Shown here one piece after another: positions 1 through 64,000 of a stretch of 64,000 nucleotides of DNA. Origin of the DNA: a virus (lineage: Duplodnaviria > Caudoviricetes); the IMG/VR virus record IMGVR_UViG_3300048881_000548, positions 7,103 through 71,102 of that record; one strand, written 5' to 3'. The translations under genes and the position numbers were made by a program. Within the stretch, counting starts at the first letter, position 1; each line of letters starts with the position of its first letter. Below the pieces are notes generated by a model. It saw only the letters and a program-made list of their open reading frames with translations, was not told where the DNA came from and searched no databases.

Positions 1-2
1 TC

Positions 3-824
3 TACAGGTCAGACACAGCAGAGCCTCTTGCCATCGTGGGTGCTGGCTACCAAGTCGTCCAGCCCAAGGACGTCCTCGAGTTTTTCCGCGACATGACGGA
101 GGCCGGTGGCTGGCATATTCACACGGCTGGAACGCTGCGCGGTGGCCGCAGGCTCTGGGCCATGGCCAGCAATGGCGAAGGCGCTGCCGTGGGGCGCGGC
201 GGCAAGGGCGGCGACGAGATCATGCAGAACCTCGTCCTGGCCACGAGCCTGGACGGCTCCATGAAGACTGTGGCAGCGCTGACCGCCGTGCGCGTGGTCT
301 GCGCCAACACGCTGGCAATCGCCCTCAACGACGCGGGAGAGCGCGCCGTGCGCATCAGCCACCGCCAGGTCTTCGACGCCGATGCCGTGCGCCGCACGCT
401 GGGCGTGAGCGTCGACAGCTTCAAGCTGTTCATGGCCAGGGCGAACGAGATGGCCGACACCCCCATCAAGCTCGACGAAGCCCGCGAAGTCCTGGGCCGC
501 ATCCTCGACCCGCAGCGCGAGGCCAAGAAGGCCGAAGTCACCAGCCTGGCATGGATGGGCAGCCTTGCCAACCTCGGCAAGGAAATGGATGCCGAGGATT
601 CGCGCGTCGTGACGGGCGTTCTCGACCTCTTCCAGGGGGCAGGCATGGGGGCAACGATGAAGACGGCCAAGGACACGCGCTGGGGCCTTCTGAACGCCGT
701 CACGCAGTACGTCGACCATGCCATGGGCCGCACGGATGACACGCGCCTGGATTCCGCCTTCTTCGGGCGCGGCGCCAACATCAAGCAGCAGGCCATGAAA
801 ATCCTCAGCGCCGCCGAGGCCTGA
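3..824 (+). CDS. DUF932/DUF945-family phage protein (5'-truncated)
   Basis: Frame is open from the window edge (YRSDTAEPLAIVGAGYQVVQP). Motifs AGTLRGGRRLWAMA, LVLATSLDGS, TAVRVVCANTL and WGLLNAVTQYVDH are typical of the family. Confidence 0.85.
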   Translation, partial: YRSDTAEPLAIVGAGYQVVQPKDVLEFFRDMTEAGGWHIHTAGTLRGGRRLWAMASNGEGAAVGRGGKGGDEIMQNLVLATSLDGSMKTVAALTAVRVVCANTLAIALNDAGERAVRISHRQVFDADAVRRTLGVSVDSFKLFMARANEMADTPIKLDEAREVLGRILDPQREAKKAEVTSLAWMGSLANLGKEMDAEDSRVVTGVLDLFQGAGMGATMKTAKDTRWGLLNAVTQYVDHAMGRTDDTRLDSAFFGRGANIKQQAMKILSAAEA

Positions 825-826
825 GC

Positions 827-837
827 CGTATATATCG
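827..837 (+). promoter_or_regulatory. GTATAnnT candidate phage promoter (CGTATATATCG)
   Basis: AT-rich motif in sense orientation about 40 nt upstream of the 878 ORF. It recurs at about 9 sites. Confidence 0.55.
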
Positions 838-877
838 GGGGCGCCTATTCCGGCGCCCCTATCTCAAGGAGAACCAG

Positions 878-1297
878 TTGTTAAAAGTCACAGTTTCAGG
901 CCCTCCGGGGTCTGGCAAGAGCTGGGTGAGCATGCTCATTGCAGCCGCAGTCTCGGAGATCACCGGCGCTTCCGTCTCCGAGTTCGGGGAAGACATGTCT
1001 TCTCACGCGCTGGCCCAGCGCAAGTTTCAGCTCATGGCCGGCGCTATCCGCCACCCCCTGCACTGGCAGGAGGTGCGCATTGAGCAAGTGCGCACGCGGG
1101 AGCCCGAGGGCAATCTTTCCGGCGCCATTCCCTCGGCCAAAGGCCCGACCATGGAGGCCCAGCTCGAAGCCCTCGTTGATCGTCTGGACGACCTCGTGGG
1201 CTATACCCCTGACGGCGAGAAGCGCAACGCCCTCGCCGATGCCCATAACTCCCTCGTTGAAGCCATCGATCACCTGAAGAAAGCTAAGTCGCTATGA
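878..1297 (+). CDS. Hypothetical protein with N-terminal P-loop (GPPGSGKS)
   Basis: RBS AAGGAG before a TTG start; Walker A-like motif; stop overlaps the queD start. Confidence 0.6.
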   Translation: MLKVTVSGPPGSGKSWVSMLIAAAVSEITGASVSEFGEDMSSHALAQRKFQLMAGAIRHPLHWQEVRIEQVRTREPEGNLSGAIPSAKGPTMEAQLEALVDRLDDLVGYTPDGEKRNALADAHNSLVEAIDHLKKAKSL

Positions 1298-1791
1298 ACA
1301 AAGACCCAAGCATCCACCTCGCGCATCAGAGCACGAAGACGTACGGCCACGACGTGGGCCTCTCCTGCGTCTTTCGCCAGTGGCGGGCGAACAGCCATTG
1401 CAATCAGCTCCATGGCTATGCGCTCGCCGTGCGGCTGGTTTTCAAGAGCAGCACCCTCGACAGCCGCAACTGGGTGGTCGACTTCGGGGCCCTCAAGCCC
1501 GTGAAAGCCTGGCTGCAGCACATGTTCGATCACACGGTCCTCGTGGCCGTTGACGACCCCGAGCTGAGGCAAATGCAAGCCCTTGCCGATGCCGGCGTGA
1601 TCGATCTGCGCAACGTCACCGCTGTGGGCTGCGAGGCCTTTGCGCAGCTCATCGGCGAGTATGTCAACGACTGGCTCTTCAACTACAACAACGCTTTGTT
1701 CAAGGAGCGCATTAAGCCGCCCGAAAACCTGCATTGCGCCGAAGTGCAGGTCAGTGAGCACGGCGCCAACAGCGCATCTTGGTTCTACTAA
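1294..1791 (+). CDS. queD: 6-carboxy-5,6,7,8-tetrahydropterin synthase (QueD/PTPS family)
   Basis: HCNQLHGY metal/catalytic motif, WVVDFG, FDHTVL and the C-terminal VSEHGANSA. Confidence 0.9.
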   Translation: MNKDPSIHLAHQSTKTYGHDVGLSCVFRQWRANSHCNQLHGYALAVRLVFKSSTLDSRNWVVDFGALKPVKAWLQHMFDHTVLVAVDDPELRQMQALADAGVIDLRNVTAVGCEAFAQLIGEYVNDWLFNYNNALFKERIKPPENLHCAEVQVSEHGANSASWFY

Positions 1792-1806
1792 AGGAGAAAC
1801 CGCATC

Positions 1807-2478
1807 ATGGGAAAACTTGCATTGGTCATGGAGCGCATCGACACGCCCATCGAACTCATCTCGGCAAAGGCTGCTCTTGCCGTCCGCCACCATTCGGATT
1901 ACTGGGAGGGCGTCGCCACGCGGCTCGTGGATCGCGATATCTGCGAGACCGACGAGAGCACGCTGCAGCTCATCCCCTACGTTCTGCTGGTGAAAGAAGG
2001 CAATGTCGGCATCACCAAGGACGGCGAGGGCCTCGTCGTGAACAATCCGGCGCCGCGCTTTTTCACCTACAGCCGTGGCCAGGGTGGCGAAGAGGCACGC
2101 TTGCACGGCGCCCTCAGCATCGGCCTGGGCGGCCACATCGATGGGCAGGTTCCCGAGCACATGCAGCCCAAAGGCTGGTTTGCCGCCGAGGCCGTGCGCG
2201 AGCTGGAGGAGGAAGTAGGGCTCAAGGCCCAGGAAGGCGACGTGATCTTTGCGGACGCCATGCTCTACGACCCGGCGAATGCCGTGGGCCGCGTGCATGT
2301 CGGCATCCTTTGCGCTGTGTGCCTCCGCGAGCGCGAGCTGGGCAAGCACGAAGCCGAAGTCGTGGAGCACGCTCAATGGCTGACGTTGACGCAGCTCCTT
2401 GCCCCTTCCGTCTACGCGCGACTCGAGCCCTGGAGCCAGGCCGCCGTCTGGTTCATGGAAAAAGACAGATCCTCGTGA
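1807..2478 (+). CDS. NUDIX hydrolase (COG4112-like)
   Basis: ETDESTLQLIPY, EARLHGALSIGLGGHID and a Nudix box AVRELEEEVG; strong RBS. Confidence 0.85.
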   Translation: MGKLALVMERIDTPIELISAKAALAVRHHSDYWEGVATRLVDRDICETDESTLQLIPYVLLVKEGNVGITKDGEGLVVNNPAPRFFTYSRGQGGEEARLHGALSIGLGGHIDGQVPEHMQPKGWFAAEAVRELEEEVGLKAQEGDVIFADAMLYDPANAVGRVHVGILCAVCLRERELGKHEAEVVEHAQWLTLTQLLAPSVYARLEPWSQAAVWFMEKDRSS

Positions 2479-3176
2479 GCGACTTAGCCCCCCTTTTTGA
2501 CGACACGCGCAAGGCCCTCGTGTTCGCCCTCAACGCCGCCGACGTGAAGATGCCGAAGCCCAGCATGACGACTGCCATGGCTGAGGGCATCAAGAAGAAG
2601 CTACCGCGGACCGCCAAGGCCCGCGCCAAGTTCTTCGCCAAAGCCGCCGAGCAGCGGGAGGCCGAGCGTGATGCCCTTGTGCGTGCCGCCTTCAAGCGCA
2701 AGCCCACGAAGCTCACGGGGGAGGAGAGGGCCGCCCAGGCGGGCTTTATCCTTCTTGAGTTCCAGAAGCTCGACGCAGCTCACCAAGTCGTGCTCACGGG
2801 CCTCCTGACGCGTTCCCACAGCCCTTGCGACTGCCGCAGGCCTTGCTGTTCCGGCTGGGCCCGTAATCTGCGCTGGGATAAGGCCGTGGCGGACGCCTGC
2901 TTCATGCTCAAGGAAACCGGGGACGTGCTGCGCCAGCCTGGAAAGCGCGGGCTGAGCACGCAGCCGCATCTACGAAAGGCCGTGGTGGAGGAATTCTTCA
3001 CCAAGCGCCCGATTACGCTGGTGCACCTCGCCAGCGTTGCCCACTGCAGCCAGATGACGGCGGCCAAGCACAAGGCTTGGATCGTCGAGTATCTGGAGCA
3101 GACCGAGACGGAGGCGTGGCAGCAAATTGCCGCGCTCTTCGACGCAGCCGGTATCACCGGCGCTTTTATTGACTAA
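2475..3176 (+). CDS. Putative DNA-binding transcription regulator/antiterminator (Cys cluster plus C-terminal HTH-like region)
   Basis: GTG start overlaps the upstream stop. PCDCRRPCCSG cluster and ITLVHLASVAHCSQMTAAKHK HTH-like segment; resembles Q-position proteins of betaproteobacterial prophages (recalled, not searched). Confidence 0.5.
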   Translation: MSDLAPLFDDTRKALVFALNAADVKMPKPSMTTAMAEGIKKKLPRTAKARAKFFAKAAEQREAERDALVRAAFKRKPTKLTGEERAAQAGFILLEFQKLDAAHQVVLTGLLTRSHSPCDCRRPCCSGWARNLRWDKAVADACFMLKETGDVLRQPGKRGLSTQPHLRKAVVEEFFTKRPITLVHLASVAHCSQMTAAKHKAWIVEYLEQTETEAWQQIAALFDAAGITGAFID

Positions 3177-3188
3177 GGAGAGACTGGC

Positions 3189-3434
3189 ATGGTTACCTCA
3201 ACCGATGCCCTGCGCCGTGCCCTGGAGCGGCTGCAGGCAGAGAAGCAATATCGATTCAAGCACGGCATGCGCGTGCCCAAGCACGTCAACGACGAGATCC
3301 GGCGCATCGAAGCGCAGCTCACGCCCGTGGGCAAGACGGAGCACCGGGCCAAGGCGTGGCGCACCATCAACTGGTATCTCGTCGGAGGCGCCGCCTTCCT
3401 CGCCGGTGCCGCCATCCTCTACTTCTTTTTCTAA
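3189..3434 (+). CDS. Small protein with C-terminal membrane anchor
   Basis: RBS AAGGAG; hydrophobic C-terminus. Confidence 0.7.
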   Translation: MVTSTDALRRALERLQAEKQYRFKHGMRVPKHVNDEIRRIEAQLTPVGKTEHRAKAWRTINWYLVGGAAFLAGAAILYFFF

Positions 3435-3442
3435 GGGCTGCC

Positions 3443-3832
3443 ATGAGCACAGCACAGATCATCGGATGCGTCTTGATTGTTGCCTTGGTGATTGGCGGAA
3501 TCTCCTACACCTCATTCGACTATCGCAAGCGCAACAAGCCACCAGCCGCTATTTCCTTCGGCGAAGAGCTGGAGCAGCTCGCCGAAGTGGCTGAGCGCGA
3601 ACGCGTGCGGCATGAAGGCGATGCCGAATACCACAAAGCCCAGGTGCGCTATTGGAAGAAGCGCACCAAACGCCTTCTGGCGGAAGCCGCTGAGCAGACG
3701 GAGCGCGAGGCCAACGCCGGGCTCGTGCATGTTCGCCCGCGAGTGCAGCACGTCGTGGTCACCAGCGTGGGCGGCGGCGGTGGGGGCGGCATGGCCCCGG
3801 TCTTTGGTGAAACTGGAGAAGCTAAATCATGA
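3443..3832 (+). CDS. Hypothetical membrane-anchored coiled-coil protein
   Basis: N-terminal TM helix; ATGA overlap with the next gene. Confidence 0.7.
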   Translation: MSTAQIIGCVLIVALVIGGISYTSFDYRKRNKPPAAISFGEELEQLAEVAERERVRHEGDAEYHKAQVRYWKKRTKRLLAEAAEQTEREANAGLVHVRPRVQHVVVTSVGGGGGGGMAPVFGETGEAKS

Positions 3833-4350
3833 AGATCACAGACGCGATGGTAGAAGCCGCCACGATGGCCCTCCTCGGTAAGACCGCGGACCCGCTGCCT
3901 GGCGTGGATTGGTGGGCCAGCCGGCAGTGGCGGGTGAGCAAGGTGCGCGAGAAGATGCGTAAGGCGCTTGAAGCTGCCGCGCTGGCAGGTGGTGCCCCTG
4001 TCTTGTTGTCTCCCATGGACGATGCGGAGCGGGAGCGCTTGGTTCAGGTGCTCAGGGAGAATACCTCCGCAATCATCGAACCAGCGAAGCCACCGGCCAA
4101 GATCGAGCTGCTTAGCCAGGGCGAGCAACGGGCCATCCTTGAAGACGCTGGCGCCATCATCCGGCTGGTGAATCACCACGACGTCAAGGAGACGGAGGCC
4201 GATGCCGCTGACTGTGCAGGCGCTGCCGCCTTCCACATGAAGCGCGCCCATGAGCTGCTCACGATTGGTCGCTGCGTCATCCTGCGGGATCCCGATCTTT
4301 GGGATGACCAGCTCAAGCAAGAATTTGCCCCCAGGGCTCGGGAGGGCTAG
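3829..4350 (+). CDS. Hypothetical protein
   Basis: Coupled start with RBS; MKITDAMVEAA N-terminus is common in phage hypotheticals. Confidence 0.7.
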   Translation: MKITDAMVEAATMALLGKTADPLPGVDWWASRQWRVSKVREKMRKALEAAALAGGAPVLLSPMDDAERERLVQVLRENTSAIIEPAKPPAKIELLSQGEQRAILEDAGAIIRLVNHHDVKETEADAADCAGAAAFHMKRAHELLTIGRCVILRDPDLWDDQLKQEFAPRAREG

Positions 4351-4353
4351 CCC

Positions 4354-4458
4354 ATGAAACGCATCGTCGGCAACGTCTTGCTTTTCCCGTTTCTCCTGAT
4401 CTTCTGGGTTCTTGTGCTGGTGATCTGGGCATTGCTCTGGCCCTTCGCGGAGGATTAA
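4354..4458 (+). CDS. 34-aa membrane peptide (MKRIVGNVLLFPFLLIFWVLVLVIWALLWPFAED)
   Basis: GGAGG upstream; single TM helix; below the ORF-track cutoff, translated by hand. Confidence 0.55.
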   Translation: MKRIVGNVLLFPFLLIFWVLVLVIWALLWPFAED

Positions 4459-4471
4459 TTTCTCCCCATAT

Positions 4472-4500
4472 TTGTTGACTTGGCGAAAACCAGCTAATAT
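4472..4500 (+). promoter_or_regulatory. Sigma70-like promoter (TTGTTG-N17-TAATAT, overlapping TTGACT)
   Basis: AT-rich island at the start of a 600-nt intergenic region. Confidence 0.45.
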
Positions 4501-4544
4501 GCGCAGCAATTTGCTAGTGGTGGAAGTGCCGCCACCGCAACGAG

Positions 4545-4568
4545 AAGGCCGCCACGAGCGGCCTTTTT
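4545..4568 (+). terminator. Intrinsic terminator
   Basis: AAGGCCGC-CACGA-GCGGCCTT stem followed by a T-run. Confidence 0.75.
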
Positions 4569-4722
4569 CATTGGGGAATCGCATGGTGGCTGGGCGCCAT
4601 CGAGAGGCATGGAGGGCGCAGGGCTGGGTGGCCGCACGGTCTCCCGGAACCCAGCTCCAAGGCCTTGGCCGGGGCTCTTTCTACGTTGGGAAGGGTTGCC
4701 CCTCCGCGCGTTCATGCCCAGC

Positions 4723-4764
4723 TCTCCTGGGGCCCAGGCGAGGCGGTCCCAGGAGATTCTTTTT
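4723..4764 (+). terminator. Intrinsic terminator
   Basis: TCTCCTGGG/CCCAGGAGA stem followed by TTCTTTTT. Confidence 0.65.
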
Positions 4765-4767
4765 CCT

Positions 4768-4778
4768 CGTATAGATAG
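4768..4778 (+). promoter_or_regulatory. GTATAnnT candidate phage promoter (CGTATAGATAG)
   Basis: Directly after the terminator; identical 11-mer at 5556-5566. Confidence 0.6.
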
Positions 4779-4782
4779 ACGC

Positions 4783-5062
4783 AAACATGCCGAGCTGCGC
4801 GGCGCCTCCTATGGTTGGGGGCCCATCACGCAGTGACAACCTGGAGGCCATATGCTGTAAACGATCTGCTCCGGATGCTGGGGGCGCCTTTTGGACGGGG
4901 CGCCCCTCCCTTCTCTGTGCTCTGAGGCTTGGGCGGGCTGCCACTCACAAACCCCTTCATTGCACCACCGAGCCTCGACTCGGCAGGCTTTGTTACGCGA
5001 CATGCGTGGTCCCAGTAGCTTCACGGCATGGCTGGATCAGCTCAGAGCACAGAAAAGGGAAT
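4783..5062 (+). ncRNA. Candidate structured leader RNA/ncRNA
   Basis: 19/20-bp stem 4907-4926/5041-5060 covers the downstream RBS; hairpin 4881-4906; alternative pairing 4786-4798/5015-5030. Confidence 0.5.
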
Positions 5063-5066
5063 AGCG

Positions 5067-5633
5067 ATGAAAGCCAAGCAATGGACGGAAGCCAACCTCA
5101 CGCAGGCTCTAGTACGTGGCTTCTTCAAGAGCGCAGTTCTTGCCGTGCCATGCTGCGGCTGGTATGGGCATGAAGCCGACCTCCTCGTCGTCACCAAGGA
5201 TCTGCGCCTCATTGACGTTGAGATGAAGATCAGCCGCGCCGACCTCAAGGCCGACGTGAAGAAGGACAAGTGGTGGTATCGCCGCGCCTGGGCTCGCAGC
5301 CGCCCCATGGAGCCGCTTAAGCGGGATTGGCCGCCAAGGGTTTGGAAGCACTACTACCTGATGCCACGCGCCATCTGGACGCCTGAGCTGCTGGAGGGCT
5401 TGCCCGAGACCTCGGGGGTCTTGTTGGCGCACGGCTCCCGGTCGATTGAATGCTACCGCAGGGCTATGCCCAGCCGGGAAGCCGAGAGGCTTGGCTCCCA
5501 TGAAGTGATTGACATAGCCCGCCTGGCTGGGCTGCGGCTCTGGGATGCCCTGGAGCGTATAGATAGGCTCCAACCATCTAAGGAGCCACCTGTATGCGAA
5601 TCACCATCAACGCTGACGAGAACGACGTTCTAG
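5067..5633 (+). CDS. MmcB-like PD-(D/E)XK nuclease
   Basis: EADLL...IDVEMKISRADLKAD catalytic signature. Confidence 0.7.
   Translation: MKAKQWTEANLTQALVRGFFKSAVLAVPCCGWYGHEADLLVVTKDLRLIDVEMKISRADLKADVKKDKWWYRRAWARSRPMEPLKRDWPPRVWKHYYLMPRAIWTPELLEGLPETSGVLLAHGSRSIECYRRAMPSREAERLGSHEVIDIARLAGLRLWDALERIDRLQPSKEPPVCESPSTLTRTTF
5556..5566 (+). promoter_or_regulatory. GTATAnnT candidate phage promoter (CGTATAGATAG)
   Basis: Embedded in the 3' part of the upstream CDS, 28 nt before the 5594 start. Confidence 0.55.
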
Positions 5634-6367
5634 CCACGTCATCCATCGGCGGCAACGTCCTCTTCATCCCCAGGGGATCCATCGGCAGCTTCCTTGCCGA
5701 GGGCCTCGTTAACATCAAGACCGTCGAGACTTTTGAAGGGGCAAAGGTAACGGCGCCGCTGCCGTCGGATCCCGCGCAGGAGCTGCAGGTGAAGGTCAGC
5801 GAGCAGGCCGCCATCAAGCCCGTGCCCCTTCGCGTCGTATCCATCGGCGAGGAGGGCGAGATCTCGCTGGAGAGCAATGGTGAGCGCGTCGAATTCCAGT
5901 GGAATGAAGACCGGCGCTTCCCCTTCGCGGTCAACGCCAGCTTTATGGCGCGCGTCATTCCCGCTGACGCGGGCGCCGACTACGACTTCATGCTTCGAGT
6001 GGAGCACAGCGACTTAGTGCTTCATGCTCGGCGCGCAGGTATTGCGAAGGCGAAGCGACCGGCTAAGCAGCCTGCGAAGTTCAAAGCCAACTACAGGACG
6101 CCGAACGCGAAACCGCACATGGTCGTCTTGTGCTCTCATGGGGAAGATGAAGACGCTGAGTCAGCCACGCTCTTTGTCGTGGGGCGCTCCTTTGACGGAG
6201 ATGATGAGGAGTTTCAGGGCGCCAAGCTTTCTGTGCCTGGGGTGAGCATTGCCTCCGGCACCAAGCTTTGGGCTCGGATTCAGCACGTGGGCTGGGAAGA
6301 CGGCTATTCGACGTTCCGCGTGGATTTGGGCCCTGGGATGAAGCTCCGCGCCACGCGCGTCAATTGA
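5594..6367 (+). CDS. Hypothetical protein
   Basis: RBS AAGGAG; 257-aa ORF. Confidence 0.75.
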   Translation: MRITINADENDVLATSSIGGNVLFIPRGSIGSFLAEGLVNIKTVETFEGAKVTAPLPSDPAQELQVKVSEQAAIKPVPLRVVSIGEEGEISLESNGERVEFQWNEDRRFPFAVNASFMARVIPADAGADYDFMLRVEHSDLVLHARRAGIAKAKRPAKQPAKFKANYRTPNAKPHMVVLCSHGEDEDAESATLFVVGRSFDGDDEEFQGAKLSVPGVSIASGTKLWARIQHVGWEDGYSTFRVDLGPGMKLRATRVN

Positions 6368-6408
6368 ACCACCCTGGGCTTCGGCCCTCAACCGCAAAGG
6401 AAGATGAA

Positions 6409-6720
6409 ATGAAAACCCGCATGAAGATGACCTGCACCGGCAAGACCGAGACCCCGCAGGGCGACACGCAAATCCTGCTCCAGGCCCTCTACGAAGGCCC
6501 CGAAGGCGAGAACCGCGCTTTCGCCGATGCCGCGCCGGCTGCCAACCTCTCGGCGCTCATCAGCAAGGGCAAGGCCGCCCTCGAAAACTTCATCCAGGGC
6601 GAGGTCTACTACGTGGACATCGAACTCGTGGTGTCCGTGCGCGAGCGCGAAGGTACGACCGCCATGACCACGGCCGAGATCAAGACGCAGGCCGATGGCC
6701 TCGCCGATCCCCAGGCCTGA
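6409..6720 (+). CDS. Conserved phage hypothetical protein
   Basis: EN.AF..AAP...F.QGEVYYVDI pattern of a widespread phage family; RBS AAGGAAG. Confidence 0.75.
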   Translation: MKTRMKMTCTGKTETPQGDTQILLQALYEGPEGENRAFADAAPAANLSALISKGKAALENFIQGEVYYVDIELVVSVREREGTTAMTTAEIKTQADGLADPQA

Positions 6721-6795
6721 GCCAATGCGCCGAGTTCAGCCCCGGGTGCTGCGGCGCCCGCCCAAGCCCCGCCGAGTGCGGGCTTTCCGGAGGCC

Positions 6796-7266
6796 GTGGT
6801 GAGCTACTTCACGATGAGCGCGCAGGCTCGCCACGCCGCGCAGACGATCTGGCTGCAGCGCACCAACCCCATGCTGCAGATGAGCTGCTTCACGCGGCTC
6901 ATGGCCAGGATCGACGACGCCACGCGGGCCCTGCAGAGCCGCACGACGATGCTCAAGGCCAACGAGGAGGGCCTGCGCATCGTCGACGACGTACTGGCTC
7001 GCACGCTGGAGGAATGGCGGCAGGCCGAGCCCAGCCTGCGTGACGTCATCGCCAGCGATGCCTTCTCCATCAAGGTCTTCGTCAGTCCCGACGACGCCAA
7101 CAAGCTGGAGGTCGTGCTGAATGAAGAGCTGCTTCAGCTCAGCCGCGGTGAGCACGCCGTCGAGATGCTGGCGCCCACAAGTCCCGAGTTCGTCGGCCAA
7201 GCCGTGCGCGCCAAGGTCTCGCCCATGCAGCTCTGGAAGAAGCTCTACGGCGACGCCCGCTTTTAG
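6796..7266 (+). CDS. Hypothetical protein
   Basis: GGAGG before a GTG start; phage-like codon usage. Confidence 0.7.
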   Translation: MVSYFTMSAQARHAAQTIWLQRTNPMLQMSCFTRLMARIDDATRALQSRTTMLKANEEGLRIVDDVLARTLEEWRQAEPSLRDVIASDAFSIKVFVSPDDANKLEVVLNEELLQLSRGEHAVEMLAPTSPEFVGQAVRAKVSPMQLWKKLYGDARF

Positions 7267-7275
7267 GAGATCAAC

Positions 7276-7605
7276 GTGGAAGACCAAGACAAAGAGCTGC
7301 TCGCCAGCCAGACCAGCAACCTCGTGGCGATGCTGGAGGCCAGCATCGACGAGGCCAAGACCCGGCTCACTACTGCGCTGGGCAAGGCAGCGCACAAGCA
7401 TCTGCTCTCACTCGAGCGCCGCAGCGTGCAGCGGGCCCTTGTGCATGCCCAGGCGAGCCTCGCCGCCAAGATGCAGGCCAGCGCCAATGATGACCCCGAC
7501 GTGCCCCTCCTGGCGCTGCAGGTTAACGTCATGGAGGCCTATGACAACGCGTTGGCTTATCGCTACCGCGCTGCCGTGCTTCAGGGCCTGAAGGAGGCCA
7601 CGTGA
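7276..7605 (+). CDS. Hypothetical protein
   Basis: RBS AGGAG; GTGA coupling to the next gene. Confidence 0.7.
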   Translation: MEDQDKELLASQTSNLVAMLEASIDEAKTRLTTALGKAAHKHLLSLERRSVQRALVHAQASLAAKMQASANDDPDVPLLALQVNVMEAYDNALAYRYRAAVLQGLKEAT

Positions 7606-8132
7606 CGAGCATCACCATTGACGGCGAGGCCCTCGTTGTCATGCTGCAGAACCTCATCGAACTTTCTGGTGGGCACCAAAGCCCCACGGGCGACGAAGAG
7701 ATTCGCGCTGCCAAGGCCTATCTGGAAGGCATTGAGGCGCTAGTGAGCCTCTCGGCTCACGTCCATGGCCGCATGACCGAACTCGTCACTTCGACGGCTC
7801 GAGTGCGAGCCCCTGTCGGCAGAGGTCTCCCTGGGGAGGCTTGGCTACTCGATAAGCTCAAGGAGGGCGTGGCGGATCTCTTGGCGGAAAACGCAGATGC
7901 CCGCGGTTGGCAGCTCTCCAAGGAGGAGATCCTGAGCAACCAGGTTGATCCCCGTCAACTGCGCATTGACGCAAAGCTGCAGGAGATGAAAGCCACGGAG
8001 CGCTTCTTCGTGTTCAAGGCCCTCGACAACATGGGCCTCACTACGGAGGAGCGCCTCTATCTCTGTGGAGACGCCACCTACGACAATGGCTGGCGCGATA
8101 TGTGGCAAGCCCATATGAGAGAGCCCTCGTGA
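7602..8132 (+). CDS. Hypothetical protein
   Basis: RBS GGAGG; coupled start. Confidence 0.7.
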   Translation: MTSITIDGEALVVMLQNLIELSGGHQSPTGDEEIRAAKAYLEGIEALVSLSAHVHGRMTELVTSTARVRAPVGRGLPGEAWLLDKLKEGVADLLAENADARGWQLSKEEILSNQVDPRQLRIDAKLQEMKATERFFVFKALDNMGLTTEERLYLCGDATYDNGWRDMWQAHMREPS

Positions 8133-8344
8133 GAGCATTCGCAACGCTCGGCGAGGCCTACCGGTGGATGGAGGACGAACTCGACGATGACTGCGTCGAC
8201 AACCATCGCCATGCCGTAGTAGGGAATGCAGAGCAAGAAGCCGCCTACGAGCGAGACTTGCAGGACGGCTGCTGTGGCTTCTTTGATCGCGTCGTGCTGA
8301 TAGCCGGCGTGGAGACGAAGATCGGCTGCAACTACGGCCACTAA
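8129..8344 (+). CDS. Small Cys-containing conserved phage protein
   Basis: GCCG...IGCNYGH C-terminus; GTGA coupling. Confidence 0.7.
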   Translation: MRAFATLGEAYRWMEDELDDDCVDNHRHAVVGNAEQEAAYERDLQDGCCGFFDRVVLIAGVETKIGCNYGH

Positions 8345-8356
8345 GGAGAACGAGAC

Positions 8357-8476
8357 ATGATTGACTTTTGGCCGATAGCCTTCCTAGTGTGGGGCCTGGG
8401 CATGCTGGCGCTAGGCGCAGTGCTTGGCTACGTGGTAGCCACTAGCAAGCCCCCGGAAGACGGCCACGAAGTCTGA
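8357..8476 (+). CDS. 39-aa membrane peptide
   Basis: RBS AAGGAG; MIDFWPIAFLVWGLGMLALGAVLGYVV TM helix. Confidence 0.6.
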   Translation: MIDFWPIAFLVWGLGMLALGAVLGYVVATSKPPEDGHEV

Positions 8477-8483
8477 GGCATAA

Positions 8484-8860
8484 GGGAAGAAGCCTGTAGC
8501 GCCCCAGGCCAGAGAGGCAAGTGAGGCAGTGAAAGCCTAGTCGCTACGTAAGTAGGCAGGCAGGCCATTCAGACTCTAGCTTGAGCTGCGCGGCAACGCA
8601 GCCTTCCCACCACTCACGTAGCCGCATGGGCTCGGGAGGTCGACCCAAGACGTTGGGCGCGACGCCCGGTAAGCCGTCCCAAGTGGGCGCATGATGACCG
8701 CCGCGAACAGTGCGGCAACTAATGGAGACCGGCGTTAGAGAGGAGAGTGGGTAACCGGCGCCCTCATGCTCTCCTCGCCACGTTAGTGGCCAGCTATCAA
8801 ATTCCCTCACTTAGCCTACGTAAGGCCCAACGAGCTTTACGTAGGCTTACGTGCGTCTAG
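8484..8860 (+). ncRNA. Candidate ~380-nt multibranch structured RNA or packaging-signal region upstream of terS (strand assumed)
   Basis: No credible ORF. Nested stems include 8496-8501/8542-8547, 8585-8590/8597-8602, 8740-8747/8769-8776, 8813-8823/8837-8847 and 8612-8620/8848-8856. Confidence 0.5.
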
Positions 8861-8889
8861 CCGCTAGTAGCGCTAAGGAGATAAATACC

Positions 8890-9288
8890 GTGGAAACACC
8901 AAGGACCAAGAACAAGGGTGGCCGCCCCCAGGGCTCCATGAATAAGCTCGCCGCCCAGGCCATCGAGCAAGCCAAGCTACAGGGCTTGCTGCCCCACGAG
9001 CTACTGCTGCAGGTCGCCAGGGGAGAGCCAATGCACCGCATGGTAGTTAAGCGCGGCCTCATCATGGAAGAGCCAGAGGCCTACGACTTCCAAGCCAGGC
9101 TTGACGCCATGAAAGCAGCGGCGCCTTACTACGCGCCGAAGATCAGCACAGTCGAAGTGATTAGTGGGGTACCCGATGCCGAGCTTGATGCAATCATTGC
9201 GCGCCTTGCCGCCGAAGCAGGCATTGATACTGGCGCTCACGGAGAAAGCCAGACGGGAGAAGATTCGGGCGACGAGGGAGACGGCTAG
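8890..9288 (+). CDS. terS: Terminase small subunit
   Basis: KGGRPQGSMNK N-terminus and RLDAMKAAAPYYAPK motif; overlaps terL. Confidence 0.75.
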   Translation: METPRTKNKGGRPQGSMNKLAAQAIEQAKLQGLLPHELLLQVARGEPMHRMVVKRGLIMEEPEAYDFQARLDAMKAAAPYYAPKISTVEVISGVPDAELDAIIARLAAEAGIDTGAHGESQTGEDSGDEGDG

Positions 9289-10693
9289 CCAGAGCGTCAG
9301 TGACCACGGCGACCTGCGCCCCGAGTTCAAGAACAGCCCGAGCCTAGTACTGGACCGCAATCACCCGCTCAGCGACCTCTACTACAAGAAGGCCCGCAAT
9401 AAGGTCTACTGGGGTGGGCGGGGTTCCGCCAAGTCGTGGGCATTTGCAGAAGCCCTAGTGCGGCTCGCTAGTGCGCTGCCTCTACGTATCCTCTGCACTC
9501 GCGAGTTCCAGATCAGCATCCGCGACTCCAGCCACAAGCTGCTCAAGGACACGATCACGCGACTCGGCATGGATAGTTGGTTCATCGTCACCGACAAGAG
9601 CATCCGATCTCGTGTCGGTGCCGAGTTCATCTTCAAGGGCCTGCACGGCGCAGAGAATGGCATCCGCTCCATGGAAGGCGTCGACATCGCCTGGGTGGAG
9701 GAAGCCCAGACCGTGACGGCACTAAGCTGGCAGAGCCTGACGCCTACCTTGCGCAACGAAGGCTCCGAAGTCTGGGTGAGCTTCAACCTGATCGACGAGA
9801 ACGACGCCACGTATCAGCGCTTCGTGAAGGCGCCGCCCACGGATCCCAATAGCACGGTCTGCGAGCCCAGGCGGCCTGACTCGATCGTGCACAAGGTCAA
9901 CTACGATCGCAATCCATTCTTCACCACTGTCTTGCGCAATGAGATGGAGGCCGACAAAGCCAGCGACTACCACCTCTACGAGCACATCTGGCTGGGCATG
10001 CCCCGCAAGATCAGCTCGGCTATCGTGCTCAACCAGAAGTACGTCGTCATGGACTTCGACGACGAGCTGTGGAAGGAGGCCCCGCGGTTGCTCTACGGCG
10101 CCGACTTCGGCTACTCCCAGGATCCCTCGACGCTCAGCCGCATGTTCATCTTGCCGGCCAGCATCCGGGAGCCAGGGGCACGAGGCGAGGATCTCTACAT
10201 CAGCCACGAGGCCTACGGCTCACACGTGGAGACCGAGGAATACGACGAGTTCTACGGCGACGTGCCTGGCAGCAAGGAATGGCACATCAAGGCCGACGCC
10301 GCGCGACCCGAGACCATCTCGGCCATCCGCAGGCGCGGCTACGCCATCAGTGCCGCCGAGAAGTGGGAGGGCAGCGTCAAGGACGGCATCCAGGCGTTGC
10401 GCAGCTTCAACAAGATCGTGATCCACACGCGATGCAAGCATCACGCCAGGGAGGCCTTCTTGTGGCGCTGGAAGGTGGACCCCAAGCAAGTCGACGACAA
10501 GGGCCAACCGCTGGTGCTGCCCATCCTCGTCGACAAGAACAACCACACGTGGGATGGCGTGCGCTACGGCCTTGACGGCTACATCCAGCGCACCGGGGCC
10601 ATGGGCATGTGGGCGAAGCTCGGTCAGACCACTCCAGGCCTGCCCGATCCATCGAAGGGCGTGCTACCCGGCACTGCCCTCACGCGAACGTAA
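9176..10693 (+). CDS. terL: Terminase large subunit (PBSX family)
   Basis: WGGRGSAKS Walker A, CTREFQISIRDS, WVEEAQ Walker B, GADFGYSQDP and DKNNHTWDGVRYGL nuclease motifs. Confidence 0.95.
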   Translation: MPSLMQSLRALPPKQALILALTEKARREKIRATRETASQSVSDHGDLRPEFKNSPSLVLDRNHPLSDLYYKKARNKVYWGGRGSAKSWAFAEALVRLASALPLRILCTREFQISIRDSSHKLLKDTITRLGMDSWFIVTDKSIRSRVGAEFIFKGLHGAENGIRSMEGVDIAWVEEAQTVTALSWQSLTPTLRNEGSEVWVSFNLIDENDATYQRFVKAPPTDPNSTVCEPRRPDSIVHKVNYDRNPFFTTVLRNEMEADKASDYHLYEHIWLGMPRKISSAIVLNQKYVVMDFDDELWKEAPRLLYGADFGYSQDPSTLSRMFILPASIREPGARGEDLYISHEAYGSHVETEEYDEFYGDVPGSKEWHIKADAARPETISAIRRRGYAISAAEKWEGSVKDGIQALRSFNKIVIHTRCKHHAREAFLWRWKVDPKQVDDKGQPLVLPILVDKNNHTWDGVRYGLDGYIQRTGAMGMWAKLGQTTPGLPDPSKGVLPGTALTRT

Positions 10694-10705
10694 GGAGAAA
10701 CCCAG

Positions 10706-10969
10706 ATGGACAGCATCCAACATCTTCAAGTCACGCGAAACCTTGGCGCTCCCAAGGACTGGGACGTGAGCAAAGGCAAGTGTGGCAGCCTTCCTATTCA
10801 GGACATCGAGTACGCCGGAGCCCCTGCCATGCAAAGCCTGTGGCGGCCCTCGGCGCACGAGCTGGAGGCGTTGAAGCGTGGTGCCGTGCTGAGCCTGATC
10901 GTCTTAGGCAGCGTGCACCCTCCTGTGTCTCTTTTCATTACCGATGATCCCCTCAAGAAAGGAGCCTGA
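10706..10969 (+). CDS. Conserved phage hypothetical protein
   Basis: LGAPKDWD...CGSLP...W.PS..EL..L...HPPV pattern; RBS. Confidence 0.75.
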   Translation: MDSIQHLQVTRNLGAPKDWDVSKGKCGSLPIQDIEYAGAPAMQSLWRPSAHELEALKRGAVLSLIVLGSVHPPVSLFITDDPLKKGA

Positions 10970-10970
10970 A

Positions 10971-11342
10971 ATGGCAACCAGCAAGCAAAAGGCCAAGGCC
11001 AGTCAAGCCCCAGCAGGTGAGGAGGCCCAGCAACCGGCCCAGATCGAGCAGGAAGCCCCGCAAAGCCAGGCGGTGCCCCATCCCCCCACGAAGGCCCGCA
11101 AGACGGCGCCTATCGCCCCCAAGGCGACGAGCGGCAACAGCCCCCAGGTCGTGCTGGCCATCCGCAATGCCATTGCCGAGGCGCTCTACACGCGCCACGC
11201 CGATGCCATCCCGGCTGGCATCGAGAAGATCGGCGCGCTGTCCACGCTCAAGGCTCACCCGAGCGTGGCCGCCTACAAGGCCGAGGCCCTCGACTACCTG
11301 CGCGGCAAGCTGGCGCCTGCCGACGAGGAGCAGGAGGCATGA
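10971..11342 (+). CDS. Hypothetical protein (Pro/Ala/Gln-rich N-terminus)
   Basis: RBS AAGGAG; ATGA coupling. Confidence 0.7.
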   Translation: MATSKQKAKASQAPAGEEAQQPAQIEQEAPQSQAVPHPPTKARKTAPIAPKATSGNSPQVVLAIRNAIAEALYTRHADAIPAGIEKIGALSTLKAHPSVAAYKAEALDYLRGKLAPADEEQEA

Positions 11343-11938
11343 GCCGGGTGGTCATCCACTTGGCGAATGGCTCGCGCGTGCGCTTCCTCGATTCACCGGG
11401 GGAGCGGCTGCGCGGCCTCATGCAGGCCACGGGGCGCACGAGCCACCGCGACATGCTCGCCGCGCAGATGGAGCCCTACATGCACGGCACGAAGGAGGCG
11501 GCAACGCCTCTCTACGCAGCCTACCCCCTCACCCAGGTCAGCCATGACGCCCTGGCCGGGTGGTGCGCCATGTGGGGGCTGCCCCTCGTCATGGACCCCC
11601 ACGTGACGGTGGCCTACACGCGAAAGCCCATCATGGCCAGCCGCGTGCCCAAGACGAGCGCAGGCATGGTGGTTCCACCTGGCGGCCGCAGCATCGAGCG
11701 CTTCGGCGATTCCATCGTGCTCTGCCTGGACTGCGACGAGCTGCAAGCCAGGCATGCCGACTACGTCAAGGCTGGGGCGAGCTGGGACTACCCGAGCTAT
11801 CGCCCCCACATCACGTTGGCGCATGCCGATGTCATGGGGCCGACGTCCGAGGATCTCATCCCGCCCTACGACGAGCCCATCACACTCGACGCTGAAACGA
11901 GAAGCCCAATCCTCTCGCAAAGCGACCTAGCTACTTGA
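11339..11938 (+). CDS. acb1: Anti-CBASS Acb1-like 2H phosphoesterase with N-terminal extension
   Basis: Two HxT motifs, PHVTVAYT and GASWDYPSYRPHITL, matching the T4 gp57B/Acb1 pattern. Confidence 0.75.
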   Translation: MSRVVIHLANGSRVRFLDSPGERLRGLMQATGRTSHRDMLAAQMEPYMHGTKEAATPLYAAYPLTQVSHDALAGWCAMWGLPLVMDPHVTVAYTRKPIMASRVPKTSAGMVVPPGGRSIERFGDSIVLCLDCDELQARHADYVKAGASWDYPSYRPHITLAHADVMGPTSEDLIPPYDEPITLDAETRSPILSQSDLAT

Positions 11939-12294
11939 AGGAGCAGCCCGTGAAGCAGATACATATTCACCTGCATCGACACGCCACGCAGGACACGAAC
12001 TGGGAGGAGAGCAAGCATCCTCGCGCCTCCAATGGCAAGTTCGGCAAGGGAGGCGGTAAAGCCGACGCGAAGGCGACCGCCAAAGCCTTCGCAGAGCTGA
12101 AGAGCCACCCCAACTACAGCGAGGCCGACTTCACCTACCTCAAGGACAAGGGCTACTCGCCCGATGAGATCCGCGCCATCTGGGATCGCGACCGCAAGGC
12201 AGGCCACGGCCCGCAGCTCGGCAACAAGAACAGCGCTGAGAACAAGCACCACATGCAGCAGATCGGCAAGGCCATGGGCCTGGGCCGCAAGTAA
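11935..12294 (+). CDS. Putative internal head protein
   Basis: IHIHLH...TQD leader followed by WEESKHPRASNGKFGKGG, an HPR..G.F motif seen in phage head-associated proteins. Confidence 0.65.
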   Translation: MKEQPVKQIHIHLHRHATQDTNWEESKHPRASNGKFGKGGGKADAKATAKAFAELKSHPNYSEADFTYLKDKGYSPDEIRAIWDRDRKAGHGPQLGNKNSAENKHHMQQIGKAMGLGRK

Positions 12295-12315
12295 ACCACT
12301 TACCAAGGAGTGCCC

Positions 12316-13935
12316 ATGGCTGCAAAGCTATCAGTCCGCGCAGCCGTGCGCGATGCCAAGCGCGAGGACACGGCGGCCCGCAAGACGCTGACGGCCGTGG
12401 GGGGCTACAAGACCCCGGATCACGGCAAGAAGCTCGTCACGGCGGCCACGATGGACAACTTCGTGAACTTCGCCCACAAGCTGGGCGTGGGCGCCGATAA
12501 CGCGCTCACCAGCGGCACGTATGGCTTCAACCCCATCACGCGCAACCGCCTGCTGCTCGAGTGGATCCACCGCGGATCCTGGCTGGGTGGCGTGGCCGTC
12601 GACATCATCGCCGACGACATGACGCGCGCCGGCGTGGACTTCACCACGGAGATGGACCCCAGCGACCAGGAAGACCTGGAGCACGAGATCACCAACCTCG
12701 GCATCTGGGACAGCCTGAATGAAGGCATCCAGTGGGGGCGCCTCTACGGCGGCTCCATCGTCGTGGCGCTGATCGACGGCCAGGATCCCAAGACGCCGCT
12801 GCGCCTGGAGACCGTGGGCCCCGACCAGTTTAAGGGCCTCACCGTCCTCGACCGCTGGATGATCGAGCCCAGCCTGGAGGATCTCGTCACGGACTACGGG
12901 CCGCACCTGGGCCTGCCGAAGTACTACAAGGTGCAGGCCAACGCCCCTGCCCTCCGCGGCCAGGTCGTGCATCACAGCCGCGTGGTGCTGCGGCATGTCG
13001 GCATCAAGCTGCCTTACCAGCAGGCCATGACGGAGAACCTCTGGGGCATCTCCGTGCTTGAGCGGCTCTACGACCGCATGATTGCCTTCGACTCGGCAAG
13101 CACGGGCGCCGCGCAGCTCGTCTTCAAGAGCCACCTGCGCACGCTCAAGATCCCCGGCTTGCGCGAGATCGTGGCGGCAGGCGGGCAGACCTTGAATGGC
13201 CTGCTTGCCTACACGGAGATGATGCGGCGCTTCCAGGGCATCGAAGGCATGACGCTGATCGATGGCGAGGACGAGTTCGACGTGCAGACGTCGACTGCCT
13301 TTAGTGGCGTCGACTCCGTCATCACGCAGCTCGGCCAGCAGCTCAGCGGCGCCCTGCAGATCCCCATGACCCGCCTCTTCGGGCAGGCCCCAGGCGGCAT
13401 GAGCACGGATGACCAGAGCGGCATGCGGACCTACCACGACGGCATCCAGCAGAAGCAGCGCAAGGAGATGACCCAGGGCGTGACCATGGTCTACAAGCTC
13501 ACGGCAGCCAGCAAGGCCATCAAGCTGCCGCCGAACTTCGCCCTGGACTTCGCAAGCCTGCAGCAGATGAGCGACGAGCAGAAAGCCACGGTGGCCGGTC
13601 AGATCACGGACTCCGTCACCAAGGCCCTCGACGCTGGCCTCGTCACGCAGCAAACCGGCATGCAGGAGCTGCGCCAGAGCAGCCGCACTACGGGCGTCTT
13701 CACGAAGATCACCAGCGAGGCCATCGAAGCCGCTGATGACGAAGTGCAGCCGCCCATCAGCGAACTCGACCAGCAGCTCATGCTCACCGAGGCCGCCGCC
13801 AGTGCGAAGACGGCGGGCGGCAATGAAGAGGAAGACACGTCACTGCCAGGAGATGAGAATGACAAGACTCGACCGAACGGGCAAGAGAAGCCAGTGGGAA
13901 GTCGCCAGAGGCGTCGAGCGCTCGTACCAGAGTAG
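12316..13935 (+). CDS. Portal protein (DUF1073 family)
   Basis: SWLGGVAVDIIADDMTRAG, WGRLYGG, HHSRV, WGISVL and IPMTRLFGQAPGG. Confidence 0.9.
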   Translation: MAAKLSVRAAVRDAKREDTAARKTLTAVGGYKTPDHGKKLVTAATMDNFVNFAHKLGVGADNALTSGTYGFNPITRNRLLLEWIHRGSWLGGVAVDIIADDMTRAGVDFTTEMDPSDQEDLEHEITNLGIWDSLNEGIQWGRLYGGSIVVALIDGQDPKTPLRLETVGPDQFKGLTVLDRWMIEPSLEDLVTDYGPHLGLPKYYKVQANAPALRGQVVHHSRVVLRHVGIKLPYQQAMTENLWGISVLERLYDRMIAFDSASTGAAQLVFKSHLRTLKIPGLREIVAAGGQTLNGLLAYTEMMRRFQGIEGMTLIDGEDEFDVQTSTAFSGVDSVITQLGQQLSGALQIPMTRLFGQAPGGMSTDDQSGMRTYHDGIQQKQRKEMTQGVTMVYKLTAASKAIKLPPNFALDFASLQQMSDEQKATVAGQITDSVTKALDAGLVTQQTGMQELRQSSRTTGVFTKITSEAIEAADDEVQPPISELDQQLMLTEAAASAKTAGGNEEEDTSLPGDENDKTRPNGQEKPVGSRQRRRALVPE

Positions 13936-14608
13936 GCTCCTCACCGTCGCCAAGCAAGTCGGCGACATGGTGAGTGGCCTCGCCCCTGGGGGCATCGTGA
14001 CGGATCTCGGCGCCCTCCTCGACATGCTCAATCGCTACAGCGCGCTCATCACGCCCTGGGCTACCAGCGTAGCCAATGCCATGGTGAGCGACGTCAACCG
14101 GCGCAACGAGCTGATCTGGAAGCGCGTTGGTAAGCAGATGGGGCGCGAGATCCGCAACGAGATTGCCACGAGCCCGCAGGGCATCGTCTACCGCGATCTC
14201 ATGGCGGAGAACGTCGACCTCATCAAGAGCATCCCGCTCAAGGCTGGGGAGCGCGTGCAGAAGCTCACGACAGAGGCCTTGTCCACGGGCCGCCGCGCCG
14301 AGAGCATTGCCCGCGAGATCCAGAACACGACGCGCGTATCGAAGAGCCGAGCCAGGCTCATCGCTCGCACGGAGGTGGCTCGCACTTCTGCCCTCTTCAC
14401 GCAGGCCCGCGCCATGCAGGTCGGCAGCGAGGGCTACATCTGGCGCACGAGTGAGGACTCCGACGTGCGCGAAACCCACAAGGCCCAAAACGGCAAGTAC
14501 ATCCGCTGGGATAAGCCGCCAAAGACCGACAAGGATCTCGACCCCTACCACGCGGGCTGCGGGCCGAACTGCCGCTGCTACCCGGAGCCCGTCTTCCCAG
14601 AACTCTAG
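13859..14608 (+). CDS. Minor head protein (MuF/SPP1 gp7 family)
   Basis: RARLIARTE, YIWRTSEDSDVRETH and HAGCGPNCRC. Confidence 0.9.
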   Translation: MTRLDRTGKRSQWEVARGVERSYQSRLLTVAKQVGDMVSGLAPGGIVTDLGALLDMLNRYSALITPWATSVANAMVSDVNRRNELIWKRVGKQMGREIRNEIATSPQGIVYRDLMAENVDLIKSIPLKAGERVQKLTTEALSTGRRAESIAREIQNTTRVSKSRARLIARTEVARTSALFTQARAMQVGSEGYIWRTSEDSDVRETHKAQNGKYIRWDKPPKTDKDLDPYHAGCGPNCRCYPEPVFPEL

Positions 14609-14620
14609 AAAGGAATCGCA

Positions 14621-14878
14621 ATGGCAACGTTCAATGCAAGCCTCTATCAGGGCTCCAATGCACCAGCTCAGGGGGCACAGCCAGTCGTCAACGACACGCC
14701 CTTCGGCTTCCAGGCACGGGCCCTCTACGTGGGCGTCGGTGGCAACATCGCCGTGACCATGGCCGATGGTTCCACCGCCGTCTTCTCCAACGTTCCAGGG
14801 GGCTCCGTCCTGCCGATCCGCTGCACGCTCGTTGCGGCATCCGGCACGACGGCGACGAACCTGATCGCCCTCTACTGA
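14621..14878 (+). CDS. Head spike base protein (RcGTA Rcc01079-like)
   Basis: RALYVGVGGNIAV...F.NVPGG.VLPI...SGTTATNLIALY signature. Confidence 0.75.
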   Translation: MATFNASLYQGSNAPAQGAQPVVNDTPFGFQARALYVGVGGNIAVTMADGSTAVFSNVPGGSVLPIRCTLVAASGTTATNLIALY

Positions 14879-14879
14879 G

Positions 14880-15305
14880 ATGATTGGTCTCGGCCTCAAC
14901 ATCTGGCGCAACCAAGCCGGATCTCGCTTGGGCCCCGAGCTGGTTGTCAACGGAGACTTCAGCAATGGCGCCACGGGCTGGACGCTGGGCACCAACTGGG
15001 CAGTGAGTGCGGGGCTCCTAGTCGCTACCGCTGCAGCCCAGGACTCTTTTACGAAGACAACCGCGGGCGTGGTGATCGCCGGCAAGTCCTACCAGATCAA
15101 GATCGACGCCCCTGCCTACACGTCGGGTGGATGGAAGGTCTTGCTGGAGGGCGGCGCCAACGTCTTCGGCGACAAGACGGGCAGCGGCTCCTTCACTGCC
15201 ATCGTGCCGGTCACGGTCACCGGCAGTCTCTATATCTGGGCCAACGCCTTGCTGACGGCGGCCTTCGACAACGTCTCCGTAAGAGAAGTTCTTCCACCCA
15301 CTTGA
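14880..15305 (+). CDS. Head spike/fibre with carbohydrate-binding-like domain
   Basis: MIGLGL anchor-type N-terminus; ELVVNGDF...GW...DNVSVRE CBM-like pattern. Confidence 0.6.
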   Translation: MIGLGLNIWRNQAGSRLGPELVVNGDFSNGATGWTLGTNWAVSAGLLVATAAAQDSFTKTTAGVVIAGKSYQIKIDAPAYTSGGWKVLLEGGANVFGDKTGSGSFTAIVPVTVTGSLYIWANALLTAAFDNVSVREVLPPT

Positions 15306-15314
15306 AAGAAACCA

Positions 15315-15587
15315 ATGGCAACTACTCCCCGTCCCCAGACCCATCCGCTGACCCGCGACTTGCTCGCCATGGGTGTCGTGCGGCTCTCCGCCGATGGCAC
15401 CACACTCCTGGCCCCCGATGGCACGGCTCTCGCCGGACTCGCCGGCGTGGCCCCGGCTGCAACGTCTACTGTGGCGGGCGTCGTCAAGCAAGGCGCCACC
15501 GTCGCCAATGCCACCGATGCCGCCACGGCCATCACCCAGCTCAACGCCCTCATCGCCAGCCTTCGGGCCGCTGGCTCCATCGCTTAA
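15315..15587 (+). CDS. Head fibre/decoration protein
   Basis: PAAT..AGVVKQ...QLNALIASLRAAG trimeric head-fibre motif. Confidence 0.7.
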   Translation: MATTPRPQTHPLTRDLLAMGVVRLSADGTTLLAPDGTALAGLAGVAPAATSTVAGVVKQGATVANATDAATAITQLNALIASLRAAGSIA

Positions 15588-15601
15588 CCAAGGAGGCTCT
15601 C

Positions 15602-17026
15602 ATGCAATCGCATCGAACTGCCGACCGCGGGCCTCCCGGCCAAGGTCAAGGGCAGGTCATGGCCGTGCACACGGTCCACCAGATCGGTCCCAATCGCCAG
15701 CTCTTGCCGAATGGCAATCTGCTGTGCACCGCCGTGCCCATTGCACGGAGTGGCTGGCTACTTTACGGGCCCGGTGAGGTGCCCGTCAAGCCGGGCGCCA
15801 ATGGCATCGTCTACATCGAGCGGAAGACGGAGGATCTCTTCAATCCTCTGACGATGGCGAGCTTCAACGCAGCAGCGCTGACGAACGACCACCCCACCGA
15901 TGACGTGACCCCCCTGAACTGGAATGGCCTCGCCGGTGGCTTTGCCATCAACGTGCGCCAGGGCACGGGAGACGATGCCGACGTCCTGCTTGCCGACCTC
16001 ATGGTGACCAACAAGGATCTCATCGACGCCATCCAGAAAGGCAAGATTGAGGTCAGTGCGGGTTACGACGCCGACTACGTGGACCTCGGCGATGGCTTCG
16101 GCCGTCAGTCCAACATCATCGGCAACCACATCGCATTGGTCGAAAAAGGCCGCTGCGGTCCTCGCTGCGCAATCGGCGACAACGCTTTCTTTGTTCCACC
16201 ACCGCTCTCAAAGGAAACACCCATGAGCACCCGTACCCCCCTGCGCCAATCGCGCGTTCCGCTCGTCGACGAAGCAGCCAAGGAAGCCGCACGCCAGAAG
16301 GTGCGCGACGCCCAGCTCGAACTCGAGGCCCTCGAAGAAGCCGGCGAAGAAGGCAACGCCACGCACGTGCACATCCACAACTACGGCGGCGACGCCACGA
16401 AACCGCCCGCCGATGGCAGCAGCGCTGGCAAGACCCTCGACGCGGCCACCGAAGAGCGCTTCGTGAAGCTCGAAGGCGGCCTCGACGAGATCAAGGCCCT
16501 CATCAAGGGCATCGTCACCAAGGATGCCGCCGCCCCCGAGGAAGACGACGAAGAGATGGAAGACGACGGCAAGGGCGGCAAGCGCAAGAAGACCAAGGCA
16601 GGCACTGGTGACAGCGCAGCCCTGGCCACGAGCTACACCACCCTGGCCAGCCAGGCCGAGATCCTGCAGCCCGGCTTCAAGGTGCCCACGTTCGACGCGG
16701 CGGCCACGCGCGCCCAGACGGTGGACCGCATGTGCAACGTGCGCCGCAAGGTGCTCGATGCCTTCGGCGCCACGACCGAAGGCGCTGCCATGCTGCTCGC
16801 CGCCAACGGCGGCCAACCCGTCGACCTGCTGACGATGGACTGCGCGACCTGCGCCACGCTGTTCACCTCGGCTGCTGCCGCGAAGGCCGCCGCGAACAAT
16901 GCCTCGGCAACGCGCGACAGCGCCCGCATGGCGGCAGGCACGGGCGTCATGAACGTCGATGCCCCCAAGCTGCCCAGCCCGGCCGACTTCAACAAGGCGG
17001 CACAAGACTTCTGGAAGGGCCAATAA
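15602..17026 (+). CDS. Prohead protease-scaffold (DUF2213 family)
   Basis: VPIARSG, TNDHP, EVSAGY and NHIALVEKGRCGPRCAIGD; acidic scaffold C-terminal half. Confidence 0.9.
   Translation: MQSHRTADRGPPGQGQGQVMAVHTVHQIGPNRQLLPNGNLLCTAVPIARSGWLLYGPGEVPVKPGANGIVYIERKTEDLFNPLTMASFNAAALTNDHPTDDVTPLNWNGLAGGFAINVRQGTGDDADVLLADLMVTNKDLIDAIQKGKIEVSAGYDADYVDLGDGFGRQSNIIGNHIALVEKGRCGPRCAIGDNAFFVPPPLSKETPMSTRTPLRQSRVPLVDEAAKEAARQKVRDAQLELEALEEAGEEGNATHVHIHNYGGDATKPPADGSSAGKTLDAATEERFVKLEGGLDEIKALIKGIVTKDAAAPEEDDEEMEDDGKGGKRKKTKAGTGDSAALATSYTTLASQAEILQPGFKVPTFDAAATRAQTVDRMCNVRRKVLDAFGATTEGAAMLLAANGGQPVDLLTMDCATCATLFTSAAAAKAAANNASATRDSARMAAGTGVMNVDAPKLPSPADFNKAAQDFWKGQ
16223..17026 (+). CDS. Nested scaffolding protein (internal in-frame start)
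   Basis: AAGGAA RBS then an in-frame ATG (MSTRTPLR) right after the protease domain. Confidence 0.6.
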   Translation: MSTRTPLRQSRVPLVDEAAKEAARQKVRDAQLELEALEEAGEEGNATHVHIHNYGGDATKPPADGSSAGKTLDAATEERFVKLEGGLDEIKALIKGIVTKDAAAPEEDDEEMEDDGKGGKRKKTKAGTGDSAALATSYTTLASQAEILQPGFKVPTFDAAATRAQTVDRMCNVRRKVLDAFGATTEGAAMLLAANGGQPVDLLTMDCATCATLFTSAAAAKAAANNASATRDSARMAAGTGVMNVDAPKLPSPADFNKAAQDFWKGQ

Positions 17027-17086
17027 GACGAAAAGCCCTCCCATCAACCAGTAAGCACTCCTTCAACTCCTGAACAGGAATACGAA

Positions 17087-17692
17087 ATGAAAAAGACTGT
17101 CCTGGCCACCGCTGTTCTCGCGCTGGCCGCTGCCTCCGCTGGTGTCCGCGCACGCACGCGCGACATCTCCTACAACCTGCGCATGCCCGCTGGCTTCCCC
17201 GGCGACGTGAACCGCACGCACCCGGCTTCGATCCTGCCGGGCCTCACCAACCCCACGAACCCGCCGCGCCTCTTCGGTGACGCTGTGCTGATCGACACGG
17301 CAACGAACAGCTACCGTGCCCTCCTGGCTGGCGACACGGCCATCACCAAGGTCGACGGTATCCTCGTGCGCCCCTACCCCACTCAGCAACAGAGCGGCGG
17401 CATGGCGGCGAGCATCGGTGCCGCTCCTGGCCCGCTGGGCAACCAGGTGTGCGACGTCCTCAACGAGGGCTTCATCATCGCGCGCTGCAACAACTTCGCG
17501 GCTCAGCAGCCCACCAAGGGTGGCGCCGTCTACATCTGGGTGGCGGCTTCGAGCGGCGCCCACGTGCAGGGCGGCTTCGAGAGCGTCACGTCGGCGGGCA
17601 ACACCGCGGGCCCCATCACCAACCTGAAGTGGAACGGCCCGACCGACGGCAACGGCATCACCGAGATCCAGATCGCGGCACCGCTGGCGTAA
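17087..17692 (+). CDS. Capsid cement/decoration protein
   Basis: Lies between protease and MCP; RMPAGFPGDVNR, GILVRPYP and GGAVYIWV motifs. Confidence 0.8.
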   Translation: MKKTVLATAVLALAAASAGVRARTRDISYNLRMPAGFPGDVNRTHPASILPGLTNPTNPPRLFGDAVLIDTATNSYRALLAGDTAITKVDGILVRPYPTQQQSGGMAASIGAAPGPLGNQVCDVLNEGFIIARCNNFAAQQPTKGGAVYIWVAASSGAHVQGGFESVTSAGNTAGPITNLKWNGPTDGNGITEIQIAAPLA

Positions 17693-17748
17693 GCCTCGGC
17701 GAGTCCCAACGGTTACCCATCCATTCAACAGATTCAAGGAATCGCCAA

Positions 17749-18918
17749 ATGAAACGCCTCTTCTCTTCTCCCCTGGCCGCCGCTGCGCTGGTGGCAATGG
17801 GCGCACCCAACGTCATCCGTGCCCGCACGCGAGACACCGCGCTGACGTTCGACAGCGCCATGCTGCCCTTCACGCCGCTCGACGGCTACGGCAACATGCG
17901 CGGCAAGGTGCTGGACCATGCCTACCGCACCTGGGATGGCAAGCGCACCGTCGACTCCACCGGTGCCTTCCTGATCGGCGAACTCGAGCGCCTCGACCAG
18001 ACCATCAACACGCCGCTGGCCGCCGTCACCTGGAGCCGTGACATCGAGCTGCGCGAGGACGTCACCATCGCCGACGAAGTCTCCAGCTTCACGCTCACGG
18101 GCTTCGGCTCGGCGGGCAACCTCGGCACGGGTAACGGCGTGCGCAACGGCAAGGCCTGGATCGGCAAGGCAACCGACCAGATCGGTGGCGTCGGCGTGGA
18201 CACGGGCAAGATCCCGAACCCGCTGACCCCGTGGGGCCTGGAGATCAAGTACTCCATCCTCGAACTGGAAAGCGCCGCCAAGATGGGCCGCCCCATCGAC
18301 GCCCAGAAGTACGAGGCCCTGCAGCTCAAGCTCCAGATGGACACGGACGAGCAGGTCTACGTCGGCGATGCCACGCTGAACGTGGGCGGCCTCGTGAACA
18401 ATGCGCTGGTGACCAACATCGCCAACGTGCCCAATGGCGCCGGTGGCTCGCCGCTGTGGAGCAACAAGACGCCGAACGAGATCCTGGCCGACGTGAACGA
18501 GATCATCTTCTCGGCCTGGGCTCAATCGGCGTTTGCCGTGCTGCCGAACCGCCTGCTGCTGCCGCCGCTGAAGTTCGGCTACATCAACGCCACGCCGGTG
18601 ACCACGGCCGGCACGGGCTCCATCCTGAAGTTCATCATGGAGAACAACCTGCTGGTGGCGCAAGGCCTGGGCAACCTCGTCATCGCTCCGGCGAAGTGGC
18701 TGGTGGGCGCAGGCGTCGGTGGCAACATCGGCGTGAGCGGCACCGACCGCATGGTGGCGTACCGCAAGGACAAGAAGTACGTGCGCTTCCCCATGACGCC
18801 GCTGCAGCGCACGCCCGTGCAGTACGACAGCATCTACCACAAGTCCACGTACTTCTGCCGCCTCGGCGTCGTCGAAGTCGTGTACCCGGAAACGCTGGCC
18901 TACCGCGACGGCTTCTAA
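17749..18918 (+). CDS. Major capsid protein (DUF2184/encapsulin-like HK97 fold)
   Basis: GAFLIGELERLD, TWSRDI, DEQVYVGD, DRMVAY and YPET..YRDG. Confidence 0.92.
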   Translation: MKRLFSSPLAAAALVAMGAPNVIRARTRDTALTFDSAMLPFTPLDGYGNMRGKVLDHAYRTWDGKRTVDSTGAFLIGELERLDQTINTPLAAVTWSRDIELREDVTIADEVSSFTLTGFGSAGNLGTGNGVRNGKAWIGKATDQIGGVGVDTGKIPNPLTPWGLEIKYSILELESAAKMGRPIDAQKYEALQLKLQMDTDEQVYVGDATLNVGGLVNNALVTNIANVPNGAGGSPLWSNKTPNEILADVNEIIFSAWAQSAFAVLPNRLLLPPLKFGYINATPVTTAGTGSILKFIMENNLLVAQGLGNLVIAPAKWLVGAGVGGNIGVSGTDRMVAYRKDKKYVRFPMTPLQRTPVQYDSIYHKSTYFCRLGVVEVVYPETLAYRDGF

Positions 18919-18944
18919 GCCCTGGGCCTCGGCCTCAGTGAAGT

Positions 18945-18986
18945 AAGGGGGAAGGCATCACTGCCTCCCCCTTTTTGTTTCTTTTT
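18945..18986 (+). terminator. Intrinsic terminator after MCP
   Basis: AAGGGGGAAGGCA/TGCCTCCCCCTT stem followed by a long T-tract. Confidence 0.85.
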
Positions 18987-19001
18987 CTGGAGTACCCAAC
19001 C

Positions 19002-19436
19002 ATGACTGCCAAGAAGACTACCGCCGCCGCCAAGCAGGCCCCGGCAAAGCGCACGCCCCTCGTTCGCGAAGGCGTGGACCCGCGTGACGGCGCAACCGCG
19101 GACGTCGAACAAGACGACGCCAAGGATCTCGCGCAGCGCACCGCGGAATCCGTGGTGGCCGCTGCCCCCACCCCCAATCAAAGCAACGATCTGGAGGCCG
19201 CCAACAAGGCCCCAGGCGCGGGTGGCGTAGCCACTCCCCCTGCGCCCCCTCCCGCCGCGCGCAAGCGCGCCAAGCTGGTCAGCGACGAGGAAGTGGAAGT
19301 CGAACCCACGCCCCGTCACTTCCAGCTCATGGACGACAACGGCCAGCTCCATCCCTACCCTGCCGGCACCACGAAGATGCTCAAGGAGCACGCCGAGCAC
19401 TGGTATTCCGAGGCCAATGGCGTCGTCATCAAGTAA
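19002..19436 (+). CDS. Hypothetical virion-morphogenesis protein
   Basis: Post-MCP position; C-terminal F.L.DDNG..YPAG...AEHWY domain. Confidence 0.7.
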   Translation: MTAKKTTAAAKQAPAKRTPLVREGVDPRDGATADVEQDDAKDLAQRTAESVVAAAPTPNQSNDLEAANKAPGAGGVATPPAPPPAARKRAKLVSDEEVEVEPTPRHFQLMDDNGQLHPYPAGTTKMLKEHAEHWYSEANGVVIK

Positions 19437-19465
19437 GCAACCCCCAGCCCCCGAAGGAGGCCATC

Positions 19466-19936
19466 ATGGCTAACCCAGTAGATCCGGCTTCCTTTCGGGA
19501 GGCTTTTCCTGCTTTCGCAGACATCACCAAGTATCCCGACGCCGAGGTTCAGTTCTGGATCAACCTCGGCTACCAGCTCACGGCGAATGGCTTTCGCTGG
19601 GGCGACCTGCAGAGCTATGGCGTGCAGCTCTTCGTAGCCCACAACCTCGCGCTCGAAGCCATGAGCAAGGGCTCGGGTGGCGGCGGCACGCCTGGAGCCG
19701 TCGTAGGCCCCCTCACGTCGGGCGCCGTCGACAAGGTGAGCTACGCCCGCAATCCAGCGGCGGCCATGGACCCGAAGAACGGTCACTGGAACCTCACCAC
19801 CTACGGGCTGCGCTACATCCGCCTCGTCAACATGGTGGGCGCCGGTCCCGTGCAAGTGGGCGTGCCCCCAGGCGGCAGCAACTACAACCCGGGCCAAGCC
19901 TGGCCCGGCGTGGTCTATCCGCAGTCCGTGCAGTAG
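19466..19936 (+). CDS. Head-tail adaptor (DUF4054)
   Basis: FREAFPAF, LFVAHNL, VDKVSY and WNLTTYG. Confidence 0.85.
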   Translation: MANPVDPASFREAFPAFADITKYPDAEVQFWINLGYQLTANGFRWGDLQSYGVQLFVAHNLALEAMSKGSGGGGTPGAVVGPLTSGAVDKVSYARNPAAAMDPKNGHWNLTTYGLRYIRLVNMVGAGPVQVGVPPGGSNYNPGQAWPGVVYPQSVQ

Positions 19937-19938
19937 CC

Positions 19939-20571
19939 ATGGCCTCGAAGCCCAGCCGCTCCAAGAACACGGTCCAGGTCAAGAACACCAAGGAGAACCT
20001 GGAGCTGGTCAGCCAGGCCTTGGTGGATCTCGTGGAAACGCAGGTGCTCGTGGGCTTCCCCGACGACACCAGCGACCGCGACAACGAAGGCCTTGCCGAC
20101 AAGGATCTCACGAATGCCGCCCTGGGCTACATCCACGACAACGGCGCCCCCGAGGCGCGCATCCCGCAGCGCGAGTTCATGCGCCCAGGTATCGAGGCCG
20201 TGCAGGACGACATAGCTGACTTGCTGGGCAGGACGGCACGCAACACGCTCAAGGGCGGTGGCCCAGAGGCCGTGCATGCCGGTCTCACGCAAGTAGGCTT
20301 CAAGGCTGCCAACAGCATCAAGCGCACGATCAACGAGGGGGTGCCCCCTCCCCTATCGGCAGTCACGCTGCGCAATCGCATGAGGAAGGGCCGCAAGAAC
20401 GGTGGTGGCGCCCGCAAGGGGGCAATGATCGAACTCGACCGGCGCGATGACGGCCAGACCCCCAGCGTGGAGTTCGCCAAGCCGCTCGTCGATACCGCGC
20501 AGATGCGCAACGCCGTCACCTTCGTCCTGCGCAACCGCAAGGGCAAAGACACAGAGACCAAGGAGAACTAG
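19939..20571 (+). CDS. Neck/tail-completion protein
   Basis: VLVGFP, NAALGYIHDNG, IPQREFMRP and KPLVDTAQMRNAVT. Confidence 0.8.
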   Translation: MASKPSRSKNTVQVKNTKENLELVSQALVDLVETQVLVGFPDDTSDRDNEGLADKDLTNAALGYIHDNGAPEARIPQREFMRPGIEAVQDDIADLLGRTARNTLKGGGPEAVHAGLTQVGFKAANSIKRTINEGVPPPLSAVTLRNRMRKGRKNGGGARKGAMIELDRRDDGQTPSVEFAKPLVDTAQMRNAVTFVLRNRKGKDTETKEN

Positions 20572-20573
20572 CA

Positions 20574-21005
20574 ATGCCGCTACTCGACGTTTCCTTCGTC
20601 GTGGAAGACCCGATGTTCGCCGATACCTTCAACCTCATGCGTCGCCAAGATGCCGTGGGAGCGAATGGGCGCACGACGATCATCACCACGGCCACCCTCC
20701 TCGCCGTCGTGGGCACCGTTACCCAGCAGGATCCCGCCGCGCTGATGCGCCAGGACTCGGAGCAGCACGTGCCGCGCCGCATCTTCCTGGCCAGCAAGAC
20801 GGCGTTCCGCCCCGCGTCTCGAAGTCCCGACGGCCTCACCCAATACCAGCCCGACCAGATCCTCTGGCCGGTGAACGCAGATGGCACGCCAGCAGATGGC
20901 GCCACGCTCTACACCGTGGAGCAAGTCTTCCCCTACAAGCGCTATGGCGGCGGCCTCTACGAATGCGTGGCGACGTCGATGAATGCCATGGACGTGCCGC
21001 AATAA
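20574..21005 (+). CDS. Head-tail joining protein
   Basis: MPLLDVS.V..DP.F N-terminus; synteny. Confidence 0.75.
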   Translation: MPLLDVSFVVEDPMFADTFNLMRRQDAVGANGRTTIITTATLLAVVGTVTQQDPAALMRQDSEQHVPRRIFLASKTAFRPASRSPDGLTQYQPDQILWPVNADGTPADGATLYTVEQVFPYKRYGGGLYECVATSMNAMDVPQ

Positions 21006-21014
21006 GGAGGGCCT

Positions 21015-21584
21015 ATGGCTACTTTCATCAGACCCGAGGCCGTCCCCAATCCGTTGGAGGATGACGCCCTCATCGACGCCATGCAGGCCACCGTGGTGGG
21101 GGTCACGGGCCTCGACCCCACGCTCGTGCGGCCACGCAATCAACCAGCGCCGCCGAACTTGCCGGACTTCTCGCTGAACTGGGCAAGCCTCGGCCTCACG
21201 GTCACGGACAGCGACAGCTACGCCTTCGTGCGCCAGGTCAACGACACCGACATGGAGCTGGAGCACGACCAGGAGATCACGCTGCTTGCCATCTTCTACG
21301 GCAGCAGCGCGCAGAGCTACGTGGGCTTGCTTCGCGACGGCCTGCAGATCGAGCAGAACCGCTGGGCCCTTGGGGCACTGGGGGTGAAGCTTGTGAGCAC
21401 GGGCCGCGAGCGGCACATCCCCTCCCTGCTCAAAGAGATCTGGCAGCAGCGCTACGACTTGCCGGTTGTCTGGCGGCGCCGCGTGCGCCGCGTCTACAAG
21501 AGCGCTTCGGTCATCGGCGTCAGCCTCGGCCTCGATAACGAGCACTACATCACCCCTATCGTCGTCAGTCCTCCCACCCCTTGA
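21015..21584 (+). CDS. Neck/tail terminator protein
   Basis: GVTGLD..LVRPR.Q, FYG...DGLQIEQN and W..RYD. Confidence 0.75.
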   Translation: MATFIRPEAVPNPLEDDALIDAMQATVVGVTGLDPTLVRPRNQPAPPNLPDFSLNWASLGLTVTDSDSYAFVRQVNDTDMELEHDQEITLLAIFYGSSAQSYVGLLRDGLQIEQNRWALGALGVKLVSTGRERHIPSLLKEIWQQRYDLPVVWRRRVRRVYKSASVIGVSLGLDNEHYITPIVVSPPTP

Positions 21585-21594
21585 AGGAAATCAA

Positions 21595-23079
21595 ATGAAA
21601 CCCAGTCTTTCCGTTTCTCGCATTGTGGCCGTCAGCGTCTCTCTGACGCAGGCGGGAGCACAGGCGCAGAGCCTTTCCAACATGCTGGTCATGGGCACGT
21701 CAACGGTGATCGATCCCGTGGAGCGCTATCGCAGCTACACGGATCTCACCGACGTTGCCAATGACTTCGGCCTGCTTGCCGAGGAATACAAGGCAGCGCA
21801 GCGCTGGTTCAGCCAGTCGCCGCAACCCACGGAGCTGTTCGTCGCCCGCTGGGTCAACACGCCCTCGCAAGGCGGCATCCGCGGTGCCACGCTGCCGAAC
21901 TCGAGCCAGCTCATCGCCACCTGGAATGCCATCACCAACGGCAGCTTCAAGGTTGGGAAGAATGGCGCCGCAGCCGCCGACATCACGGGCCTGAACTTCT
22001 CGGCTGCCGCCAACCTGAACGCCGTGGCCGGCATCATCCAGACCGCCCTCACCGGCACCACGGTGATCTGGAACGCCAACTACCAGCGCTTCGAGATCAC
22101 CAGCACGACGAACGGCACCACGTCGGCTATCAGCTTCCTCCAGCCGGCAGCCACGGGCACCGACATCTCGTCGCTGCTCGGCATGACCGCGGCTTCCAGC
22201 GGCGCCTACCTGTTCACCGGCCAGGTTGCCGAATCGGCTGTGTCGGCTGTGCAGCTCATGGACGCCACGCTCGGCCAGAAGTGGTATGGCGTGGGCGTGC
22301 CCAGTGCCGTCGATGCCGATCACCTGGCCATCGCGGCTTTCATCGAAGGCACGAACACGAAGCACACCTACTGGGTGACGAGCGCCTCGGCCGGCATCAT
22401 CTCGGCCGTTTCCACGACGGACATCGCCTATCTGCTCTCGCAGCTCGGCTATCGTCGCACGTTCACGCAATACTCGTCGAGCGATGCCTATGCCGCCTTC
22501 TCGGCGGCTGGCCGCATCCTCACGACGGACTTCGACGGCAATGCCACGGTCATCACGCTCAAGTTCAAGCAAGAGCCTGGCGTCGTGGCGGAATCGCTCA
22601 ACACGAACCAAGCCAACGCCGCCGAAGCGAAGAACGCCAACATCTTCGTCAACTACAACAACGACACGGCCATCATCGAGCAAGGCGTCATGGCCGATGG
22701 CACGTTCGTGGATATCGTCACGGGCACCGACTGGCTTGCCGTGGAGCTGCAGCAGCGCGTCTACAACCTGCTCTACACGAGCCCGACGAAGATCCCGCAG
22801 ACCAACCCCGGCATGGCCCTGCTGACGACGACCTGCGAGGCCGTTTGCACGCAAGGCGTGACCAATGGCCTGCTGGCTCCCGGCGTCTGGAACAGCAACG
22901 GCTTCGGCCTGCTCAAGCAAGGCGACTACCTGGAGAAGGGCTTCTACGTCTACGCGCCGAACGTCGATACCCAGGATCCCGCCGATCGTGCGGACCGCCT
23001 CGCCGTACCCATCCAGGTCGCCGCGAAGCTGGCCGGTGCCATCCACCACTCCGACATCGCTGTGACGGTCAACCAGTAA
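21595..23079 (+). CDS. Tail sheath protein (DUF3383)
   Basis: EYKAAQRWFSQSPQP, TLKFKQEPGV, KIPQT and KLAGAIH. Confidence 0.92.
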   Translation: MKPSLSVSRIVAVSVSLTQAGAQAQSLSNMLVMGTSTVIDPVERYRSYTDLTDVANDFGLLAEEYKAAQRWFSQSPQPTELFVARWVNTPSQGGIRGATLPNSSQLIATWNAITNGSFKVGKNGAAAADITGLNFSAAANLNAVAGIIQTALTGTTVIWNANYQRFEITSTTNGTTSAISFLQPAATGTDISSLLGMTAASSGAYLFTGQVAESAVSAVQLMDATLGQKWYGVGVPSAVDADHLAIAAFIEGTNTKHTYWVTSASAGIISAVSTTDIAYLLSQLGYRRTFTQYSSSDAYAAFSAAGRILTTDFDGNATVITLKFKQEPGVVAESLNTNQANAAEAKNANIFVNYNNDTAIIEQGVMADGTFVDIVTGTDWLAVELQQRVYNLLYTSPTKIPQTNPGMALLTTTCEAVCTQGVTNGLLAPGVWNSNGFGLLKQGDYLEKGFYVYAPNVDTQDPADRADRLAVPIQVAAKLAGAIHHSDIAVTVNQ

Positions 23080-23107
23080 TCCAAGCCATCAAACAGGAGT
23101 TAATCAC

Positions 23108-23548
23108 ATGAACAAGACCTACAGCTTCCTCGACGTGGCATGCTCGCTGAGCGGCCCCGGTGGCATCATTGCCCTCGGCGCCGGCGCAGGCAATGCCGAG
23201 GAAGGCATCACCTTCACGCCCGTGGGGCCCTTCAACGGCATGACGATCGGCGCCGATGGCAGCGGCATGCACAGCCTCTTCGCCGACCGCTCTGCCAAGG
23301 CCACGGTGCGCCTGCTCAAGACGTCGCCCGTGAATGCCCAGCTCTCGCAGATGGTGGCCTTCCAGCGCTCCAGCGGCGCCCTGCATGGCCAGAACACGCT
23401 CGCGCTGAATGACTCCAGCCGCAACGACAGCATCACCGGCCAACAGGTGGCTTTCGCAAAGATTCCCGACATGGCCTACGCGAAGGAAGGCGGCTTCGTG
23501 GACTGGGAATTCGACATCGTCCGCATGGACATGCGCCTCGGCTCGTAA
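23108..23548 (+). CDS. Tail tube protein (DUF3277)
   Basis: TYSFLDV, AEEGI, MTIGADG.GMHS and LLKTSPVN. Confidence 0.9.
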   Translation: MNKTYSFLDVACSLSGPGGIIALGAGAGNAEEGITFTPVGPFNGMTIGADGSGMHSLFADRSAKATVRLLKTSPVNAQLSQMVAFQRSSGALHGQNTLALNDSSRNDSITGQQVAFAKIPDMAYAKEGGFVDWEFDIVRMDMRLGS

Positions 23549-23576
23549 GAGCTTCGTTTCCTAAGGAGAACCACAA

Positions 23577-24029
23577 ATGACAGAAGTGACCATTGCCGGC
23601 AAGAAGTATCGCGTCGGCACCCTCGACGCGATGCAGCAGCTCCACGTGGGCCGCCGCATCGCTCCCCTCGTGGCAACGCTCGGCCTGAGCTTGGACCTGG
23701 GGGCCATCTTCGGGGGCCGCAAGCTCAGCGTCGAAGAGCTGCTGCCCACCATCGGCCCGATCTCCCACATACTCTCGGCCATGACGGACGAGCACGTGGA
23801 CTACATCGTAGCCACGTGCCTCGGCGTCGTCCAACGCGAGGAGCGCGGAGGCGACAAGCAATTGTGGGCCCCCGTGACGAACGGCGCCAAGATCATGTAT
23901 GCCGACATCGATCTGCTTGGCACTTGCCGCCTCGTCGTGGAAGTGCTTCGCGCCAACCTCGGGGATTTTATGAAGGAGCTGATCGACGGCGCCGACTCGA
24001 GCAGCTCCTCAGCAACCCAGAAAGCCTAG
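23577..24029 (+). CDS. Tail assembly chaperone
   Basis: LDAMQQLHVGRRIAP motif; lies between tube and tape measure. Confidence 0.8.
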   Translation: MTEVTIAGKKYRVGTLDAMQQLHVGRRIAPLVATLGLSLDLGAIFGGRKLSVEELLPTIGPISHILSAMTDEHVDYIVATCLGVVQREERGGDKQLWAPVTNGAKIMYADIDLLGTCRLVVEVLRANLGDFMKELIDGADSSSSSATQKA

Positions 24030-24046
24030 GCGTCACCACGCTCACG

Positions 24047-24256
24047 ATGATGGAGAACGAGGACATCCTCTACCGCCCCGTCTTGCGGGGCATCCTTCCC
24101 GAGAGCGCGCTCTGGGATGGCTCCATCAGCTTGGGCCGCATCATGCTTCTCAACGAAGCCATCGATGTAGAAGAAGAAAACAAGTATCGGCAGAGTAAGG
24201 CACTTGCCGAGAAGGCGCGGGCAGACGCGCAGAATCAACCACGACGGAGGTACTAG
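24047..24256 (+). CDS. Tail chaperone second ORF (possible -1 frameshift extension)
   Basis: -1 frame relative to the chaperone; RPV...L.DGS...I.LLNEAID motif; candidate slippery G GAT TTT at 23963-23969. Confidence 0.65.
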   Translation: MMENEDILYRPVLRGILPESALWDGSISLGRIMLLNEAIDVEEENKYRQSKALAEKARADAQNQPRRRY

Positions 24257-24259
24257 GCT

Positions 24260-25927
24260 ATGGCCGATACAGCATCGACGATCTTGCGAGAGTACCTCGT
24301 GCGCGTTGGCTTCTCTGTGGACAAGACGGAGAAGAAGAAATTTGAGGATGGCCTGGAGAAATGGGACAAGCGAGCCGACAAGCTGGCGAAGGCCCTCTTC
24401 AGCGCCGCCAGTGCGTCGGCTGCCATGGTGGCGGCCTTCAGCTACAACATGGAGAAGCTCTACTACGCAAGCCGACGCATCGACTCGACGGTTGGCAACA
24501 TCCAGGCGCTCGACTTCGCCAGCCGCAACGTGGGGGTGAAGAACATCCAGCAGAGCATGGAAGCCCTTGCGCGCAACCTGCGCAGCAACCCTGGGCTCAC
24601 CGGCCTCCTGCAAAGCCTTGGCGTTCCCGTCAAGGGCCGCGACAAGGCCGACGTCCTCATGGATCTCGTGACGCAGCTCAAGAAGATGCCCTTCTTCGTC
24701 GCTGAGAAGTTTGGCAATCTCTTCGGCATCGACGCCGACACGCTCTTCATGCTGCAGGATGGCCTCGACAAGTGGAAGGAAGCCAATGCCCAGCGCAAGC
24801 AATGGGCGGCAGAAATGGGCGTTGATTCAGACGCTGCAGCACGGGCTAGCGTCGAGCTGAACAACCAATGGCGGGAAGTGGCGGAGCGCGCTGGATTGTT
24901 CCGCGATGCTCTCGTCATCTCCATCCTGCCCACGCTGAAGGAAGTGGGCGATGTGACCAAGCTGCTGCTGGCTGACTGGACGGCCATCGTCCAGCAAGGT
25001 GACGTCTTCGCGCGCCTGCTCGAAGGCTTGGGCCTAAAGCAGACTGGCGGCGGCGTGACTCTCAGCAAGGAGTCTCAGCAGCGCCTCGGCTTGGGTGAGG
25101 CAGACCAGGATACGATCGTCGGCCAGAACCTGGGTACTGGCGAGCAGGTGGTGTTTCGCAAGAAGCTCCTCGACCGGCTCTACGACCGCTTCATGAAGTG
25201 GGGTGGCGCCAAGAAGTATCAGACGCCCCTCGCCGATCAAGCCTCAGTTGATGCCGCCCAGGACACGACTGCCTTCACGCGCGGCGGCACTGGTATTGCT
25301 ACGGCTCCCGCCACGATCGTGGCGCCCAAGGGGTCCGGACAGCTTGCCGATGGCGGCCCTGCCCCCGGTCCCAAGGTGGGCAAGGCCGAGGCTGCGCGGC
25401 AGATCGAGGCCGCCAACAAGGCTGCCCCGCTCTTCGCAGCACTGGAGAAGCGCTACGGCTTGCCGCCTGGGCTGCTGGGGCGCGTGTGGGCCCAGGAATC
25501 GAGCCGCGGTGGCAACATGTTGTCGTCGGCAGGCGCTCAAGGCCATTTCCAGTTCATGCCCAGCACTGCGAAGCAGTATGGCCTGCAGGATCCCTTCAAC
25601 CTAGAGCAAAGCGCCGAGGCTTCGGCGCAGATGTACTCGAATCTGCTGAAGAAGTATGGCGGCGACATCAACAAGGCGGCTGCTGCCTATAACTGGGGTG
25701 AGGGCCGCGTCGACCGCTACGGCCTCGGCAAGGCTCCAGCGGAGACGCGGGGCTATATGGCGGCCATTGCCGGCAGCGGCGGCCAGCAGAGCCCGACGAT
25801 CATGCAGAACGTGAACATCAACATCACCGGGGCAAGCGATCCCAAAGAAACCGGCGCGCAGGTCCAGGCTGGGATCACCCAGGCTAACTCCGACATCACG
25901 CGTAACTTCAAACCGAGGGTCCAATAA
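24260..25927 (+). CDS. Tape measure protein with C-terminal lytic transglycosylase (SLT) domain
   Basis: LYYASRR N-domain; QESS, GAQGHFQFMPSTA, AAYNWGEG and ETRGY. Confidence 0.88.
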   Translation: MADTASTILREYLVRVGFSVDKTEKKKFEDGLEKWDKRADKLAKALFSAASASAAMVAAFSYNMEKLYYASRRIDSTVGNIQALDFASRNVGVKNIQQSMEALARNLRSNPGLTGLLQSLGVPVKGRDKADVLMDLVTQLKKMPFFVAEKFGNLFGIDADTLFMLQDGLDKWKEANAQRKQWAAEMGVDSDAAARASVELNNQWREVAERAGLFRDALVISILPTLKEVGDVTKLLLADWTAIVQQGDVFARLLEGLGLKQTGGGVTLSKESQQRLGLGEADQDTIVGQNLGTGEQVVFRKKLLDRLYDRFMKWGGAKKYQTPLADQASVDAAQDTTAFTRGGTGIATAPATIVAPKGSGQLADGGPAPGPKVGKAEAARQIEAANKAAPLFAALEKRYGLPPGLLGRVWAQESSRGGNMLSSAGAQGHFQFMPSTAKQYGLQDPFNLEQSAEASAQMYSNLLKKYGGDINKAAAAYNWGEGRVDRYGLGKAPAETRGYMAAIAGSGGQQSPTIMQNVNINITGASDPKETGAQVQAGITQANSDITRNFKPRVQ

Positions 25928-26586
25928 TGATTGGCTTTGTCGATCCGAGCCTTGATGGCGGCGACCAAGTGATCCAGGTCACTCCGGTGCGCAGCATCGG
26001 GCCCTTCACGGCTCAGGTCACCATTGAAGAGCGCCACGCCGATGAGATGGTCATCACCGATCATCCCGTTGAAAGCGGCGCCGTCATCAGTGACCACGCC
26101 TACATGCTGCCCAGCACCTTGCTTATCCGAGGCGGCTGGAGTGAGAGCCCTTCTGTCGACGGCGGCATTGGCTCTCTTACCGCGGACGTCGGTCTAGGTC
26201 TTTCGGGACTGACGTCGATGACCAGCGGTGAGGGCGTCGGCTCTGTGCGTGAGATGTACGAGAACATGCTCGTGCTCCAAAGCTCTCGCATTCCTTTCGA
26301 GATCCAAACGGGCAAGCGCGTCTACCAGAACATGCTCATCCGCCGACTCGAGACCACGACTGACAAGGAGAACGAGAACTCCATCATCATGACGATCGAC
26401 TGCCGAGAGGTGTTGATCGTCAAGACGCAAGTGGTCAGCGTGGGCGCTCCTCCCGAGGACCAGGAGAACGCGGAGAGCACGCAGGCCACCAGCGAGAAGG
26501 GCACCAAGCAGCTCGCGGAGGCTTCCTCCTACAACGCCGACGCTGGGGCCGCCAGCGCGGCCGCCAGCCCTACGGGAGCGCAATAG
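25927..26586 (+). CDS. Baseplate/tail-tube initiator (Dit-like) protein
   Basis: EE.H.D...ITDHPVESGA.ISDHAY and TGKRVY.NMLI. Confidence 0.8.
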   Translation: MIGFVDPSLDGGDQVIQVTPVRSIGPFTAQVTIEERHADEMVITDHPVESGAVISDHAYMLPSTLLIRGGWSESPSVDGGIGSLTADVGLGLSGLTSMTSGEGVGSVREMYENMLVLQSSRIPFEIQTGKRVYQNMLIRRLETTTDKENENSIIMTIDCREVLIVKTQVVSVGAPPEDQENAESTQATSEKGTKQLAEASSYNADAGAASAAASPTGAQ

Positions 26587-26587
26587 C

Positions 26588-26899
26588 ATGAAGGCCTACG
26601 AGATTCCCCTCTCTCCTGAGCCCCAGCTCTTCAACATCCAGTTGGCTGGGGTGACCTACTACCTGACGCTTCGCTGGAATGGCGAAGCCGAGGCATGGCG
26701 CCTGGACATCGCTGCCCAGGACCGCACGCCGCTCCTCAATGGCCTCCTCGTGGTCACCGGCCTCGACCTCCTGGGGCAATACGCATACCTCGGCTTCGGC
26801 GGCATGCTGATCGTGCAAACGGATGCCGACCCAGATGCCGTGCCTACTTTCGAGAACCTTGGCAAAGAGGGGCACATCTTCTTTGTAGTGAAGGACTAG
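26588..26899 (+). CDS. Baseplate plug-like protein
   Basis: EIPL, W.LDI and VTG.DLL.QY.YLGFGG. Confidence 0.8.
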   Translation: MKAYEIPLSPEPQLFNIQLAGVTYYLTLRWNGEAEAWRLDIAAQDRTPLLNGLLVVTGLDLLGQYAYLGFGGMLIVQTDADPDAVPTFENLGKEGHIFFVVKD

Positions 26900-26901
26900 C
26901 C

Positions 26902-27858
26902 ATGGCCGACGACATCCAGTTTCTTCGCCGCGCTTCCCTGATCCTCGTGGAAGGCGAAAAGGCGATTGACTTGAGCGAGATGCATTTCAAGTTCGAGACC
27001 AAGCAGGCCGACGAGGAGAGCCCCAACAACTGCGCTGTGCGGGTCTTCAATTTGAGTGAGGACACCATCAAGAAGGTCAAGGGCGAATACAGCGAGATCG
27101 TTCTCCAGGCTGGATACGAGCAAGGCGCCTTCGGCGTGATCTTTCAGGGCACCATCAAGCAATTCCGGGAGGGCAAGGATCCCGACGGCGCTACCAACTA
27201 CCTCGATATCCTGGCTGCCGACGGCGACCTGGCCTACAACTTTTCGCTGGTGAACATGAGCCTGGCTGCTGGATCCACCGCGGAGCAGCGCGTCCAGGCG
27301 GCTATTGGTGCCATGAATGCCAACGGCGTAACAGCAGGAAGCATCAACATCCCTGGGACCGGTGGCGTGCTGCCAAGGGGCAAGGTGCTCTTTGGCCTTG
27401 CCCGCGCTGCACTGCGCCAGGAGACGGGCTCGCAAGGCACGACGTGGAACATCAACAACGGGCAGGTGAACATCGTGCCCCTAGACAGCTACCTGCCCAC
27501 GGAGGCTGTCGTGCTCACCTCCAACACCGGCCTCATTGGCCGCATCGAGCAGACCGAGCAAGGCATGGTATGCCGCGCCCTCATCAACCCAAAGCTGATC
27601 GTGGGCGGTCTCGTGCAGATCGACAACCGGAGCATCAATACCACGAGCCAGGCGCCCAACGCTCAACTCGAGGGCGGCTCTCAAGTGCCCTACAACAAGT
27701 GGGCTGGCGTGCAGCAATTCGCAAGCACGAGCGAGGACGGTCTCTACCGCATCTACGTGGCTGAGTTCGTGGGGGACACGCGCGGCCCCCAGTGGTATGT
27801 GGACCTGATCTGCCTCAGCGTTGACCCCGTGACCAAAAAGGTGAAACCCTATGGATAG
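26902..27858 (+). CDS. Baseplate hub protein
   Basis: VFNLS, LQAGY, IFQG.I.Q, LPRGKVLFG and GDTRG..WY. Confidence 0.85.
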   Translation: MADDIQFLRRASLILVEGEKAIDLSEMHFKFETKQADEESPNNCAVRVFNLSEDTIKKVKGEYSEIVLQAGYEQGAFGVIFQGTIKQFREGKDPDGATNYLDILAADGDLAYNFSLVNMSLAAGSTAEQRVQAAIGAMNANGVTAGSINIPGTGGVLPRGKVLFGLARAALRQETGSQGTTWNINNGQVNIVPLDSYLPTEAVVLTSNTGLIGRIEQTEQGMVCRALINPKLIVGGLVQIDNRSINTTSQAPNAQLEGGSQVPYNKWAGVQQFASTSEDGLYRIYVAEFVGDTRGPQWYVDLICLSVDPVTKKVKPYG

Positions 27859-28711
27859 AAGAGAACGTGCTGGGGATCCACAAGCCGCCCTCCTCGCTGC
27901 TTTCAGCGGCATGCAAAGCGAGATCTACACGAGCTTGCCCTGCCTCATCCAAAGCTTCAATCCAGCGAAGCGCACGGTGACCGCCCAGCCGACCATCAAG
28001 GCCCAGGCGCAGAACCCCGACGGAAGCTTTCAGTGGATTGCCTTGCCCATTCTCCCGGACGTGCCCGTTTACTTCCCGGAGGGCGGTGGCGTTACTCTGA
28101 CCTTCCCGATTCAAAGCGGAGACGAGGCTCTTGTCGTCATCGCTAACCGCTGCATTGACGCGTGGTGGCAGAGCGGGGGCATCCAGGTTCAAGCCGACAT
28201 CCGCATGCACAGCCTCAGCGATGGCTTCGCTTTCGTGGGCATCTCCTCGGTGCCGCGCGTTATCTCCAACATCAGTACGAGCCGCGCGCAGCTTCGCAGC
28301 AACGACGGCCAGGCTTTCGTGGAGCTGGACCCTACCTCGCACTTCATCCGCGTCCGCACGACGGGCAAGTTCGAGGCCAATGCCGACAGCGACATCCTCA
28401 TCAAGTCCGGGACTCGGATTGACTTGCAGGCGCCCATCATCCAGGGCACGGCGACCACAAGCTTTGGTGCCGCTGCGCCTCTCATTAACTTCCTGGGCAA
28501 CATGACTTGGGCGGGGCCAGGTGGCGGCGCCGGCACGGTGACGATGGGCAATATGACCGTCAACTGGAGCAGCTCTACGCTGAACCTGCTGAATACGAGC
28601 ATTGCTGCCACGGGCGGCACGCTGACGCACAACACCAAGAGCTTCGGCAGCACTCATACGCACGGCGGGGTTGCCACGGGCGCCGGCACCTCTGGGGCGC
28701 CCAACAACTAA
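27851..28711 (+). CDS. Baseplate spike (Gp138/gpV-like)
   Basis: DVPVYFP.GGG..LTFP..GDE, RCIDAWWQSG, RMHSLSDG and a C-terminal HTH (His-x-His) iron-binding tip. Confidence 0.9.
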   Translation: MDRRERAGDPQAALLAAFSGMQSEIYTSLPCLIQSFNPAKRTVTAQPTIKAQAQNPDGSFQWIALPILPDVPVYFPEGGGVTLTFPIQSGDEALVVIANRCIDAWWQSGGIQVQADIRMHSLSDGFAFVGISSVPRVISNISTSRAQLRSNDGQAFVELDPTSHFIRVRTTGKFEANADSDILIKSGTRIDLQAPIIQGTATTSFGAAAPLINFLGNMTWAGPGGGAGTVTMGNMTVNWSSSTLNLLNTSIAATGGTLTHNTKSFGSTHTHGGVATGAGTSGAPNN

Positions 28712-28723
28712 GGAGAAAGCAAG

Positions 28724-29083
28724 ATGCGATACCGAGCGCTGGACGCCAATGGCGACTACCAGTTCATGGGAACGTCGCCCTTCCTCGTCAATTCGCCGGA
28801 GGCCGTGGCGCAAGCCATTCTTACTAGGCTGCGCCTGATGACCAAGGAATGGTTCCTCAACAGCAAGGAAGGCCTCGACAAGGAGCGCATCCTTGGCTAC
28901 GGCACTGCCCTGACCAGAGATCTCGCCGTGAAGCGGCGCATTCTCGATACCGCGGCGCCTGACGGCACTTTGCTGGTAAAGAAGCTGACGAAATACTACA
29001 GCACGGTGCAAAACCGCAATTTCAGGGTGGTGGCTTCGGTCGACACCATTTACGGGCCTGCAACGATTCAAGGGGACTTCTGA
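28724..29083 (+). CDS. Baseplate wedge (gp25/W-like)
   Basis: MRYRALDANGDY, EAVAQA..TRL.L..EWFL and DTIYG. Confidence 0.85.
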   Translation: MRYRALDANGDYQFMGTSPFLVNSPEAVAQAILTRLRLMTKEWFLNSKEGLDKERILGYGTALTRDLAVKRRILDTAAPDGTLLVKKLTKYYSTVQNRNFRVVASVDTIYGPATIQGDF

Positions 29084-29085
29084 CC

Positions 29086-30273
29086 ATGCCGACCTATCCT
29101 CTCCCGACGCTGGCCGCCACTGTCGATGCCAACGGCATCACGGCGCCGCCCTTCTCGGACATCTACCAGAGCCTGCAGGCCAGTGTGCAGGCCATCTATG
29201 GGGCCGACACCTACATCGCCCCTGACAGCCAGGACGGCCAGCTCCTTGCCGTCTTCGGCCAAGCCGTGAGCGATTGCAATGACGTTGCCGAGAACGTCTA
29301 CCGCAGCTTCTCGCCGACCACGGCGCAGAGCGAGGCCCTCAGCAGCAACGTCAAGATCAATGGCATCGCCAGAGCCGTGGCAAGCTACAGCTCAGCCACC
29401 GTCCGCGTGGTGGGCGTCATCGGCACCACCATCACGAATGGCATCGTGGCTGACACGCTGCAGCGGCGCTGGCTGCTTCCAGCCTCCGTGGTCATTCCCT
29501 CGGCGGGTTATATCGACGTGACGGCAGATGCCGAAGACCTCGGCGATCTCACGGCAGACATCGGCAGCATCAATCAGATCATCAACCCGCAGTTGGGGTG
29601 GCAGGCAGCCTCGAACACCACCACGGCAGCTCCTGGGGCTCCCGTGGAGTCCGATGCTGCTCTGCGCCGCCGCCAGACCTACTCTACGGCCCTGCCATCA
29701 CGCACGGTGATCGACGGGATTACCGGCGCCATCGCGGCCATCGCTGGCGTCACCCAGGTCGTGGTCTACGAGAATGACACAGACATCGTTGATGCCAACG
29801 GCCAGCCTGCCCACAGCATTGCCGCCGTGGTGCTGGGAGGCGATGCCACGGCCATCGCTACGGCCATCGCTACGAAAAAGACGCCTGGGGCCTATACGCA
29901 TGGCTCTACGGCCGTCACAGTGGTGGGAGCCAATGGCCTGCCCTCCATCATCCGCTTGGCCTATGCAACGGCTACCCCGCTGGCCGTCAACATCACCATC
30001 AAGGCGCTGACGGGCTACACGAGCAGCATTGGCGACCAGATCAAGGCCGCGCTGGTGACCTACGTCAACAACCTTGGCATCGGCAAGCGCAGTGACCTGG
30101 GCAAGCTCTACTTGCCGGCGCAGTTCTATGGGGCTTCGCCTAGCGAGAAGTTCGAGGTCGACACCCTGCAGCAGGCCATCAAGCCAGCCGTGCCCAGCGC
30201 CGCCGACGTGCCGATTCCCTACAACGCCTGGGCTACCCTTGCCCTCGCGGACATCAACCTGACGGTGACGTGA
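29086..30273 (+). CDS. Baseplate J-like protein
   Basis: IYGAD....DSQDGQ, ESDAALR.RQ, YENDT and HSIAAVV.GG. Confidence 0.92.
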   Translation: MPTYPLPTLAATVDANGITAPPFSDIYQSLQASVQAIYGADTYIAPDSQDGQLLAVFGQAVSDCNDVAENVYRSFSPTTAQSEALSSNVKINGIARAVASYSSATVRVVGVIGTTITNGIVADTLQRRWLLPASVVIPSAGYIDVTADAEDLGDLTADIGSINQIINPQLGWQAASNTTTAAPGAPVESDAALRRRQTYSTALPSRTVIDGITGAIAAIAGVTQVVVYENDTDIVDANGQPAHSIAAVVLGGDATAIATAIATKKTPGAYTHGSTAVTVVGANGLPSIIRLAYATATPLAVNITIKALTGYTSSIGDQIKAALVTYVNNLGIGKRSDLGKLYLPAQFYGASPSEKFEVDTLQQAIKPAVPSAADVPIPYNAWATLALADINLTVT

Positions 30274-30944
30274 TGAAGACGATTGACGACTATCTCGCGC
30301 TCATCACGGATGAGCATCGCGACAAGCCCCTCTTCATTGGTATGGTCACGATGGTGGTTCAGCCCCTCATCGACATTGCCAACCAGATGCGGCAGCTCGT
30401 CTTCGACTTTGATCTGGATGACGCCGTGGGCGTGCAGCTCGACGCCGTTGGCAAGTGGGTGGGCTTGAGCCGGGTGCTTGCCGTGCCGCTGACGGGCATC
30501 TACTTCAGTTGGGATGACACGGCCCTCGTGGGCTGGGACTCCGGTAGCTGGAAAGGTGACTTCGATCCCACTACGGGCCTGACGTCCTTGCCCGACGACG
30601 AGTATCGGCGCCTGCTGAAAGCGAAGATCGCGGCCAACCATTGGGACGGCACCATGGCAGGCGCCCAAGCCATTTGGAACCAGGTCTTTGCGGGGCAGCA
30701 GATCATCATCCTCCAGGACAACCAGGACATGTCGATGACGATTGGCTTCGTCGGGGCTCCGCTGAGCACCATTCAGCAGGCCCTCCTCACGGGCGGCTAC
30801 TTCCCCCTGAAACCAGGGGGAGTGCGCATCCGCAACTACGCCATCCCGCCAAACACTGGGCCGCTCTTCGCCTGGGATGCAAACAGCCCTCAGCTCGCAG
30901 GCTGGGAAACCGGCTCTTGGGCCAAAGAAGTATCAACGTCTTAA
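30270..30944 (+). CDS. Baseplate wedge protein (DUF2612)
   Basis: FDLD.AVGVQLD.VG.WVG, YR.LLKAKIAANHWDG and DNQDMS. Confidence 0.9.
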   Translation: MMKTIDDYLALITDEHRDKPLFIGMVTMVVQPLIDIANQMRQLVFDFDLDDAVGVQLDAVGKWVGLSRVLAVPLTGIYFSWDDTALVGWDSGSWKGDFDPTTGLTSLPDDEYRRLLKAKIAANHWDGTMAGAQAIWNQVFAGQQIIILQDNQDMSMTIGFVGAPLSTIQQALLTGGYFPLKPGGVRIRNYAIPPNTGPLFAWDANSPQLAGWETGSWAKEVSTS

Positions 30945-30956
30945 CAGGAGTCCTTC

Positions 30957-31862
30957 GTGGCAACCACCAACATCATTCCATTTGCGCCGGTCGACACCGG
31001 CACCAACCTGCTCTCGGATGCCGCCTACCTGGCGGCGAGCGACCGCACCAACGGCAATCAGCCCGGCATCGCTTCGGCCAAGCTCAACAACAAGGCGCTG
31101 CGCCAGGCTTCGGCCATTGCCGCAGGCGTGGGCCAGTACCTTGCCGACAACCAAGCCACCAACGTCACCGATGCCTTGACGCCGGCGCAGATCTCCACGA
31201 TGCTGACCACCTCCATGGGGGCCCGCTGGGCGCGCTACCTGGCCAGCGGCAGCTTCACGGTGCCCCCAGGCATCACGACGATCTACCTGACGGGCTGTGC
31301 TGCCGGGGGTGGCGGCGGTGGCGCCGCAGGCAATGGCGGCACGGCCACCTCAGCCGGTGGCGGCGGTGGCGGTGCGAGCGGCCAGGTGCTCATCAATGAG
31401 CCCTACACGGTCACCCCTGGCCAGGTGATTGCCATCACGATGGGCACGGGCGGCGCCTTCGGCTCAGGCGCTGGCGTGGCGGTCAACGGGGCAGCAGGCG
31501 GCGCCGGGGGCAATCTCGTCGTCGGCTCGCTCGTTACCCTGACGGGCGGCGGTGGCGGCGGCGGTGGCGTCAATTCAGCCTCCAATGGCTCGGGCGGCAG
31601 CGGCGGCACCACAGGCGGCGCCCGCGGTATGTTCGGCTTCGACGGTGGCGCTGGAGCTAGCGGCGGCATGGGTGCATCCAGCCCCTTCGGTGGTGGCGGC
31701 GGCAACGGCCACGGCGGCGCCGGTGGTGGCAACACGGGCGGCACGAACGGCTATGGCTACGGCTCGGGTGGCGGCGGCGGCGCTGCCGTCTACACGGCTA
31801 CGGCACTCGGCGGCACCAATGGTGGCGTCGGCGCCAACGCCTGTCTCCTCATTCGTTGGTAA
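30957..31862 (+). CDS. Short glycine-rich tail fibre
   Basis: Baseplate-anchor N-terminus (GIASAKLNNKALRQAS) followed by SGSFTVP and a polyglycine domain. Confidence 0.8.
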   Translation: MATTNIIPFAPVDTGTNLLSDAAYLAASDRTNGNQPGIASAKLNNKALRQASAIAAGVGQYLADNQATNVTDALTPAQISTMLTTSMGARWARYLASGSFTVPPGITTIYLTGCAAGGGGGGAAGNGGTATSAGGGGGGASGQVLINEPYTVTPGQVIAITMGTGGAFGSGAGVAVNGAAGGAGGNLVVGSLVTLTGGGGGGGGVNSASNGSGGSGGTTGGARGMFGFDGGAGASGGMGASSPFGGGGGNGHGGAGGGNTGGTNGYGYGSGGGGGAAVYTATALGGTNGGVGANACLLIRW

Positions 31863-31874
31863 GAAAGGCGTGAA

Positions 31875-32480
31875 ATGAAGAAAGCAATTATTCTCTCGAT
31901 GAATGGCTCCGTTGCCCAATGGCGCGACTACGGGGACGACCCCGAAGCCTTTCCCCCGGCAGATACAGGAACTCAGGAGATCGACCTCCCCGATGACTTC
32001 GTCTTCCCCAACGAGCCGCGCTGGTTCATCGACGGCAAGCTGACGGAAGAGGCTCCGCACGATCGGCGGGCGCTCTATCACGTGCCGACGGGCAACGTGA
32101 TTCAATGGCGGGACTACGTCCTCTACACCTACCCCGAGCTGGATGCCGACACCCAGGAGATTCCCCTCGACAAGGGCTTCCAGATCCCTGAGGGCGACTG
32201 CTGGTTCCGCAACGGGGAGTTCACGCAAGTGCCCCCGCCGCCCCCCAAGCCCTTGCCGCCGACGGAGCAGCAAGTCAAGGAAGAGCGCAACGCTCGGCTG
32301 GTCGCCGCCAATCTGCGGAAAGGCGCCTTGCAGGATGCCGTCGAGATCGGCGAAGCCACGGCTGAGGAGGAAGCACTCCTCGGCAAGTGGAAGGCCTACA
32401 CGACGGCGCTCACGCGTATCCCCTCTCAGCCCGGCTTTCCCGCTGATGTCCAGTGGCCCGAGGCTCCTGAAGAACTTTGA
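31875..32480 (+). CDS. Tail fibre assembly chaperone with duplicated N-terminal module
   Basis: C-terminal LQDAV..G.AT.EE..LL..WK.Y...L.RI..QPGFP..V.WP. Confidence 0.8.
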   Translation: MKKAIILSMNGSVAQWRDYGDDPEAFPPADTGTQEIDLPDDFVFPNEPRWFIDGKLTEEAPHDRRALYHVPTGNVIQWRDYVLYTYPELDADTQEIPLDKGFQIPEGDCWFRNGEFTQVPPPPPKPLPPTEQQVKEERNARLVAANLRKGALQDAVEIGEATAEEEALLGKWKAYTTALTRIPSQPGFPADVQWPEAPEEL

Positions 32481-32495
32481 CCCGAAAGGAACGTC

Positions 32496-33074
32496 ATGAA
32501 ATACGCGCTCTACCATATTGCCTCCGGTGCCGTGGTCCAGTGGCAGGATTCCGACCTGACCACATACCCCGAGGCCGGGCCCAACTACGCCCTCCTCGAA
32601 CTCTTCGACCCGCTGCCGGAAGAGTTCGACCCCGCAGCCCCTTCCCCCGGTTTCTGGGTGGTTGACGGAGCACTCTCGCGAGTTCCGCCGCCGCCCACGC
32701 TGGCGGAGCTGGCCATCTCGCTGCAGGCCGCCGTGCAAGCTGCCGCCATGGGCGTGCTGGGCAGCGCCATCTACGCGGGCGTAGCCTTTGCCACCGTCAC
32801 GGATGCGCGCTTCTCCCAGCTCTTGCCGGTTGCCATCAGCCCCGACGACTTCCCATCGCTTTCGACGGTGTCCTTCCAGCAAGGCAGCCCGCTCGAGTGG
32901 GTGTCGCTGAGCAAGGCCGACTTGCGCACAGCAGTGTTGGCCTTCACGGCTCTGCGGGAAGCCTGCGAGGCCAATCGGCATGCCCACGCAATCGCAATCG
33001 AGGCCCTCGTCACGGCGAACAACCGCCCTGGGCTCGTGGCCTACGACGTGAACACTGGCTGGCCTACGGTCTGA
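32496..33074 (+). CDS. Tail fibre-associated protein (DUF4376-like)
   Basis: Shares the ALYH..G.V.QW module with the upstream gene; ends YDVNTGWP. Confidence 0.65.
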   Translation: MKYALYHIASGAVVQWQDSDLTTYPEAGPNYALLELFDPLPEEFDPAAPSPGFWVVDGALSRVPPPPTLAELAISLQAAVQAAAMGVLGSAIYAGVAFATVTDARFSQLLPVAISPDDFPSLSTVSFQQGSPLEWVSLSKADLRTAVLAFTALREACEANRHAHAIAIEALVTANNRPGLVAYDVNTGWPTV

Positions 33075-33084
33075 GGAGGGCGCC

Positions 33085-33612
33085 ATGACCAGCGTGCATC
33101 CATCCCAGTTGCTGGAATTCCTCGGCGCAAGCCGAGCCGCAGAGTTCGGCAGCGATAGAGTGGAGGTTCGCAGCCTCTCCTTCATCGTCTTCGCGCTCTT
33201 CTTCTACCAGCTCGCGGAGCCTGGCTTCTACATCACCTTCGTGCGGGAAAGCCTCTTCTACCGCGTGGCAAGCCTCAACAACTTGAACCACGTGTTGGGG
33301 ACTGCGTTCTTCGTGGCGGCCTGCATGATCCTGCCGCATCTCGTGAACCTCGTCTTCTTCCCCAAGCAGCTCGCCCGCAAGCTGCCCAGGAAGATTGCGG
33401 CCTTTGCCGCCATGGGTGGCGCCGTCATCTGGGGCTTCCTTGGCTACAAGGCTTGGCCCCTCGACTACGAGTGGTTGAGCGTGGTTTGCTTGCTGCGCGC
33501 CAGCATAGACCTGTGGCTGGGGGTCTTGCTGGGCCTCAGCGTAAACGCCCAACAGGCAAGAGATGCTCACGAGGCGGCTCAAGCCCAGATCGAAAAGGAG
33601 GCTGTGCAATGA
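33085..33612 (+). CDS. Multi-TM membrane protein (holin/antiholin candidate)
   Basis: About four hydrophobic segments; first gene of the lysis cassette. Confidence 0.55.
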   Translation: MTSVHPSQLLEFLGASRAAEFGSDRVEVRSLSFIVFALFFYQLAEPGFYITFVRESLFYRVASLNNLNHVLGTAFFVAACMILPHLVNLVFFPKQLARKLPRKIAAFAAMGGAVIWGFLGYKAWPLDYEWLSVVCLLRASIDLWLGVLLGLSVNAQQARDAHEAAQAQIEKEAVQ

Positions 33613-34127
33613 AACCAGCAAGAAGTGTGGTGGTTACCCCGAAGATGGCGCGGCGCCTTCTCTTCATCTGGCTGGCGTGCTTCACGCTGATCGTGCGCGC
33701 CTATGCGGCGCCGCCATCGCTCAGCCAGCAGCTCGCCGTCTACGACTACAGTAGCGTGATGTGGGCGGCCATCTTCGGGCTCATGGGAGGCGTGGGGCGG
33801 AGCATCATCGGGCTCTTGAGTGAGAACGGCGTGGTGCTCTTCTTCTGGCGTGGCCTGGCTCGAGATCTCGTCTTCGCCATCATCGGTGGCGCCTTCGTCT
33901 ACATCGTCTTTCTCTACCTGCAGGTGCTTGCCCCCAACGTCTTCGTGAACGAGCTGCGCATCATCGTGATCTTCGTGGTGGGGGCATCGCGGGGCAAGTG
34001 GTATGACGCCTTCGGGGATCTCGTCATCATCGTCTTCAAGAAATGGAAAGCGAAGTTCACCGGCGAGCCCTTGCCCCCTGACCCGCTGCCGCCCACGACT
34101 GTGGCGGCCCCCCTCGATCCCAAGTAG
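33609..34127 (+). CDS. Holin candidate
   Basis: 3-4 TM helices and a basic C-terminus; immediately before the endolysin. Confidence 0.6.
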   Translation: MKPARSVVVTPKMARRLLFIWLACFTLIVRAYAAPPSLSQQLAVYDYSSVMWAAIFGLMGGVGRSIIGLLSENGVVLFFWRGLARDLVFAIIGGAFVYIVFLYLQVLAPNVFVNELRIIVIFVVGASRGKWYDAFGDLVIIVFKKWKAKFTGEPLPPDPLPPTTVAAPLDPK

Positions 34128-34135
34128 GAGCTGAC

Positions 34136-34774
34136 ATGCGTTTTCCCCAATCCGTCCCGGCCTGGGAGGCCTTGCTGCTGGCTGCTGGCGTTCGCGCCAG
34201 CACGGCCGCGCTCTGGGCCCCCATCTTCTTCACCACCATCCTGGCCACGAGCTTCAGCAAGGGCCCAGGCGAGCTGCCCGACTTCCTCAGCACCACGCTG
34301 CACGAATGCGGCAAGCTGGAACGGCTCAAGGAAAGCGGCATGTACAGCGCGGCGCGCATCCGCGAGATCGGCAACAGCCAGCCCGTGGGCAGCCGCTGGC
34401 GCTCGCTGGTACCGCGGGCCGATGCCTTGGCCTACAACGAGGGCGCCTTCTTCGAGGCCGTCTACGGGGGCCGCCTCGGCAACGATCAACCAGGTGATGG
34501 CGCCCTCTACCCAGGGCGCGGTCTCATCATGCTCACGGGCAAGGCCAACTACCGCTGGCAGGGTGACCGCAGCGGGCAGGATCTCGTAGGCATCCCGGAT
34601 CTTGCGGCGCAACCCCACTTCGCCCTGGAGTTCGCCCTCGACTACTGGGAGGGCCGCGTGCCCGACGCCATCATCGGAGACGCCAAGGCTATCCGCAAGA
34701 TCATCAACGGCGGCACCATCGGCCTCGAAGACGTGGTGAGCATCAAGGCCAAGATTACGAGGGCACTGGCATGA
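34136..34774 (+). CDS. Endolysin, glycoside hydrolase family 19
   Basis: HEC...L.E...YS, YGGRLGN..PGDG..Y.GRGLI.LTGKANY and INGG.IGL. Confidence 0.9.
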   Translation: MRFPQSVPAWEALLLAAGVRASTAALWAPIFFTTILATSFSKGPGELPDFLSTTLHECGKLERLKESGMYSAARIREIGNSQPVGSRWRSLVPRADALAYNEGAFFEAVYGGRLGNDQPGDGALYPGRGLIMLTGKANYRWQGDRSGQDLVGIPDLAAQPHFALEFALDYWEGRVPDAIIGDAKAIRKIINGGTIGLEDVVSIKAKITRALA

Positions 34775-35298
34775 ACCCGCTCAGTCTCCTCAATCCGTGG
34801 GTGCTCCTGGGCCTTTTAGCGGCTTTTCTGGCTGTGGCTGGGGGTAGCTATGTCGCCGGCGAGAAAAGCGAGCATACGGCCGTTATGGCGGCCTGGGATG
34901 CCGCTGAAAAGCAACGCGCCTGGGAGAGCCAGAAGAACGTCGAGCGTGTCCGGGAAACGGAAGGGAATTTGCAGGCGAAAGCCGATGCTGAAAGGAAAGC
35001 CAATGAGAACCGTATTGCTAGTCTCAATGCTCGCGTTGAGCGCCTTAGCGGCGAGCTGCAGCAACGCGCCAGTCGCCCCACCGCACCAGCAGCTAGTGGT
35101 GCCCAGGCTCCCGGACTTGGAGCCACGGGTAGCACCGGACTGGGACTCTATCGGGAGGATGGATTGTTTCTTGTCGGGGAGGCTTCCACCGGCAGGCTCA
35201 TCCAGCTGCAGCGCGACGAATGCTACCGAGCCTACGAAGCCGCCCAGGCCGCGCTAGCTAAGCTCGGGCTTTCTTCTCCGCCAGCTTCTTCGCGCTGA
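34771..35298 (+). CDS. Inner-membrane spanin (Rz-like)
   Basis: N-terminal TM helix, coiled coil and a C-terminal Cys. Confidence 0.8.
   Translation: MNPLSLLNPWVLLGLLAAFLAVAGGSYVAGEKSEHTAVMAAWDAAEKQRAWESQKNVERVRETEGNLQAKADAERKANENRIASLNARVERLSGELQQRASRPTAPAASGAQAPGLGATGSTGLGLYREDGLFLVGEASTGRLIQLQRDECYRAYEAAQAALAKLGLSSPPASSR
35003..35257 (+). CDS. Outer-membrane spanin lipoprotein (Rz1-like), embedded in Rz
   Basis: AAAGGA RBS; MRTVLLVSMLALSALAASC lipobox; Pro-rich mature part in the +1 frame. Confidence 0.75.
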   Translation: MRTVLLVSMLALSALAASCSNAPVAPPHQQLVVPRLPDLEPRVAPDWDSIGRMDCFLSGRLPPAGSSSCSATNATEPTKPPRPR

Positions 35299-35491
35299 GG
35301 CTCTTGTAGTAGGCGTCGCGCATCGCCTCGGCCTCATCCGTGTTGTTCAGCTTGAAGATGTGCTCATGGGCTTTGGTGATGCGCTCGCGATCCGCTTGGC
35401 GCAGGTACTTCCATGGCACCTCGGCGCGGGTGACTCTCCACCAACCCCGCTCGAAGTGGATCATGGGCTTGAAGAGGGCTGCTTTGGTCAT
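35258..35491 (-). CDS. Hypothetical protein
   Basis: Last gene of the - strand arm; overlaps the Rz 3' end convergently. Confidence 0.6.
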   Translation of the reverse strand: MTKAALFKPMIHFERGWWRVTRAEVPWKYLRQADRERITKAHEHIFKLNNTDEAEAMRDAYYKSLSAKKLAEKKARA

Positions 35492-35673
35492 CGCTTGTTC
35501 CTTGCCCTGACCCTTGCGAGCCAGTGTTGCGTCCACCCAGGATAAAGCCGCTCCATGTGGGCATTCGCCTCGCGGATGCTGTCACGCATGTGCTTGCGGT
35601 CGAGCCAGTGCCACCACCAGATGACGCCGGCAAAGACCGCGGCCACGGCAAGCACGATGAGCCAGCCGGTCAC
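35488..35673 (-). CDS. Small membrane protein
   Basis: GTGA coupling; N-terminal TM helix. Confidence 0.6.
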   Translation of the reverse strand: MTGWLIVLAVAAVFAGVIWWWHWLDRKHMRDSIREANAHMERLYPGWTQHWLARVRARNKR

Positions 35674-36140
35674 TCCAGCACCTCGCGGAAACGCTTGCGG
35701 CTCAGCGCGAGGAATGCCTCGGCCCCAGGCACCACCCAGGCGTAGCCCTCGGGATAGGGAGCGCGGAGGCCGCGCCATTGGAGCTGGCGGCCGATCTCGG
35801 CGTGCGTGCCGACGAACTTGAGGCCGCCCTCGGCGCGGCGCTCATACCACATGCCGCCATCGCAGATCGGGTCGTCGCTCGGCACGAACCACAGACGCTG
35901 GTGCTCGTCCGTGCCGTTGACGCAGGTATCCCACCAGCCCAGGCAGGGAGGCCGCGCGTTGAGGAACCAGTCGCTGTAGCCCACGGCTGCCTCGTCTGGG
36001 TAATTCAGGGGCTCACGCTGCACAAGGCGGATCCGCCCCCTTCTTGCTTTGCCGCCACCGGCCTCCTTCGGGAGCGCCTCGGTGTCTTCGGCCAATGCCA
36101 CCCGCGCTCTGCGGATTGGCAATTCCATCTGTTCGCTCAT
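35670..36140 (-). CDS. Hypothetical protein
   Basis: RBS AAAGGA; Trp-rich domain. Confidence 0.7.
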   Translation of the reverse strand: MSEQMELPIRRARVALAEDTEALPKEAGGGKARRGRIRLVQREPLNYPDEAAVGYSDWFLNARPPCLGWWDTCVNGTDEHQRLWFVPSDDPICDGGMWYERRAEGGLKFVGTHAEIGRQLQWRGLRAPYPEGYAWVVPGAEAFLALSRKRFREVLE

Positions 36141-36166
36141 TGGTCTTCCTTTCAAGTTGTTGCCGT

Positions 36167-36177
36167 CAATCTATACC
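36167..36177 (-). promoter_or_regulatory. GTATAnnT candidate phage promoter (GGTATAGATTG)
   Basis: Overlaps the SbcC-like stop codon, 27 nt before the next start. Confidence 0.5.
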
Positions 36178-38039
36178 GTCGATTGCCTGATACGCGAGCC
36201 GCTCTGGCTCTTCACGATCGTCGCCGTCCCGGCGAAGCCGCCGAAGTCATAGCTTCGGTGGTCCACGATCCATATCTGGCGGCCCTCGTTGCGCGCTCGC
36301 TGCGCCAGGCTCTCCAGCAGATCCGCCACGCCCCTGGGGCTGAGGCCTTGCGTAGGCTCGTCCCAGACCTCCAAGTTCAGCGTCGTGCCCGTGCGGCTGC
36401 GGATGAGGTCGGCGAGGCCCATGTTGGCGGCAAGACGCAGGCGCTGACCCTCGCCGCCACTCCAGGCCTCCCAGGGCACGGCCTTCGTGTTGTGGGGGCT
36501 CAGTACGGCCACGTTGAAGCCGCGCTGCAGCGTGCCCTTGGCGGTCTCACGATCCACCTGGAAGCCCAGCTCCCACTCGATCAAGCCCAATGCCGCTACG
36601 GCGCTATTCACTTCGATCTCCAGCTCAGTGAGGGCTTCGGCGATCTGCTGCAGCCGCAGCTCCTTGAAGCCACGCACCCAGTAGCCGTACACGCTCTGGT
36701 TGAGCCGGTGGTCGTCCAGGGCTCGGCGGATCTTGCGGCTCTCCTTTTCCAGTGCTTCCTGTTCGCGGTCGCTTTGCTCAATCATGTCGGCAAATGGGCT
36801 GCGGGCCTTCTCCAGCCTCTCGGCTTCGTCTTCAATGGCGTCAAGCCGCTTGTCCTCAGCCAGCTTGTCCCGCCGCGCTCCCGCGGTGGCGTCCTCAGCC
36901 TGGCGCAGCGTCTTGCGCGCATCATCCAGATGTGCCTCTGCCTCGCGCAGTGCATCCACGCGCACCTTCACTTCCTCTTTCTTGTCCTCGTAGAGCCCGC
37001 TGAATTCGGCCTCTTTTTGCCGCGCCTTGTTGTATGCCGCCTCAGCCTCGGCTAGGTGTCGCGCCCGCTTCTTGGCGTCGAGCTTCTGCCCGCACTGAGA
37101 GCACGCCTCGTTCTCCTCTACGGCGATGACGTGGTTCTCCGCGTGCCGATGGTCGGCCTCAGCCTTGGCGAGATCCCGGTCAATCTCGGCAAGCTCGCGC
37201 TCCACGCGTCGGCAGTCCTCGAAGGCCGCAAGGCGCCGCTCCACAAGCACTCGGACCTTCTCGCGCGCCTTGGCCTCCACTTCCTCGGTCACGCGCAGGT
37301 CTTCTTTAGCCGTCGAATGGGCTTCGTAGCCCTGCCACTCTTTGTCCAGGGCCGCAAGACGCTTTGCCGTGTCTTCCTGCCACTCTTTGTGCAAGCTCTG
37401 GAAGTCCGTGCGCTCCATGGCGATGAGCGCCCCCTCGATCTCGGATTCGCGGCGCTCGAGTCGGCGGATCTCGATGTCCTCGGCCCCCGCCAGCTTGGAT
37501 GCTTTGGTGGAGGCCTCCAGCCAGTAGTCGAGGCCCATGACTTCGGAGAAGAGCGTGGCCTTAGCCTCGGCCTTTAGATCGAGGAACATGGGCTGGTTCT
37601 GGGCCATCATGATAGCGCTGAGCCATGGCGAGTAGTCCAGGCCCAGCCAGCCCATGAAGAAGTTCCGGGGAGCCTTGTCGAGATCCTCGAAGTCGTCAGG
37701 ATTAGCCGTTGAGCAGAGGCGCCACTGATTGGGCTTCCATGAGCGCATGAGCGTGCACTCCTCTCCCATAGGCGTGACAAAGTCGAATTCGACCGCGGTG
37801 CCCTTGGCAAGCTCCCAATTGCCGACGTCGCCCGCCTTGAGGCCCCGGCTAGTCTTGCCGAAGATGCACCAAGTCAAGGCCTCCCAGATCGTGGACTTGC
37901 CGGCGCCGTTGCCCTCCAGCTGCGGCTCCTTCTCGTTGACGCCTTGCATGAAGTAGAGGCCGGGTGCTTGGGGGAACTTGAACTCCTGGGTCTTCTTGAA
38001 GCTACGGAAGTTCGTAATGCGTAGAGCCAGGGGGATCAT
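36171..38039 (-). CDS. SbcC/Rad50-like SMC ATPase
   Basis: NFRSF, GNGAGKST, Zn-hook CSQCGQ, WSGGE signature, WDEP Walker B and IVDH. Confidence 0.93.
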   Translation of the reverse strand: MIPLALRITNFRSFKKTQEFKFPQAPGLYFMQGVNEKEPQLEGNGAGKSTIWEALTWCIFGKTSRGLKAGDVGNWELAKGTAVEFDFVTPMGEECTLMRSWKPNQWRLCSTANPDDFEDLDKAPRNFFMGWLGLDYSPWLSAIMMAQNQPMFLDLKAEAKATLFSEVMGLDYWLEASTKASKLAGAEDIEIRRLERRESEIEGALIAMERTDFQSLHKEWQEDTAKRLAALDKEWQGYEAHSTAKEDLRVTEEVEAKAREKVRVLVERRLAAFEDCRRVERELAEIDRDLAKAEADHRHAENHVIAVEENEACSQCGQKLDAKKRARHLAEAEAAYNKARQKEAEFSGLYEDKKEEVKVRVDALREAEAHLDDARKTLRQAEDATAGARRDKLAEDKRLDAIEDEAERLEKARSPFADMIEQSDREQEALEKESRKIRRALDDHRLNQSVYGYWVRGFKELRLQQIAEALTELEIEVNSAVAALGLIEWELGFQVDRETAKGTLQRGFNVAVLSPHNTKAVPWEAWSGGEGQRLRLAANMGLADLIRSRTGTTLNLEVWDEPTQGLSPRGVADLLESLAQRARNEGRQIWIVDHRSYDFGGFAGTATIVKSQSGSRIRQSTV

Positions 38040-38272
38040 TCGAGGGGCACTCTCTTTCGGGGTTGACCTGCGGCGAGAGCCGCGCGCATGGCAGCCTCTG
38101 GCGTTGCGCCTTGGCCGTGGCGATCACTGTTGGCAAGCCTGGCGCACCACCAAGAGCCGTCAGCCTTCCAGCGGAAAACGGCTGCCATCCGGGAAAGTAA
38201 ATTCTCGTCTGTGGGCTCCAAAGCATTGAGGGCTTCGGCCTCGTCGTCAAAGATGAGCTTCTGTCGAGTCAT
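38036..38272 (-). CDS. Hypothetical protein
   Basis: Coupled ORF; G.TPE.AMRAA motif. Confidence 0.65.
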   Translation of the reverse strand: MTRQKLIFDDEAEALNALEPTDENLLSRMAAVFRWKADGSWWCARLANSDRHGQGATPEAAMRAALAAGQPRKRVPLE

Positions 38273-38616
38273 AGCGTGTCCAGCTTGCGGACTTGGGTGA
38301 ACCGGTAGCTTAGGTCCCCCATGTCAGCGTAACGGGAGGCAAGCGACTGGCGAACCTCTTCTACGCTTTCAGGCGCCACGGCCATCACGTAGAGGCGCGC
38401 AAGGCTAAGGCCTGCGGTAAGCCTTGCCACGTCTTTGCTCACAGCCAGGCCATGGCCTCGGCAAAGAACGACGCACGGCCCAGTCGCTACTACGGTGACC
38501 TTCCCCTGCTGACCGATGTGGAAGATTGCGAAGGGGCTTTCAATGACGCCCTCGAACTTGCCGTGGCGCTTCATGCCGCTGAGCTGATACCACTTACGAT
38601 GCTTGCGTGTTTTCAT
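38269..38616 (-). CDS. Hypothetical protein
   Basis: RBS AAAGGA; ATGA coupling. Confidence 0.6.
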   Translation of the reverse strand: MKTRKHRKWYQLSGMKRHGKFEGVIESPFAIFHIGQQGKVTVVATGPCVVLCRGHGLAVSKDVARLTAGLSLARLYVMAVAPESVEEVRQSLASRYADMGDLSYRFTQVRKLDTL

Positions 38617-38756
38617 TGTTGGTCCTTTCTTTTCTTTCGCCATGTTTGCAGGCAGACGTACTCCCCTCCGCAGAGAGGGCAGCGCACGCCCTTCTTTGGA
38701 TCTGGGCATGGCCTATCACGCTTGGTCGGATGCCCTGGGAGAGTGGGCTTGCTCAT
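38613..38756 (-). CDS. Small Cys-rich (Zn-ribbon-like) protein
   Basis: CPDP..GVRCPLCGGEYVC; coupled on both sides. Confidence 0.5.
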   Translation of the reverse strand: MSKPTLPGHPTKRDRPCPDPKKGVRCPLCGGEYVCLQTWRKKRKDQQ

Positions 38757-39103
38757 AACGTGCCGTCCGATTGAATGATGTATTCGAGGCCGCGCATGCG
38801 CAGCACGTCGAAGGCGTAGCCGACTTCGCCATCGATCTCGTAGCTTCCCGTGTGGCGCCACGCCAGCTCCGTGCCCCACTCCCAGGCCTCGTAGGCGCAA
38901 AGCTCCTGGGCCTCCCAGCGCATGAGGATGGCGACGGTAGCCTGGCAGCAAATGAAGAAGTGCTCGGCGCCCGTGTGGCTGCTGCGCAGCCGATCTACGA
39001 CGACGCCTGGGCCCTTCATGCGGTGCCACCAAGTGCGCCACACCTCGCCGATCCAGAAACCGCGGTCGGCATCGCGGATGAAGAACTTCGGTGCGCTTTT
39101 CAT
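38753..39103 (-). CDS. Hypothetical protein
   Basis: Coupled ORF. Confidence 0.6.
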   Translation of the reverse strand: MKSAPKFFIRDADRGFWIGEVWRTWWHRMKGPGVVVDRLRSSHTGAEHFFICCQATVAILMRWEAQELCAYEAWEWGTELAWRHTGSYEIDGEVGYAFDVLRMRGLEYIIQSDGTL

Positions 39104-40113
39104 GACTCGATGACCCTCATTCCAAGTTCGTAGGCGAGCGGCCCCAGCTCCTCGGCTTCGACGAAGCGCGTGATGGTCTGCTCGGGCGTGTAGATGCGCT
39201 TGCGCTCGCCTCCATCAGCCAGGCTGCGCTCTGTCTTTTCGACAATCAGCTCCACGCCGGCGATGATGATCTCGTAATCCCGGAGCAGCGCCACAGCTTC
39301 GCGCCGCGTCTTCGACCAGCTGTGCTTGTCAGCTTCGCTCATCTTGATGCGGAGCTTGACTTGGTCGCCCTTGCGCAGCTTGGCGCGGGTCAGGTCGCCA
39401 GCCACGAGCCGGTCCTGCACGGCAAGCGTGACGCGCTGCAGCGTCTTGAAGTAGAGATTGACGGGATTGCCGCCGCGCTCCAGAAGGACGCAGCGCGGCG
39501 TGAAGGCGTCGCCGAAGTGGACGTGATAGGGGCTGCCCACGTACTCCACGCCGCCAATGATCTGCGGCACGTGGATGTCGCCGCTGTAGACCTTGCCCGC
39601 GTTGAGCGGCGGCAGATCCTCGCCGTCCATCACCTGGCCATTGCTGCTGACGGCGTTCTTCACGGTCTGGTGCATGAAGAGGTATTCGTAGTGGCTGAAG
39701 TCGAAGCCCGCCCAATCCTTGGCTGGCTGCTTGCTGTAGGGCAAGAAGAAAGCAGAGGGGCCCTTGACGTCTTCATCCTCGTAGGGCCGCGTGATGAACT
39801 TGACGCGGCCACCATCCAGCCGGTCGAGGAAGCGGAAATACTCTTGGCCGTCGAGCAGCCAGTCGTGGTTCCCCGTGAGGATCTTGATGTCAGGCACGAC
39901 CTGGGAGAGCATCCAGATGCTGTGCACGACCTTATTTACGAGATCCGCGTTGTGGTTGTCCTTGGCATCCGTGAGGTCACCAAGGATGTAGAGGCTCTTC
40001 ACCTTCTCGGCGCGAGCCTCAGCGACCAGCCAGTCGAACAGCCCCCATCTATAGGAGGTGGATTCGCTCGCGACGAGGTGAAGGTCGGAGGTCAGGAGAC
40101 AGGGATACTGCAT
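39100..40113 (-). CDS. SbcD/Mre11-like metallophosphoesterase nuclease
   Basis: SDLHL, LGDLTD, GNHD, FMHQ, SGDIH and YVGSP. Confidence 0.92.
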   Translation of the reverse strand: MQYPCLLTSDLHLVASESTSYRWGLFDWLVAEARAEKVKSLYILGDLTDAKDNHNADLVNKVVHSIWMLSQVVPDIKILTGNHDWLLDGQEYFRFLDRLDGGRVKFITRPYEDEDVKGPSAFFLPYSKQPAKDWAGFDFSHYEYLFMHQTVKNAVSSNGQVMDGEDLPPLNAGKVYSGDIHVPQIIGGVEYVGSPYHVHFGDAFTPRCVLLERGGNPVNLYFKTLQRVTLAVQDRLVAGDLTRAKLRKGDQVKLRIKMSEADKHSWSKTRREAVALLRDYEIIIAGVELIVEKTERSLADGGERKRIYTPEQTITRFVEAEELGPLAYELGMRVIES

Positions 40114-40714
40114 GGCTGAGGATGGAGAGGAGTTGTTTGAAGGCTGGCGTCTGGATACCAGCAGAGACCGTAGCCATGGCATCAGCCAGGTGTTCGTTGT
40201 CGTTGACGAGGCGCCCAGCCTCCAGACGCTTCCCCTTGGAGCTGGCGGCATGGGCGGCACGAATCCAGGGGGCCTCAGGCCAGTTATTCGCAGCCCAGGC
40301 AATGATCTCGGCCTTGCTGGCGCCCTTTTGGACTTTGCGCCCCGCCACGGCGGCCTTGACTTCCATGGGGCTCACTTCGATGATGGGCACAGAACACGAC
40401 GCCAGAATGCCCACGGCGATGCCCAGGGAGTAGGCGGCCGTGGCGCTCTGCGTGTTGCCCCCAGGGATCTCGGCAAAAGCAACGCGAGCGCCACTCTTAG
40501 AGATGGCCTTGTGAAGGGCCTCGTGAAGCTCCTGGGCACGCCGCAGGCGGTCGCTACTCACGCGGACAGCCTTCCCATCAGCCTTGGCTGTTTGCGCAAG
40601 CTCCAGGCCCTGGCAACTAATGCTCTTGAGACCTTCTCGTTCGAGATCCACCTCGACGAAGGCGAAGCCCATGTTGGCGAAGCCCACGTCTATACTCAAG
40701 CCCTTGACTCTCAT
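40049..40714 (-). CDS. RuvC-like Holliday junction resolvase
   Basis: SIDVGFANMG, FAEIP, P.EVK..V.G...ASK.EII.W and EHLADA. Confidence 0.85.
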   Translation of the reverse strand: MRVKGLSIDVGFANMGFAFVEVDLEREGLKSISCQGLELAQTAKADGKAVRVSSDRLRRAQELHEALHKAISKSGARVAFAEIPGGNTQSATAAYSLGIAVGILASCSVPIIEVSPMEVKAAVAGRKVQKGASKAEIIAWAANNWPEAPWIRAAHAASSKGKRLEAGRLVNDNEHLADAMATVSAGIQTPAFKQLLSILSHAVSLSPDLRPSPRRERIHLL

Positions 40715-41361
40715 GAGCCCTCCGGCCATTTGAAAGCCAGGCGCGAGGCGGGGATCTCAGCGGCCCCGGCCCAAATATCTGCCATGCCCATCCCAGACGC
40801 ACGGCGCTGCTCCATGGCATAGGCGTACTCAGCCAGGATCTTGTGGGCGCCGTCGATGCGCGCCACCATCTCCTCGTTCACTTCGATGGCTTCCCGCACT
40901 TGGCTCATGCGCTGCTCGACGGCGGCGCGCAGGAAGTCGGGGCCTGCCCCCTTGAACACGAGGGCGTTGAGGCGCTTCGTAAGCTGGCGCAGGTTGGTGC
41001 GCAGCTCATTCAAGGCGCCTTGATGCTGGGCTCGGTGCTCGTTCAGCATGCGGTGGGTATCGCTGACGAGGTTCAGGCCCTCGGGGGCCTTGGTGATGAC
41101 CGCCAAAAAGGTCGTGACGAGGAAGTCGCGGGCGCGGGCCTCCTTGGGGTCGGCTATGAGGCCTTCCAGGCCGCTGTCGTAGGCCGCCCGCTCCTCGGGG
41201 TTGCTGAGGATGCGGTAGGCCTCGTTAACGCGCGCCTGGGCCTCGTGGCTGCCGCCTTCTCGATCTGGGTGGGCCTTGCTATTGGCTTGCCGCCAAGCGG
41301 CCTTGATCTCGGCCTGGGTCGCTGTCTCCGCGATGCCCAGGACTTCGTAGTGGTCCTGCAT
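40711..41361 (-). CDS. J-domain (DnaJ-like) protein
   Basis: DHYEVLGI...EIKAAWR...HPDR...VNEAY.ILS...R..YD. Confidence 0.9.
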   Translation of the reverse strand: MQDHYEVLGIAETATQAEIKAAWRQANSKAHPDREGGSHEAQARVNEAYRILSNPEERAAYDSGLEGLIADPKEARARDFLVTTFLAVITKAPEGLNLVSDTHRMLNEHRAQHQGALNELRTNLRQLTKRLNALVFKGAGPDFLRAAVEQRMSQVREAIEVNEEMVARIDGAHKILAEYAYAMEQRRASGMGMADIWAGAAEIPASRLAFKWPEGS

Positions 41362-41730
41362 TTACTTGGCCTCCGGCTTGGGCTTCGGACCTGGGCCTTT
41401 CTCTCGTATCTCTGCGGGCTCAGTGACCAAATAGGCTATTGGGCCGAGATGTTCGGTCCCGAAAGTTTGCTCCCACTTTCTCAGGCGTGCTGGGATGAGG
41501 GCCTCGATGAGGGCTTCTACGCAACGACGGGCATCGCGCTTGTCCTTGCTGCCTTGCGTGATCTGTCCCACCACTAGGCCATTGGCGGCTTTGATGCGGA
41601 CGTTGACCACGGGCTCACCCTCGGCGTAGCGGAACGGGTTGCCGATCTCTCCGGTGCCGCCCACGACGCGCGTTGGCGTGGACCAGTAGTATTCGATGGT
41701 GGGGAGCTTGACAGTTGATTTTCTGGGCAT
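41362..41730 (-). CDS. Hypothetical protein, DUF1508/YegP-like segment
   Basis: RIKAANGLVVGQITQG.KDKRDARRCVE; RBS GGAG. Confidence 0.55.
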   Translation of the reverse strand: MPRKSTVKLPTIEYYWSTPTRVVGGTGEIGNPFRYAEGEPVVNVRIKAANGLVVGQITQGSKDKRDARRCVEALIEALIPARLRKWEQTFGTEHLGPIAYLVTEPAEIREKGPGPKPKPEAK

Positions 41731-41744
41731 GGGAATCTCCGAGT

Positions 41745-41780
41745 AAAAGAAAAAGGGGGCCGTTAGCCCCCAAATATACA
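41745..41780 (-). terminator. Intrinsic terminator abutting a GTATAnnT motif
   Basis: On the minus strand, TGTATATTT is followed by GGGGGC-TAACG-GCCCCC and a T-tract. Confidence 0.75.
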
Positions 41781-41792
41781 GAGAAGTGCGGC

Positions 41793-42419
41793 TCAGCCCC
41801 CGGCTTGCCAAGGTTGGGGGCGCGGCGCCGGAGCCGAGGTCATAGGCTGGGCTTCGAGGGCCGCCTGTGCCTTGCGGCCCGAGGCCTCGCGATCCTTGGC
41901 CCATTGCGGGCGCAGGCGGTCGGGGCAGCGCCAGGCCTTCACCGCCACGCCGCGGTCGCGGGCATCGGCTTCGATCATGTCGGCTTCGTCTTCCGTGGCT
42001 GATGCCGAATTGGGATCCTGGCATTGCGTGGCGTTGATCCAGGCCTGCGAACGGCCCGTGTATTTGCCGTTGAGGGCGCGGGCGCGGACGTCGCAGGCCA
42101 CTTGCATGGCGCCGCCCTTGCTGGCTGCCGCGCCGAAGACCTTGGCTTGCACGCTGATGGCATCCCCGGCCTCGTTGCAGGTGTCGTTAGCCGGGGCGTT
42201 GACGCCGACGAAGGCCGCCGAGGAAACCGGCAGGCCGCTGTGCGTGACCTTGTTTTCCGTGTAGCCGAGCTGGGGCGCGCTGTTCACGTTGACCACGGGG
42301 TTGCCGATGTTCTGCGGGCTTGCCTGCGCCACGCTGCCCGCCGAGGACTCGCTGGTGGCATCTGCGAAAGCCGAGAAGGAGGCCGCGATGAGGGCGGCCA
42401 AGATGACTTGCTTTTTCAT
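41793..42419 (-). CDS. Secreted Cys-containing protein (Sec signal peptide)
   Basis: MKKQVILAALIAASFSAFA signal; NDTC...C...C...C pattern. Confidence 0.75.
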   Translation of the reverse strand: MKKQVILAALIAASFSAFADATSESSAGSVAQASPQNIGNPVVNVNSAPQLGYTENKVTHSGLPVSSAAFVGVNAPANDTCNEAGDAISVQAKVFGAAASKGGAMQVACDVRARALNGKYTGRSQAWINATQCQDPNSASATEDEADMIEADARDRGVAVKAWRCPDRLRPQWAKDREASGRKAQAALEAQPMTSAPAPRPQPWQAGG

Positions 42420-42453
42420 GATTGGATCTCCGAGAAAGAATAGGGCCGAAGGC

Positions 42454-42473
42454 GGGAAGCCTTGCGGCCTCCC
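42454..42473 (-). promoter_or_regulatory. Intercistronic GNRA hairpin
   Basis: GGGAGGCC-GCAA-GGCTTCCC on the minus strand between the two secreted-protein genes. Confidence 0.55.
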
Positions 42474-42490
42474 GGAACCACCTCGAATCG

Positions 42491-43180
42491 TTAGTTCGAG
42501 GTGCTGGTGATGCTGCCCACCTTGGCTTGGCCGAACGCATTGGCAGCGGCCTCGGTTTGCAGCTGGACGGTGCCCGTGCCCAGCGTGAGCTGTGCGGCGG
42601 GAAGGGTCAGTGCCGACGTGATGCCGTGGCTGGACACATCGGTTTGCTGCAGCGGGCCGACCTTGATCTGCGAGGCCGAGGCGCTCGCATCGAAGCCGCT
42701 CGTGGCCGAGCCACCGGTGAATGCCAGGCCATTGGTGCCGCTTGCCGCGCTCGTGCCGACAATTGCTTCAGCGTTGCCCGTGACGTTGGCTTGCGGGCCA
42801 CCGGCCACCGTGTGGGCTTCACCAGCGCCGACGATCGATGCCGTGCTCACGCCCGAGGCCTGCGCCGAGCCCGATGCATTGCCCACGCTCAGATTGCCGG
42901 CGATGGCGCCGCCGTTGGTTGCCGCATTGCCGGTGACGCCCACGCTTGCCGCCTTGAGGGGGCCGATGCCCACGCCCAGGCCAGTCGTCGTGCCGCTCGT
43001 GGTGGCTGACTGCTGGTTGGCTGCGCCGGAGATGCTCAGGCCGCCGCCGTTGCCCGCGTAGGAGCTGACCTGGCTGGTCGAGATGGCCGCCGTGGCCGGG
43101 GTCAAAGACTGCGATGAGCCGTGGGCCAGCGCAACGCCGGCGATGAGAAGAGCGGCTACTGCCGCGAAAAGCTTTTTCAT
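42491..43180 (-). CDS. Secreted Ala/Gly/Ser/Thr-rich low-complexity protein
   Basis: MKKLFAAVAALLIAGVALA signal; few charged residues, no Cys; two-fold internal repeat. Confidence 0.8.
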   Translation of the reverse strand: MKKLFAAVAALLIAGVALAHGSSQSLTPATAAISTSQVSSYAGNGGGLSISGAANQQSATTSGTTTGLGVGIGPLKAASVGVTGNAATNGGAIAGNLSVGNASGSAQASGVSTASIVGAGEAHTVAGGPQANVTGNAEAIVGTSAASGTNGLAFTGGSATSGFDASASASQIKVGPLQQTDVSSHGITSALTLPAAQLTLGTGTVQLQTEAAANAFGQAKVGSITSTSN

Positions 43181-43262
43181 GATCGATACTCCGAAAGGTT
43201 GAGAAATGACAAGCGGAATTGCCCGTCGGTAAGCCCAGCTCGCTAGGCTTAGCGCCGCGCAA

Positions 43263-43460
43263 TCAATGCAGGAAGTAGCGGTAGGCTGCTTCGCTCACGA
43301 AGAAGATGAAAAGCGTCATGAAAAGCACGGCCGCCAGAATGCGGGTGACCAGCCAGCTCCACCAAGGAGTGCGCTGCCGAGCCCAGGCGGGCCTCTGACC
43401 GTATTTGAACGGGACTCCCGCCTCCCCGAATCCCGTGTGCTTGAATTTCCTGTGTCCCAT
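43263..43460 (-). CDS. Small membrane protein
   Basis: One TM helix; GAGGG upstream. Confidence 0.6.
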   Translation of the reverse strand: MGHRKFKHTGFGEAGVPFKYGQRPAWARQRTPWWSWLVTRILAAVLFMTLFIFFVSEAAYRYFLH

Positions 43461-43490
43461 CTGCGTAGCCCTCGTTCGTTGCGATGGCCT

Positions 43491-43522
43491 GATTATATAA
43501 AGATTTTACTAAGCGCAAGCAA
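43491..43522 (-). promoter_or_regulatory. Sigma70-like promoter (TTGCTT/TTGCGC...TATAAT)
   Basis: Very AT-rich island with a perfect TATAAT; the 12-mer CTTTATATAATC is repeated at 59318-59329. Confidence 0.65.
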
Positions 43523-43530
43523 ATATTTCT

Positions 43531-43809
43531 TCAGGGGCCCCCAGGGGTGAAACCCCACGTCGAATCCATGCCGTCGCCTTGCTCCTTGCTGACGTCCTGG
43601 GATGGAGACTCCACCAAGCTGATGAGATCCCCAGGGCCTTCCTTACCCTCGAAGAAGATGACGCGGCCATCGTCCTCGTGGGCAATGAAGCCGTTGCTGA
43701 GTACCCAGCGCCAGCCATCAAAGGCCCCAGGGCCTCTGTCCAAGGTCACCCGCACAATGCTGCCATCGCGCGTGCGCCATTGCTGATTGATTCGGATGTC
43801 CTTGGGCAT
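43531..43809 (-). CDS. Hypothetical protein
   Basis: RBS AAGGAG; WRTRDG motif. Confidence 0.65.
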   Translation of the reverse strand: MPKDIRINQQWRTRDGSIVRVTLDRGPGAFDGWRWVLSNGFIAHEDDGRVIFFEGKEGPGDLISLVESPSQDVSKEQGDGMDSTWGFTPGGP

Positions 43810-43819
43810 GTCATGCTCC

Positions 43820-44935
43820 TTAGTACTTGCGGGCCTTGGGAAGGAAGTCGTTCTCGATGCGCGACCATTCGCGCTTCAAGACCTTGTTGAGGATGGCTCG
43901 AACCTCGCGGATCTCGTCGCCGCCCTTGGTGCGCAGCGATTCGATGCGCCGCTTGTAGCCTGCCTTGCTCATATCGAGTTCGGCCTGCAGCACGTCAGCA
44001 AGGCCGACTTCCAGCAGCCACTCCACGCCTGCCGTGATGTCGTCGATGCCGTAGCCGAAGATGACCGGGTAGTCGGCGCTGCGGAAAGGCAGCCCCACCT
44101 TGTTCTTCTTGACGCGCATCTCCACGTCCATGCCGACGATGCGCTCCACGCCACGAATCGTGCGCTTGATCTTGGCCTTCTCGCGCAGCCACAGGATGTG
44201 GGATGCGTAGTAGTCCAGGGCCTTGCCGCCGCTTCGCGTCTTCGTCTCGCCGAAGGTCACGCCGATCTTGTCGCGGAGCTGGCTGACGACGATGAGGAGG
44301 CATTCCTGCCGCTCGATCTTCTCGACGAGCTTGCGGAATAGCTCGCCCAGCTTCTTCGCCTTCTGCGTGCCGTAGGTGTTGGTCTCTTCGATGCCGCGCT
44401 GCATCTCGGCGTCGTCGCTGAGAGCATCGAGGCTGTCGAGCACGTAGATAGAGGGCCGATCCTTGTTGCGGTCGAGGAAGGCATCCATGTCCTTGTACCA
44501 GTCCTCGATGGTTCGCAGAGGCTTGCCCTCGTTGAACTCGACGCGGTCGATGGGCAAGCCCAGAGCCTCGGCGTAGTTCTCGTCGAAGGCCGACTCGGAC
44601 TCGGCGTAGCGGGCCGCCGCGTTCTTGTAGAGCCGGCAGATGTTCGTGATGGCTTCGATGGCAAGGAGAGTCTTGCCAGCGCTGCGGTCGCCTACGATGT
44701 TGACGACGCGCCCCAGGGCATAGCCGCCCCCTAGTGCGCAGTCGATGAGCTGGGCGCCGCTGCTGACGAAAGCCAGGCCCGCCTTGTCCATGGATGCGAA
44801 GTAGTTGGGCGGTGAGGGCGGCAGATCTTCGTCCTCTACTTCGACGCGTTCCCGCTTGCGCGGGTTCTCGGCCTCAAGCGCCTGCCTTTTCTTGACAGGC
44901 GCTTTGGCCGTAGCTTTCTTGGTTGCTACGGCCAT
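43820..44935 (-). CDS. recA: RecA/UvsX-like recombinase
   Basis: SSG...D.ALGGG..GRV, GDRSAGKT, LDSLDAL, SQLRDKIGVTFG, SGGKAL.YYAS and KNKVGLPF. Confidence 0.95.
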   Translation of the reverse strand: MAVATKKATAKAPVKKRQALEAENPRKRERVEVEDEDLPPSPPNYFASMDKAGLAFVSSGAQLIDCALGGGYALGRVVNIVGDRSAGKTLLAIEAITNICRLYKNAAARYAESESAFDENYAEALGLPIDRVEFNEGKPLRTIEDWYKDMDAFLDRNKDRPSIYVLDSLDALSDDAEMQRGIEETNTYGTQKAKKLGELFRKLVEKIERQECLLIVVSQLRDKIGVTFGETKTRSGGKALDYYASHILWLREKAKIKRTIRGVERIVGMDVEMRVKKNKVGLPFRSADYPVIFGYGIDDITAGVEWLLEVGLADVLQAELDMSKAGYKRRIESLRTKGGDEIREVRAILNKVLKREWSRIENDFLPKARKY

Positions 44936-44938
44936 GGC

Positions 44939-46309
44939 TTAGTCCTCCCGACGACGGCGCGGGCGGTCGTCGTCATCGCCTTCACGGCGTCGGCGCATCT
45001 CCCCGAGCTTGTCATCGTCGTCATCGCGGCTGCGACGCGGACGATCGTCGTCGTCCTTCACGCGTTCGCGGCGCTCGCTCTTGGTCAGCTTCATTTCCTC
45101 GCAGATCCAGTCAGCGAGATCCTCGGTGTCCTTGGCATCCTTGGGATTGATGTCGAGCTTCTCCTCGTCGATGAGATCCTCGAGTTCCGACTTGGTCATC
45201 TCGTGCACGCTCTCCCAGGTGGGTGCCACCGGGTCGTCGTTGCGGCTGCGCGAGCCACGATCGTCGCCACGCCCACGGCCTCGGGGCGCATCGTCGTCAT
45301 CGCGTTCTGGGCGCCGGCTGCTGCGACTGCCGCGGTCCTCGTCGTCATCGCGGCTGCGACGCGGACGATCGTCGTCTCGGTCGCGGCTGGGACGAGCGCC
45401 GCCCTTGATGCCAAAGCTCTTGGCAATGTCTTCATAGCTGTAGACAACGACTTGATCGGGCAGCGGATTGTCCATGGCGAAGTCGAGCCACTCTTCCTTG
45501 CCAAGGGGGCTTTCGCGCCTGGCCACGGCCACGCCCTCGTACTTGGTCTTCAGGCCCGTGCCGTTTTTCTCGAACTCGACGTCATAGCCGTCTTCGGGAT
45601 GGTCGATCTCCAGCAACTGGCCGCTCGACTTGTCCTGGCTGACCTTGATGATGTCGTTGTCGAGCGTCCAGGGCATCGACCATGCCTGGACGCCTTCCTT
45701 CGGCTTGTCGCGATCCACGACGTAAACCAGCGTGCGGCGCTTGGGCTCCAAGCTCTTGGCGTACTCGTCCTCGCCTTCGTCGCGGGCTATTGCCCGCTCT
45801 TCGCAGATCGGACAAGGGTCGCCCTTCATCTTGGCGGGGCAGAGGTAGTTTTGCTTGTCGGCGCCTATGCCGTAGTGCACGTAGATGTCGTAGCCGTAAT
45901 GCTCGGCGCCCTTCCACGTAGGTGGCAGGATGCGCACCCGGTTGTCGCCGTCGTTGACCTTGAAGGCCTTGATGTGCGACGCCAAGTACTTGTCGAAGTC
46001 GGTGTTGCCGCGCTGGCTGCGGCGCTTCGTGGCATCGGGGTCACGGCTCTCGTAGCGGTAGTTGCCACCTGCGCCCGACGAGCGGACCCGCGAACCGCGG
46101 TCCTCGTCGTCATCGCGGCCACGGCGTCCACCACGATCGTCGTCATCGCGATCACGCCCACGACGTGGACGATCGTCATCGTCTTCCCGGCTGCGCGAGC
46201 GACCACGCGGAGCATCGTCGTCTTCCCGCGAGGAGCGGCGGCGGGGTTCGTCTTCTTCACGGGACCGGCGCGATCCCCGGTCGTCATCGCGTTCGCTGTA
46301 GCGGCTCAT
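44939..46309 (-). CDS. Single-stranded DNA-binding protein (T4 gp32-like core) with Arg/Asp mixed-charge tails
   Basis: NRVRILP, H...C...CPICE Zn motif and P..GYD...K.G.G..T.Y; long RD-rich termini. Confidence 0.8.
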   Translation of the reverse strand: MSRYSERDDDRGSRRSREEDEPRRRSSREDDDAPRGRSRSREDDDDRPRRGRDRDDDDRGGRRGRDDDEDRGSRVRSSGAGGNYRYESRDPDATKRRSQRGNTDFDKYLASHIKAFKVNDGDNRVRILPPTWKGAEHYGYDIYVHYGIGADKQNYLCPAKMKGDPCPICEERAIARDEGEDEYAKSLEPKRRTLVYVVDRDKPKEGVQAWSMPWTLDNDIIKVSQDKSSGQLLEIDHPEDGYDVEFEKNGTGLKTKYEGVAVARRESPLGKEEWLDFAMDNPLPDQVVVYSYEDIAKSFGIKGGARPSRDRDDDRPRRSRDDDEDRGSRSSRRPERDDDDAPRGRGRGDDRGSRSRNDDPVAPTWESVHEMTKSELEDLIDEEKLDINPKDAKDTEDLADWICEEMKLTKSERRERVKDDDDRPRRSRDDDDDKLGEMRRRREGDDDDRPRRRRED

Positions 46310-46440
46310 TGCTGTTTCCTTTTCATTCGGGTTTCGTACTCGTGCTTGGAGGCAAAATAGGCGGCGCTGCACAGACGCACGCCTAGGTAAAGTGCGCCCA
46401 GGCCCAGAAGGCCATAGGCGCAGAACTCAAGAAAGGCCAT
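46306..46440 (-). CDS. 44-aa membrane peptide
   Basis: GGAGG RBS; TM helix; ATGA coupling to the SSB gene; translated by hand. Confidence 0.55.
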   Translation of the reverse strand: MAFLEFCAYGLLGLGALYLGVRLCSAAYFASKHEYETRMKRKQQ

Positions 46441-46962
46441 TCAGTCCTCCCGGCGCCGCGCGCGGACTGGGGTGTCGGTGGGCTGGGCTTCTTCGACGGA
46501 GTCGCGGGCGCGGCGGGCGATGCGGTCCTCGCGCTGCTCATTGCGCCGATCCTGCGGGCTTCTCGCGGGCGCCGAGCGCAGGCTGAAGTACTGGGCGCCA
46601 TAGAGGTCGGCAAGGGTCTTGATGCTATAGCCCCGCTGACGCCAGGCTTCCAGCAGATTCGACCACTCCTCGTGCTGGGCCCTTGCGCTCTGGAAAGCCT
46701 CCCAGGCGCTCATGCGCGTGGGATCCCGCGCCACCTTGGCGGCGCGCAGCTCGACGGTGAGCTTGGGCTCGTCCTCGCGCAGCTCCTCGGCGAGCCGCCC
46801 CTCCACGCGGGCAAGCTTGTCCTTGGCGGCAAGCATGGCCGAGTTTAGGGCCACGACCTCCCGCGAGATCCGCTCTTGGACGTCCGCCTGGGCTTCCAGC
46901 TCGTCGTCGAGGCGATGCTTGTTCACCACAAGCATCGCCCGGTATTGCTGAATCGTTGGCAT
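46441..46962 (-). CDS. UvsY-like recombination mediator (tentative)
   Basis: Helical; LDDEL..Q...EAW.QR.Y.IK.L pattern; located with recA and SSB. Confidence 0.55.
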   Translation of the reverse strand: MPTIQQYRAMLVVNKHRLDDELEAQADVQERISREVVALNSAMLAAKDKLARVEGRLAEELREDEPKLTVELRAAKVARDPTRMSAWEAFQSARAQHEEWSNLLEAWRQRGYSIKTLADLYGAQYFSLRSAPARSPQDRRNEQREDRIARRARDSVEEAQPTDTPVRARRRED

Positions 46963-46977
46963 AGTGCTCCTTTCGGC

Positions 46978-46988
46978 TTAGCTATACG
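46978..46988 (-). promoter_or_regulatory. GTATAnnT candidate phage promoter (CGTATAGCTAA)
   Basis: Intergenic, just before the AAGGAG RBS. Confidence 0.5.
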
Positions 46989-46989
46989 C

Positions 46990-47973
46990 CTAGTCGTAGA
47001 GCAGCCTGCCGCAGGCCAAGAGAATGGGCCCCATCTTGTCCGTGGGGTTGCATGGCTTGCTGAAGGCCTGTAGGACGTCCAAGAGCCTCGGCACGTCCTT
47101 GAGGTTCTTCGGCTTCAGGAGGACGGCGGCAACGTAATTCGTCACCATGATGCGGATACTCTCGGGCTGCGCGTCTTCGATTCCGGCGAGCAGCTCGACG
47201 ACGTCGGTCCAGCTCGGGCGGCCCCAGCACAGCAGCTTGCAAAGCTCGAAGACCTCGGGGCTTTCAAGGGCGCTCTGCAGGAGATCGGCGGCCTCCTTCT
47301 CGTCATCGCAGTCGTGCACCTTGGCGAGCATCGTGAGGGCGCCCCGCATGCTGCCTTCGCAGGAGTCGGCCACGAGGCCCAGGATCTTGTCGTGGGTCTT
47401 GTAGCCCTCGCCATCACACACGGCTTCCAGCACGTCGAGAATCGTATCCCGCTTGAGCGCCGCCAGGCTGTAGGCGCTGCAGCGCGTGACGATGGCTTTG
47501 GGCACCTTGCCGGCTTCCGTCGTGCAGAAGAAGAAATAGACGTGCGGCGGCGGCTCCTCGGTGATCTTGAGCAGGGCATCCCACGCGTTCTTGCTCAGGC
47601 GGTGGCACTCGTCGATGATGACGGCCTTGCTCGGGTTGTCGCCGAATCCGTTGTAGCGCAGGCTCGACGTGAGATTGCGCACGTCATCGACGCCGCTCTC
47701 ACTGGCGGCATCCACCTCGATGAGGTTGGCGGCATCACAGCCGCAGGCCGTGGCGATGATGCGGGCAAGCGTTGTCTTGCCCGTACCGGCGCCGCCGCTG
47801 AAGAGGTAGACGTGCGGCCTGGCTTTGCTCTTGAGGGCGGCCTCGATGCTTTTGACGATGGCCTTCTGCCCCACTACCTCGGAGAGCTTGCGCGGGCGGT
47901 ACTTGACGTGGATGGGCTCACTCGTTGCCACGGTAAGAGCTGACGAATCGGGCTCGAGTTTCTCTCTTGGCAT
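46990..47973 (-). CDS. Clamp loader AAA+ ATPase (DnaX gamma/tau-like)
   Basis: KYRP, GGAGTGKTT, EVDAAS, IIDECH, LLKITEEPP and TRC. Confidence 0.92.
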   Translation of the reverse strand: MPREKLEPDSSALTVATSEPIHVKYRPRKLSEVVGQKAIVKSIEAALKSKARPHVYLFSGGAGTGKTTLARIIATACGCDAANLIEVDAASESGVDDVRNLTSSLRYNGFGDNPSKAVIIDECHRLSKNAWDALLKITEEPPPHVYFFFCTTEAGKVPKAIVTRCSAYSLAALKRDTILDVLEAVCDGEGYKTHDKILGLVADSCEGSMRGALTMLAKVHDCDDEKEAADLLQSALESPEVFELCKLLCWGRPSWTDVVELLAGIEDAQPESIRIMVTNYVAAVLLKPKNLKDVPRLLDVLQAFSKPCNPTDKMGPILLACGRLLYD

Positions 47974-48178
47974 TCTTCTTCCTTTCGGCCCTGACGTGGG
48001 CATTGTGGTTTCTCGTAATGGTTCGGCAGTGCTCCAGCATCTTGTGTGAGCGGTCGGCGGTGAGGAGCACTACGCGTCGACTCGACTTCTCGATGATGGG
48101 GATTGCCGTCGTGCACTTGGCGACGAGGTCCCAGTCCTTGCGGAGCGGCACCTCCCAGAGGGCTAGTTGCTTGGGCAT
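47918..48178 (-). CDS. Hypothetical protein
   Basis: Fills the gap between polymerase and clamp loader. Confidence 0.5.
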   Translation of the reverse strand: MPKQLALWEVPLRKDWDLVAKCTTAIPIIEKSSRRVVLLTADRSHKMLEHCRTITRNHNAHVRAERKKNAKRETRARFVSSYRGNE

Positions 48179-48181
48179 GTC

Positions 48182-50812
48182 TCAGCGGGCCGCAGCGCGG
48201 CGCAGCTCCTTCTCGTAGGGGTTGGGGATATTGAACAGCTCGTGGCTCTTGTAGACCTTGATCTCCTCCAGCTCATGCCAACGCGGCCCCGTCGAAGCTT
48301 CGACGAGTAGCGGCACGTTGATGTAGTCGAATCGTGGCTTGCACATCTCCTTCGCAATGGCGTCGATGCGCTGCAGGTGGTCGGCCTTCGGCAGGATAAA
48401 GGTCAGGTCGTCATGCACGTTCAGCTCTGGCTGCTTGTAAGGATCGTCCTCCACAACCGCCTGCTCGCTGAGCACGCACATGGCCTCCCCGACGATGTCG
48501 AAGGCCGTGCCCTGGATGGGATGGTTGATGATCTGGTTCTTCGTCATGGGACCGCGGCGCTTGCGGCCACTGAGCGTCTCCACGTAGAGCGTCTTGGCGT
48601 AGCGCTCCATGAGGCGCTCCTGCCACTTCTTCACGACGCGGAACTCATCCCAGAACTCGGCGGCGAGATCCTCAGCGATGTCCTCGGGAAGATGGAGCTG
48701 CTCGGCGCAAGAACGCACGGAGGAGCCAAACAGCTGGGGGAACACCCAACCATTCTTGGCTTCTTGGCGCAGCGTCTTCAAGCCCTTCTCATCCCAATCG
48801 ACTTCAAAGGCTTCCACGATGTAGTCCTTGATCTCCGGGTAGAGGTCGACCATGCGCTGCGCCCAGAACTTGTGAACGTCGTAGCCCGTCCAGCAAGCTT
48901 TGACCAGCGCCGGGTCTTCACTTGCCATGCCGACTACGCGAAACTCGATCTGCCCGTAGTCGAGCGCCGCCATGATGTGGCCGTCCGGCGCATAGATCAT
49001 GCCCCGCACTTCCTTGTGCTTGCGCTTGGGGAAATTCTGGACGTTGGGGTCTTCACTGGCGAGCCGCCCCGTCTCGGCCACCATGGAGCTGTACTTGCTG
49101 CGGATCTTGCCGTCGGGGCAGACGATGCGGCGCTCCAGCACAGGCTCTATATAGGTGCCCTTGAGCTTCGAGGCACTGCGATGCGCCAGAATCAGCCCAG
49201 CACTCGGCACTTCGCTGGATGGCATCTTGGTGAGCGCTTCTTCGTCCGTCGTCATGCGGTAGCCCTCGCGGCCCCGCTCTTCCACGCGGACCTCGGGACG
49301 CCCCAGGATCTTGTCCATGACGTAGAGCACGTGGTCGGGGTTGCTTGCCTGGAAGGTTCCCTTGCGCTCCATGAAGCGCTGGATCTCCGGCGTGCGCCGC
49401 AGCTTGGCCTCGATCTTGTCGATGTCGTTCTCAAGCTTGTCGGCCATGGCCTCGGCATACTTGAAGTCGACCGGCAAGCCCTTGGCCTCGGTGGCGATGA
49501 GCGCAGGGGCGAGGCGCACCTTGCGGTCGTACTCGTAGCGATTCTCGGCGTTGACGAGCGGCTCCAGATGCTCGCGCAGCTTGTCCGTCCACTTCGTGTC
49601 CAGGCCGTTGTAGCGCAGCGTCTGCTTAATCGGGTATTCGAGCATGCGCCGAACGTCGATGTTGCTGAGCTTCTTCACATCGAAGCCGAAGTGCATGAGC
49701 GTTTGCACGCCCAGGCCCTTCGTGCCGCCGCGCTCGTCGAGCGTGTGCGCCATCGCCATCGTGTCATCCCACTCCGTGAGCCAGAGCACGTCAGGCCCGT
49801 AGAAGAAGTGGAGCCACTCGAGTTCCATAGCCAGGTTATGCGCGGCCTTGCGCCCGCTGAACATGATGTATTCGCCGAAGAGCTGTCGCACCTTGTTGCG
49901 CCGCGCATCCGTGCCCCAGCCGTCGGGATGATCGATGGCGAAGGCCACCGTGCGGTCGAAGGTGCCCACGGCCGCCATATACATCAAGGGCTTCTTGACG
50001 AAGAAGGGCCGCAAGCCGCTAGTTTCCAAGTCCAGGGCCGAATTGCGTTTGCCCGCGAGATCGGCGAGGGCCCGCTCCAGGCGCCCCATGTCTCCCTGCT
50101 CGTTGCCCGTGATGAGTTCGATGCCGCCATCGTAGGGTGCCCGGTAGACCTTGGCTGGCTTGCGCTCGCCCTGCTGCACGTCCTCGGCAAGCCTGAGCGC
50201 CTTGGCGACGTCGAACTCGATGGCCAGCTCATACTCGCTCTTGCCAAACTGCTTCTTCTTGAAAACGAAGTTCGGGTAGAGGATCGGCACGCAGTAGCAA
50301 ACGTGCTTGCCCACCTGGACCTGGAACACGGATCCGCGGTGGGGCATGGCATTGGAGGTTGAGCCCGTGACCCACTTGAAGGGGGCATCGCCGATCGTCA
50401 CGATGACGACGGGCTTAGTGGCCTCGATATCGGCAACGATGCGGGGGCGGCAGCACTCAATCTCCTTGAGGGTCTGCTCGCCCCTGCATTGCGTGATGAA
50501 GTTCGAGCGCACATCGGCGCGCATGATCTTCTTGCCGAACTTCGAGTAGATGAGATCCCCGGCCTTATCGGTCCAATGGTTGTTGTCCTCGTCCTCTTCC
50601 TCGCTGGGGGCGGAGCCGAGGAGGTAGATCAGCGGGCTCTTGGCGCCGCTGGGCTCCATCTTGGGCGACTTCAGGTCGGGGTTGTCGTTGTGCTGGCAGA
50701 CGGAGCAGCCAAGCTGCTGCAGGCTCGCGATGGGGATGACGGCGGCTGCCTTCTTCCCGCTCGCGGCCTTCGGCTTCTTGGTGGTCTTCGTCTCGTTGTA
50801 GAAGAACGACAC
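48182..50812 (-). CDS. polA: Family A DNA polymerase with N-terminal UDG-like domain and 3'-5' exonuclease
   Basis: C..C...C...CC UDG4-like domain; DLETSG, HN..E and YNGLD exonuclease motifs; TGRLAS..PN.QN, DYGQIE, NHPIQGTA and VHDDL. Confidence 0.95.
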   Translation of the reverse strand: MSFFYNETKTTKKPKAASGKKAAAVIPIASLQQLGCSVCQHNDNPDLKSPKMEPSGAKSPLIYLLGSAPSEEEDEDNNHWTDKAGDLIYSKFGKKIMRADVRSNFITQCRGEQTLKEIECCRPRIVADIEATKPVVIVTIGDAPFKWVTGSTSNAMPHRGSVFQVQVGKHVCYCVPILYPNFVFKKKQFGKSEYELAIEFDVAKALRLAEDVQQGERKPAKVYRAPYDGGIELITGNEQGDMGRLERALADLAGKRNSALDLETSGLRPFFVKKPLMYMAAVGTFDRTVAFAIDHPDGWGTDARRNKVRQLFGEYIMFSGRKAAHNLAMELEWLHFFYGPDVLWLTEWDDTMAMAHTLDERGGTKGLGVQTLMHFGFDVKKLSNIDVRRMLEYPIKQTLRYNGLDTKWTDKLREHLEPLVNAENRYEYDRKVRLAPALIATEAKGLPVDFKYAEAMADKLENDIDKIEAKLRRTPEIQRFMERKGTFQASNPDHVLYVMDKILGRPEVRVEERGREGYRMTTDEEALTKMPSSEVPSAGLILAHRSASKLKGTYIEPVLERRIVCPDGKIRSKYSSMVAETGRLASEDPNVQNFPKRKHKEVRGMIYAPDGHIMAALDYGQIEFRVVGMASEDPALVKACWTGYDVHKFWAQRMVDLYPEIKDYIVEAFEVDWDEKGLKTLRQEAKNGWVFPQLFGSSVRSCAEQLHLPEDIAEDLAAEFWDEFRVVKKWQERLMERYAKTLYVETLSGRKRRGPMTKNQIINHPIQGTAFDIVGEAMCVLSEQAVVEDDPYKQPELNVHDDLTFILPKADHLQRIDAIAKEMCKPRFDYINVPLLVEASTGPRWHELEEIKVYKSHELFNIPNPYEKELRRAAAR

Positions 50813-50815
50813 GGC

Positions 50816-51910
50816 TTACTTGCTGCAGTGGGCAATGATGTGGGTGAAGGCGAGATCCTTGTCGGCGAGGATCACCACGCGTTTCGTGAAGCCCATCATG
50901 GCGCAGGCCTTGGAGGCGCGGATGATGAGCCCAGGATCCACGTGGAAGGGCTCATCGGGATCGTCCTCAGCGCCCTCGTATTTCATCTCGTCGTCGGCCT
51001 CGCCCATGGGGGACTTCGACAGGAGCTGGATGCGATCCTTGCCCAGCGTGACCTCCACGGCCTTGTCGTCTTCGCTGCCCAGCACCAGCATGGCGCGGGC
51101 AAAGGCCGACTCCCAGGCATCGGGGATGGGGAAGAGCTGGTCCTTGAGGCCCTTGAGCTTGACGTGCTTGCCCATCATCGTCGGGAAGTCGAGGGGCTCC
51201 AGGTCTACTGGCGTCTTACTAAAAAGCTCGGCAGCCTCGCCGAAGGTGGCGAAGAGCGCGCCACCCAGCAGGAAGAGGTCAATCTTTTCTTCGGGGAAGG
51301 CCCGCGACAGGCTGACGAGCTGCTCGCAGAAGAAGCGCGGCAGGATCACCGGCGTATCGCCAGGCAGCCGCACCTCGGTCTTCGTCTGGTAGCGGCTGAT
51401 GGTGAAGTTGTCGGTGCTGAAGAGAAGAGCGTCGCCGTTGTCGTCGCTATCCAGCGTCACGCCCATCTGCGCGGGGTGCGTGGGGTCGTTGTTGACGCTC
51501 ATGAGGCACCGCTCGATACCCTTGAGGATGCCCGCGTCGATGCGGATAGGGGCATCCGTCTTGGCGTTGACTTCGGGCGGCTGGTAGGGGAAGGCCTTGA
51601 GTTCGAGCGTGGGCAGCTTGACCTTGGCCCCCCGGCCGCTGGAGAGCACGAGTTCTTGGTTGGTGCCGGTCTGCATGGAAATTTCATCGCCGCCAAAGCT
51701 GCCGAGGCCTCGGATGAGCAGGTCACCGGGAACGCAGCGCCCGACGTCGGCCTTGCAGCGCACGGAGATCGCCGAGATGTCGTTGTATGCCGTGGCATAG
51801 TCGCCGTCGAAGTGGATGTGCGTCAGCGCCGGGATATAGGCAGCCGTGGCAAGGGCGGGGCGCACGATGTTGGCGGTCTTCAGCAGGGTTTCGCGTTTGA
51901 TAGTCGGCAT
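50816..51910 (-). CDS. Sliding clamp (DNA Pol III beta-like)
   Basis: 364 aa; IPALTHI, ATAYN, STD...SRY and DFP motifs; adjacent to polymerase and near the clamp loader. Confidence 0.75.
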   Translation of the reverse strand: MPTIKRETLLKTANIVRPALATAAYIPALTHIHFDGDYATAYNDISAISVRCKADVGRCVPGDLLIRGLGSFGGDEISMQTGTNQELVLSSGRGAKVKLPTLELKAFPYQPPEVNAKTDAPIRIDAGILKGIERCLMSVNNDPTHPAQMGVTLDSDDNGDALLFSTDNFTISRYQTKTEVRLPGDTPVILPRFFCEQLVSLSRAFPEEKIDLFLLGGALFATFGEAAELFSKTPVDLEPLDFPTMMGKHVKLKGLKDQLFPIPDAWESAFARAMLVLGSEDDKAVEVTLGKDRIQLLSKSPMGEADDEMKYEGAEDDPDEPFHVDPGLIIRASKACAMMGFTKRVVILADKDLAFTHIIAHCSK

Positions 51911-51919
51911 GGCTTGCTT

Positions 51920-52330
51920 TCAGTTGTAGGCGGATTCGAGATAACGCAGGGCCGGATCCAGGCCATCGACGATGATGGTGGCGTGGTACTGCAGCCAGAG
52001 GCTCAGCTCGTGCTTGGGCTGCAGGCTGGCGTTGACAACCACGATGGGTTTGTGCTGCTCCCAGGCGAAGAGGATCTCCATGGACGTGCCCACGCTGGGC
52101 ATGGCGTAATAGACGAGGAGCGCCGAGGCTTCGAGAATGTCCGCCTTGTCGGCTTCCACGATCTCGGTGGCGATGCCCGGCTGATTCATGCGACCGCGGG
52201 CATCACGGCGCATGGGATCCAGCACGGCATGCTCGCCCCAGTTGCGCGTCACGTATTGGCGCCAGTTGTTGCACTCGGCGTCGCTGAGGCCATGGATGGG
52301 CCCGCAGAGATAGAGCTTGTTGATCTTCAC
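51920..52330 (-). CDS. Nucleoside 2-deoxyribosyltransferase/dNMP N-glycosidase family protein
   Basis: LYLCGPI, WR, LDPMR, IVEADK.DI and SVGTSMEI nucleophile. Confidence 0.85.
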   Translation of the reverse strand: MKINKLYLCGPIHGLSDAECNNWRQYVTRNWGEHAVLDPMRRDARGRMNQPGIATEIVEADKADILEASALLVYYAMPSVGTSMEILFAWEQHKPIVVVNASLQPKHELSLWLQYHATIIVDGLDPALRYLESAYN

Positions 52331-52506
52331 TTGTTTTCCTTTGCTGGTGGAATGATGCTTTGCGGACTGCGTTTGGCGTGGCTTTGCGGATCCACGTAGA
52401 AGAAGAATGAGACGAGGATGTGTGGGAAGACGTGAGCCCCCAGCGTGTAGCCGTTGGCGGTGCTCGCGATGTGGCTTGCGTCAAGCCCGGCCAGAAAGAT
52501 TTTCAT
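52327..52506 (-). CDS. 59-aa micro-ORF resembling the N-terminal beta-alpha-beta module of DpdA/TGT-like proteins
   Basis: MKIFLAG...HILVSFFFY; GTGA coupling to the next gene. Confidence 0.55.
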   Translation of the reverse strand: MKIFLAGLDASHIASTANGYTLGAHVFPHILVSFFFYVDPQSHAKRSPQSIIPPAKENK

Positions 52507-52765
52507 CGTCTTCTTCTCGTAGAAGCTCGCGGTGGCTCGCCTTGACGTTGAGGAGCCCAGCCAATTCTTCGACGGCGCGGGCATCGCGGTTGATGATGGG
52601 CTGGTAAGGGCCTGGGGGCACAGAGATTGCCATCTCCTGCCGCTGGCTCTTGACGTATTCGACGAAGCTGACGAGCACTCGGTCGGCATCAGCGGCCCGC
52701 ACAGCAGCGCCCCAGCCACTGGCATGCCACGAGGGTGCCGCCCCGACGACTAGAAAGACTTTCAC
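52481..52765 (-). CDS. 94-aa ORF with the same module
   Basis: MKVFLVVG...RVLVSFVEY; GTG start overlaps the upstream TGA. Confidence 0.55.
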   Translation of the reverse strand: MKVFLVVGAAPSWHASGWGAAVRAADADRVLVSFVEYVKSQRQEMAISVPPGPYQPIINRDARAVEELAGLLNVKASHRELLREEDDENLSGRA

Positions 52766-53259
52766 TTGATTACGGCCCCTGTGATTCTGCTGTAGTGCGT
52801 CTCGGGGATGGGTGTCCTCAGCATTGCCGCCCATCTAGCGCTATGGCGCTTGTCTAGGACCTTGAGCTTTCGGATCAGCCGCACGCGGCGGTCGACGCTG
52901 GCCTCGTTCATGATGGAATCCATGAGCAGCCGCACGTGCTCTTGCGCAGCGCGCGGCCAAAGGCGGGTGTCAGGTGCCAACAGGACTTGGTCAGCCACGT
53001 CGCTGGGCAAACTCTTGAGGGCCTTGCGGCTGGCTGCCATGCTGTCGACGAGATGCTTGGGCAGCACTGGAGGCGGTGGGAGCCGCAGATTTATCTTCAC
53101 GGTGACCGGCCTGCGGACAGGCTGCTTTGCTGCGTCGTGAGCAGCCCAATAGGCCTTGGCCTGCCACGACGTGGCATCGCGCGGGAAAGGGGCCTTCTCG
53201 GCCCCATTACGGGCGTGCATGGCCCCCAGCTCTGCGTACTCTTCCTTCGTCTTTGCCAT
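52762..53259 (-). CDS. Hypothetical basic protein
   Basis: RBS AAGGAG; SWQAKAY motif. Confidence 0.7.
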   Translation of the reverse strand: MAKTKEEYAELGAMHARNGAEKAPFPRDATSWQAKAYWAAHDAAKQPVRRPVTVKINLRLPPPPVLPKHLVDSMAASRKALKSLPSDVADQVLLAPDTRLWPRAAQEHVRLLMDSIMNEASVDRRVRLIRKLKVLDKRHSARWAAMLRTPIPETHYSRITGAVIK

Positions 53260-53270
53260 GATGGTCTCCT

Positions 53271-54185
53271 TTACCAGAGGCTTTGCTTACGGATGCCGTC
53301 GGGCTTGAAGGGCGCGGCGGCTTTGGATTCGCTGACCTTCTTGAAGAAGGTCACGTTGCACACGGCGCGGTGGTAGTAGTGCTCTCCCACCTCGGCGTAG
53401 GTCTTGCCGCACTGCGCCAGCCATTTGTCGAGGATGGCGCGCATGGCTGGACTGAGCTGCGTCGTGCCCTTCTGATTCGACACGGCCACGGTCATTGGAG
53501 TAGCGTCGAAGACAAACTCGCCGTCTCGCATCGCCGGCAAAAGAATGCCGCCGTTAGCCGTGGCCTGGATCCAGCTCGTCGAGTCGACGCTGTGCCAGGG
53601 GTAGCGGAAGATGAGCGAGACCGACGTCATGCCGAAGCCGTGGGTTTTGACGAGCGGCTTGCCGTCGGCGTCAGTGATGCGCTTGAAAAGGCGGTCGAGC
53701 CAATGCTTGCGCATTACGCCAGGAATGCCCACGAGGCCGCCAATACCGATGTAGTCGCAGCCGTAGTCGAGCATGCGCTGCAGGAAGGCGAAGTCCTCCC
53801 CGTAATGGTAGACGGGGAGAGGATCGAGGCCCTCGGCCTTCATGTACAGATAGTTCTTCCACGTCGCCTCAGCAGCTTGTTGGCGCTGCAGCTCGGTCGC
53901 GGCCTTTCCAGGCGTCCCAGGGATCACGTCAAGGCAGGCATAGACCTCGATATGCTCGATGTTGGCCTTGATGAAGGCGCAATACTCGTCGAGGTCAATG
54001 GCCGTGCCACGGCTCCAGGCTGAGTAGGCGCCGCTGTCGAGGAAGAAGCTGAATTCAGATGGATCGATCATGATTCTTGGTGTCCTATCGTCTGAGAAGG
54101 GCGCAAGCCACCGAAGCACCTCTCTCTCTCTGGTGGCCCGTAGAGCCTTCATGTAATCGGGAGACCCTCCGGGCCACAGAATCAT
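53271..54185 (-). CDS. dpdA: DpdA/TGT-like 7-deazaguanine DNA transglycosylase
   Basis: FLDSGAYSAW, LDVIP, PVYHYGE, YIGIGG, HGFG and PWHSVDSTSW; directly downstream of queC-folE. Confidence 0.8.
   Translation of the reverse strand: MILWPGGSPDYMKALRATREREVLRWLAPFSDDRTPRIMIDPSEFSFFLDSGAYSAWSRGTAIDLDEYCAFIKANIEHIEVYACLDVIPGTPGKAATELQRQQAAEATWKNYLYMKAEGLDPLPVYHYGEDFAFLQRMLDYGCDYIGIGGLVGIPGVMRKHWLDRLFKRITDADGKPLVKTHGFGMTSVSLIFRYPWHSVDSTSWIQATANGGILLPAMRDGEFVFDATPMTVAVSNQKGTTQLSPAMRAILDKWLAQCGKTYAEVGEHYYHRAVCNVTFFKKVSESKAAAPFKPDGIRKQSLW
54120..54131. repeat. (CT)6/(AG)6 dinucleotide tract
   Basis: CTCTCTCTCTCT in the 5' part of the dpdA-like gene. Confidence 0.6.
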
Positions 54186-54187
54186 GG

Positions 54188-54802
54188 CTACCCCTTCACG
54201 AAGGCCATGAACTCGGCGCGAGCCTTGTCTTGGTCCTTGATGGCACCGCGGAGCGCCGAGGTGATGGTCGACGAGCCCTGCTTCTTGATGCCCCGCGAGC
54301 ACATGCAGAAGTGCTTTGCTTCGATGACGACGCCGACGCCGATAGGATCCAGGTGGTCCACGAGGGCCTGGGCAATCTCGTTGGTGAGGCGCTCCTGCAC
54401 CTGCAGACGATGCGCGAAGACGTCTGCCAGCCGCGCGAGCTTCGACAGGCCGACAATCTTGCCGTTGGGGATGTAGGCGATGTGGGCAACGCCGAAGAAG
54501 GGCGCCAGGTGGTGCTCACAGTGGCTGTAGATCTCGATGTCCTTGACGACCACCATCTCGTCGACGCCCTTGGCGCCATCCTCGAAGGTCTTGAGGATCT
54601 CACCGGGATCCTGATCGTAGCCGCTCGTCCACTCTGCCCAGGCCTTGGCAACGCGCATAGGCGTTTCCACGAGGCCTGGGCGCTTCGGGTTCTCGCCGAT
54701 GGCCTTGAGCAGGGTCTCGACGGCCCCCGCCGCGACCTCCAGCATGACGGGGCTTTTCAGCAGGCTGTAGCGCTTGTAATCGCCCATGTTCGGGTTAGCC
54801 AT
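54188..54802 (-). CDS. folE: GTP cyclohydrolase I
   Basis: GLVETP.RVA, SHCEHH..PF.G, GLSKLAR, RLQVQERLT and H.CM.SRG. Confidence 0.97.
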   Translation of the reverse strand: MANPNMGDYKRYSLLKSPVMLEVAAGAVETLLKAIGENPKRPGLVETPMRVAKAWAEWTSGYDQDPGEILKTFEDGAKGVDEMVVVKDIEIYSHCEHHLAPFFGVAHIAYIPNGKIVGLSKLARLADVFAHRLQVQERLTNEIAQALVDHLDPIGVGVVIEAKHFCMCSRGIKKQGSSTITSALRGAIKDQDKARAEFMAFVKG

Positions 54803-55679
54803 TGCTCTTGACCCCTTCCATGGAAGTGGCGCTGCGCTGGTCCTTCTGCCGCCAGCTCTCGATGGTCTGCTCGTGGCGCGTGATGGCATCCATGAGGCCC
54901 TGGGGCACGCGCTGGTAGTTGGCCGACTCGGGAATGGGCATGAGGCCATCCATGAGAGCCCGCACGATAAGGGGATCGGGCACGCCGGCTTCCTTGAAGC
55001 CATGGGCACGCAGCACCGTGGCGTGGTCCTTGCCCACGGGCGGATACTGGCCGTCGTAGGCCGTGTGGCTGAAGGCCAGCCAGGCAAACTTGTCGATGCC
55101 CAGGCGCTCGAGTCGGTCGATGCTTTGCGCCTTGCTCAGCTTCATGAGAGGCGTGAGGATGTCGATGAAGCGGTCGTCTCGTGCCGAATAGCCGAGAGCT
55201 TGATTGATGGCCTCCATCTGGTAGTTGATGAAGACCTGGCGGCAGTCCGGATAGTTGGCGTTGTCGGCCTCGCAGACGCCAGTCATGATCGTCTGTGCGC
55301 CCAGCACGGCAGCGCGATTCGCGGCGAGCGTGAGGAAGAGGGCGTTGCGCATCGGCACGAAAGTCTTCTCGACGCGGTCGCCGATGATGGCCGCCATGCT
55401 GTCGTGGTCCTTGTATTGCTCCAGCTCCTGGCTGGAATCGGTGAGCGGGCTCGTGCCCTTGAGGATGGGGCCGATCTCCACGAGTTCGTGACTGTCGACG
55501 CCAGCCAGGCGTGCGATGACGTAGGCGGCATCGATCTCGCGGCGGTGGCGCTGGGCATAGTCGAAGGTGACGGCATGCACCTCTCGGCACTCGCCGCGCG
55601 CCTTCATGTCCATGGCGATGGCAAGGCAGGTCGTGGAATCTTGGCCGCCGCTGAGGACGACGAGAACTTTCTTGGTCAT
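54795..55679 (-). CDS. queC: 7-cyano-7-deazaguanine synthase (variant lacking the Zn-binding Cys)
   Basis: LSGGQDSTTC, FDY.QRH..E, TFVP.RN..FL and YPDCR. Confidence 0.93.
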   Translation of the reverse strand: MTKKVLVVLSGGQDSTTCLAIAMDMKARGECREVHAVTFDYAQRHRREIDAAYVIARLAGVDSHELVEIGPILKGTSPLTDSSQELEQYKDHDSMAAIIGDRVEKTFVPMRNALFLTLAANRAAVLGAQTIMTGVCEADNANYPDCRQVFINYQMEAINQALGYSARDDRFIDILTPLMKLSKAQSIDRLERLGIDKFAWLAFSHTAYDGQYPPVGKDHATVLRAHGFKEAGVPDPLIVRALMDGLMPIPESANYQRVPQGLMDAITRHEQTIESWRQKDQRSATSMEGVKSNG

Positions 55680-55704
55680 GATGGAAACTCCGTGATGGGG
55701 AATG

Positions 55705-55737
55705 AAAAAGGGCCCAGGCAGATATACCGGGGCCCTT
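55705..55737 (-). terminator. Intrinsic terminator with a GTATAnnT motif in its loop
   Basis: AAGGGCCC...GGTATATCTG...GGGCCCTTTTT on the minus strand. Confidence 0.75.
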
Positions 55738-55760
55738 GCCTCACTGGCCGAGCGGCCGTC

Positions 55761-56741
55761 TTACTTCAGGCGCTTCGCATCCTTCAGGATCGCGATGAAC
55801 TTGTGCGCGCTCTTGTAGTTGATGCTGACGGTGTTTTCCTTGAAGTTCAGGCCTTCCTTCTTGAGCTGCTTGATGATGTCGGCCTCGCTGATCTCCAGGT
55901 CTTCGGCGATGAGTTCCTGGATGCGGGTGCCGACGCTCGCGCCGCCTTCGTTGGTCGAGCGCGTGCGGGCCTCGTCCTTGGCGGGCTCTTCCTTGTCCTT
56001 GCTGCTGCCACGACCGCGGCGAGGTGCATCTTCTTCTTCCTTCGCCGCCTTGCCGGCCTTCTCGGGGAGAAGCGACTTGATGCCGTCGAATTCGTAGTCG
56101 TATTCCTCGCCGTCGTCGCCCTTGAGCAGGAAGCCCTTGTCGTCGATCTCGACGATCTTGCCGGCGATTTCCTTGCCGCGCTTGGTCACGAGCACGGCGC
56201 GGTCGCCCTCCTTCAGCTCGGGTTCCTCGGGCTCGGCCACCGGCTCGCTGCGGCTGCGGCCACGCGGCTTTTCTTCTTCGGCCACCACGTCGAGGGTCTT
56301 GCACGTCTTCATGTTGAAGTCGAAGTAATCGCCGCCATCGCCCAGGTCGAGTACCAGAACGTCGCCGTCGATCTCGACCACCTTGCCCTTGACTTCCTTG
56401 CCACGCGCCGTCACGCCGACGATGTTGGAGCCCACTTCGGCCTGCTTGGGCTTGTCCTTCTTCTCGTCGTCGGCATCAGCCGAGCGGCGGCTGCGGCGCG
56501 GGGCTTCTTCCTCTTCTTCCTTTTCCAGGTCGGGGAAGTCGACGATGGCTTCCTTCTTGTTCTTGGCCTTGGCCGCCGCGTTGTACCAGTCCTGGGCCTC
56601 GTCGCTCAGCTTGTCCCACTGGGGGTCGCCGAGGCTGGCCGTGGCTTTGACGAGTTCGACGAAGAACTTCTGCTTGTCGTCGCCGTCCTTGAATTTGACG
56701 CCGGTGGCTTTGCTGAGTTCGGAATAGATTGCGCTCTTCAT
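55761..56741 (-). CDS. Highly charged protein with two tandem small beta-barrel repeats and C-terminal HTH-like region
   Basis: Repeats VTARGKEVKGKVVEID and VTKRGKEIAGKIVEID; W..LS.EAQ.WYN N-domain. Confidence 0.75.
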   Translation of the reverse strand: MKSAIYSELSKATGVKFKDGDDKQKFFVELVKATASLGDPQWDKLSDEAQDWYNAAAKAKNKKEAIVDFPDLEKEEEEEAPRRSRRSADADDEKKDKPKQAEVGSNIVGVTARGKEVKGKVVEIDGDVLVLDLGDGGDYFDFNMKTCKTLDVVAEEEKPRGRSRSEPVAEPEEPELKEGDRAVLVTKRGKEIAGKIVEIDDKGFLLKGDDGEEYDYEFDGIKSLLPEKAGKAAKEEEDAPRRGRGSSKDKEEPAKDEARTRSTNEGGASVGTRIQELIAEDLEISEADIIKQLKKEGLNFKENTVSINYKSAHKFIAILKDAKRLK

Positions 56742-56792
56742 TTGCTGTGTGCTCCGTTAGTGAAAGCTGGTTGACTAGCCGAAATGGCTGGG

Positions 56793-56802
56793 GAAATATA
56801 CG
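56793..56802 (-). promoter_or_regulatory. GTATAnnT candidate phage promoter (CGTATATTTC)
   Basis: Intergenic, sense orientation, about 50 nt before the 56741 start. Confidence 0.55.
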
Positions 56803-56819
56803 GGGGATTTTGGTGGGCT

Positions 56820-57374
56820 CTATTTCGTGAAGTGGTCCTCCACTAATTGCATGACGTCCATGCCTTCGTCTAGGCCCAGTAAGCGACAGATGCGCTTGCT
56901 GCCGTCCGTCTTGCGGCGGCCCTTGGCGCTCCAGCCACGAAGGGCTAAGTCGAGGATCTCCTGGGGGGCCTGAAGGAAGAGATTCACGACGGCTTGCACC
57001 TCGCGAGGTGCCTGGCGGATGGCAACGCCTAGTGCGCCATCGTTGTCGAGATCCCCCACGAGTTCGACTGCGTAGTCGGAGTCATAGCTCTCCTGCTCGC
57101 TGCGCGCCAGTAGCGGCACCATGGCGCGCAGCTTCGTGTCGTCGTTGGCGAGATCCGTGAGCTTGTTGTGCCACGCCATCTTGAAGAGCGCCATGAACTG
57201 CGGGGCCTCCACGCCAGGGTATTTGTGGGCCACGCGCAGGAAGGCGCAGCGGGCCTCCTGCATGGCGTCATCCATCGTGCAGGAAGCCTCGATACGCCAG
57301 AAGTTCGTCTTCAGCGAATTGACGACGAAGCCCTCAATGGGGCCCTTGAATACGGGTTCATACGAGCTGGACAC
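56820..57374 (-). CDS. Sigma-70 region 2-like phage transcription factor
   Basis: DDAMQEARCAFLRVAHKY...QFMALFKMAWHNKLTDL matches the sigma region 2 pattern; AAGGAG before a GTG start. Confidence 0.65.
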   Translation of the reverse strand: MSSSYEPVFKGPIEGFVVNSLKTNFWRIEASCTMDDAMQEARCAFLRVAHKYPGVEAPQFMALFKMAWHNKLTDLANDDTKLRAMVPLLARSEQESYDSDYAVELVGDLDNDGALGVAIRQAPREVQAVVNLFLQAPQEILDLALRGWSAKGRRKTDGSKRICRLLGLDEGMDVMQLVEDHFTK

Positions 57375-57729
57375 GGCTTCTCCTTGGTTGGGGTTCATCT
57401 TCCACTGCTACGCGCGTGCGCTTGCGGGGCTGAGGCTCTTCATCGGGGGCGAGGGACTCCCGCTTTCGGCGCGGGAGGATGAAGGGCTCGGGCTTGGGCA
57501 GCGTCTCTCCAGCCTGGAGGCGCTTGAGGAGGTCGGGGATGTCCACGCTCATGATGTCGCGCACGGCTGGGGCTATCCAGCGGTCGACGCCATCGGTGAC
57601 GCCCACGGCATCCCACTCGCCTGGGATGAGGTAAAGGCGCACGTCGCGATTGCGGCAGAGATCGTGGGCATAGGCGAGCAAGCGGCATCCCGCGAAGTCG
57701 CTGTTCATGTAGGTCTTCCAATTCGCCAT
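57358..57729 (-). CDS. Hypothetical protein with three C-terminal Arg-rich repeats
   Basis: GGAG RBS; PRRKRESL, PRKRTRVAV and PRRSRVQLV. Confidence 0.7.
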   Translation of the reverse strand: MANWKTYMNSDFAGCRLLAYAHDLCRNRDVRLYLIPGEWDAVGVTDGVDRWIAPAVRDIMSVDIPDLLKRLQAGETLPKPEPFILPRRKRESLAPDEEPQPRKRTRVAVEDEPQPRRSRVQLV

Positions 57730-57738
57730 TGGCGGCTC

Positions 57739-58755
57739 CTAGAGGGCTTGCGCCCATTCTTCTACTTCGTCAGGTGAAAGGGCCCCGCCGTCCTTGCTGC
57801 CGAAGGGTACGGCAGCCACAGTGACGTTGGGGAGAAAGGCTAGGTCTTGCTGCATCCGCATCGAGTCCATGACGGCGAGCCGGTCGGCATTGTCCATCAT
57901 GACGACCACGCGCTCGAATTTGTCGGAGGCCTCCTGCAGGAGAAAGGCCTGGGCGTCTTGGATGCTGTTCGTAGAGAGCGCCGTCGAGCGCACGCCGAAG
58001 CGGCGCCCATAGAAGTCCACCTTGAGGGCATCGAAGGGGCCTTCCTGCAGCACAAGAGCCTTGCCGCCACTCGAGATGGCGTCATGGTTGTAGAGCGTCG
58101 CCTTGGGCGGCAGGATGGATTCCTCGACCTCCAGGTCGCGATAGCGGATCTTGGCCTCACCAATGGCGCGGCCCGTCCACGTGACGAGGAGGCCGTCCAG
58201 GTAATAAGGCAGGATCACGCGGTGGCTCCAAACGTCTTCGACGCCAGCGCAAATGCCGTAGAGGCGCCCTAGCTTGTCGACGTCTCCAGCGCGGTCGAAG
58301 CCTCGCTCGTCGACGAGATACTCGAAGTGCCTACGCGTGCGGCCACGCGGCTCGACGATGCGAAAGCCTGGGTCGAGGTGCAGCTTGCGGCGCTGCACTT
58401 CTTCCTTGCGCCCAGTGCCGCCCATGCGCCCCATGAAGGCCGCCGCGATGGCGTCGAAGCCCTCGGGGTCTACGTAATCATCGCCAAGGCCCGCAATCTC
58501 CCTGGCCATGCCGTAGGGCACGCCAAGAAGCTTCATGATGAGGCGCAGGGGGCTCTTGCCGCTGTGCTGCCTGCGGTTACGCCAGCACGAATACCAGCCG
58601 GTCTCCCGGCTGAGCCCCATGTGCATGGAGGGATCCGCGGTGCCGCAGAAAGGGCAGCGGATGCCGATCTCGCCGCGCTTGATGTTGGCACCGCTCTCCG
58701 CATAGGGGATGCGACGCTCTCGGAGAAGTTTCTCCCAGTCGAAAACGCGAGCCAC
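57739..58755 (-). CDS. DNA primase (Zn-binding plus TOPRIM)
   Basis: CPFCG..D...H...CWR, TGRAI, LYN, EGPFDA and DNAD. Confidence 0.88.
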   Translation of the reverse strand: MARVFDWEKLLRERRIPYAESGANIKRGEIGIRCPFCGTADPSMHMGLSRETGWYSCWRNRRQHSGKSPLRLIMKLLGVPYGMAREIAGLGDDYVDPEGFDAIAAAFMGRMGGTGRKEEVQRRKLHLDPGFRIVEPRGRTRRHFEYLVDERGFDRAGDVDKLGRLYGICAGVEDVWSHRVILPYYLDGLLVTWTGRAIGEAKIRYRDLEVEESILPPKATLYNHDAISSGGKALVLQEGPFDALKVDFYGRRFGVRSTALSTNSIQDAQAFLLQEASDKFERVVVMMDNADRLAVMDSMRMQQDLAFLPNVTVAAVPFGSKDGGALSPDEVEEWAQAL

Positions 58756-58757
58756 GA

Positions 58758-58931
58758 TTAGCCGCCTTTGTGGTCTTGAAGGAAGCGCATCCAATTAGGG
58801 AAGCCCTGCTCCTGAGCGATCTGATCCAGGGCTTCGGCGTGCTTCATTCCGGGAGTTGCCTTTTTTAGGTTCCAGGCCTTTTGCTTGAGGGCCTGGAGCA
58901 GCGGGTCAGGCTGCTCTTTTGGGGTGTGCAT
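58758..58931 (-). CDS. 57-aa helical protein
   Basis: LKQKA..LKK..GMKHAEALDQIAQEQGFPNW; translated by hand. Confidence 0.6.
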   Translation of the reverse strand: MHTPKEQPDPLLQALKQKAWNLKKATPGMKHAEALDQIAQEQGFPNWMRFLQDHKGG

Positions 58932-58934
58932 GGT

Positions 58935-59291
58935 TCAGCGCTTGAGGGATGCAAAGAATGCCGTGATAGCCTTACGGATAGCGAGCTGCCCGAGCTGCCC
59001 GAGTTCCCGCTGTTCGCCCAGGTACACCTCACGAGCCTGAAAGAGCTGCTGGATCATCCTGCTCTTGTCGAGGCCCAGCCTTGGCGCCACGATGAGAGCT
59101 ACCTCGCCGCGCTTGAAACCGACCGAGCTGCGCTCCAGCCTCTCCCAGAGCCCAGGGCTGAAATGTGCGAACTCACTGAGAGCCGCGCCCCCTCGGGGAA
59201 GCGGGTCGTCCTCGACCTCGAATGGATGAGGGACGTCTTGAAATTCGGGTTGGCTCTCGCTGAGCCGCCCCGTGGGCGATGGCTTGGACAT
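58935..59291 (-). CDS. Hypothetical protein
   Basis: RBS AAGGAG; GFKRGEVALIVAP segment. Confidence 0.6.
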   Translation of the reverse strand: MSKPSPTGRLSESQPEFQDVPHPFEVEDDPLPRGGAALSEFAHFSPGLWERLERSSVGFKRGEVALIVAPRLGLDKSRMIQQLFQAREVYLGEQRELGQLGQLAIRKAITAFFASLKR

Positions 59292-59317
59292 TGGGGGATG
59301 CTCCTTGTGGATGCAGA

Positions 59318-59329
59318 GATTATATAAAG
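59318..59329 (-). promoter_or_regulatory. Candidate promoter -10 box (CTTTATATAATC)
   Basis: Intergenic; identical to 43491-43502. Confidence 0.55.
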
Positions 59330-59332
59330 GCT

Positions 59333-60898
59333 TTACTTCTCATGCGCCGCCGTAAGGAAGAATTTTTTCGACGGCAGCTTCCCGTTGACGACGCGCTCAT
59401 GGCAATCGATGCCCTCGGCGATGTTGGCGAGGATCCCGGCGTCAAGGCTCTTGTCCATGATCTGGTCGATGATGAAGACGCGGTGCTCCTGGCCTTCGCG
59501 ATGCGCCCGCTTCTCGGCCTGCTTGCGGATCGTGGGGCTCGTCGGCGTCTCGTAGAAGTCGATGTAGTGCGCCACCTTCTGGAGGCCGTCGGTGCCCGTG
59601 CCCCCAGCCACAGTGTTCATCACCAGCACGCGTGTCTTCGCATCCGTCATGAAGCGCTTCATGAGGCCCGCACGATCCTTGGTGCCGCCGTAGAGCCATT
59701 CGACCTTGTGGCCCTCAGCCTTGAGGCGCTCGACGATCATGCGGCCTGTTTCCGTGTAGTCGTAGCACACGATGATCTTCTTCTGCCCCAGCTCGGCCAC
59801 GATGGAGACAAGGCCCTCCAGCTTCGGGTTGTGCTTGAAGTGGATGATGTGCTCTCCGTGCTCATCCTTCCACGCCAGGTAGCCGCTGGCTATCTGACGC
59901 ATGCGGATCCACTGGGCATCGAGGTTGCTGAGCACGCCGCCAGCGTTGATGAGCCCTTCCAGGGCGCGCAGATAGTGCTCACGCTGCTCTTCACCCATGT
60001 CGTAGACCTTGCGCACGTAGCGGCGCTTGGGCAAGTCGCTGATCTCGTAATCTTCATAGCGGATGCTCTTGTGCTGCAGCATGCGGTGCAGCTCGTGGTC
60101 CATGCGCTTGTTGTAGCGGTAGACCACGCCCTTCCAGGGGTTGGCCTTCTCCGTGAAGAAGGCCGCGCGAAAGAGGCCCAGCGTATCGCCGAAGGTCTCG
60201 CCTTGATCGACGAGCTTGAACTGCGCCCACAGATCTTCGACCTCGGCGCCGAAGAGCGTGCCCGTGGCGGCATAGACAAAGTCAGCGCGCTTGGCGAGCT
60301 TCTGCATGATGCTGTATTGCAGGTTGTCTTTGTTGCTCAGCGAATGGCTTTCATCGGGGGCCACGAAGTTGTAGAGCTTCTGGGCTTGCCGCACGAGGCG
60401 CTCGTCGCGCTCCAGGCCGCCGCCCTTCTTCTTTTTGCTCAGCGCCAGGCGCAGGCCTTGGTAGTCGATGATCGTGGCCTCTCCAGTTGGATTAAGCAAG
60501 CGGAAGCGCTTCTCCTCGATCTCGGAGACGTCGATGCGGTTGGGCTCCAGGTTCGAGTGCTCGTCGACGGCGCGCACCCAGCTGTCGATGTTGATGATGC
60601 GCGGCACCGTGATGAGGGCGCGCTCGACGCGCTTCTCCCGAACGAGCTGCGTGAGAACGTCGAGGATGATCTTGGTCTTGCCCGTGCCCATGTCGAGCAG
60701 CAGCAGGAAGCGCGGCTCACAGAGGCAGATGTAGAAGCATACGAGCTGGTGCAGCCAGGGCACGGTCTTGAAGCGGGGCCGCACCTTGAGATAGGAGAGC
60801 TCCCGCTCGATTTTCTCAAGGGGGAGCTTCTTCATCCAGACGTAGCTATTGAGGTCGCGCTCCAGGTATTCGGCGACCGCACGGCGGCTAATGAGCAT
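59333..60898 (-). CDS. SNF2-family (SF2) helicase
   Basis: HQ, DMGTGKT, DESH, ATGT, GTDGLQ and QAEKRAHREGQ. Confidence 0.92.
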   Translation of the reverse strand: MLISRRAVAEYLERDLNSYVWMKKLPLEKIERELSYLKVRPRFKTVPWLHQLVCFYICLCEPRFLLLLDMGTGKTKIILDVLTQLVREKRVERALITVPRIINIDSWVRAVDEHSNLEPNRIDVSEIEEKRFRLLNPTGEATIIDYQGLRLALSKKKKGGGLERDERLVRQAQKLYNFVAPDESHSLSNKDNLQYSIMQKLAKRADFVYAATGTLFGAEVEDLWAQFKLVDQGETFGDTLGLFRAAFFTEKANPWKGVVYRYNKRMDHELHRMLQHKSIRYEDYEISDLPKRRYVRKVYDMGEEQREHYLRALEGLINAGGVLSNLDAQWIRMRQIASGYLAWKDEHGEHIIHFKHNPKLEGLVSIVAELGQKKIIVCYDYTETGRMIVERLKAEGHKVEWLYGGTKDRAGLMKRFMTDAKTRVLVMNTVAGGTGTDGLQKVAHYIDFYETPTSPTIRKQAEKRAHREGQEHRVFIIDQIMDKSLDAGILANIAEGIDCHERVVNGKLPSKKFFLTAAHEK

Positions 60899-61139
60899 GG
60901 GCGGCAAGCTCCTTGCGCTCTTGCTCTTCCGTCCTGCGGATATAGCCGTCATCAAAACGCAAGTAGCCCCCGCACAGAGGGCAAAGCGCTTCGTTGTTGG
61001 GCCCTGGGACGGGAGGAGCGCCGTGCCGGTCGTAGAACATTCTCGTTTGCACGACCTCGCCCACGTTGGGGATGGCATCGGCAAAGAGAGCCGCGCCCCA
61101 GCAGCGTGGGCACTTCAAGCTGAATGTGAACGTTTTCAT
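60888..61139 (-). CDS. Small Zn-ribbon protein
   Basis: CPRC...CPLC. Confidence 0.6.
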   Translation of the reverse strand: MKTFTFSLKCPRCWGAALFADAIPNVGEVVQTRMFYDRHGAPPVPGPNNEALCPLCGGYLRFDDGYIRRTEEQERKELAAHAH

Positions 61140-61384
61140 GGCTTCTGTTCCTGAAGGCTGCGCCACCACCTGCGGGCGTCGCTCAGCTTGTAGTAGTTGC
61201 GAAAAGGAGAGGCCGTCGATCTGGCCTCACGAAATGGCTTGAGGCCGGGGTGGCGGCGCATGAGGCCTAGCAAGTGGCTCTCCGTCGTCTTTAGGCGGAT
61301 GGCAAGCTCTGCCACCGTGTAGAGCGGCTCCTTGGGGCTGGGCCGCATGTTCTGCGCGCCAAAATTCCATTTCCAGGCTGTCAT
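61136..61384 (-). CDS. Small HTH/excisionase-like DNA-binding protein
   Basis: LYTVAELAIRLKTT...YYKLSD..RWW. Confidence 0.6.
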   Translation of the reverse strand: MTAWKWNFGAQNMRPSPKEPLYTVAELAIRLKTTESHLLGLMRRHPGLKPFREARSTASPFRNYYKLSDARRWWRSLQEQKP

Positions 61385-61386
61385 GG

Positions 61387-62838
61387 CTACTCCTCGTCGT
61401 CATCCTCTTCGCGCCGCCGTCTGCGGCCATTGCGCTCGCCGCGCTCCTTCATCATCTCCCAGTATTCACTGGCGAGGCGCACGCTGTCCAGGCAGAACTG
61501 GCCGATGGCGTAGGCCTGGGTGATGAGGGCCGTCATCTTGCCTTCCTCGTTACGCACTTTTTCAACGAAGAGGCGGGCGAGGCCCAGCGCATACTCGGCG
61601 GCCGTCTGGCTGAGCGTGAGCAGCACGTCCGCGGTGGCGAGCTTGCTGATGTCCTCGGCAATCATGTCGCCCGTGACTGTGGTGGCCTTCTCCGATTCCC
61701 GGTTGCCCTGGGTCACCGTGATGAGAGCCGCGTTACGAGCATCGGCCACACCCCGGAGTTCCTCGACAATGCGCCCGACTTCGTCGCGCTTCTGGGCCTT
61801 GGGATCCATGGCGAAGAGGTCGGGGTAGTCGACGAGGATGGCGTCTGGCGTGAAGTTCTCGAAGCGCTGCAGCCCGTCGAGGTATGCGATGAACTTGGCG
61901 ACCGTCAGGCTCTTCGTGGGGAAGGCCTTGATGACGAGGCGCCTGCGCTTCATGAAGCCGCTCTTGGCCTTGCGCGTGAGGAAGGCACGAATGTCGTCGT
62001 CCTTCATGCTGGGGCGCTCCAGCTTCTCCTCGATCAGCGCCTGGAGGCCGCCGTCACGATCCTTGCTGAACTCGGTGACGCGCACCTGGCCTTGGCGCCT
62101 GCTGATGGAGAAGAGGCTCTGCAGCATGCGAGCCGCATAGCGACGCTCGCTCATCTCCAGGGAGACAATGAGCACGCTCCAGCGGCTTTTGAGCGCTTGC
62201 TTGGCGCAGTGCGTGAGGAACCACGACTTGCCCTTGCCGCGAGGCGCCATGAGCATATAGAGTTCCTTGCGCCTGGGGATGATCCCAGCCTCGTCGAGCA
62301 TGGGGATGCCCAGCTCGAAGCCCTCCTCCTCGGGTTCGTCGAGGATGGCGCCGATGTCCTCCATGGTGTCCAGGCGCAGGCCCATCTCGAAGCTCGTGGC
62401 TTGCGTGTTGAGGCTCTTCTGCATGGCGACCTCAGCATCTTCGATGCGGCCGTCGTTCATGGCCTCGATGGCTTCAGCCAGGCCTGACTTGAGGTTCTGC
62501 TGACGCACGAACTTGTGGAGCTGCTGCACCACGTAGGCGCCATTCACAGAGTCCTTGCTCAGGAAGAGGTTGTCAAGCAATCGCTTGTACGTGGATGCTT
62601 TTCGAGCATCGTCGCCGTCGAGGATGGACTCGAGATGGTCGGGCAAGTGCTCCTTGATGGGCTCCCCGTATTGCTCGATGTAGTCCATTGCATGGCCCGC
62701 GACTTCGCGGAACACGGTGCTCTCGAAGAGCTTGGGGCTGACGCTGGCGCAAACCAGCTTGCAGAATTTGTCGTCGAAGCAGAGCACGGAGAGGATGTTT
62801 TCCTGCAGCGTGCCCGTGAGTCTCTCGTCGTTGGACAT
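61387..62838 (-). CDS. DnaB-like replicative helicase
   Basis: APRGKGKS, SLEMS, LVDYPD, TVTQGNR and AEDISK. Confidence 0.92.
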   Translation of the reverse strand: MSNDERLTGTLQENILSVLCFDDKFCKLVCASVSPKLFESTVFREVAGHAMDYIEQYGEPIKEHLPDHLESILDGDDARKASTYKRLLDNLFLSKDSVNGAYVVQQLHKFVRQQNLKSGLAEAIEAMNDGRIEDAEVAMQKSLNTQATSFEMGLRLDTMEDIGAILDEPEEEGFELGIPMLDEAGIIPRRKELYMLMAPRGKGKSWFLTHCAKQALKSRWSVLIVSLEMSERRYAARMLQSLFSISRRQGQVRVTEFSKDRDGGLQALIEEKLERPSMKDDDIRAFLTRKAKSGFMKRRRLVIKAFPTKSLTVAKFIAYLDGLQRFENFTPDAILVDYPDLFAMDPKAQKRDEVGRIVEELRGVADARNAALITVTQGNRESEKATTVTGDMIAEDISKLATADVLLTLSQTAAEYALGLARLFVEKVRNEEGKMTALITQAYAIGQFCLDSVRLASEYWEMMKERGERNGRRRRREEDDDEE

Positions 62839-63084
62839 TTAGGTGAGTTCGTTGATGCGTTGAGCCTGGCCACGCAGAAGCTTGGCCTTGCCGGAATACT
62901 CGATCGTCTTCTGGCGATGATTGACTGCCAGCAGCCATCTGTTCTTGGCAAGCTCCTCGAAGGCCTTCTGTTCCTGGGCGGCCATCTGCTCGTAGTCTTC
63001 TGCGGTCTTGATGAGCAGCTCGGCGGCTTGCTTGCGGCCATGGCGCACGCCGTCTGGGTAGCCGTAACGGGGTGTCGTGGGCAT
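62839..63084 (-). CDS. Hypothetical protein
   Basis: Fills the gap; helical. Confidence 0.6.
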   Translation of the reverse strand: MPTTPRYGYPDGVRHGRKQAAELLIKTAEDYEQMAAQEQKAFEELAKNRWLLAVNHRQKTIEYSGKAKLLRGQAQRINELT

Positions 63085-63089
63085 CTTGC

Positions 63090-63416
63090 TCACCGCTTCA
63101 GGTCGATGTGGTGGTAGACGTGAAGAATCAGGCCACGCATAGGTTCGATGGTGGTGATGTAGCTGAGCCCTTTGCTGAGCCCGTCTGCGTCTTCTGACGC
63201 CGGAACATCGCGCCCCGTGCCAACGAAGGTAAAGACATGGCACCGCCTGGGATTCGTGAGAGGCTCAACCTCCGCCCAAAGGCTAACATAATTGCGCGCC
63301 CCTTCCTGCTGAAGACCGATATGGCGAATCTTGGCCCCCACCGGAAGATCAAGCCGACAAGCTCCGTCCGCATCTAGGTGTTCGATGGGCAGCGTGTATT
63401 TGAAGATCTTGGGCAT
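63090..63416 (-). CDS. Conserved phage hypothetical protein
   Basis: IFKY.L...LP.GA.I..G.Q...LWA.V...VGTG...YI.T...HVY pattern. Confidence 0.75.
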   Translation of the reverse strand: MPKIFKYTLPIEHLDADGACRLDLPVGAKIRHIGLQQEGARNYVSLWAEVEPLTNPRRCHVFTFVGTGRDVPASEDADGLSKGLSYITTIEPMRGLILHVYHHIDLKR

Positions 63417-63418
63417 AG

Positions 63419-64000
63419 TCACCTTTGCTGTAGTTGCTCGAAGGCCGCCACCATCGCATTCGTGGTATCGATGTCGTAGCGGCCCAGAGATTTATACAGG
63501 CGGCGAGGATTGAAGACGTCGAGATCATGCTCGGGGAGGCGCTGCTCCCTGGGAAAGAGCGGGTGGGGAAGTCGAATGAGCTGGAGGTTGCGGTCGATGA
63601 TGTCGCCGTGGCTATCGCGGTATTTGCGCATCAGCGAGGCATCGCGCAGGGCCTTGACCGCGGTTTTGATGCCGACGCCCTGGATGCCCTCGATGTCGTT
63701 GTGCGTGCCCGTGAGCGCCGTGGCTTGCATGTATTCGAGTGGCGTGATGCCAAGCTCCTTGGCGAGTCGCTTGCCATTCCAAAGCTTCTCCATGCCCTCA
63801 GTGTAGAGATGGAAGTTCTCGGCGTCGAAGAGCTGGTAGAGGTCACTGTCATTCGAGGCCGCATAGATGGCCTCGAAGCGATGCTCGTAGCAACGCACGA
63901 CGTGCCCTATGAGGTCGTCGCTCTCGAAGCCCTTGACGCGCCACGTGTTGATGCCGCACTCGTAGAGCGTGTCGAGGATCAGCTCCATGCTCGTCTTGTG
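63419..64000 (-). CDS. 5'-3' exonuclease/flap endonuclease (truncated at window edge)
   Basis: GFESDDLI, SNDSDLYQL, AL.G..NDI.GI.GVG.KTA (H3TH) and RN..LI.L. Confidence 0.9.
   Translation of the reverse strand, partial: HKTSMELILDTLYECGINTWRVKGFESDDLIGHVVRCYEHRFEAIYAASNDSDLYQLFDAENFHLYTEGMEKLWNGKRLAKELGITPLEYMQATALTGTHNDIEGIQGVGIKTAVKALRDASLMRKYRDSHGDIIDRNLQLIRLPHPLFPREQRLPEHDLDVFNPRRLYKSLGRYDIDTTNAMVAAFEQLQQR

Follow-up and report, generated by a model that had tools for sequence, protein, structure and literature searches.

From our analysis of a 64,000-nucleotide stretch of phage DNA (hereafter, the window), the genes around a DpdA-like gene were found on the minus strand in the order folE, DpdA-like gene, ORF165, micro-ORF B, micro-ORF C, a nucleoside 2-deoxyribosyltransferase-like (Ndt-like) gene, and the clamp gene. 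The features discussed below are the following.

54795-55679, minus strand: QueC of the preQ0 pathway (PF06508, E 8.8e-48)
54188-54802, minus strand: FolE (GTP cyclohydrolase I), directly upstream of the cis module (PF01227, E 5.2e-74)
53271-54185, minus strand: DpdA-like gene, long form, 304 aa from the ATG at 54185
54072-54185, minus strand: cis N-module, 38 codons in frame with the DpdA core; a putative, divergent beta1-alpha1-beta2
53271-54071, minus strand: DpdA catalytic core, 266 aa, predicted to run from beta3 to alpha8 of the TIM barrel
52762-53259, minus strand: ORF165, between the core and the free-standing modules; no Pfam or PHROG match
52481-52765, minus strand: micro-ORF B, GTG start, 94 aa; putative beta1-alpha1-beta2 module with a conserved tail
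52327-52506, minus strand: micro-ORF C, ATG start, 59 aa; second putative free-standing module, with a conserved Pro-rich tail
51920-52330, minus strand: Ndt-like gene (PF05014, E 2e-8)

Both micro-ORFs lie downstream of the DpdA-like gene, at the positions and on the strand given in an earlier note on this DNA, which had also called them translationally coupled. The GTG of B and the TGA of ORF165 share bases (GTGA), the first 26 nt of C lie within the 3' end of B in a different frame, and the TGA of C overlaps the GTG of the Ndt-like gene, which is indicative of such coupling. The DpdA-like ORF opens, as the same note had described, with a divergent N-terminus and has a second, in-frame Met at 54071, eight residues before FFLDSGAY. 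DpdA is the hallmark enzyme of phage DNA modification with 7-deazaguanine, and insertion of 7-deazaguanine into DNA is the activity predicted here, with FolE and QueC adjoining the DpdA-like gene. A blastn search with the locus gave coverage of only 4-6%, all of it inside dpdA. In the gene maps of the eight related loci that we compared, ORF165-like ORFs are present in L002, L003, L005, and L006, and a counterpart is missing from L004, L007, L008, and L009.

The DpdA core and the first quarter of the barrel

The long form matches phrog_887 (E 7.4e-52; residues 46-288 on positions 57-281 of the 509 in the profile), and the Pfam TGT family gave no match to the protein at E<=1. Protein P0006 of the public collections is the core as called, with 100% identity over 266 aa. 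HMMER returned no solved chain at E<=0.1, and a HMMER profile of the DpdA alignment run against the PDB retrieved only chance antibody matches (E at least 0.18). The AF2 model of the DpdA-like protein has a mean pLDDT of 86.2, and Foldseek placed it, with a probability of 1.00, on TGT 2pot (E 1.9e-4) and DpdA 7ui4 (E 3.4e-4). In all 50 rows listed by VIA-align, model residues 39 or 41 to 294 fall on residues 91-371 of Z. mobilis TGT with Z scores of 13.0-13.5, the best alignment (model residues 41-294) having a Z of 13.5 and an rmsd of 3.6 over 220 residues. The core aligns to this TGT only from about residue 91 and therefore appears to be without beta1-alpha1-beta2(-alpha2). These models support a core that, from Met 54071 onwards, is missing the two opening beta/alpha units of the TGT/DpdA barrel; a complete (beta/alpha)8 barrel in one polypeptide was not found in the 266-aa core.

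Two aspartates, D50 in the LDSG strand and D201 in the S-x-D-S strand (long-form numbering), are invariant among 66 sequences and are probably the catalytic Asp residues of TGT/DpdA, as judged from motif and strand position rather than from residue-level superposition. One report describes the structural Zn motif CXCX2CX22H for DpdA, as in 7UI4 (PMC10164549). The CXCX2C...H motif is not evident in the phage core, which keeps close to its C-terminus only a Cys and a His that are almost invariant.

The phage core shares its TIM-barrel fold with bacterial DpdA (7UI4) and Z. mobilis TGT, but the identity is only 12-15%, and the two opening beta/alpha units are absent from the core. Single-chain phage DpdAs (PHROG 887; Iggy, RHEph04 gp50) have the same core and motifs, with FLDSGA[FY] and S-x-D-S strands, and their loci follow the same order of folE, dpdA, small ORFs, clamp, and DNA polymerase. 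These proteins, however, have about 65 residues ahead of the LDSG strand, with beta1-alpha1-beta2-alpha2 as part of the one chain, whereas here the core begins 8 residues before that strand and the quarter seems to be encoded separately, in several versions. The extra strand-helix-strand-helix was found in one chain in seven DpdAs (Iggy, RHEph04, and L010-L014). In the DpdAs of Pseudomonas phage Iggy and of Rhizobium phage RHEph04, the FLDSGAFS strand comes after a hydrophobic strand, then a helix, and then a strand reading L-E-S-[WY]-H-Y, so the DpdA N-terminus that the earlier note had given as typical does exist in known phages.

Among our relatives, seven of the eight related loci match the DpdA long form only from residue 38 or 39, and 67 of the 120 relatives listed start 8-18 residues before FFLDSGA without any N-module; a further 45 are long-form and 8 intermediate. 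The whole genome codes for three modules and one core; no second DpdA core was found in it, which excludes a second core served by the spare modules.

Conservation and kinship of the small module genes

All nine genomes (this phage and the eight related loci) have one or more B-like ORFs in the interval from dpdA to the clamp gene. C is also present in L002, L003, and L007; the L007 copy is only about 40% identical and still keeps the tail motif. B and C can be aligned without gaps over 43 residues, 13 of which are identical (pairwise E 8e-4), and the module HMM matches C with E 6.3e-20. A 13-seed HMM built without the members from L004 and L009 found both of them (E 2.7e-11 and 2.8e-10, respectively). 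Compared with L003, B has 48 synonymous and 30 non-synonymous differences (dN/dS 0.08), and C has 27 and 13 (dN/dS 0.05; 0.11 against L002); the core, for comparison, has a dN/dS of 0.07-0.09.

The module family comprises 83 cluster representatives at E<=1e-3, and 77 of these are free-standing proteins of 51-114 aa that match from residue 1-4. Four of the 83 (P0231, P0234, P0237, and P0242) are low-complexity repeat proteins and were counted as false. Small module proteins called as genes in public collections number 40, and both B and C are called there. For C, there is a near-identical 59-aa protein (P0126) and a letter-for-letter identical sequence in the ESM Atlas, where no usable neighbour or model was obtained. 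With B and C as queries, tblastn found nothing relevant among 50,697 phage records, and neither Pfam nor PHROG has a family for them. Taken at the level of sequence, these comparisons support B and C as conserved genes under purifying selection, and the conservation in dpdA loci that the earlier note had made a test of its idea is borne out by relatives in all eight related loci.

Spurious ORFs are common in high-GC DNA, B and C share 26 nt that are read in two frames, and a 177-aa protein encoded elsewhere (P0187) holds two modules in one frame. Conceivably, then, the micro-ORFs could have arisen by chance, or a single larger gene could have been broken up by assembly errors or frameshifts. 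The same overlapping layout, however, recurs in L002, L003, and L007 with an excess of synonymous changes, most family representatives are free-standing as described above, and a 2-kb stretch that includes a (GA)6 tract shows 0 differences in the contigs of all four sequencing runs (22 of 30 bins were covered in run X15). Already contradicted by the conservation data, this explanation is scarcely tenable.

The distribution of the genes invites another reading, in which B alone is the functional partner in a two-piece split gene, and C and the cis module are duplicates being lost. B-like genes occur in 9/9 genomes, C in 4/9, and A in 2/9; upstream modules are absent from five of the nine genomes and out of frame in two; and L009 has the core plus B only. 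Duplicates on their way out would hardly be expected to show the strong purifying selection on C across this phage, L002, and L003, or the C tail motif kept in the divergent L007 copy, and 45 of the 120 relatives listed retain one to three in-frame upstream modules. We therefore regard loss of C and the cis module as distinctly unlikely.

Kinship with DpdA was found at the level of profiles. In hhalign, the micro-ORF profile matched the in-frame N-modules of 42 long-form relatives (probability 94.7%, E 6e-8, 32 columns end to end), which supports profile-level homology of B and C to N-modules that are physically fused to DpdA cores. The earlier note had seen in B and C a likeness to the N-terminus of the phage's own dpdA product; this likeness stands at the profile level, but in direct BLASTP of B or C against this phage's DpdA nothing significant appeared. 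The similarity to canonical DpdA N-termini, for which the earlier note had proposed profile searches, was not significant against the seven canonical sequences. The all-type module profile aligned at the correct place (position 3-46) with E 0.04 and a probability of 0.7%, the B-only profile aligned to the beta3 region (E 0.55), and the upstream-module profile gave no match.

The complex model, the cis-fused module, and dinucleotide repeats

Modelling of the core with B, for which our own alignments were used, gave ipSAE values of 0.87, 0.87, and 0.85, with 0.00 for the best control and at least 46% of contacts common to the runs; 58 of 80 solved complexes pass the mark of this test, as do 2 of 110 mismatched pairs. 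In the model, beta1 of B lies beside beta8 of the core and beta2 of B beside beta3 of the core. Residues 29-32 of B touch core residues 8-12 (S-F-F-L-D), residues 2-4 touch core residues 160-163 (H-S-V-D), and the helix of B touches core residues 232-253. With a partner pLDDT of 50-53, the fold of B itself is uncertain, and the B tail is unplaced. Halves of a split fold can pass such a test through their likeness to solved single-chain barrels, and the pass is thus a sign of compatibility and not of binding. Barrel completion, which the earlier note had proposed to look for in multimer models, is in this sense supported for B, the module that was modelled: it is predicted to fill the beta1/beta2 gap of the core barrel.

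The small proteins might instead serve another partner, e.g., the sliding clamp or the Ndt-like enzyme, their likeness to a barrel quarter being incidental. In all loci the module genes lie between dpdA and the clamp gene, and the conserved Pro-rich tail of C could be a short docking motif. We consider such a partner very improbable in view of the profile link to modules fused to DpdA cores and of a control in which the core was swapped for an unrelated protein and which scored 0.00; the module HMMs also have no match to the Ndt-like ORF at E<=1. By the same HMM result, B and C were rejected as N-terminal fragments of the Ndt-like gene.

The cis module is matched by the upstream-module HMM (E 2.6e-10). 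In its AF2 model, there is a bridge at residue 3, a helix at 11-20, and a bridge at residue 26, with a pLDDT of 60-75; VIA did not align the module to the first two TGT units, even in the untrimmed rows. The Shine-Dalgarno-like stretch is better for the ATG at 54185 than for Met 54071. Since a divergent module is fused in frame here, the long reading, and with it the core of this phage, may already be complete in cis, as the ribosome-binding stretch and the modelled strand-helix-strand suggest. At the core start or the position beside it, all 54 N-extended forms still have M (50) or V/L (4). In a relative with three modules, AF2 formed strand-helix-strand in the proximal module only (pLDDT 71-77) and left the first module unplaced (pLDDT 25).

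The (GA)6 tract lies inside the cis module at 54120-54131 and is the sole dinucleotide repeat of at least five units in the window. The (GA)5 pattern has one match in the window against 0.15 expected, and at least one match was seen in 14 of 100 shuffles; this count is weak alone, and the argument from repeats rests on recurrence across loci. All five dinucleotide repeats of at least five units in 125.5 kb (nine sequences) are in module DNA, and in L003 and L005 an in-frame fusion is one repeat unit away along a stop-free path. Slippage of an AG/CT dinucleotide repeat, inside the cis module or beside it, could turn the fusion on or off. Contigs are blind to rare length variants, and the identical contigs mentioned above are therefore uninformative on slippage.

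Proposed alternative modules for one barrel

Our preferred explanation, to which we give a probability of roughly 60%, is that this phage DpdA is a naturally split TIM barrel, a quarter of which is supplied by small proteins, with B, C, and the cis module as three versions of that quarter. Starting at Met 54071, the core would provide strands beta3 to beta8 and both invariant Asp motifs but not beta1-alpha1-beta2, and the missing quarter would come from the small proteins with about 40 structured residues. B, with a B-like gene in every relative examined, would be the universal version and would close the barrel in trans; C would be a second free-standing version, and the 38 codons before the core a third, cis-fused one. 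The three would presumably compete for one site, with only one in the barrel at a time. Against this explanation stand the non-significant similarity to canonical DpdA N-termini, the absence of Pfam and PHROG matches for B and C, the uncertain fold of B in the complex model, the failure of VIA to align the cis module to TGT, and the chance that the core of this phage is already whole through its cis fusion. The proposal of three interchangeable modules in the earlier note holds as far as the three modules to one core, the missing quarter, and the fit of B to the gap in the model. The segment after beta2 differs between the versions and probably takes the place that the Ins2 loop has in bacterial DpdA, flanking the active site; because these segments differ, the choice of module could alter DNA-site preference, activity, or partners.

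The same structural logic would apply if the modules were regulators or decoys, one version (B or the cis module) being active and the others holding the core inactive, stabilising it, or timing its activity. C and the cis module differ from B at many positions, and P-F stands in the cis module in place of the S-F seen in at least 90% of free-standing modules. Yet C keeps the hydrophobic beta1 and the L-V-S-F beta2, which make the lowest-error contacts of the B model, and selection on it is as strong as on the core (dN/dS 0.05-0.11). An inhibitory and an active occupant would look alike in these data; overall, we consider a purely regulatory role unlikely. A bolder form of the split-barrel explanation is a combinatorial, possibly phase-variable enzyme, which we hold to be conceivable but doubtful. 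Each module would bring its own active-site-flanking loop or tail and so set its own target motif, base, or partner, and slippage of the AG/CT repeat at the module-core junction would toggle the cis fusion, freeing or blocking the site.

Pieces of (beta/alpha)8 barrels have reportedly been combined in the laboratory, by fragment complementation and quarter swapping of engineered TIM barrels; here, likewise, a barrel would be formed from separate pieces, but by nature. In split archaeal TGT, the break lies between whole domains, outside the barrel interior, whereas the split proposed here falls after beta2, within the barrel, and comes with several alternative pieces. By analogy, the arrangement may also be likened to Type I/III restriction-modification systems, whose specificity subunits can be exchanged or are phase-variable: a single catalytic unit works with small alternative parts that bear specificity, and simple-sequence repeats act as switches. 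The two are not homologous, and the exchangeable part here would itself belong to the catalytic fold, with a hypothetical role in specificity. The available parts of four reports make no mention of a split or N-truncated DpdA (10.1101/2023.04.13.536721, PMC10164549, PMC10484667, and PMC6884629); N-truncated members might appear in supplementary alignments (PMC10164549, PMC10516641). Within the portions of the DpdA literature searched, the result agrees with the earlier note, which knew of no description of such a system.

If the split barrel is real, annotation overlooks an essential subunit in a large clade, in which 67 of the 120 closest relatives listed would count as 'truncated' cores. The split would also point to the loops after beta1 and beta2 as the seat of DpdA specificity. 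Should the doubtful combinatorial form also hold, phage populations would be mixed in their modification patterns, as a guard against restriction and modification-dependent defences. In essence, closure of a TIM barrel by one of several interchangeable small proteins would be a new route to building and diversifying an enzyme.

Organization of the locus

The genes considered here run along the minus strand in the order QueC, FolE, DpdA-like ORF, ORF165, micro-ORFs B and C, a nucleoside 2-deoxyribosyltransferase-like gene (Ndt), sliding clamp and DNA polymerase. The source record is a complete 71.1-kb uncultured virus with direct terminal repeats, most of which is covered by the window. The dpdA-like gene and the micro-ORFs described in the earlier note were all present where it had placed them.

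Genes of the dpdA locus in the window
54795-55679, minus strand: QueC (PF06508)
54188-54802, minus strand: FolE (PF01227)
53271-54185, minus strand: DpdA-like ORF (phrog_887, E 7.4e-52)
52762-53259, minus strand: ORF165 (no family)
52481-52765, minus strand: micro-ORF B (94 aa)
52327-52506, minus strand: micro-ORF C (59 aa)
51920-52330, minus strand: Ndt (PF05014, E 2e-8)
50816-51910, minus strand: sliding clamp (PF02767, E 3.5e-4, under Pfam's cutoff)
after the sliding clamp, minus strand: DNA polymerase (recognised by sequence only)

GTGA overlaps join the stop and start codons of ORF165/B and of C/Ndt, and C starts 26 nt within B. Counterparts of the Ndt-like gene, which is translationally coupled to C, were seen in related loci L002, L003, and L004. 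ORF165 (52762-53259) matched no Pfam or PHROG family; its position is taken in L002, L003, L005, and L006 by ORFs sharing N-terminal likeness with it, which are missing from L004, L007, L008, and L009, in which a B-like gene abuts dpdA. In 14 sequencing runs, belonging to 14 studies with different codes, 97-100% of the words sampled from the 2-kb stretch 52300-54300 were recovered (0.97 in one run, 1.00 in the other 13). Hydrothermal-vent metagenomes are among these runs, alongside six further 'organism' labels, and each of the 14 carries a flag as a possible source. The stretch was letter-identical in contigs of all four runs compared. Either the phage is very widespread or the sequence is a contaminant common to the runs.

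The truncated DpdA core

Sequence and fold place the core in the phage DpdA family (PHROG 887), but its single chain does not make up a complete barrel. In the 304-aa reading, the PHROG match starts only at residue 46, and DpdAs of seven of the eight related loci (60-91% identical) align only from Met 54071 (residue 38/39) onward; the 266-aa form is also the public gene call for an identical sequence (P0006). The AF2 model of DpdA (66-row alignment, mean pLDDT 86.2) retrieved TGT (E 1.9e-4) and the DNA preQ0 insertase DpdA 7ui4 (E 3.4e-4) in Foldseek. VIA aligned model residues 39/41 onward with Z. mobilis TGT from about residue 91 (Z 13.0-13.5, in 50 of the 50 matches listed), so the core begins at the LDSG-motif strand without the first two beta/alpha units. 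In single-chain DpdAs (Iggy, RHEph04, and L010-L014), by contrast, a strand, helix, strand (L-x-S-aromatic), and helix precede the LDSG strand in one chain.

Among the best 120 of 1067 relatives (E<=1e-5), 67 start 8-18 residues ahead of FFLDSGA, while 42 carry one in-frame N-module, two carry two, and one carries three. Eight others of these 120 start mid-module (P0013, P0021, P0024, P0034, P0039, P0063, P0081, and P0106), having the helix end and beta2 in frame and no beta1; a frameshift within the module would generate such a start. Two or three Met-initiated N-modules stand in one frame before the core in P0042, P0020, and P0015, and P0187 (177 aa) consists of two free-standing-type modules. 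The window's cis module was modeled by AF2 as bridge, helix 11-20, and bridge (pLDDT 60-75). In P0042, with three tandem in-frame modules, only the proximal one formed strand-helix-strand (pLDDT 71-77); the first was unplaced (pLDDT 25) and the second gave low-confidence helices. The core start of all 54 N-extended forms has M (50) or V/L (4) at or beside the position and every tandem module begins with M, which fits independent initiation of the core; alternatively, the conserved core-start residue may have a structural role.

Free-standing modules and proposed barrel completion

A regular-expression scan and then a 13-seed HMM detected members of the micro-ORF family between dpdA and the clamp gene in all nine genomes compared, including the non-seed L004 (E 2.7e-11) and L009 (E 2.8e-10), so the micro-ORFs, for which the earlier note had proposed a survey of dpdA loci, are conserved genes of a single family. 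Downstream of dpdA, each genome has one to three members; all nine have a B-like gene, and L009 has core and B only. The whole genome of the window's phage holds exactly three modules (cis, B, and C) and one core. Relative to their L003 counterparts, the window's B shows 48 synonymous and 30 non-synonymous differences (dN/dS 0.08) and its C shows 27 and 13 (0.05); the ratio is 0.11 for C compared with L002, and 0.07-0.09 for the core. These ratios are rough because dS is near saturation, although the direction is clear. Forty small proteins of the family were already called as genes, and scanning 1.84 billion cluster representatives yielded 83 matches at E<=1e-3, of which 77 are 51-114 aa long and match from residue 1-4, with no DpdA-length fusion among the 83. 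Four of the 83 were low-complexity and false.

No significant BLASTP match linked B or C to the window's DpdA. In hhalign, the micro-ORF profile aligned over full length with that of the 42 in-frame upstream modules (94.7%, E 6e-8), which occupy the exact place of beta1-alpha1-beta2. Against seven canonical DpdAs, the all-type profile fell in the right place without significance (E 0.04, probability 0.7%), and the B-only and upstream profiles failed. The anticipated profile similarity was thus significant for fused modules and short of significance for canonical DpdAs, so that position, pattern, and structural model, rather than statistics, carry the case for homology to the canonical N-terminus.

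The idea that a micro-ORF product completes the barrel in trans was supported for B by complex prediction. Three joint predictions of the core (55-row alignment) with B (38 rows), made with our own alignments, gave ipSAE 0.87, 0.87, and 0.85, a mark that 58 of 80 solved complexes and also 2 of 110 mismatched pairs reached, and one that split-fold pieces may pass through likeness to solved single-chain barrels; the best control scored 0.00. Contact agreement between runs was at least 46% and partner pLDDT 50-53. The contacts of lowest error pair residues 29-32 of B with core residues 8-12 (S-F-F-L-D) and residues 2-4 of B with core residues 160-163 (H-S-V-D), in the strand that bears the second invariant Asp; the B helix touches the C-terminal helix of the core, and the B tail is unplaced. 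The modeled contacts are arranged as beta1 and beta2 would be in a closed barrel, and the model supports a putative binding of B to the core. We consider the split-barrel reading for B computationally well supported, with a probability of roughly 0.6-0.7. Full-text literature searches and term searches within DpdA papers turned up no account of a split or N-truncated DpdA, or of a natural TIM barrel that alternative small proteins close.

Repeats, module tails, and specificity

All five dinucleotide repeats of at least five units in 125.5 kb (nine sequences) are AG/CT and lie within module DNA: the window's cis module, the L003 and L005 module-core junctions, and two L006 micro-ORFs. The two D/E-type modules of L006 have one (CT)6 tract each. 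In L003 and L005, exactly one repeat unit separates each out-of-frame upstream module from in-frame fusion, with no intervening stop, and L-S-L-S stands at the module-core junction of four long-form relatives. These repeats suggest a slippage switch; assembly error or plain decay are alternative explanations. In contigs of four runs the window's tract was invariant, contigs being unable to reveal such variation.

According to the DpdA structure paper PMC10164549, the loops following beta1 and beta2 (Ins1 and Ins2) are specific to DpdA; together with Ins3, Ins2 flanks the active site and may help sequence recognition. Module tails occupy the Ins2 position and differ among types, that of B being long and that of C Pro-rich and conserved. 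Loci L007 4915-5253 and L009 4822-5091 and proteins P0139-P0151, P0157, P0158, P0178, and P0204 show a tail with four Cys (C-x2-4-C ... C-x2-5-C), a candidate zinc ribbon, which 15 of 117 small proteins scanned carry and the window's B lacks. The C tail (window 52327-52390) keeps S-P-x-x-I-[IL]-P-P in its counterparts (L002 3166-3351, L003 5758-5937, L007 5228-5428), including that of L007, whose C is otherwise about 40% identical; this stretch is a possible docking motif. The clamp gene is adjacent to C or one gene farther downstream, and additional module types D and E (L006 5462-5876, L004 2270-2539, L005 5387-5575) immediately precede and overlap the clamp gene start. With type-specific tails at the Ins2 position, it can be reasoned that module choice could alter specificity; interchangeable modules and specificity switching, as first proposed, are plausible readings of rather low probability in our estimate.
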